Shown here: positions 1 through 13,534 of the stretch, in pieces
How the letters are laid out: each line of letters opens with the position of its first letter
Numbering within the stretch: the stretch's first letter is position 1
Assembly (NCBI GenBank): GCA_963693365.1
Contig: CAVNZM010000077.1
Location: forward strand, 1 to 13,534
DNA: 13,534 nt
Source of the DNA: Amoebidium appalachense
Taxonomy: Eukaryota > Protista > Ichthyosporea
Direction of reading: 5' to 3'
The notes under the pieces: model-generated
Databases searched by the model: none
What the model was told of the DNA's origin: nothing
The model's input: the letters and a program-made list of their open reading frames with translations, nothing else
Position numbers and translations under genes: made by a program

Positions 1-835
1 CCACCACCACCGACGCCCATTGCAGGCCCCGCCCCTCGCGCGAATGGACCACCAGCCTTCCCTCCCATTCTGGCTCCCCTCTACAAGGATGTTACACTCT
101 ACAAGGATGTTATACTGAAAGATTGCTACCTCTACACCCCACCTCCAAATGGCACTGTGGCTGCAGCTAACCAATCCGTAGTGAACGCGCTGTTCCCGAA
201 TGCCAAAATCAGCCAGTTTTCCCAAGAGGAGTTGGACCTCATGCTTGTGGACGCAACCTGGGACGTTAGCCCGGACAGAGCAGATGCGGATCTTGTAGTT
301 ACCGTTCCTCCAGATGCCAATGCCACGGCGTTTGCGGTTCCTCCTGAAGACGCATCAAATACTACATTAACGGTTCCTGTTGCCCTTGATAATGGAACCG
401 TCGTCGATTTTACACCGGAGTTTGACCCCAATACGGGGATGTACACCCAACCTGCAGGTGTTACCCCAAGACCAGATTTCGTCGCGGCGTGCACTAAATT
501 GGTGAACGACAGCGCCTGCCCGGGGCTACCCAGCGAGAAATTTACAAGTTTTGTTCAATCTTGCGTGATGGATTCCATGGTAGCTAATCGCATGCCAGAT
601 GCACAGATTTTGTCAGGAAGCGTCAAGGCCACATGTCAGCAACAGGCTGCTGCTGCCTTGCGGTCAGCCTGCGACAACTGCACTGCGCTGCAGACATGCA
701 GTGGGGGGATTTGTGTAGATTCTGGCTGCCAGCCAAAGGGCTGTGGGCCTGCGGAGAACAAGTGCATCAACAACACGTGTGTGTGCTCGGCGAATTACTA
801 TGGGACGTTCTGCGAATATCAAGCAACACCAGATG
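1..835 (+). CDS. Exon (5'-partial) of multi-exon extracellular EGF-repeat protein; Cys-rich C8-like region plus EGF repeat
   Basis: Frame 1 is open from base 1. Encodes FVQSCVMD and CQPKGCGPAENKCINNTCVCSANYYGTFCE. Phase-1 donor ATG|GTATG at 836, followed by C-run intron sequence. Confidence 0.85.
79..112. repeat. 18-bp-period in-frame tandem duplication (LYKDVT/LYKDVI)
   Basis: CTCTACAAGGATGTTA at 79-94 and 97-112. Confidence 0.85.
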
Positions 836-1811
836 GTATGCATAGCTTGTTGCGTCCGTGCCATCCGTCTTGTGTCCTGTGATCCCCCCCCCCCCCCCCT
901 CCCTCCCCCCCCCCCCCTCCCCCCCCCCCCCCGCACCTCCTCCCTCCCCATCCTTCAACGTTACCCTTTCAACTACCCACTTCGTCCCATCCTTCATGAA
1001 GGTAGGGTCTGTTAAAGGTTTCTTCCTTCTAAATTTGACTGTTCTACCCCCCTTCCCCCCCCTCCCCGCCCCTCCCCACCTCCTTTTTTTTTTTTTTTTT
1101 TTTTGTGGGGGGGGGGGGGGGGGGAGGGGGGATAGCTAAAGCATTTCGGCAATAACAAAAGACAAATCACAGGCCAAAAGCTGTGCTCTCATTGCTCCTG
1201 AAAAGCACCCAAGAAAAAAAGAGGTTAAAATTCAATCTTTCATTCAAAACAAACACAGGACGAATCCTGACAGGACTTTAAAAACACGTTGATGTGCTCC
1301 TTTGTAGTGTGTTCCCCTGTTAATGGCCCTTAGTGTCTTTGCATGGCACCACCATCATCATCCCCCCCCCCCCCCCCCCCCCCCCCCCCCACCCCACCCC
1401 CACCCTCCCCTCTACGTCAAAAAGTTTTTTTAAAGTTTTTTTGTTGATGTTTTTTCGTGATCGCTTGACCAGATCACACTGTTATGCTGTTATCTAAACG
1501 TGTATGTGCAGGGGGTATAAAAACACACTAACTGTGAAATTTTGATGCATTTTCGTCGCGCGGTTCCCGAGTTATTGCATTTTTAATTTTTTGAAACGAG
1601 AATAATGTTATGCTCAAACCTGCAGAACGTTATACAATTTTACTTAGTAAATGTAATTTTGAGTCTAGAATTTCGTTAAAATGCCTTCTCCCCCCCCCAT
1701 CAACATCCCCCCCCCCCCCCCCCCAAACACACACACAGAGCTCGCCATTTATGACAGTTACAATAGCAGTAGGTGACGGAGCTGCAACTAACTCTATCAA
1801 TTATAATGCAG

Positions 1812-1854
1812 AGAACACATGCCAAATGATCCCCAACCTCTGCCTGAATGGAGG
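1812..1854 (+). CDS. Small exon of EGF-repeat protein (ENTCQMIPNLCLNGG)
   Basis: Acceptor TGCAG|, donor |GTATC; phase 1 in, phase 2 out; forms the first half of an EGF domain completed by the next exon. Confidence 0.75.
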
Positions 1855-1888
1855 GTATCGTCTCCCTTGCCTCCTGCTTCTGCAGACA

Positions 1889-1971
<83 letters not shown>

Positions 1972-2208
1972 ACAGATTCAGATACGGACACCACCACCCA
2001 AAAACCCGAAAGAAAAGGCAAATTCATCACCCACTCATGCACACCAACTGATTGCATACCTCTTCCTATCAACCCGCCCAACTCTCCCCCCCATCCACCT
2101 CCCTCCTCCACCCCAAAAAACACAGGTAACAGCCTCAGGCAAACGCACCACATGCACAAATACGAACTCAAAAAAATCTCCCACATGTTGTACTCTCCTC
2201 ACTACTGC

Positions 2209-2290
2209 CACCACCACTGTCACGAGATTCTATACGAGTGAGTGTTGCAAGCACCACCACTATCACGGGATTCTATACGAGTGAGTGTTG
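2209..2290. repeat. Intronic 43-bp-period direct repeat, 2 copies
   Basis: CACCACCACT(G/A)TCACG(A/G)GATTCTATACGAGTGAGTGTTG at 2209 and 2252. Confidence 0.9.
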
Positions 2291-2395
2291 AAATATGTGC
2301 TTGCAAGTTGTTGATTTGACAGATAAAATGTAATCAGCTTTTTGCCTTGAAACAATGCGGCACGCGGAACACTAAAATCATTCAATCCACCATAG

Positions 2396-2469
2396 AACAT
2401 GTGTCGACCTGCCTTTCGGGGATTACAAGTGCAACTGTGTGGCCCCCTTCACCGGTGCAAGCTGTCAAG
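2396..2469 (+). CDS. Exon of EGF-repeat protein (TCVDLPFGDYKCNCVAPFTGASCQ)
   Basis: CATAG| acceptor, AAG|GTATT donor; joins in phase to complete a six-Cys EGF. Confidence 0.85.
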
Positions 2470-2654
2470 GTATTTAGTGTCCCGTGCCCCTCCCTCACCC
2501 CTGCTGCATCCATTGGAGAGAGACAGCCTGTCTCTTACCATTGAAAATCTACACCTTTCTATCCCCCTCCCTCCCCTCCCCTCTTCCCCCCAAGATTCAC
2601 AGTAAGAGTGATTCTCTTGGACTCTAAGACTCACACAACACTTGTATCTCGTAG

Positions 2655-2777
2655 CAAGGGACGAATGCACGCTTGAGATACACAACTGTGCTGCCAAGGC
2701 GGTGTGCACGGACACAGAGAGCAGCTTTACGTGCACCTGCAACCAAGGATATGCAGGCGACGGCACAACATGCACAG
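2655..2777 (+). CDS. Exon encoding a calcium-binding-type EGF domain (RDECTLEIHNCAAKAVCTDTESSFTCTCNQGYAGDGTTCT)
   Basis: CGTAG| acceptor, CAG|GTGAGT donor; phase 1-1 exon holding one EGF domain. Confidence 0.9.
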
Positions 2778-2847
2778 GTGAGTGGTCACGGAACGAACCC
2801 TGATAGCGCGTGGTCATCGCTTTCCCTTATTCTCCTATAAGACAGGA

Positions 2848-2878
<31 letters not shown>

Positions 2879-2921
2879 TGAAGAGAGAGAGAGAGAGAGA
2901 GAGAGTCTCTCACTCACTCAC

Positions 2922-2966
<45 letters not shown>

Positions 2967-3103
2967 TGGGGGGGTTAGGGGGGGGGGGGGGGGAGTCAGC
3001 AGGCTCAAAGAACGGAGGTTGAACTAGATAACTTGAATCAAATATATCAATGTACTACAAACACAAATTCCTACTAATATCAAATCGAACATGTTGCCAC
3101 CAG

Positions 3104-3195
3104 CCATGTGCAGTCTTATCCCGCCCGTGTGCTTGAACGGCGGTGTCTGCGCTCCAGCCGCAACTGATGCCGGATACACCTGCACCTGCCCCAGG
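3104..3195 (+). CDS. Exon of EGF-repeat protein (MCSLIPPVCLNGGVCAPAATDAGYTCTCPR)
   Basis: ACCAG| acceptor, AGG|GTAAGT donor; phase 1 in, phase 0 out. Confidence 0.88.
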
Positions 3196-3393
3196 GTAAG
3201 TACTATGTATGCCTGATGGTAAAATTATAAATATCGCTTACAGCACTCTAAGTTACACATGGTCACGGGTTGCGCATGGGTGCTAGAGTAGTCACGTCAA
3301 CAGTTCCCTTTCCCTTTTACGCCGCGGTTCCGGGAACAACTCCACGTGCCTATTCAGTACGCTCATTCCATTACCCTCTCTCTTTTTTTTCTC

Positions 3394-3427
<34 letters not shown>

Positions 3428-3462
3428 CCCCCTCCCCCCTCTTTTTTTGCCCCCCTGTGCAG

Positions 3463-3880
3463 CTTTTCAGCGGACCACGGTGCGAGACTCCGCTGAATCC
3501 CTACGGAAACATCCAAGGCACCATGTTTGCTGATGTGAACAACAACGGCATTTACGACCCAGACGAGTTTGCGCTCATTGATGCGGCTGTGCAACTGGTG
3601 TCCATCTCAAACTTCACCAATGTCACAGTAGCTTCTGTGTTGACCGAATCCAACGGTAGTTATACTTTCCTGTTTATAAAGCCGGGTACATATGTGGTGA
3701 GGCTGGTAAAACACTCTCTCCTGCCGCCAAGCGCCATGCGTGACAAATTCAAAATTCGCCAATCAGAACACACAGTCTACAGAAGACAAACGGTAGTGGG
3801 CCAGTGGAGTGGGCAAACCGAGCAAACAACTACTGTGCAAGATGGAGTAACAACGACGGTCAGCATGAGCGTGCTGCCAG
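3463..3880 (+). CDS. Exon: end of EGF plus SdrD-B/Cna-B-like beta-sandwich domain
   Basis: Pyrimidine tract then TGCAG|; encodes LFSGPRCE then GNIQGTMFADVNNNGIYDPDE...TESNGSYTFLFIKPGTYVVRL; donor CAG|GTGGGT. Confidence 0.85.
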
Positions 3881-4027
3881 GTGGGTAGCCTGCGGTAGTG
3901 ACTGATATCTACGTGGGGCTGAAGAGATTTGGTGTTGATTTACTTTTGACTTTTGACTTTTGAAGTGTTTACAGATGTCTTTTTTTCACATGGCTGTTAT
4001 TGGGGTCACAGGTAGTTAAAGGATTTA

Positions 4028-4091
4028 GGAATGAATTCTGAACCTTTAACCTCTGAACAGGAGTTCGGAATGAATTCTGAACCTTTAACCT
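4028..4091. repeat. Intronic 25-bp direct repeat, 2 copies (period 39)
   Basis: GGAATGAATTCTGAACCTTTAACCT at 4028 and 4067. Confidence 0.9.
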
Positions 4092-4171
4092 TCTATATGG
4101 ACACACGTTCTGTTTGAACACACCTTCTGTTTGAAGAAACGGCAAACTTATTCAAAAACACTCCCCCTCAG

Positions 4172-5003
4172 ATTTCGCTTTGTGTGCAAACGGCACCCAT
4201 AACTGTGATGTTAGTGCCACTTGTACAGCCAACGCTACCGAGTTCACCTGCACGTGCAACGCCGGTTACGTAGGCAGCGGGACTGTTTGCACACCTGCAC
4301 CTACAACAACAACAACCACAACCACAACAACCACAACAACCACCGCCTTAACCACCGCCTCAACCACCACGACAACGCCTACAACAACTCTGTCATCTCC
4401 ATCTGCCGTCTCAGTGGACCCGGCACCAGCACCAGCCACCACTACACCAAGCAGCACACCATTAGCAGTTACATGTGCTTCTGGTACTCATGGATGCAGT
4501 GTGAATGCTACGTGCTCAGACACCGCAACCGGGGTAACATGCACGTGCAATAGCGGATACGCGGGGGATGGAACCACGTGTACACCAGTAACTAGTTCGA
4601 GTGGTAGTTGGACTGCAGTTTCGACCCAAACCACAACCACAACCACAACCATTACGTCTGACACTCAGGCAGTGGTGAGCCCGACACACATTCCTCCGAG
4701 GAACTTCTCCCATTCCTCCGGCTGTTTCTCTTCCAGCCAAGCATTTACTTTCATGCTTTCCAATGCTGGGGTAGGTGCGGTTAAGTCGGCGGAAGCTCGC
4801 ACGATATTCAACACGACCGACCCGACCAACGGCGGTTACTGCTTAAGTTTGAAGTCTCCAACTATGGGTGAAATGCTTTACGACTGCGAGTTCCCGTCGA
4901 CCCCCGGGCTTGTCGGATCCTATGACCCCATTCAGGGTCTTCTAACGATCACAGGAGAGGTGGCGAGATGCCCCGTCAGCATCGAAGCGTGGGAGTGCCA
5001 GAG
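4172..5003 (+). CDS. Exon: two EGF domains separated by Thr/Ser/Pro mucin-like linkers, plus C-terminal globular domain
   Basis: CCCCCTCAG| acceptor; CANGTHNCDVSATC...GYVGSGTVC and CASGTHGCSVNATC...GYAGDGTTC; poly-Thr; donor GAG|GTATGT. Confidence 0.85.
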
Positions 5004-5316
5004 GTATGTTTTTCTTTGTCTACGTAAGGCTAAGCACACGACATCTGAACATTGACTTCTAGCCGCCAGTTGTGTGTGCTGCATGACTCTTTTCTTTAAC
5101 ACATGCTCCAAATTACAACTTTTGCTACAGTTTATACTTTTTGTGCCCCATAAATACCACACCTCTACACAGCCGTATGGGCCTAAGCTCAAATCCCCCC
5201 CCCCCCCCCCCCCCCCCCTCCCCCCCCCCCCCCCCCCAAAAAAAAAAAAAAAAAAAAAAGAGAAGAAAAAAAGTGGGGGGGGGGGGGGGGGGGGGGGGGG
5301 ATAAAAGGAGATGGGG

Positions 5317-5350
<34 letters not shown>

Positions 5351-5529
5351 GTTAATAAGCAGTACGCAACAGAAACGCGAAGGAAATTTCAAAGGAAGAA
5401 TTGAAAGGAAAGAAGAGGGAAGGGGGTAGGGGGAAGGAATGAGCCATTCTCCCTCCCTCCCCTCCTCAGACATCCCCCCGGACATTGTGTTGACTTCCCT
5501 CCCTCTCCTCTCCCCCCCCCCCCCCGCCT

Positions 5530-5593
<64 letters not shown>

Positions 5594-5595
<2 letters not shown>

Positions 5596-5702
5596 ATCTG
5601 CGTGCCATGGGCCTCTGCAAGGTCAACTTCCAATATCCCGTTAGCGCTGTGAACGGGGTGCTGCAAGCTGATGAAGGAGGGTACTTAGGACTTTTGAGAT
5701 AA
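5594..5702 (+). CDS. Probable last exon of EGF-repeat protein (YLRAMGLCKVNFQYP...LLR*)
   Basis: (CA)n-CAG| acceptor, phase 2 compatible with the donor at 5004; TAA at 5700-5702. Confidence 0.6.
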
Positions 5703-5729
5703 TGGACACGTGCAGCGATTTCTGCCGTT

Positions 5730-6752
5730 TTATTTTTGCAATTTTGGGTCAAAAATAAGTTGCCGCGCTTGCTCCTTCCACCACTCCAGGTGCTCTCCAT
5801 CAGGGTCCAAAAATACATTGTCCTTAGCCAATCGCTCAAGCATACTTCCAAGTGTGCCCCATTGTTCGCGTAGCCAAATGGGAAAAGGCTGAATAGACGA
5901 CCCTTGGTTCACCTTGATTGACATCGATGCAGGCTGGTTGGGGAGCGTGTGAAGAAGAGCCTTACGCGAACCTCGACATTCTATCCACTCGCCTTGGCTG
6001 GCAAGTCGCCGAACCTCAAATTTTACGCCAGTGTCCAGTTTGATCCATCGGAAGCATCGCCATTTTGCGAAGTACGACAGGGGATCGGCGCAAGGGGCTA
6101 ACCACTCTGTGAACTCTGGAATGGCTTGTACATTGTGCACCTCAGGAGGCTCCACCACTCTCCCTCTTTGGCGAATATACGGCGCTAAATCTTTCGATCT
6201 TGGTCGCTTTTTCAAAGTCTCCATCAAATCGGGAACAGTCCGCGGCGGTTGCTCAGTCAGGTAATGGTTGAATCCCCGAAAGCGGCCATCGATATCCTCG
6301 TGCGTATGTCCCGGAAGAAGGAACGAACACTCCACAGTGGTGAACACACCCCTAGAAACGAGTAATTCAAAAAATTGCATCATTGCGTTGCAATGATTCT
6401 CGGAGGCGTTATCCATTTGCACGTACAACGTCTCTGGCAACGAGCCCCGTATCTCCAATTCACGCTCGATTGCCAACGTGAGTGCCGCGATTTGGACATT
6501 GGCACCCTTGCGACCGTGCTCATCCACGATTGTGTAGAGGGTGCGGCCATGAACGAGGACACTGGTTATCCGAACGGCCTTCTTGGGAATCGAGCTCGCG
6601 GCTTTGGAGTTCCAATGTACGTTCGGGATTTCGGATTTTGCTTGGTCCATTGAGTCAACGATGACACTCATGTACTTGTGTGGCTCCCGAATTGCAGCTG
6701 ACCGATGCTGGTAATAGCTCTCTCTCTCCTTTCTGTGACATCTCATGGTCAA
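5730..6752 (-). CDS. Sola-like / DUF7869-type DDD transposase catalytic domain, probably 5'-incomplete
   Basis: 340-codon ORF with motifs VIVDSMDQAK, LYVQMDNASENHCN and SFLLPGHTHEDIDGRF, recognised from memory of this family. No TIR or TSD identified. Confidence 0.75.
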   Translation of the reverse strand: MTMRCHRKERESYYQHRSAAIREPHKYMSVIVDSMDQAKSEIPNVHWNSKAASSIPKKAVRITSVLVHGRTLYTIVDEHGRKGANVQIAALTLAIERELEIRGSLPETLYVQMDNASENHCNAMMQFFELLVSRGVFTTVECSFLLPGHTHEDIDGRFRGFNHYLTEQPPRTVPDLMETLKKRPRSKDLAPYIRQRGRVVEPPEVHNVQAIPEFTEWLAPCADPLSYFAKWRCFRWIKLDTGVKFEVRRLASQGEWIECRGSRKALLHTLPNQPASMSIKVNQGSSIQPFPIWLREQWGTLGSMLERLAKDNVFLDPDGEHLEWWKEQARQLIFDPKLQK

Positions 6753-6782
6753 TCACTATATATATGGTTAGGAGGATCCTAA

Positions 6783-6909
6783 TCCTAGTGTCAACCAGGA
6801 GACCCGATCCTAATCACAACTAGGACTCTGGATCCTAGTTACAACTAGGACAATATATCCTAGTTACAACTAGGATGACGTCATCCTAGTTGGTACTAGG
6901 ATGACGTCA
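6783..6909. repeat. Array of five 18-bp imperfect palindromes (TCCTAGTTACAACTAGGA), period 25-26 bp
   Basis: Copies at 6783, 6808, 6833, 6858, 6884; spacers GACCCGA, CTCTGGA, CAATATA, TGACGTCA. Confidence 0.9.
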
Positions 6910-6928
6910 CTCGTTTATCTTCAATGGC

Positions 6929-7036
6929 TGTACGACACAACTGTGCGGTTTCATGCACTCTAATAATTGCGAATATGTGTGTGTACGACAAAGCTGTGCG
7001 GTTTCATGCACTCTAGTTGCGAATATGTGTATGTAT
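6929..7036. repeat. ~53-bp tandem direct repeat, 2 copies
   Basis: TGTACGACA...CTGTGCGGTTTCATGCACTCTA...TTGCGAATATGTGT at 6929 and 6982. Confidence 0.88.
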
Positions 7037-7184
7037 ATAGTGACATACTTTGATTGCAGGAAGTTGCTACCAAAGAGATGTGCGCGATGCGGTGATTTGA
7101 AATACATGTGATGTCGCCAGATACAAACCCAAATACCAACCCAAATACCCTACGCGCAGGCACACACGTACACACAGTCACTTG

Positions 7185-8190
<1,006 letters not shown>

Positions 8191-8364
8191 AATGAGTTCG
8201 GGGGGCCCAGTCTAGTTATCTCTTCTCGCCCCCTCCTCTCTTCTTCTAGTCTAAGCTTGTGTCACTATATAAGATGAAAATACAAATCCTAAATACAGAA
8301 GATGTCGAAATGTCAAAAATCCGGAAAATCGTCAATTTTGTAATTTTAATAGAGTAGAAATTGG

Positions 8365-8401
8365 GTACCTACGGAAGCCTACGGAACTTTCGCGGTGCTC
8401 C
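8365..8401 (-). mobile_element. 37-bp mitochondrial insertion element, intergenic copy
   Basis: Reverse complement GGAGCACCGCGAAAGTTCCGTAGGCTTCCGTAGGTAC matches the three tRNA-inserted copies. Confidence 0.8.
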
Positions 8402-8470
8402 ATTTTATAATAATCTTAAATTGTAATTCAACTTATTTCTTCAAACAGTAGTAAATCTAGTTCTATTTAA

Positions 8471-8544
8471 TGTAGAGACGGATTACGGTTGATCCATTAG
8501 ACTCATGATCTAATTCCTTGTAGGTTCGACTCCTACCTCTACAA
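8471..8544 (+). tRNA. trnM: tRNA-Met(CAU), possibly initiator
   Basis: Acceptor TGTAGAG/CTCTACA; anticodon arm TTAGA-CTCATGA-TCTAA; T-loop TTCGACT. Confidence 0.9.
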
Positions 8545-8562
8545 CTTTTTTAATTATCATTA

Positions 8563-8635
8563 GCTCATAAAGCTCAATTGGTTGAGCGCAGAATTGAAAA
8601 TTCTGAGGTTCTAGGTTCAAGCCCTTGGATGAGCA
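8563..8635 (+). tRNA. trnF: tRNA-Phe(GAA)
   Basis: Acceptor GCTCAT/ATGAGC; arm CAGAA-TTGAAAA-TTCTG. Confidence 0.9.
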
Positions 8636-8638
8636 CTC

Positions 8639-8711
8639 TGAGAATTAGCCAAGTTGGTAAGGCATTACTTTTTGGTAGTAACAACCGAAGGTTCGAATCC
8701 TTCATTCTCAT
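8639..8711 (+). tRNA. trnQ: tRNA-Gln(UUG)
   Basis: TGAGAAT/ATTCTCA; TTACT-TTTTGGT-AGTAA. Confidence 0.93.
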
Positions 8712-8721
8712 CACTCCAATC

Positions 8722-8794
8722 GTTGATATAGCTCAATGGTTAGAGTTTAGTATTGCAAATACTAATGTTGTAGGTTCAAATCCTACTATCAACT
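8722..8794 (+). tRNA. trnC: tRNA-Cys(GCA)
   Basis: GTTGATA/TATCAAC; TAGTA-TTGCAAA-TACTA. Confidence 0.93.
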
Positions 8795-8810
8795 TTCCTA
8801 ATATTCTCTT

Positions 8811-8882
8811 GCTAGTGTAGCTTAATGGTGAAGCATCTGTCTTGTAAACAGAAGAATGTGGGTTCAAGTCCTACTACTAGCT
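8811..8882 (+). tRNA. trnT: tRNA-Thr(UGU)
   Basis: GCTAGTG/TACTAGC; TCTGT-CTTGTAA-ACAGA. Confidence 0.93.
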
Positions 8883-8886
8883 CTCT

Positions 8887-8959
8887 AGGTATTTAGCTTA
8901 ATTGGCAAAGCATGCAACTAATAATTGCAAGGATGATGGTTCAACTCCTTCAGTACCTA
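8887..8959 (+). tRNA. trnI: tRNA-Ile(AAU)
   Basis: AGGTATT/AGTACCT; TGCAA-CTAATAA-TTGCA. Confidence 0.87.
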
Positions 8960-8963
8960 CCTT

Positions 8964-9036
8964 ATCTCTGTAGCTCAATTGGTAGAGCATTTCACTTCCA
9001 ATGAAATTGTTATGGGTTCAAGTCTCATCTGAGATA
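8964..9036 (+). tRNA. trnG: tRNA-Gly(UCC)
   Basis: ATCTCTG/CTGAGAT (one U-U); TTTCA-CTTCCAA-TGAAA. Confidence 0.9.
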
Positions 9037-9042
9037 CGTTAC

Positions 9043-9151
9043 GAGCATATAACTTAATTATTATAGCATGCAACTAATAATTGCAATAATTATAGTTGGA
9101 GCACCACGAAAGTTCTTTAGATTTCCGTAGGTACCAACTTCTCCGTACCTA
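9043..9151 (+). pseudogene. Chimeric trnA/trnI(AAU) pseudogene with 37-bp insertion in the T-loop
   Basis: 5' end resembles trnA (GAGCATATAACTTAATT), anticodon arm identical to trnI, 3' end GTACCTA as in trnI; acceptor halves do not pair. Confidence 0.8.
9098..9134 (+). mobile_element. 37-bp insertion element in T-loop (TT^CAA)
   Basis: GGAGCACCACGAAAGTTCTTTAGATTTCCGTAGGTAC between GTT and CAACT. Confidence 0.85.
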
Positions 9152-9184
9152 CCTTATCTCTGTAGCTCAATTGGTAGAGCATTT

Positions 9185-9212
9185 GGGACGTCCAGAGTTA
9201 CCACGGCAGGAC
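9185..9212 (+). mobile_element. 28-bp insertion in anticodon stem (TT^CA)
   Basis: GGGACGTCCAGAGTTACCACGGCAGGAC, absent from the intact trnG copy. Confidence 0.75.
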
Positions 9213-9238
9213 CACTTCCAATGAAATTGTTATGGGTT

Positions 9239-9275
9239 GGAGCATCGCGAAAGTTCCATAGGCTTCCGTAGGTAC
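9239..9275 (+). mobile_element. 37-bp insertion element in T-loop (TT^CAA)
   Basis: GGAGCATCGCGAAAGTTCCATAGGCTTCCGTAGGTAC between GGGTT and CAAGT. Confidence 0.88.
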
Positions 9276-9299
9276 CAAGTCTCATCAGAGATACGTTCT

Positions 9300-9372
9300 G
9301 GGCATATAGCTTAATTGGTATAGCATCTGTTTTGCATACAGAAGATTATAGGTTCAAGTCCTATTATGTCCA
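9300..9372 (+). tRNA. trnA: tRNA-Ala(UGC)
   Basis: GGGCATA/TATGTCC with G3:U70; TCTGT-TTTGCAT-ACAGA. Confidence 0.94.
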
Positions 9373-9388
9373 ACTATCAAGATATGAC

Positions 9389-9471
9389 GAAGAAGAGGCG
9401 ATCTGGAAGCAAGCTCTCTTGAAAAGAGTCGCTCTATTGTTGAGTAGTAGGTTCGAATCCTGCCTTCTTCG
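9389..9471 (+). tRNA. trnS: tRNA-Ser(UGA)
   Basis: GAAGAAG/CTTCTTC; GCTCT-CTTGAAA-AGAGT; long variable arm; G discriminator. Confidence 0.88.
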
Positions 9472-9519
9472 ATTTATGTACAACCATCCATAGTAGTATA
9501 CCACAATAAGTTGTCGAGT

Positions 9520-9592
9520 CAGAAAATAGCTCAATTGGTCGAGCACTCGTTTTGGGAACGAGAGGTTATAGGTTCAAGTCCTATTTTTCTGA
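9520..9592 (+). tRNA. trnP: tRNA-Pro(UGG)
   Basis: CAGAAAA/TTTTCTG; CTCGT-TTTGGGA-ACGAG. Confidence 0.94.
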
Positions 9593-9619
9593 TCTAGTGT
9601 CGAATGTGTTACATTAGTA

Positions 9620-9692
9620 TCTTCAGTAGTTCAATAGGTAGATCACTCGTCTGTTAAACGAAGGGTTATAGGTTCGAGTCCTATCTGAAGAG
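9620..9692 (+). tRNA. trnN: tRNA-Asn(GUU)
   Basis: TCTTCAG/CTGAAGA; CTCGT-CTGTTAA-ACGAA. Confidence 0.92.
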
Positions 9693-9707
9693 GTACGAAT
9701 AGAGTCG

Positions 9708-9780
9708 AGGTATTTAGCTCAATTGGTAGAGCATAATCCTTACAAGATTACGGCTGTAGGTTCAAGTCCTGCAATACCTA
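9708..9780 (+). tRNA. trnV: tRNA-Val(UAC)
   Basis: AGGTATT/AATACCT; TAATC-CTTACAA-GATTA. Confidence 0.94.
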
Positions 9781-9794
9781 TTACACCAAAGGTA

Positions 9795-9868
9795 ATTGAT
9801 ATAGCTCAATAGGATAGAGCAGTACACTTCTAATGTACTGGTTGTAGGTTCAAGTCCTACTATCAACT
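9795..9868 (+). tRNA. trnR: tRNA-Arg(UCU)
   Basis: ATTGATA/TATCAAC (A1-C72 mismatch); GTACA-CTTCTAA-TGTAC. Confidence 0.92.
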
Positions 9869-9890
9869 AATTTGAGTACTTAATTAAGAG

Positions 9891-9973
9891 ATCTCTGTGT
9901 CGAAATTGGTAAACGAGTTGTATTAAGGGTGCAATGACGAATAGTCTTATGAGTTCAAGTCTCATCGGAGATA
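9891..9973 (+). tRNA. trnL: tRNA-Leu(AAG)
   Basis: ATCTCTG/CGGAGAT; TTGTA-TTAAGGG-TGCAA; long variable arm; Leu-type D-arm TCGAAATTGGTAAACGA. Confidence 0.88.
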
Positions 9974-9981
9974 GAGTATGA

Positions 9982-10064
9982 AGGATGATGGCTGAGTGGT
10001 CAATAGCGTATCACTGTAAATGATATCCTTTTTAGGTTCGAAGGTTCAAATCCTTCTCATCCTA
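9982..10064 (+). tRNA. trnY: tRNA-Tyr(GUA)
   Basis: AGGATGA/TCATCCT; TATCA-CTGTAAA-TGATA; long variable arm. Confidence 0.94.
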
Positions 10065-10086
10065 TTCTTAATATTGAGACAAATCC

Positions 10087-10220
10087 AAGTGTAACTTGGT
10101 TATTGTGACGATTAGGTACCAAATAACAAAGTGTAACTTGGTTATTGTGACGACTAGGTACCAAATAACAAAGTGTAACTTGGTTATTGTGACGACTAGG
10201 TACCAAATAACCAAGTGTAA
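10087..10220. repeat. 42-bp tandem repeat, 3 copies plus 8 bp, running into the trnH 5' end
   Basis: AAGTGTAACTTGGTTATTGTGACGA(T/C)TAGGTACCAAATAAC(A/C) at 10087, 10129, 10171. Confidence 0.95.
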
Positions 10221-10288
10221 GTAGATCAATTGGTTAGATCATTGATTTGTGGCGTCAAAGGTTAGTGGTTCAATTCCACTCTTACACT
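10215..10288 (+). tRNA. trnH: tRNA-His(GUG)
   Basis: GTGTAAG/CTTACAC; TTGAT-TTGTGGC-GTCAA. Confidence 0.92.
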
Positions 10289-10304
10289 CTTACATTCGAG
10301 TACA

Positions 10305-10385
10305 GAAGAGATTGCTGTTTGGTAAAGCATTCAAATTGCTAATTTGACGCCTTCGGGCTCGTGAGTTCAAGTCTCACTCTCTTCG
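10305..10385 (+). tRNA. trnS: tRNA-Ser(GCU)
   Basis: GAAGAGA/TCTCTTC; TCAAA-TTGCTAA-TTTGA; variable arm GCCTTCGGGC. Confidence 0.92.
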
Positions 10386-10394
10386 AATATTCTA

Positions 10395-10466
10395 GCACCA
10401 TTCGTCTAACGGTTAGGACCTTGATTTTTCATGTCAATAATAGTGGTTCGATTCCACTATGGTGCA
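10395..10466 (+). tRNA. trnE: tRNA-Glu(UUC)
   Basis: GCACCAT/ATGGTGC; TTGAT-TTTTCAT-GTCAA. Confidence 0.94.
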
Positions 10467-10477
10467 TACAAATAATA

Positions 10478-10551
10478 GTTGATATAGTTCAATTGGATAG
10501 AATAGTTGACTACGGATCAATAGGTTGTAGGTTCAAGTCCTACTATCAACT
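10478..10551 (+). tRNA. trnR: tRNA-Arg(ACG)
   Basis: GTTGATA/TATCAAC; GTTGA-CTACGGA-TCAAT. Confidence 0.93.
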
Positions 10552-10605
10552 TACAAACTTAAGATTACTTTAACCACTCTAACTTTTAGGAGAAGAGATA
10601 ACATA

Positions 10606-10714
10606 TCTAGTGTAGCTTAATGGTGAAGCATCTGTCTTGTAAACAGAAGAATGTGGGTTAGAGCACCGCGAAAGTTCCATAGATTTCCGTAGGTACCAAG
10701 TCCTACTGCTAGCT
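10606..10714 (+). pseudogene. trnT: Second trnT(UGU) copy with 37-bp T-loop insertion
   Basis: Matches 8811-8882 apart from the insertion and two acceptor-stem changes (G1>T; TACTAGC>TGCTAGC). Confidence 0.87.
10660..10696 (+). mobile_element. 37-bp insertion element in T-loop (TT^CAA)
   Basis: AGAGCACCGCGAAAGTTCCATAGATTTCCGTAGGTAC between GGGTT and CAAGT. Confidence 0.88.
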
Positions 10715-10718
10715 CTCA

Positions 10719-10791
10719 AGGTATTTAGCTCAATTGGTAGAGCATTAACTTCATACGTTAATTGTTGTAGGTTCAAGTCCTTCAATACCTA
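10719..10791 (+). tRNA. tRNA(CAU), Met or lysidine-modified Ile
   Basis: AGGTATT/AATACCT; TTAAC-TTCATAC-GTTAA. Confidence 0.85.
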
Positions 10792-10809
10792 ACACTCTGT
10801 ATGTTAATA

Positions 10810-10882
10810 AGGTATTTAGCTCAATTGGTAGAGCATGTTCCTCATAAGAATACGGCCGGAGGTTCAAGTCCTTCAATACCTA
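10810..10882 (+). tRNA. trnM: tRNA(CAU), probably elongator Met (or Ile-lysidine)
   Basis: AGGTATT/AATACCT; TGTTC-CTCATAA-GAATA. Confidence 0.88.
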
Positions 10883-10894
10883 TTTGGTTACTTA

Positions 10895-10967
10895 GGGAAT
10901 ATAGCTTAATTGGTAGAGCATTAACTTGTCACGTTAATGGTTCTCGGTTCAAGTCCGGGTATTCTCG
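10895..10967 (+). tRNA. trnD: tRNA-Asp(GUC)
   Basis: GGGAATA/TATTCTC; TTAAC-TTGTCAC-GTTAA; G discriminator. Confidence 0.94.
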
Positions 10968-10997
10968 AGTTTAGTGCCTTAGCTGTTTTACTTTCCA

Positions 10998-11069
10998 AGG
11001 TATTTAGCTCAATGGTAGAGCATTGACCTTTTAAGTCAGTGGCTGTAGGTTCAAATCCTTCAATACCTA
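10998..11069 (+). tRNA. trnK: tRNA-Lys(UUU)
   Basis: AGGTATT/AATACCT; TTGAC-CTTTTAA-GTCAG. Confidence 0.93.
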
Positions 11070-11073
11070 ATTA

Positions 11074-11146
11074 AAGATTGTAGCTCAATCGGTAGAGCAT
11101 AGAACTTCAAATTCTGTGGCTGTGGGTTCAAGTCCTACCAATCTTG
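11074..11146 (+). tRNA. trnW: tRNA-Trp(UCA)
   Basis: AAGATTG/CAATCTT; TAGAA-CTTCAAA-TTCTG; agrees with in-frame TGA codons in nad6. Confidence 0.93.
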
Positions 11147-11181
11147 GAGAGTGCTAGACGTGAATTCTTTCAAGAAGATAG

Positions 11182-11424
<243 letters not shown>

Positions 11425-11446
11425 TGCTCTTACAATCTTACATTCA

Positions 11447-11464
11447 TCTCTCCTCGCTGAGAGA
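11447..11464 (+). other. Short hairpin downstream of atp9 (possible 3' processing signal)
   Basis: TCTCTC-CTCGCT-GAGAGA; similar hairpin after nad6. Confidence 0.35.
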
Positions 11465-11498
11465 CTTTAGCTCATTATTTTATTAGGCAATCTTAAGA

Positions 11499-12131
11499 AT
11501 GGAACAATATTTATTTATGATATTCGGTGGATTAATGTTAATCTCGGGGGCTATGACAATCATAGCCAATAACCCAGTACATTCCGTATTCTATCTTATC
11601 TTTGTATTTGTAAATGCAAGTGCAATGTTAATTTTATTAGATGTGGAATTTTTAGCTATTATTTTTTTAATTGTTTATGTAGGAGCGGTATCTATTCTCT
11701 TCCTATTCGTTGTAATGATGTTCAATATAAAACTCGTTGAGTTAAAAGAAAATACAACTCGATTTATACCTATTGGTATAGTAATTGCTGTTGTATTCCT
11801 CTGACAATCGACTGCTTTATTAGAAAACTTTAGTAATATTAATGCGGTATCTACAGATCCTTGATTTAGTGATACACGTTCTTTATCTTCTCTTATTCCT
11901 TATTGAATTGATTGATCCGTATCTATTCTTTATTCTACTAACATTGAATTATTAGGTCAAGCTCTTTATACTGATTATGCTTTCTATTTCTTATTAGCTG
12001 GTTGTATTCTCTTATTAGCTATGATTGGTGCTATTGTTCTTTCTTTAGATCACCAAAAAGATGTTCGACGACAAAGTTTATATGCTCAAGTAGCTACTAG
12101 TTCCCAATCTCGTTTTTATTCTTCTAATTAA
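11499..12131 (+). CDS. nad6: NADH dehydrogenase subunit 6 (210 aa, TGA=Trp)
   Basis: NPVHSVFYLI, LIVYVGAVSILFLFVVMM, then after TGA read as Trp NIELLGQALYTDY...LLLAMIGAIVL; TAA at 12129-12131. Confidence 0.96.
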
Positions 12132-12148
12132 TACATTATAATAAATTT

Positions 12149-12168
12149 ACCTCTCCTAGTTTAGAGGT
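12149..12168 (+). other. Short hairpin downstream of nad6 (possible 3' processing signal)
   Basis: ACCTCT-CCTAGTTT-AGAGGT; shares CTCTCCT with the atp9 hairpin. Confidence 0.35.
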
Positions 12169-12194
12169 TAGATATCGTATAGGAAAGAAAAATT

Positions 12195-13460
12195 ATGGAA
12201 AAATATCTTTATAAAAATAATAATAATCCTATCTTAGCGATAGTTAATTGAATGGTTGTGCGCTTGGCAGTGCCAAGTTATTTTAGTTATTTATGAAATT
12301 TTGGTTCCTCTTCTGGAATTTGTTTAGTAGTACCAATGTTAATTGGAGTATTTATATCCATACTCCAACCCGGGCATGTTAATTTAACATCCCAAGTAGT
12401 AGTAGTATTAGGAGATCCGGTATTATGATTAATCTGAGGCTTATATGTATATGTAGCCTCGGTGTTCTTCATCCTATTTGGAATAGTAAGGAGATATTAC
12501 AATGAGTTACAAGCCTTTGTAACATCTGCCTTTGAAGATTATAAAGATACGTTCGTATCTTTAATTTATTTATGAGCAGCTTACTTATTATTAGTTGCAT
12601 TAGTTTTATTTACTGTTGGTATCAAATTCTGCGAGAATATTTATCGAACCTATTCTAGGTATAGTCGATTATATTCTACGCTACCAGCACCAGATACTCT
12701 TTATGATAGTGACTATTTTACGTTTGAAAATAAACAGATACACCAAGCCTATTTAATTGGATTACTAGATGCTTGTGGCTGGGTTTCTGTTAGTAAGGAT
12801 AAGAAGGGAGTACAACATGAAATAGGGATGGAATTACCTATAGAAAATGAGGATCTTGTTAAATTATTGCATCAAGCAACTAAAATAGGTACTATAAGTT
12901 ATAAAAGTAATATTTCAGGGTCTCGCACGATACAGTGAAAGATTAGAGATAAAGTACATTTAACTTATCTATCTGTTCTCCTCTATAAGTACCCTTTATT
13001 AACCAGTAAACATTCTGATTTTCAACATTTTATTGACACTATGCATATTAAATCTTACCAGGATCTTCCGGATTATACTCGTCCTTCAAATTCTCACTTG
13101 ACAATCGTAGAAATATTGAGTACTTCGTATTTCAAAGAGTGGCTAGTGGGGTATTTAGAGGTTAAAGCTCGCTTTAAATTCTATAGAATAAATCATCTTA
13201 AGACAGCTAGGTTCGAAATTACTTCTATTACAGATTATAATATATTCGCAGCCATAGCTCATTTCTTAGATTTAAACCATAAAATGAGTCCCGATGCAGG
13301 TTCCTATCAGTTTAGAAGCCATAACATTGGTGTTCTTAAAAAAGTTATCTCTTTCTTTTCTCTCACGTCTGTGTCCATGCTAGGTGCTAACCTATTACAT
13401 TATAAGACATGATTAGCTCACTTACGTGTACTTCCTCATTATCGTAATAAACTATCTTAA
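12195..13460 (+). CDS. 421-aa ORF: degenerate cytochrome b-like N-terminal membrane region fused to a degenerate double-motif LAGLIDADG domain
   Basis: Read codon by codon with TGA=Trp: no TAA/TAG from ATG 12195 to TAA 13458-13460. N-terminus NPILAIVN...SYLWNFGS..GICL; motifs YLIGLLDACG (12750-12779) and WLVGYLEVKA (13140-13169); KYPLLTSK. Confidence 0.88.
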
Positions 13461-13499
13461 TCGCTCCTTGAATCTTGGCTTATTATTTTTGCTTAGTTA

Positions 13500-13534
13500 C
13501 TTTTGATCTTTTCGTTGCTTGCTTTTGATCTTTT
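13500..13534. repeat. CTTTTGATCTTTT direct repeat, 2 copies, at window edge
   Basis: Copies at 13500 and 13522. Confidence 0.6.

What the first reader, a model, noticed from the sequence alone, without database searches (positions are those of the whole stretch)
8365..10696. Site-specific 37-bp mitochondrial element that inserts in the tRNA T-loop at TT^CAA with no target duplication
Seen: four 37-bp copies (8365-8401 on the minus strand, 9098, 9239, 10660), consensus GGAGCACCGCGAAAGTTCCATAGRYTTCCGTAGGTAC. Three sit at the same position, between T55 and C56 of the T-loop, in copies of three different tRNAs (Ile, Gly, Thr). Comparison with the intact paralogs gives exact boundaries and no TSD. 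The 5' part folds as GGAGC/GTTCC, and TTGG...CCAA across the junctions could pair. Known: small mobile repeats occur in fungal mtDNA (yeast GC clusters, Allomyces double-hairpin elements, Magnusiomyces byps), but I do not know one that targets the T-loop. Inference: a non-autonomous, sequence-specific mobile element, or less likely a mini-intron removed from the RNA.
Basis: partly seen in the sequence, partly recalled or inferred. Interest (0 to 1): 0.9.

Follow-up and report, generated by a model that had tools for sequence, protein, structure and literature searches.

The report
Chromosome-end repeat inserted in tRNA T-loops
A 37-base repeat sits at exactly the same spot in the T-loop of several spare, likely dead mitochondrial tRNA gene copies with no duplicated target, and its other copies likely belong to the end block of linear mitochondrial chromosomes, from which it was probably copied in more than once.

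Summary
In detail: four 37-nt copies, three between T55 and C56 of Ile-like, Gly and Thr tRNA copies, with exact ends and no duplication. Contigs of other runs carry them.

Three things are new:
1. The unit is multi-copy. All 14 interpretable 5'-flank rows fall into two contexts: tRNA T-arms (also Pro- and Met-like, and at low depth Tyr-, Ser- and Arg-like copies), or one AT-rich block next to a shared end sequence, likely a linear chromosome end as in Amoebidium.
2. The Gly copy holds a second, 28-nt insert with the same junction grammar (T^GG...AC^CA) in its anticodon stem.
3. The decayed tRNA copies recombine freely, even across the unit.

Best reading (0.45): repeated, duplication-free, sequence-specific copy-in from the end block, likely by target-primed reverse transcription. 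Close rival (0.35): one capture spread by gene conversion. A spliced mini-intron is unlikely (0.04; no BHB helix).

T-loop preference over other TTCAA sites is not significant in the window (P 0.10-0.15), and the hairpin is weak. It works like Allomyces-type mitochondrial repeats. I found no description of it, but the key 2003 Amoebidium paper was not readable.

The parts
8207..8316 (.). Shared end block, likely the left end of a linear mitochondrial chromosome
   Evidence: the first bin is deep in all 4 runs; other molecules leave the block at 8316/8317 (X2, X7); an X7 contig starts at 8207 at the same depth as 8373-8841. End status is inferred.
8365..8401 (-). 37-nt unit, copy 1, 48 nt inside the end block; flanks AT^CCAA
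   Evidence: homologous flanks on other molecules
8811..8882 (+). Intact trnT(ugu), the empty paralog of copy 4
8887..8959 (+). Intact trnI(aau), the empty paralog of the Ile-like copy's 3' half
8964..9036 (+). Intact trnG(ucc), the empty paralog for both inserts
9043..9151 (+). Decayed Ala/Ile chimeric tRNA copy, interrupted
   Evidence: the 5' part resembles trnA, the anticodon arm and 3' part resemble trnI; not found by ARAGORN or Rfam
9098..9134 (+). 37-nt unit, copy 2, at T55^C56
   Evidence: bridged by X4 and X19 contigs with 0 differences
9156..9293 (+). trnG copy with two inserts; otherwise 72 of 73 identical to intact trnG
   Evidence: X14 contig in one piece
9185..9212 (+). 28-nt insert in the anticodon stem (29/30) at TTT^CA; starts GG, ends AGGAC; no TSD
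   Evidence: Only the ends resemble the 37-nt unit (global alignment p 0.07-0.2).
9239..9275 (+). 37-nt unit, copy 3, at T55^C56
10087..10220 (+). 42-nt tandem array (3.2 units) sharing the 10-mer TAGGTACCAA with the right junction of copies 2-4; possibly related
   Evidence: dispersed elsewhere by loose ends at 10135, 10136 and 10174
10606..10714 (+). trnT copy, interrupted; 2 substitutions, one breaking pair 1:72
10660..10696 (+). 37-nt unit, copy 4, at T55^C56 (first base A)
12195..13460 (+). ORF (code 4) with a cob-like start and a LAGLIDADG domain; a possible but unlinked source of nicks
   Evidence: PF00961, E 1.3e-15. No evidence ties it to the unit.

Best explanation
The 37-nt unit is a multi-copy mitochondrial repeat found at T55^C56 of several spare tRNA gene copies and in one AT-rich block beside a shared end sequence; it was likely copied from that end block into T-loops more than once by a sequence-specific step that leaves no duplication, probably target-primed reverse transcription. 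Shown: exact TSD-free junctions, an intact paralog for each window copy, many copies, two contexts, and a second insert with the same junctions. Inferred steps: (1) The block is the 5' end of linear chromosomes and is transcribed. (2) That RNA carries the unit antisense to its T-loop orientation and reads ...CUCC-A at the unit's end. (3) A nick after T55 would give a 3'-T primer that pairs with this A, and a group II intron reverse transcriptase would write GG...AC. (4) The new strand would rejoin at C56. Only redundant tRNA copies tolerate the insert; they decay and are multiplied further by array duplication and by crossovers inside the unit.
For: Junctions are exact with no TSD.

The Gly and Thr copies keep their own bases on both sides up to the junction. 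They share only 6+6 flanking nt with each other and 3+3 with the Ile-like copy; T-arm identity over +/-12 nt is 14, 9 and 14 of 24. That is little homology for conversion without carry-over.

Further filled T-arms:
- Pro-like (joint 9574>10656; X4 depth 9.0, X19 22.1).
- Met-like (X3) and an ATAGG T-stem on a Gly arm (X3, X19).
- Tyr-, Ser- and two Arg-like copies at depth 28-128, in X2 only.

The 28-nt insert lies outside the T-arm yet has T^GG...AC^CA junctions (chance about 1.6e-4 before any post-hoc correction). T-arm conversion cannot place it there.

A T precedes the unit in all 4 window copies. Relative to the genes' strand, copy 1 and the T-loop copies are inverted.

A. parasiticum mtDNA has at least 2 group II and 21 group I introns (PMC7027106 table). 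RT plus endonuclease priming was proposed for Podospora ultra-short elements (PMC2670323 section 9), and an RNA route for TSD-free Allomyces elements (PMC2800124 section 23).
Against: No enzyme is identified, and no whole genome was available. T-loop preference over other TTCAA sites is not significant in the window (P 0.10-0.15).

Recombination among decayed tRNA copies is evident (Ala/Ile chimera; Gly-5'/Ile-3' hybrid across the unit; Gly/Met hybrid). The Met-like copy's two changes next to the junction make it Tyr/Gln-like, as co-conversion would.

No empty end-block allele was seen among the 15 of 38 joints shown, so mobility at the donor site is unshown. The hairpin is weak and lacks covariation. 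The two inserts are not significantly alike internally. The Tyr, Ser and Arg cases come from one run at low depth with 22-27-letter sides and could be nuclear copies or chimeras. The RNA status of X19 is only a guess.
Confidence: 0.45

Rival explanations
1. One capture, then homology-driven spread. The unit is a fixed cis-motif of the chromosome end (promoter or replication signal). It was captured once into a T-loop through the TT/CAA microhomology and then passed among similar T-arms by gene conversion and crossovers in the tRNA pseudogene arrays, with no dedicated insertion enzyme.
For: An end-block copy with exactly TT^unit^CAA flanks exists (X14 record 6, 9237-9278). Only two contexts were seen, always with one orientation in T-loops. 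Hybrids are joined across the unit and the doubly interrupted Gly copy is duplicated. Mean T-arm identity is 0.62, up to 0.96. tRNA gene recruitment is reported for A. parasiticum (PMC7027106). Yeast GC42 moves by recombination at conserved flanks (PMC4478555).
Against: The Gly and Thr copies show no carried-over base on either side although the first differences lie 7 nt from the junction. The Ile-like 3' half shares only 3 nt. The 28-nt insert with the same junctions lies outside the T-arm and needs a separate coincidence.
Confidence: 0.35
2. A generic small mobile element with a short T^CA-type target. T-loops are simply the commonest such sites in a tRNA array, and only spare copies survive the hit.
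For: Half of the TTCAA sites are T-loops (22 of 44; P 0.10-0.15). Copy 1 is at AT^CCAA and the 28-nt insert at TTT^CA. One X14 3' flank fits neither context. Only 24 of 406 and 24 of 50 loose-end rows were shown, many as consensus rows with 0.6-0.9 agreement.
Against: No third class appears among 14 interpretable 5'-flank rows (8 end-block type, 6 T-arm type). All 22 non-T-loop TTCAA sites in the window are empty, although intergenic hits should be harmless.
Confidence: 0.1
3. The inserts are mini-introns removed from pre-tRNA, so the interrupted copies are functional.
For: Positions 55/56 and 29/30 resemble non-canonical intron sites (D- and T-loop introns in archaea and red algae, PMC13578239). 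The doubly interrupted Gly copy has a perfect acceptor stem where the intact gene has a T-T pair.
Against: The BHB central helix is 0-2 of 4 pairs. There are no group I or II features and no Rfam intron hit at E<1. The other filled copies are decayed (3-11 differences per Gly-like contig). Every window copy has an intact paralog. The same unit lies outside tRNAs.
Confidence: 0.04
4. Assembly artefact or post-transfer decay in a nuclear copy.
For: The window joins nuclear-type DNA (1 to about 8200) to mitochondrial DNA, and that join is not bridged by X4, X7 or X19.
Against: The inserts are present with 0 differences in contigs of X3, X4, X14 and X19 at the depth of the rest of the molecule.
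Confidence: 0.01

Closest known systems
Allomyces and Schizosaccharomyces mitochondrial double-hairpin elements (DHE)
   Same: Short, GC-richer than the genome, non-coding mitochondrial units. The Allomyces ones lack flanking duplications and an RNA route was suggested (PMC2800124 section 23).
   Different: One weak hairpin, not two strong ones; GC 46-59% against the >75% screen used for fission-yeast DHEs. Those DHEs are intergenic or in rRNA (PMC10085805 passages). Here there is one fixed tRNA position and one end-block position.
Yeast GC clusters (GC42) and Magnusiomyces byps
   Same: About 40 nt, multi-copy, variable loop, recombinogenic; mobility mechanism unsettled (PMC4478555 passages).
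   Different: They carry AG or ACT target duplications; this unit has none. Not in coding sequence here. The byp paper was not readable; byp details are recalled or second-hand.
Podospora MUSE ultra-short elements
   Same: Proposed RT plus endonuclease priming (PMC2670323 section 9); found at recombination junctions (PMC1864894 passages).
   Different: 11 nt against 37 nt; no tRNA site reported in what I saw. The original paper was not held.
Sponge RHEs, placozoan SIRs and Volvox palindromes
   Same: Hairpin repeats in mitochondrial DNA; one placozoan hairpin sits in trnS(uga) (PMC7813641).
   Different: That hairpin is in the variable arm of a working tRNA and read as one ancestral event. The others are intergenic, intronic, rRNA or in variable protein regions.
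Terminal and identically oriented end sequences of Amoebidium parasiticum mtDNA
   Same: Hundreds of linear chromosomes with ITR and 5'/3' IOS; the 5' IOS was proposed to start transcription (PMC2518934 passages). 24 tRNAs were used from two records (PMC7027106 section 7); ARAGORN finds 24 here. The end-block copy may be part of those described patterns.
   Different: Not comparable directly: the primary paper and the GenBank record were not available. The organism here is not named by any search.
IS200/IS605 and REP/RAYT HUH systems (recalled, no paper read)
   Same: No TSD, short target, imperfect hairpin; both inserts open with GGAG or GGGA like REP tetranucleotides (recalled).
   Different: No HUH protein among the 7 window ORFs scanned; no exact match of the core pattern in bacterial or archaeal genomes.

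Membership tests
Mitochondrial short mobile repeats (DHE/RHE/GC-cluster kind) | Short non-coding unit in many dispersed copies in mtDNA | tested here: met
   4 copies in the window. Summed contig depth 493 vs 13.9 (X4) and 9387 vs about 298 (X3), inflated by overlapping contigs; at least 10 contigs with other 5' flanks in X19.
Mitochondrial short mobile repeats (DHE/RHE/GC-cluster kind) | Filled and empty homologous sites | tested here: met
   Intact paralogs of 3 of 3 tRNA copies. No empty site was seen for the end-block copy.
Mitochondrial short mobile repeats (DHE/RHE/GC-cluster kind) | Stable hairpin beyond chance | tested here: inconclusive
   Consensus about -8 kcal/mol on either strand; z mostly above -2; 0 double-sided changes, 6 one-sided changes that keep pairs on the + strand.
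Double-hairpin elements (DHE) | Two adjacent GC-rich hairpins | tested here: not met
   A single imperfect stem in both consensus folds; two small stems only in copy 3 alone; GC 46-59%.
Yeast GC clusters / byps | Target-site duplication (AG, ACT) | tested here: not met
   No duplicated base at 3 of 3 tRNA sites.
Archaeal or algal-type tRNA intron | Bulge-helix-bulge with a 4-bp central helix at the junctions | tested here: not met
   Central helix 2, 0, 0 of 4 for the T-loop copies and 1 of 4 for the 28-nt insert (BHB geometry from my own knowledge).
Archaeal or algal-type tRNA intron | Insert removed from mature tRNA | not testable with these tools
   No run is on record as RNA; only contigs were available, and the joint test failed its positive control.
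Group I / group II intron | Catalytic core; terminal G (group I) or GUGYG start with domain V (group II) | tested here: not met
   37 nt, starts GGAGC and ends AC; no intron family among 39 Rfam matches at E<1. Consensus ends recalled.
IS200/IS605 or REP/RAYT | Cognate HUH (Y1/RAYT) transposase | tested here: inconclusive
   None among 7 window ORFs scanned with Pfam; the rest of the genome is not held.
Retroelement mobilised by target-primed reverse transcription (MUSE model) | Transcribed template and an RT in the organelle | tested here: inconclusive
   The unit is far deeper than its flanks in X19 (27748 vs tens), but X19 is only guessed to be RNA and contigs give no strand. No RT gene lies in the window.
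Amoebidium-type chromosome-end sequences (ITR/IOS) | Shared block at the ends of many linear chromosomes | tested here: inconclusive
   A shared block 8207-8316 with diverging inner flanks.

The most novel reading that the evidence does not exclude
A mitochondrial SINE-like pathway. RNA from linear chromosome ends folds into a short helix ending in CCA, and an intron reverse transcriptase writes it, and sibling units such as the 28-nt insert, into tRNA genes nicked at T^CA, above all at T55^C56. This would give a TSD-free, tRNA-targeted retroelement whose master copy is a chromosome-end motif.
Probability: 0.2. Interest if true: 0.8.

Novelty: new variant of a known kind. Interest (0 to 1): 0.5.

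Why it matters
How protein-free 30-50-nt repeats spread in mitochondrial DNA is unsettled: the papers read list cut-and-paste, retrotransposition and gene conversion without deciding. Here every insertion has a known empty paralog, a single-base-exact junction and nearby marker bases, and two different inserts share the junction grammar. A census of one genome could therefore separate targeted insertion from conversion. It would also tie a likely chromosome-end motif to the tRNA pseudogene shuffling behind tRNA gene recruitment in a close relative of animals. The limit on interest is that only spare, decaying tRNA copies are hit, and the end-block copy may already be among published terminal patterns.

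Tried and rejected
Whole-genome census: no genome is held.

Exact-pattern scans found 0 matches in metagenome, viral and prokaryotic collections. The 80 nad6-related loci (628 kb, at most 59% identity) hold no copy; the best ungapped match is 25 of 37. They are too distant to test empty/filled alleles.

RNA test:
- No RNA holder listed; X19 is a guess.
- In one search the intact trnG, known to be in X4, gave no skip joint, so the absence of a spliced joint means nothing.
- In one search no row at 9030 or 8876 appears among the 40 of 47 variant rows shown; contigs drop rare forms, so this is not used as evidence.

Internal homology of the 37- and 28-nt inserts is not significant (p 0.07 and 0.20), nor is that of the 22-nt core of the tandem array (p 0.56). 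The pattern TTGG..AGG(N)ACCA gives 8 hits against 0.73 expected, but it was built after seeing the inserts and the hits collapse to 3 families plus 1 other. Group II domain V resemblance was rejected.

Rows dropped before counting flanks: the two X14 contigs at 9220-9262 (depth 5000 and 1868, 5 mismatches, leaving inside the unit) as likely unrelated, and the 9280 rows (agreement 0.62-0.63) as unreadable mixtures. X2's 11097>9188 joint was first read as a Trp copy, then rejected as a mutated Gly copy.

Script slips: one search counted two D-loop sites as T-loops (24) and mis-assigned Tyr (21); the true count is 22, hence the P range.

nad6 and atp9 searches named no close taxon. Earlier-finding look-ups by place, by sequence and by one word set returned nothing.


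Full report
Setting. Bases 1 to about 8200 are nuclear-type DNA: microsatellites, EGF-domain exons and a DUF7869 ORF. From about 8207 the sequence is mitochondrial: 24 tRNAs on one strand, then atp9, nad6 and a cob-like/LAGLIDADG ORF read with TGA=Trp. No whole genome is held. No call names the organism. The layout resembles Amoebidium parasiticum mtDNA, which has hundreds of linear chromosomes with shared end sequences (PMC2518934 passages), 24 tRNAs on two records and tRNA gene recruitment (PMC7027106 passages and section 7). That likeness is an inference. The exact atp9 protein is in UniRef and nr, so this mtDNA has probably been deposited and annotated.

Observation. Four copies are at the stated coordinates and differ by 2-6 bases. 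Three interrupt tRNA copies at T55^C56 with unambiguous ends and no duplication. With the inserts removed, the Gly copy is 72 of 73 identical to intact trnG and the Thr copy differs at 2 bases. The 'Ile' copy is a decayed Ala/Ile chimera. Of 24 listed runs I laid 6 (X2, X3, X4, X7, X14, X19). Their contigs reproduce the inserts with 0 differences: X14 in one piece over 9155-9300, and X4 and X19 over copy 2.

Copy number and contexts. Summed contig depth over the unit is 493 against 13.9 in X4 and 9387 against about 298 in X3. Overlapping contigs inflate this, so I read it as ten to a few tens of distinct contexts. The tool showed 24 of 406 and 24 of 50 loose-end rows. Of the 5'-flank rows at the unit, 14 could be read and 1 was set aside. 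Eight rows (4 per call, possibly the same contigs twice) are one AT-rich family homologous to the flank of window copy 1; six are tRNA T-arms; none is a third class. Of the 3' rows, 7 fit the AT-rich family, 1 (X14) fits neither, and 2 are unreadable mixtures.

Position of the non-tRNA copies. Copy 1 lies 48 nt from 8316, where other molecules leave a deep shared block that begins at 8207. One X14 3' flank continues into the same spacer sequence. A second flank class overlaps by 4 nt the reverse of an X2 loose end at 8316, giving about 49 nt (compared by eye, weak). So the non-tRNA copies likely hold one fixed position near chromosome ends, conserved while the spacers diverge.

More filled T-loops. 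Beyond the window there is a Pro-like copy (X4 depth 9.0, X19 22.1), a Met-like copy (X3) and a Gly arm with an ATAGG T-stem (X3, X19). Tyr-, Ser- and two Arg-like joints appear in X2 only, at depth 28-128 with 22-27-letter sides. The Tyr and Ser ones differ from the intact genes, which argues for real diverged copies, possibly nuclear, rather than simple chimeras. Orientation is the same in all. Other contigs hold duplicated, further decayed doubly interrupted Gly copies and a Gly-5'/Ile-3' hybrid joined across the unit, so the unit also acts as a recombination site.

Is the T-loop targeted? Landing three times at T55^C56 by random position is excluded (about 7e-8). But 22 of 44 TTCAA sites in the insert-free stretch are T-loops, so given a TTCAA target, 3 of 3 has P 0.10-0.15. 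The case for more than a 5-nt target rests on the absence of a third context in a partial sample.

Structure. The copies fold into one imperfect hairpin of about -8 kcal/mol on either strand, with no double-sided compensatory change and z mostly above -2. On the strand opposite to the tRNA, the terminal stem is followed by unpaired UCC plus a flanking A. This is a lead, not evidence; the parallel with CCA-primed fungal retroplasmids is recalled. BHB geometry fails and Rfam shows no intron family.

Mechanism. For repeated insertion: the Gly and Thr copies keep native bases 7 nt from the junction on both sides; filled T-arms share only 9-14 of 24 flanking bases; and the 28-nt insert has the same T^GG...AC^CA junctions outside the T-arm (about 1.6e-4, post hoc). 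For conversion: an end-block copy with TT^...^CAA flanks exists (X14 record 6); chimeras are common; T-arms average 62% identity; and the Met-like flank looks Tyr/Gln-like. I put repeated copy-in at 0.45, naming target-primed reverse transcription as the likeliest chemistry because it explains the invariant T before GG, the inverted orientation and the missing duplication. Conversion gets 0.35, a generic short target 0.10, splicing 0.04 and artefact 0.01. No enzyme, nick or RNA intermediate is shown.

Known systems. It works like Allomyces-type TSD-free mitochondrial repeats (PMC2800124 passages and section 23). It is not a DHE (one stem, lower GC; PMC10085805 passages), not a GC42-type cluster (no TSD; PMC4478555 passages) and not a BHB intron (PMC10485636 and PMC13578239 passages). 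I also saw passages of PMC7813641, PMC2670323 with section 9, PMC1864894, PMC6140425, PMC7194472 and PMC8303319. Burger 2003, Koll 1996 and Lang 2014 were not held. Paquin 2000 and Lavrov and Lang 2005 are known only through citing passages. The PMC7027106 supplement was unreadable and may show the tRNA alignment.

Novelty. Ten library searches (one search returned 0 papers) showed no mitochondrial repeat at a fixed T-loop position in the listings or passages seen. The library lacks the primary Amoebidium paper. Earlier AI notes report hairpin inserts in spare tRNA copies of Patescibacteria; they are untested leads. Verdict: a real, unusual variant of mitochondrial short mobile repeats, interest 0.5.

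Noticed in passing
window about 8186-8207: Nuclear-type DNA joins mitochondrial DNA at a poly-G tract. In X4, X7 and X19 the single overrunning record is at the right end, so the join is unbridged: an assembly chimera or a very recent NUMT.
   Followed up: partly
window 10087-10220: The 42-nt tandem unit contains a 39-nt palindrome (ACTT...AAGT) that is dispersed elsewhere, may have a 3-nt duplication, and shares TAGGTACCAA with the unit's right junction (0.05 expected).
   Followed up: partly
window 8887-8959, 9891-9973, 10478-10551: A34 anticodons: trnI(aau), trnL(aag), trnR(acg). No trnL(uaa), trnL(uag) or trnI(gau) among the 24 tRNAs on this molecule.
   Followed up: no
window 8964-9036 vs 9156-9293: The intact trnG has a T-T mismatch at pair 6:67, while the doubly interrupted copy has the perfect pair.
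   Followed up: partly
window 12195-13460: A 421-aa ORF with a weak cytochrome b N-terminus (below the Pfam cut-off) fused to a LAGLIDADG domain: likely a homing endonuclease behind a decayed cob exon.
   Followed up: partly
window 13499: X4, X7 and X19 carry one more 22-nt repeat unit than the window and all run 51 nt past the window's end.
   Followed up: no
window 8571-8737 and 11185-11354: X19 holds diverged paralogs (12 differences in 167 nt over Phe-Gln-Cys; 17 in 170 nt of atp9): other chromosomes, NUMTs or a second strain.
   Followed up: no
window 5730-6752 (-), 6754-7045: A DUF7869 ORF (E 2.5e-34) next to a 290-nt stretch bounded by inverted CACTATATA; the same motif recurs at 8263. 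Possibly a nuclear DNA transposon and MITE.
   Followed up: no
window 10034-10049: The trnY variable arm contains a GGTTCGA T-loop mimic just before the true T-loop; one X2 joint (10037>10656) may place the unit there.
   Followed up: no
window 1-5055: An intron-rich gene with EGF and SdrD_B-like domains and Thr-rich stretches, likely a secreted or surface protein.
   Followed up: no

What the first reader, a model, noticed from the sequence alone, without database searches (positions are those of the whole stretch)
9156..9293. A second, 28-bp element uses the same TT^CA rule, and the doubly interrupted trnG has the better acceptor stem
Seen: a 28-bp insert with a different interior (GGGACGTCC...GGCAGGAC) lies in the anticodon stem at TTT^CAC. 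It also starts GG, ends AC and has no TSD. This site is not a T-loop, so the target appears to be the DNA word TT^CA rather than tRNA structure, which also argues against pure gene conversion. The interrupted copy has a perfect 7-bp acceptor stem while the intact copy has a U6-U67 mismatch. Inference: several element families share one mobilising enzyme; the interrupted copy is either very young or still functional after excision.
Basis: partly seen in the sequence, partly recalled or inferred. Interest (0 to 1): 0.72.

Follow-up and report, generated by a model that had tools for sequence, protein, structure and literature searches.

The report
Tiny repeats interrupt spare mitochondrial tRNA
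Two short DNA snippets (28 and 37 letters) sit cleanly inside a second copy of a mitochondrial glycine tRNA gene and likely disable it; the longer one is an abundant repeat at many sites, the shorter was seen only in copies of this one gene, and both were likely copied in by recombination rather than by a dedicated enzyme.

Summary
A 28-bp insert (9185-9212) and a 37-bp insert (9239-9275) interrupt a tandem copy of mitochondrial trnG(UCC) at TT^CA, without target duplication. The only other difference from the intact gene is A67 against U67. Exact contigs in five public runs show the 28-mer is no consensus error.

The shared ends (GG...AGG(T)AC) and junctions are unlikely to be chance. But TT^CA is not the rule: the 37-mer's commonest listed flanks are CT and CC, and only T^C is constant. 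The 28-mer was found only inside trnG-derived copies, at least six of them diverged, so it looks like one insertion spread by duplication, neither a shown family nor very young. The better stem is weak evidence: 3 of 24 intact tRNAs carry an acceptor mismatch, and the other two interrupted tRNAs have worse stems.

Best reading: short, non-hairpin dispersed repeats of a multi-chromosome, Amoebidium-like (inferred) mtDNA knocked out a redundant tRNA copy, likely by homology-guided copying. A dedicated enzyme stays possible. Excision to a working tRNA could not be tested and is unlikely.

The parts
9156..9293 (+). Doubly interrupted copy of trnG(UCC), likely a pseudogene
   Evidence: 1 difference in 73 from intact trnG once inserts are removed; no ARAGORN or Rfam hit
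9185..9212 (+). 28-bp insert, 64% GC, in the anticodon stem (29/30), TT^CA, no target duplication
   Evidence: single in the window; elsewhere seen only in trnG-derived copies; folds no better than shuffles, z 0.42
9239..9275 (+). 37-bp insert in the T-loop (55/56), TT^CA, no target duplication; member of a high-copy repeat
   Evidence: summed depth 9,397 against about 400 (X2), 493 against 14 (X4), 973 against about 19 (X8)
9287..9287 (+). A67, which closes the acceptor stem (intact copy has T at 9030)
   Evidence: a diverged interrupted copy also matches through 9287 (records 4, 12, 18)
8964..9036 (+). Intact trnG(UCC) with U6.U67 mismatch; the empty-site reference
   Evidence: ARAGORN; Rfam tRNA 66.6 bits
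9037..9155 (+). Decayed chimera of trnA 5' part and trnI 3' part, the junction of the tandem duplication
   Evidence: 6 of 29 and 7 of 54 differences from trnA and trnI
9098..9134 (+). 37-mer copy in the T-loop of the chimera, TT^CA
10606..10714 (+). Interrupted copy of trnT(UGU); acceptor stem worse than the intact gene (U1.C72, U6-G67)
   Evidence: 2 of 72 differences from 8811-8882
10660..10696 (+). 37-mer copy in the T-loop of the trnT copy, TT^CA, starts AG
8365..8401 (-). 37-mer copy outside any tRNA, flanks AT and CC, near the likely chromosome end
   Evidence: its right flank resembles the commonest class
10087..10220 (+). 42-bp unit x3.2 ending at the trnH 5' end; each unit holds TT, GG...AGGTAC, CAA, the same right end as the 37-mer (no empty site seen)
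   Evidence: further dispersed copies (loose ends at 10135/10174)
8200..8310 (.). Very high-copy block, likely the end repeat shared by many linear mitochondrial chromosomes
   Evidence: summed depth 30,216 against 320-650 for unique contigs in X2; identity as a terminus is inferred
12195..13460 (+). cob fragment fused to an I-AniI-like LAGLIDADG domain lacking both motif acidic residues; unlikely mobiliser

Best explanation
Two short GC-rich repeats sit, without target duplication, at T^C junctions of a tandemly duplicated mitochondrial trnG and likely make it a pseudogene; they were likely copied in by recombination or repair guided by short matches at their ends, not by a dedicated integrase. 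Steps: (1) shown: a duplication with its junction inside trnA/trnI gave a second trnG and a chimera; (2) shown: the 37-mer is a high-copy dispersed repeat, always listed with T before and C after, in T-loops of six tRNA types and in non-tRNA sites; (3) inferred: its right end GTAGGTAC followed by C(C)AA resembles the T-arm GTAGGTTCAA, which makes T-loops a hotspot and lets filled T-arms spread among near-identical tRNAs; (4) inferred: the 28-mer is a rare relative with the same ends that entered trnG once, probably before the 37-mer; (5) shown: the filled gene exists in many diverged copies; (6) inferred: intact trnG supplies tRNA-Gly, and the window's dead copy stays alike through conversion from its neighbour 192 bp away or through having worked until it was hit.
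For: Clean filled/empty pairs for trnG (two sites), trnT and trnI. 37-mer after T55 in trnP-, trnM- and trnQ-like contigs (joints 9574-10656, 10860-10656, 8401/8693). GTAGG is the T-stem 5' strand in 8 of 24 tRNAs. trnG-flanked contigs account for the depth over the 28-mer: 1,049 of 1,042 (X2), 334 of 338 (X19), 67 of 62 (X4), summed by hand. Six diverged copies listed in X2 with 3-14 differences, some inside the 28-mer. X2 records 8 and 13 stop at 9237/9238, as copies with only the 28-mer would. The other two interrupted tRNAs have worse stems; 3 of 24 intact tRNAs have an acceptor mismatch. The one endonuclease-like ORF lacks both motif acidic residues. Multiple gene copies and fragments on many linear chromosomes are reported for Amoebidium (passages, PMC2151934).
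Against: No donor copy of the 28-mer with matching flanks was seen, so homology guidance is untested for it. Precise junctions with constant T^C at several unrelated sites, and an apparently empty AAAACTCCAATT motif beside the CT/CC class, fit an enzyme equally well. The window's interrupted trnG is far closer to its parent (1 of 73) than the neighbouring chimera (13 of 83; Fisher p=0.0015), and a diverged copy pairs the 28-mer with an undecayed trnI 3' end (table 5c); conversion is invoked for this, not shown. With the terminal dinucleotides fixed, 28-mer/37-mer likeness is not significant (p 0.14-0.22).
Confidence: 0.55

Rival explanations
1. One site-specific enzyme recognises the shared ends GG...AGG(T)AC and a loose word T^C(C/A)(A/C) and inserts several tiny non-autonomous elements without target duplication; the interrupted tRNAs are still dead.
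For: Every listed junction keeps T before and C after. GG...AGG(T)AC ends arise in 0.03% of 28-mer shuffles (post hoc pattern). Both TTCA sites of trnG are filled. The 42-bp unit repeats the same right end. A filled and an apparently empty version of the AAACT/CCAAT motif both occur.
Against: No candidate enzyme: the window's LAGLIDADG ORF is degenerate, and no whole genome was held to search. Only one insertion event of the 28-mer is visible. Copies starting AG (10660) or ending GC (X19 row 9273) exist. Neither element forms a stable hairpin.
Confidence: 0.28
2. The inserts are removed from DNA or RNA, and the interrupted copy yields a working tRNA-Gly with the perfect stem.
For: 72 of 73 positions match the intact gene while the neighbouring chimera decayed (p=0.0015). 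Precise removal would restore the gene.
Against: The interrupted trnT and trnI copies have damaged stems. Diverged trnG copies accumulate changes in both gene and insert. No Rfam intron match. The inserts end in AC, not G as group I introns do, and are far too short for group II introns (recalled). The intact gene scores as well as the other tRNAs (66.6 bits, range 45.5-73.2).
Confidence: 0.07
3. The 28-mer is an unrelated one-off insertion (a captured fragment at a repaired break) whose likeness to the 37-mer is coincidence.
For: No second site found; interior likeness not significant; the comparison was made after seeing the sequence.
Against: Site (about 1 to 2 in 72) and ends (1 in 100) would both have to match by chance.
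Confidence: 0.08
4. The insert is an assembly or consensus error.
For: The window looks joined from nuclear and mitochondrial DNA near 8190.
Against: Exact contigs in five runs of five studies, one a possible source, and diverged copies with the same insert.
Confidence: 0.02

Closest known systems
Double-hairpin elements (DHEs) of Allomyces and fission yeast mtDNA
   Same: Short, GC-rich, dispersed, probably mobile; Allomyces elements lack flanking duplications (passage in PMC2800124, citing Paquin 2000, which I did not read).
   Different: Neither insert folds better than shuffles; GC 46-64%, below the >75% scan used in PMC10085805; fission yeast DHEs lie in spacers and rRNA genes, here the inserts break tRNA genes.
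Yeast mitochondrial GC clusters (GC42 and relatives)
   Same: About 40 bp, multi-copy, short target preference, mobilising enzyme unknown (passages, PMC4478555).
   Different: GC clusters are flanked by AG or ACT direct repeats and are palindromic; here no duplication and no stable stem.
MUSE1 of Podospora mtDNA
   Same: Very short, invasive, recombinogenic dispersed repeat without its own enzyme (passages in PMC7218506 and PMC7272585; primary paper not held).
   Different: 11 bp against 28-37 bp; no sequence comparison made; its target rule was not seen by me.
Amoebidium parasiticum multi-chromosome mtDNA
   Same: Many linear chromosomes with shared end blocks, multiple gene copies and fragments, look-alike trnM/I/V/T/A (passages); the window shows a very high-copy end block and diverged tRNA copies.
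   Different: The organism is inferred from architecture, not identified. The primary paper (Burger et al. 2003) was not held, so it may already describe these repeats.
HUH transposons (IS200/IS605, IS91)
   Same: Recalled, no call: insertion beside a short fixed word without target duplication; precise excision in IS200/IS605.
   Different: No transposase found; no terminal hairpins; the elements are far shorter; only a lead for the enzyme rival.

Membership tests
Double-hairpin elements | Two stable hairpins | tested here: not met
   z-scores 0.42 (28-mer) and -0.74 to 1.61 (four 37-mers) against 200 shuffles, DNA parameters
Double-hairpin elements | No target-site duplication | tested here: met
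   filled/empty pairs in trnG, trnT, trnI
Double-hairpin elements | Very high GC (>75% in the fission yeast scan) | tested here: not met
   46-64% against 35% background
Yeast GC clusters | Short direct repeat (AG or ACT) on both sides | tested here: not met
Short dispersed mobile mitochondrial repeats (general) | Many copies at unrelated sites: 37-mer | tested here: met
   4 copies in the window, six tRNA types and at least three non-tRNA flank classes
Short dispersed mobile mitochondrial repeats (general) | Many copies at unrelated sites: 28-mer | tested here: inconclusive
Short dispersed mobile mitochondrial repeats (general) | Presence/absence polymorphism between isolates | not testable with these tools
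   only contigs of coded runs; no whole genome held
   3 of 4 window copies; in X19, left edge CT in 6 contigs against TT in 4, right edge CC in 6 against CA in 1 among listed rows
   28-mer and 3 of 4 window 37-mers; 1.0% of shuffles; variants AG... and ...GC exist
   no genome held; the window's LAGLIDADG ORF lacks both motif acidic residues
Group I / group II / tRNA introns | Intron core structure and end nucleotides; canonical position | tested here: not met
   no Rfam intron hit at E<=1; inserts lie at 29/30 and 55/56; the 3' AC fits group II ends (recalled) but nothing else does
Group I / group II / tRNA introns | Spliced product in RNA | not testable with these tools
   no RNA holder on record, contigs only

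The most novel reading that the evidence does not exclude
A mitochondrial system of 22-37-bp non-autonomous elements with shared ends GG...AGG(T)AC, moved by one sequence-specific enzyme that leaves no duplication and can excise them precisely, so that interrupted tRNA genes such as this trnG are switched back on.
Probability: 0.1. Interest if true: 0.8.

Novelty: new variant of a known kind. Interest (0 to 1): 0.36.

Why it matters
How tiny mitochondrial repeats move is an open question; the papers consulted leave transposition, reverse transcription and gene conversion all open (passages). This genome offers clean filled/empty pairs, constant T^C junctions, no hairpin and no duplication, so it is a good place to tell an enzyme from homology-guided copying. 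If only the best explanation holds, it is a modest addition: a repeat that kills spare tRNA copies in a repeat-rich, fragmented mtDNA. If the enzyme-and-excision reading held, it would be a new class of organellar mobile element.

Tried and rejected
No whole genome held. Exact 28-mer in metagenome contigs: 0; degenerate 37-mer core in metagenome and viral contigs: 0 and 0. No RNA holder listed. X19 is only guessed to be RNA; its different depth profile was not used as expression evidence. X8 has no cover over the 28-mer, which proves nothing. The absence of a skip joint at 9184/9213 or 9238/9276 is uninformative: the intact gene itself produced none. nad6 homologue search gave unnamed relatives at 60% or less over full length and did not identify the organism; atp9 is in NCBI nr and UniRef, name not shown. 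Hairpin reading rejected. 28-mer as a deleted 37-mer: p 0.012-0.048 for full shuffles but 0.14-0.22 with ends kept, so only the ends are shared. 7-mer match of the 28-mer's end to the trnV T-arm: one of 19 such 7-mer hits, treated as chance. Modelling 37-mer depth as mitochondrial plus nuclear copies did not fit X19 (hand calculation); dropped. Earlier findings of the scan: none. Literature searches for repeats inserted in mitochondrial tRNA genes gave 0 papers; four Amoebidium searches listed no paper whose title or abstract start treats these repeats. No supplements were opened.

Full report
Setting. The window has two parts. Bases 1 to about 8190 look nuclear: EGF-repeat exons, microsatellites and a DUF7869 frame. 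From about 8200 it is mitochondrial in type: 24 tRNA genes on one strand, atp9, nad6 and a cob fragment fused to a LAGLIDADG domain, read with TGA as Trp. In run X2 the block 8200-8310 has a summed depth of 30,216 against 320-650 for unique contigs, as an end repeat of many linear chromosomes would. This and the look-alike tRNAs fit what secondary papers report for the ichthyosporean Amoebidium (passages of PMC7027106, PMC2518934, PMC2151934, PMC8303319). The organism is inferred, not identified. The primary paper was not held, and no whole genome was held.

The observation. It is correct. The 28-mer lies at 9185-9212 between positions 29 and 30, the 37-mer at 9239-9275 between 55 and 56, both at TT^CA with no duplicated bases. 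Apart from them the copy differs from intact trnG at 1 of 73 positions, A67 for U67. Six runs were laid in two calls, two of them twice. Five show exact contigs through the insert (X1, which may be the source, X2, X4, X14, X19); X8 has no cover there. X14 shows mostly C>T and G>A changes, and one loose end equals 9190-9219 with every C read as T; the neighbouring bins have depths of about 2,500-2,900, so the insert lies on an abundant molecule (inference). TTCA occurs at 2 of 72 bonds in trnG and both are filled; shuffled 28-mers start GG and end AC in 1.0% of 200,000 trials. The shared signature is real.

How the second trnG arose. Bases 9037-9155 are a chimera of the trnA 5' part (6 differences in 29) and the trnI 3' part (7 in 54), with a 37-mer in its T-loop. 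This is the junction expected from a tandem duplication by unequal exchange between trnA and trnI (inference), which left trnG in two copies 192 bp apart.

Is TT^CA the rule? No. Of four 37-mers in the window, three lie at TT^CA in T-loops and one (8401-8365, minus strand) lies outside tRNAs with AT before and CC after; one starts AG. The 37-mer is abundant: summed depth 9,397 against about 400 in X2, 493 against 14 in X4 (overlapping contigs inflate such sums). Among the 24 of 55 loose-end rows shown, the largest class has a left flank ending CCTAAACT and a right flank beginning CCAA: in X19 six contigs read CT at the left edge against four TT, and six read CC at the right edge against one CA; X8 and X4 show three CT contigs each. 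The runs resample the same loci, so these are not independent counts. Every listed junction keeps T before and C after. A motif AAAACTCCAATT without an insert lies about 15 bases downstream in some of these contigs, which suggests that this class is also a clean insertion. The 37-mer also follows T55 in trnP-, trnM- and trnQ-like contigs.

Is the 28-mer a second family? Not shown. It is single in the window and absent from the metagenome collection. Every listed contig over it carries trnG flanks. X2 lists two exact contigs (429x, 375x) and six diverged copies (3-14 differences, 11-39x), with a seventh implied at 55x; several recur in X19 and X4. Summed by hand, these account for the depth over the insert: 1,049 of 1,042, 334 of 338 and 67 of 62. 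This is one insertion multiplied by copying the broken gene. Two X2 records stop exactly where the 37-mer begins, which suggests copies with only the 28-mer and hence the order 28-mer first (inference). The 28-mer resembles the 37-mer at its ends only (p 0.012-0.048, but 0.14-0.22 with ends fixed). The 42-bp repeat before trnH has the same right end, AGGTAC then CAA.

The better acceptor stem. It carries little weight. Three of 24 intact tRNAs have one acceptor mismatch (trnF, trnG, trnR), and intact trnG scores 66.6 bits with Rfam, mid-range. The interrupted trnT has a worse stem than its parent and the trnI copy is decayed. A diverged interrupted copy also matches through A67, so A67 is probably the older state and U67 a tolerated change. 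One result cuts the other way: the interrupted trnG is much closer to its parent than the chimera is to its parents (1 of 73 against 13 of 83, p=0.0015), and a diverged copy joins the 28-mer to an undecayed trnI end. Conversion from the neighbour, or function until the insertions, would explain this; neither is shown. RNA could not be examined.

Mechanism. Neither insert forms a stable hairpin. The window's LAGLIDADG frame aligns with I-AniI and a maturase (E about 1e-32) but has C and K where the I-AniI motifs have D and E, so it is unlikely to cut (catalytic role of these residues recalled). The 37-mer ends in GTAGGTAC; GTAGG is the T-stem 5' strand in 8 of 24 tRNAs, and in the trnT copy the insert's end even forms a substitute T-arm in the predicted fold. 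I therefore favour copying guided by short end matches, followed by spread among near-identical T-arms (0.55), over one site-specific enzyme (0.28), a coincidental one-off (0.08), excision to a working tRNA (0.07) and artefact (0.02).

Comparison and novelty. It works like the short invasive repeats of fungal, algal and sponge mtDNA (passages of PMC4478555, PMC10085805, PMC2800124, PMC2670323, PMC7218506, PMC7272585). It is not a double-hairpin element (no hairpins) or a yeast GC cluster (no duplication). Searches for such repeats inside mitochondrial tRNA genes returned no paper, but the library lacks the primary Amoebidium paper, so prior description cannot be excluded. Passages of PMC7194472 and PMC11244446 added nothing on these repeats. 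Verdict: a real, non-hairpin, duplication-free variant of a known kind; interest 0.36.

Noticed in passing
window 8150-8250: Nuclear-type DNA joins mitochondrial-type DNA at a G-rich run. Either an assembly misjoin at a chromosome end or a nuclear insertion; no reads were laid across it.
   Followed up: partly
window 10087-10220: 42-bp unit, 3.2 copies, whose last 8 bases are the 5' end of trnH; its core recurs elsewhere with other flanks and shares the 37-mer's right end. Possibly a third element.
   Followed up: partly
window 10606-10714: The interrupted trnT folds as a cloverleaf in which the insert's end pairs as a substitute T-stem with an 8-nt loop.
   Followed up: partly
window 12195-13460: 421-codon frame: cob-like start (weak Pfam match) fused to an I-AniI-like domain without the motif acidic residues. 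A stranded first exon plus maturase, a trans-spliced piece or a pseudogene.
   Followed up: partly
window 8887-8959, 9891-9973, 10478-10551: tRNAs with A at the wobble position: Ile(AAU), Leu(AAG), Arg(ACG). No Leu(UAA) gene in this cluster.
   Followed up: no
window 8563-8635 and 9795-9868: Acceptor mismatches in intact trnF (A7.G66) and trnR(UCU) (A1.C72); the latter is where 5' editing acts in some protists (recalled).
   Followed up: no
run X19: Diverged tRNA copies and the 37-mer are far deeper than the window's own sequence, the reverse of X1 and X2. Unexplained.
   Followed up: partly
window 5730-6752 (minus): 340-codon frame with DUF7869 (E 2.5e-34) inside the nuclear-type part, probably transposon-derived (recalled).
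   Followed up: partly
window 8368-8386 and 9254-9272: The right half of the 37-mer is a 10-bp unit in about two copies.
   Followed up: no

What the first reader, a model, noticed from the sequence alone, without database searches (positions are those of the whole stretch)
12195..13460. Heme-less cytochrome b N-terminus fused to a catalytically dead double LAGLIDADG: candidate domesticated membrane-anchored nucleic-acid-binding protein
Seen: 421 open codons. The first ~105 aa follow Cob (NPILAIVN, SYLWNFGS, GICL, ASVFF), but the helix-B heme ligands are gone (RYLHANGASFFF-type reads WGLYVYVASVFF; HIGRGLYY-type reads GIVRRYY), while about three hydrophobic segments remain. Both LAGLIDADG motifs have lost the catalytic acidic residue (LIGLLDACG, LVGYLEVKA). 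Known: intronic maturases are translated in frame with intact upstream cob exons; here the cob part itself has diverged heavily without stops or frameshifts, and no downstream cob exon is visible. Inference: selection keeps a new protein (maturase, DNA tether, or targeting factor for the small elements) rather than a decaying pseudogene.
Basis: partly seen in the sequence, partly recalled or inferred. Interest (0 to 1): 0.82.

Follow-up and report, generated by a model that had tools for sequence, protein, structure and literature searches.

The report
Intron-less dead maturase with cytochrome-b anchor
A mitochondrial chromosome carries a second, heme-less fragment of the cytochrome b gene joined in one open reading frame to an intron enzyme that has lost both its cutting residues and its intron, and it likely survives as a membrane-anchored helper that would assist the splicing of introns elsewhere in the genome.

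Summary
Confirmed. The 421-codon code-4 ORF (12195-13460) is the last gene of a mitochondrial segment (24 tRNAs, atp9, nad6) whose layout suggests an Amoebidium-type linear chromosome (inferred). Residues 9-99 are cob-derived and lack the helix-B histidines. Residues 182-421 are an I-AniI/bI3-family LAGLIDADG lacking three of four catalytic residues, including the E-to-K change of the yeast bI3 maturase. A canonical cob 5' end lies on another contig in all five runs where it is listed, so this is a paralogue. The group I core and the downstream exon, present in most of 64 related loci, are gone, so it cannot be a spliced exon 1. The cob part changes about neutrally at the amino-acid level. Yet the frame stays open (neutral chance 7e-4 or less), helix B became more hydrophobic, and LAGLIDADG changes are conservative. 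Catalytic death alone is ordinary (11 of 44 homologues); the free-standing, anchored arrangement was not found elsewhere. Best reading: a domesticated trans-acting maturase (0.45). No orthologue, target intron or proven expression was obtained.

The parts
12195..13460 (+). Fusion ORF, 421 aa, genetic code 4, ATG to TAA
   Evidence: covered by contigs of X1, X2, X5, X12 with no differing letter listed inside the ORF
12219..12491 (+). cob-derived segment (aa 9-99, helices A and B), heme histidines lost
   Evidence: 17 differences in 124 nt to a canonical cob paralogue contig at 12226-12349
12309..12365 (+). Hydrophobic segment 1 (aa 39-57, cob helix A), KD 2.34
12432..12488 (+). Hydrophobic segment 2 (aa 80-98, cob helix B without His), KD 2.26 against 1.04-1.59 in four intact cob exons
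12492..12737 (+). Middle region aa 100-181 of unresolved origin; holds hydrophobic segment 3 (aa 123-141, 12561-12617); about 55 codons shorter than exon 1 plus intron 5' core in relatives
12738..13457 (+). Double LAGLIDADG domain of the I-AniI/bI3 (cob intron) family, nuclease-dead
12753..12779 (+). Motif 1, LIGLLDACG (catalytic Asp replaced by Cys194)
13143..13169 (+). Motif 2, LVGYLEVKA (catalytic Glu replaced by Lys324, as in bI3)
13497..13534 (.). Start of a 22-nt repeat tract, inferred 3' subterminal repeats; four runs carry one more unit than the window
11499..12131 (+). nad6, upstream neighbour on the same strand
   Evidence: one contig spans 10630-13534 in X2
11200..11424 (+). atp9
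8471..11146 (+). Array of 24 tRNA genes, all on the + strand
8195..8380 (.). High-copy motif shared by many contigs, inferred 5' terminal element of a linear mitochondrial chromosome
   Evidence: summed depth 50,258 in X5 in the first bin, many loose ends; joins from 12191 and 12232 to this motif in X5

Best explanation
The ORF is a free-standing, nuclease-dead copy of the cob-intron LAGLIDADG protein fused to a relaxed copy of the cell's own cob 5' end, and it likely works as a membrane-anchored, trans-acting group I intron maturase. Shown: a second cob 5' end exists elsewhere; the ribozyme core and the 3' exon are absent; three catalytic residues are gone. Inferred history: cob exon 1 plus its intron ORF were duplicated onto the tRNA-atp9-nad6 chromosome, an in-frame loss of about 55 codons removed the 5' ribozyme core, and the cob piece lost cytochrome constraints but kept the start and hydrophobic helices. 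Inferred action: the message needs no splicing, the N-terminal helices would hold the protein at the inner membrane or be clipped off as in intron precursors, and the basic LAGLIDADG domain would bind and fold an intron RNA made from another chromosome, most plausibly the cognate intron of the real cob.
For: Family: best PDB hits are the bI3 maturase, I-AniI and I-HjeMI (E 2e-32 to 3e-31); model pLDDT 94.4 and TM 0.94 to 1p8k (the model rests on the family alignment). bI3 is a pure maturase through the same Glu-to-Lys change (PMC3173205 passage), and maturase function is the published reason why this fold is kept after cleavage decays (PMC2647301 passages). Not spliceable: P, Q, R found upstream in 35, 45, 42 of 55 related loci and S downstream in 39 of 51, none in the window; an intron-core DNA profile scores 67.7-209.2 bits on 12 of 12 held-out loci and 0 on the window; 50 of 51 loci have cob exon 2 downstream. 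Paralogue: a canonical cob 5' end is listed in X1, X2, X5, X12 and X20. Selection after duplication: my hand count on 85 nt gives 6 synonymous and 16 non-synonymous differences (about 0.3 per site each); at a neutral distance of 0.15-0.3 the frame stays stop-free in 7e-4 to 5e-5 of 20,000 simulations. Helix B hydrophobicity exceeds neutral decay (P 0.005-0.024, 4 of 5 proxies usable). The 11 substitutions at columns at least 90% conserved in the LAGLIDADG domain are conservative (mean BLOSUM62 +0.64 against -0.54 to -0.96; P up to 0.027). Net charge +10; Arg411 matches the commonest residue (33 of 42), at a position I recall as RNA-binding in I-AniI. A. parasiticum has at least 21 group I introns (PMC7027106 table).
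Against: No target is shown: whether the real cob carries this intron is unknown. The domain keeps only 18 of 30 highly conserved columns, fewer than any of 32 relatives, including dead ones (25-30 of 30), and its branch is 2.21 against a median of 0.42. Retention in the LAGLIDADG part is not significantly higher than in the cob part (18 of 30 against 15 of 35, Fisher p 0.22). At columns at least 70% conserved the conservative-change signal weakens (P up to 0.195 at distance 0.2). Some conservative changes may predate the fusion. The simulations use fungal-type proxies and an assumed mutation model. Maturases recognise idiosyncratic intron elements (PMC2813881) and are usually assumed to act in cis (PMC8393795). 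A maturase does not obviously need an anchor. No orthologue was found.
Confidence: 0.45

Rival explanations
1. A duplicated cob-exon/intron-ORF relic that is decaying, or is only weakly selected to stay in frame, with no specific function.
For: The cob part changes about neutrally (hand count; 15 of 35 conserved columns kept). The LAGLIDADG part is the most eroded of 33 sequences and a few residues short at the C-terminus. Free LAGLIDADG copies beside partial gene duplications that form pseudogenes are described in Pyronema and Phlebia (PMC7487136 passage). The ORF was picked because it is intact, out of an unknown number of fragments.
Against: Stop-free survival of 7e-4 or less at distance 0.15 or more, before counting frameshifts; the net loss of about 55 codons and two 2-codon gaps are all in frame; hydrophobicity gain and conservative substitutions. 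The published fungal duplicates are 90-100% identical, so recent.
Confidence: 0.25
2. A membrane-anchored DNA-binding protein that tethers, protects or helps partition the many linear mitochondrial chromosomes by binding their shared terminal motifs.
For: bI3 still binds the I-AniI DNA site tightly (PMC3173205). The hydrophobic N-terminus appears selected, which a tether needs more than a maturase does. Several N-domain beta-sheet residues match I-AniI (alignment; the contact list is recalled). A shared high-copy terminal motif exists.
Against: No match to the family's ancestral target in the mitochondrial segment: best 8.8 bits, reached by 2 of 30 shuffles, and it lies inside the ORF. The C-domain beta-sheet is strongly changed. 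No binding data.
Confidence: 0.13
3. A domesticated RNA-binding regulator of translation or RNA stability (for example of cob mRNA at the inner membrane) rather than a splicing factor.
For: Anchor plus basic nucleic-acid-binding fold; the long branch suggests changed specificity; dead LAGLIDADG domains were repurposed in WhiA and OTP51 (PMC3384342, PMC8393795).
Against: No direct evidence; the family's known secondary activity is splicing.
Confidence: 0.12
4. Exon 1 of the working cob (cis- or trans-spliced, or repaired by RNA editing), or only a nuclear pseudogene copy (NUMT).
For: The segment is joined to nuclear-like sequence at about 8190 in this window.
Against: A canonical cob 5' end lies elsewhere; no ribozyme core; contigs of the two RNA-guess runs show no joint and no listed changed letter in the ORF; the neighbouring tRNAs, atp9 and nad6 are intact; in X5 the terminal motif is joined to several other places, as a free end would be.
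Confidence: 0.05

Closest known systems
Yeast bI3 maturase (PDB 2ab5) and I-AniI (PDB 1p8k), cob group I intron proteins
   Same: Same subfamily and fold; same motif-2 Glu-to-Lys change as bI3; translated behind cob N-terminal sequence.
   Different: Those sit inside a spliceable intron of the working cob behind intact exons. Here the ribozyme core and 3' exon are gone, the cob part is a heme-less paralogue, and motif 1 and K227 are also lost.
Free-standing LAGLIDADG genes with partial host-gene duplications in fungal mtDNA (Pyronema atp6, Phlebia cox1; PMC7487136)
   Same: LAGLIDADG gene outside an intron next to a duplicated gene fragment.
   Different: Those copies are 90-100% identical and described as pseudogenes; this one is an old in-frame fusion with signs of selection.
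Free-standing matK and trans-acting MatR/nMAT maturases (PMC8393795)
   Same: Intron-encoded protein kept after leaving or losing its intron and acting in trans (the role inferred here).
   Different: Those are group II reverse-transcriptase maturases without a host-exon membrane anchor.
Domesticated LAGLIDADG proteins WhiA/DUF199, HO, OTP51 (PMC3384342, PMC8393795)
   Same: LAGLIDADG fold reused by the host; WhiA also lacks the catalytic acids.
   Different: Bacterial or nuclear genes with HTH, intein or PPR parts; none is mitochondrially encoded or fused to a cob fragment.

Membership tests
I-AniI/bI3 double LAGLIDADG subfamily | Two LAGLIDADG helices and monomeric alpha-beta fold, closest to cob-intron proteins | tested here: met
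   Pfam PF00961, 2 stretches, E 1.3e-15; PDB E 2e-32; TM 0.94 to 1p8k
Active LAGLIDADG homing endonuclease | Acidic residue at the base of each motif and two catalytic lysines | tested here: not met
   C194, K324 and N399 replace D16, E148 and K227; only K272 (K94) is kept
Group I intron-encoded ORF | P, Q, R elements upstream and S element downstream of the ORF | tested here: not met
   0 of 4 motifs in the window; profile 0 bits against 67.7-209.2 on 12 of 12 held-out loci; no Rfam RF00028 hit
Group I intron-encoded ORF | Downstream cob exon | tested here: not met
   50 of 51 relatives have it; the window runs into repeats, and listed contigs end 51 nt further on; sequence beyond that point was not seen
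Cytochrome b | Four heme-ligand His on helices B and D, eight helices | tested here: not met
   No His in aa 62-182; similarity ends near aa 99
Group I maturase | Binds an intron RNA and stimulates its splicing | not testable with these tools
   Only indirect: family, bI3-type lesion, net charge +10, Arg411
Group I maturase | Cognate intron present in the same genome | not testable with these tools
   No genome held; no paralogue of at least 80% identity over the LAGLIDADG part (flat depth), which cannot exclude a more diverged or ORF-less intron
Domesticated gene under purifying selection | dN/dS below 1 among orthologues | tested here: inconclusive
   No orthologue; simulations favour selection on frame, hydrophobicity and fold
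Amoebidium-type linear mitochondrial chromosome | Shared terminal repeats, 5' and 3' oriented repeats, genes on one strand | tested here: inconclusive
   High-copy 5' motif, 3' repeat tract, all genes on +, matching the description in PMC2518934; right end not in the window; taxon not confirmed by any named hit

The most novel reading that the evidence does not exclude
A homing endonuclease was domesticated into an inner-membrane tether: a heme-less cob fragment anchors a dead LAGLIDADG that binds the shared ends of hundreds of linear mitochondrial chromosomes and so helps keep or partition a highly fragmented genome.
Probability: 0.13. Interest if true: 0.88.

Novelty: new variant of a known kind. 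Interest (0 to 1): 0.56.

Why it matters
It would be a mitochondrially encoded gene born from an exon-plus-intron duplication: the host exon turned into a membrane anchor and the intron protein freed from its intron. That would show a route by which a cis-acting group I maturase becomes a stand-alone trans factor, the step known for group II matK and MatR. It also offers a concrete protein candidate for how an intron-rich or highly fragmented mitochondrial genome is processed or maintained, testable by RNA and DNA binding assays.

Tried and rejected
Expression: no RNA holder listed. Two runs guessed to be RNA (X12, X20; one sample) have contigs over the ORF: X12 12253-13534 at depth 45.5, with nad6 pieces at 5.5-7.9 and the cob paralogue at 87.4; X20 12777-13172 and 13289-13459. 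Contig depth cannot rank genes and the runs may hold DNA, so this is not used as evidence. Copy number: the chromosome's contigs are deeper than the cob paralogue in DNA runs (X1 33.9 against 3.6, X2 14 against 6), also not a measure. Strain dN/dS: no differing letter of the ORF's own contigs is listed inside it. Orthologue searches found none: word-index protein searches (4 cob hits; 0 of 518 candidates), representative search (188 hits, best about 32% identity), metagenome and viral scans with the protein, terminal motif in viral contigs, earlier findings by place and sequence. Origin of aa 100-181: neither the cob profile nor the translated intron-core profile matches. Ancestral target-site scan negative. 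The hairpin upstream of the ATG is not more stable than shuffles (z 0.98). Alignment A5 misplaced the cob fragments and was not used. No model of the N-terminal part was made. In one search the script stopped after one proxy; one search repeated it with 4 of 5 proxies (L040 skipped by the motif filter). The tree places the window on a long branch with two outgroup rows, so its position is not interpreted. The ESM Atlas was not searched. Burger et al. 2003 and the I-AniI structure paper were not held, so the role of I-AniI R239 and the DNA-contact list are recalled.

Full report
Context. The window has two parts. Bases 1 to about 8190 are GC-rich, low-complexity and nuclear-like. From about 8195 the DNA is AT-rich and holds 24 tRNA genes, atp9, nad6 and the ORF in question, all on the + strand. 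Laying public contigs shows that 8200-8380 is shared by very many molecules (summed depth 50,258 in X5) and that X5 joins this motif to 12191 and 12232, as circularised fragments starting at a free end would (inference). The 3' end runs into a 22-nt repeat. This matches the second-hand description of Amoebidium mitochondrial chromosomes (PMC2518934 passages; PMC7027106 passages and Discussion). No named hit confirms the taxon, and no genome is held.

Observation. The ORF is real: 421 codons under table 4, covered by contigs of X1, X2, X5 and X12 with no differing letter listed inside it. Residues 9-99 are cob-like and contain no heme histidine. Residues 182-421 belong to the I-AniI/bI3 subfamily by sequence and by an alignment-driven model (pLDDT 94.4; TM 0.94 to 1p8k). 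D16, E148 and K227 of I-AniI are replaced by Cys, Lys and Asn; K94 is kept. Residues 100-181 match neither a cob profile (120 of 1000 shuffles as high) nor a profile of the translated intron core, so their origin is open.

It is a paralogue, not the working cob. A second contig aligns at 12226-12349 with 17 differences in X2, X5, X12 and X20 (10 differences over a shorter piece in X1). Its flanks read as a canonical cob start and as FLAMHYTAHV, and most listed differences give the residue usual in cob. Of 13 codons with the same residue in 12258-12314 only 1 differs synonymously, so the fusion's cob piece came from this cell's own cob lineage. My hand count over the 85 nt that resolves gives 6 synonymous and 16 non-synonymous differences (roughly 0.31 and 0.25 per site). 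The sample is small, and 7 of the 17 differences were not listed. It says that the cob piece changed about neutrally and sets a rough clock of 0.15-0.3 substitutions per site.

It is no longer an intron. I fetched 64 related loci. P, Q and R elements lie upstream of the LAGLIDADG in 35, 45 and 42 of 55 loci with full flanks, S lies downstream in 39 of 51, and cob exon 2 follows in 50 of 51. The window has none of them. A DNA profile from 33 loci scores 67.7-209.2 bits on 12 of 12 held-out loci and 0 on the window; Rfam also finds no group I intron, though it found one at only 1 of 5 intact loci, so that test is weak. In 19 of 20 relatives 74-86 codons separate exon 1 from motif 1, which would put motif 1 near residue 245; here it is at 189, a net in-frame loss of about 55 codons. 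Contigs of the RNA-guess runs show no joint or edit in the ORF.

What is ordinary. Catalytic death is common in the family: 11 of 44 protein hits with both motifs lost at least one acid and 7 lost both; the motif-2 Glu-to-Lys change occurs in 7 of 49; 5 of 50 stop-free locus ORFs also lost one. bI3 is a pure maturase through this change and still binds DNA (PMC3173205 passage). Fusion of intron ORFs to upstream exons and free-standing LAGLIDADG copies beside pseudogene fragments are known (PMC8393795 passages and section 5.3; PMC7487136 passages).

Evidence for selection. (1) Under a neutral model the frame stays stop-free in 7e-4 (distance 0.15) to 5e-5 (0.3) of 20,000 runs, ignoring indels. 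(2) Helix B is more hydrophobic than in intact cob (2.26 against 1.04-1.59), reached in 0.5-2.4% of neutral runs; helices A and B together in about 0.1% (4 of 5 proxies). (3) The 11 substitutions at LAGLIDADG columns of at least 90% conservation average BLOSUM62 +0.64, against -0.95 for the 19 in the cob part (Mann-Whitney p 0.02) and -0.54 to -0.96 under neutral decay (P up to 0.027). Against: only 18 of 30 such columns are kept, below all 32 relatives; the difference from the cob part (15 of 35) is not significant (p 0.22); the signal weakens at 70% columns; the branch is five times the median; proxies are not the true ancestor; and the ORF was chosen for being intact.

Mechanism. The simplest function for a selected, nuclease-dead member of this subfamily is the one already shown for bI3 and I-AniI: folding an intron RNA (PMC2647301 and PMC2813881 passages). 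With its own intron gone it would have to act in trans, most plausibly on the cognate intron in the real cob, while the cob fragment supplies the start and an anchor. I give this 0.45, a functionless or weakly selected relic 0.25, a DNA tether 0.13, another RNA-regulatory role 0.12, and spliced exon or NUMT-only 0.05. The tether idea gained no support: the family's ancestral target is not present in the segment (2 of 30 shuffles score as high).

Novelty. Nine literature searches and four look-ups in earlier findings returned no description of this ORF or of a free-standing, cob-anchored group I maturase. The library lacks Burger et al. 2003 and most subscription papers, and I read no supplements, so it may already be annotated there as an unnamed ORF; the atp9 of this segment is in NCBI nr. 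PMC3384342 was seen as passages; PMC5808193 and PMC2447202 passages were uninformative. Verdict: a real, unusual gene; new variant of a known kind; function inferred, not shown; interest 0.56.

Noticed in passing
window 9097-9140, 9238-9281, 10659-10702 and inverted 8359-8402: A 37-49 nt element sits at the same T-loop position of duplicated tRNA copies, with an inverted copy in the 5' terminal region; it looks like a small mobile element that inactivates tRNA duplicates.
   Followed up: no
window 8887-8961, 9891-9973, 10477-10552, 11074-11146: tRNAs with A34 anticodons Ile(AAT), Leu(AAG), Arg(ACG); three Met(CAT); the TCA tRNA called SeC is Trp under code 4.
   Followed up: no
window 8471-11146: Other contigs hold diverged, rearranged copies of the tRNA cluster (many joints and variant letters in X12, X2, X5).
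   Followed up: no
window 11216-11307: A variant atp9-like contig with at least 10 differences is listed only for X12: second copy, pseudogene or another organism.
   Followed up: no
window about 8190: Junction of nuclear-like DNA to the mitochondrial segment through (GT)n and poly-G: assembly chimera or whole-chromosome nuclear insertion.
   Followed up: partly
window 12138-12175: Intergenic stretch upstream of the ORF is shared (5 differences in 38 nt) with another contig of 1962 nt; possible repeated processing or expression signal.
   Followed up: partly
window 13499: The window lacks one 22-nt repeat unit that X1, X2, X5 and X12 carry.
   Followed up: no
window 10087-10220: Tandem repeat, 42 nt x 3.2 copies, between tRNA-Tyr and tRNA-His.
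   Followed up: no
window 5730-6755 (-): Nuclear-like ORF matching DUF7869 (E 2.6e-34).
   Followed up: no
window 8200-13534 in run X14: Very deep contigs with nearly all C-to-T or G-to-A changes, as a base-conversion library of unmethylated DNA would give.
   Followed up: no
L003, L014, L019, L021, L029, L064 upstream of the match: Related intron ORFs without the P/Q/R motifs directly upstream but with the S motif downstream; in L003 the upstream frame reads like another endonuclease gene.
   Followed up: no
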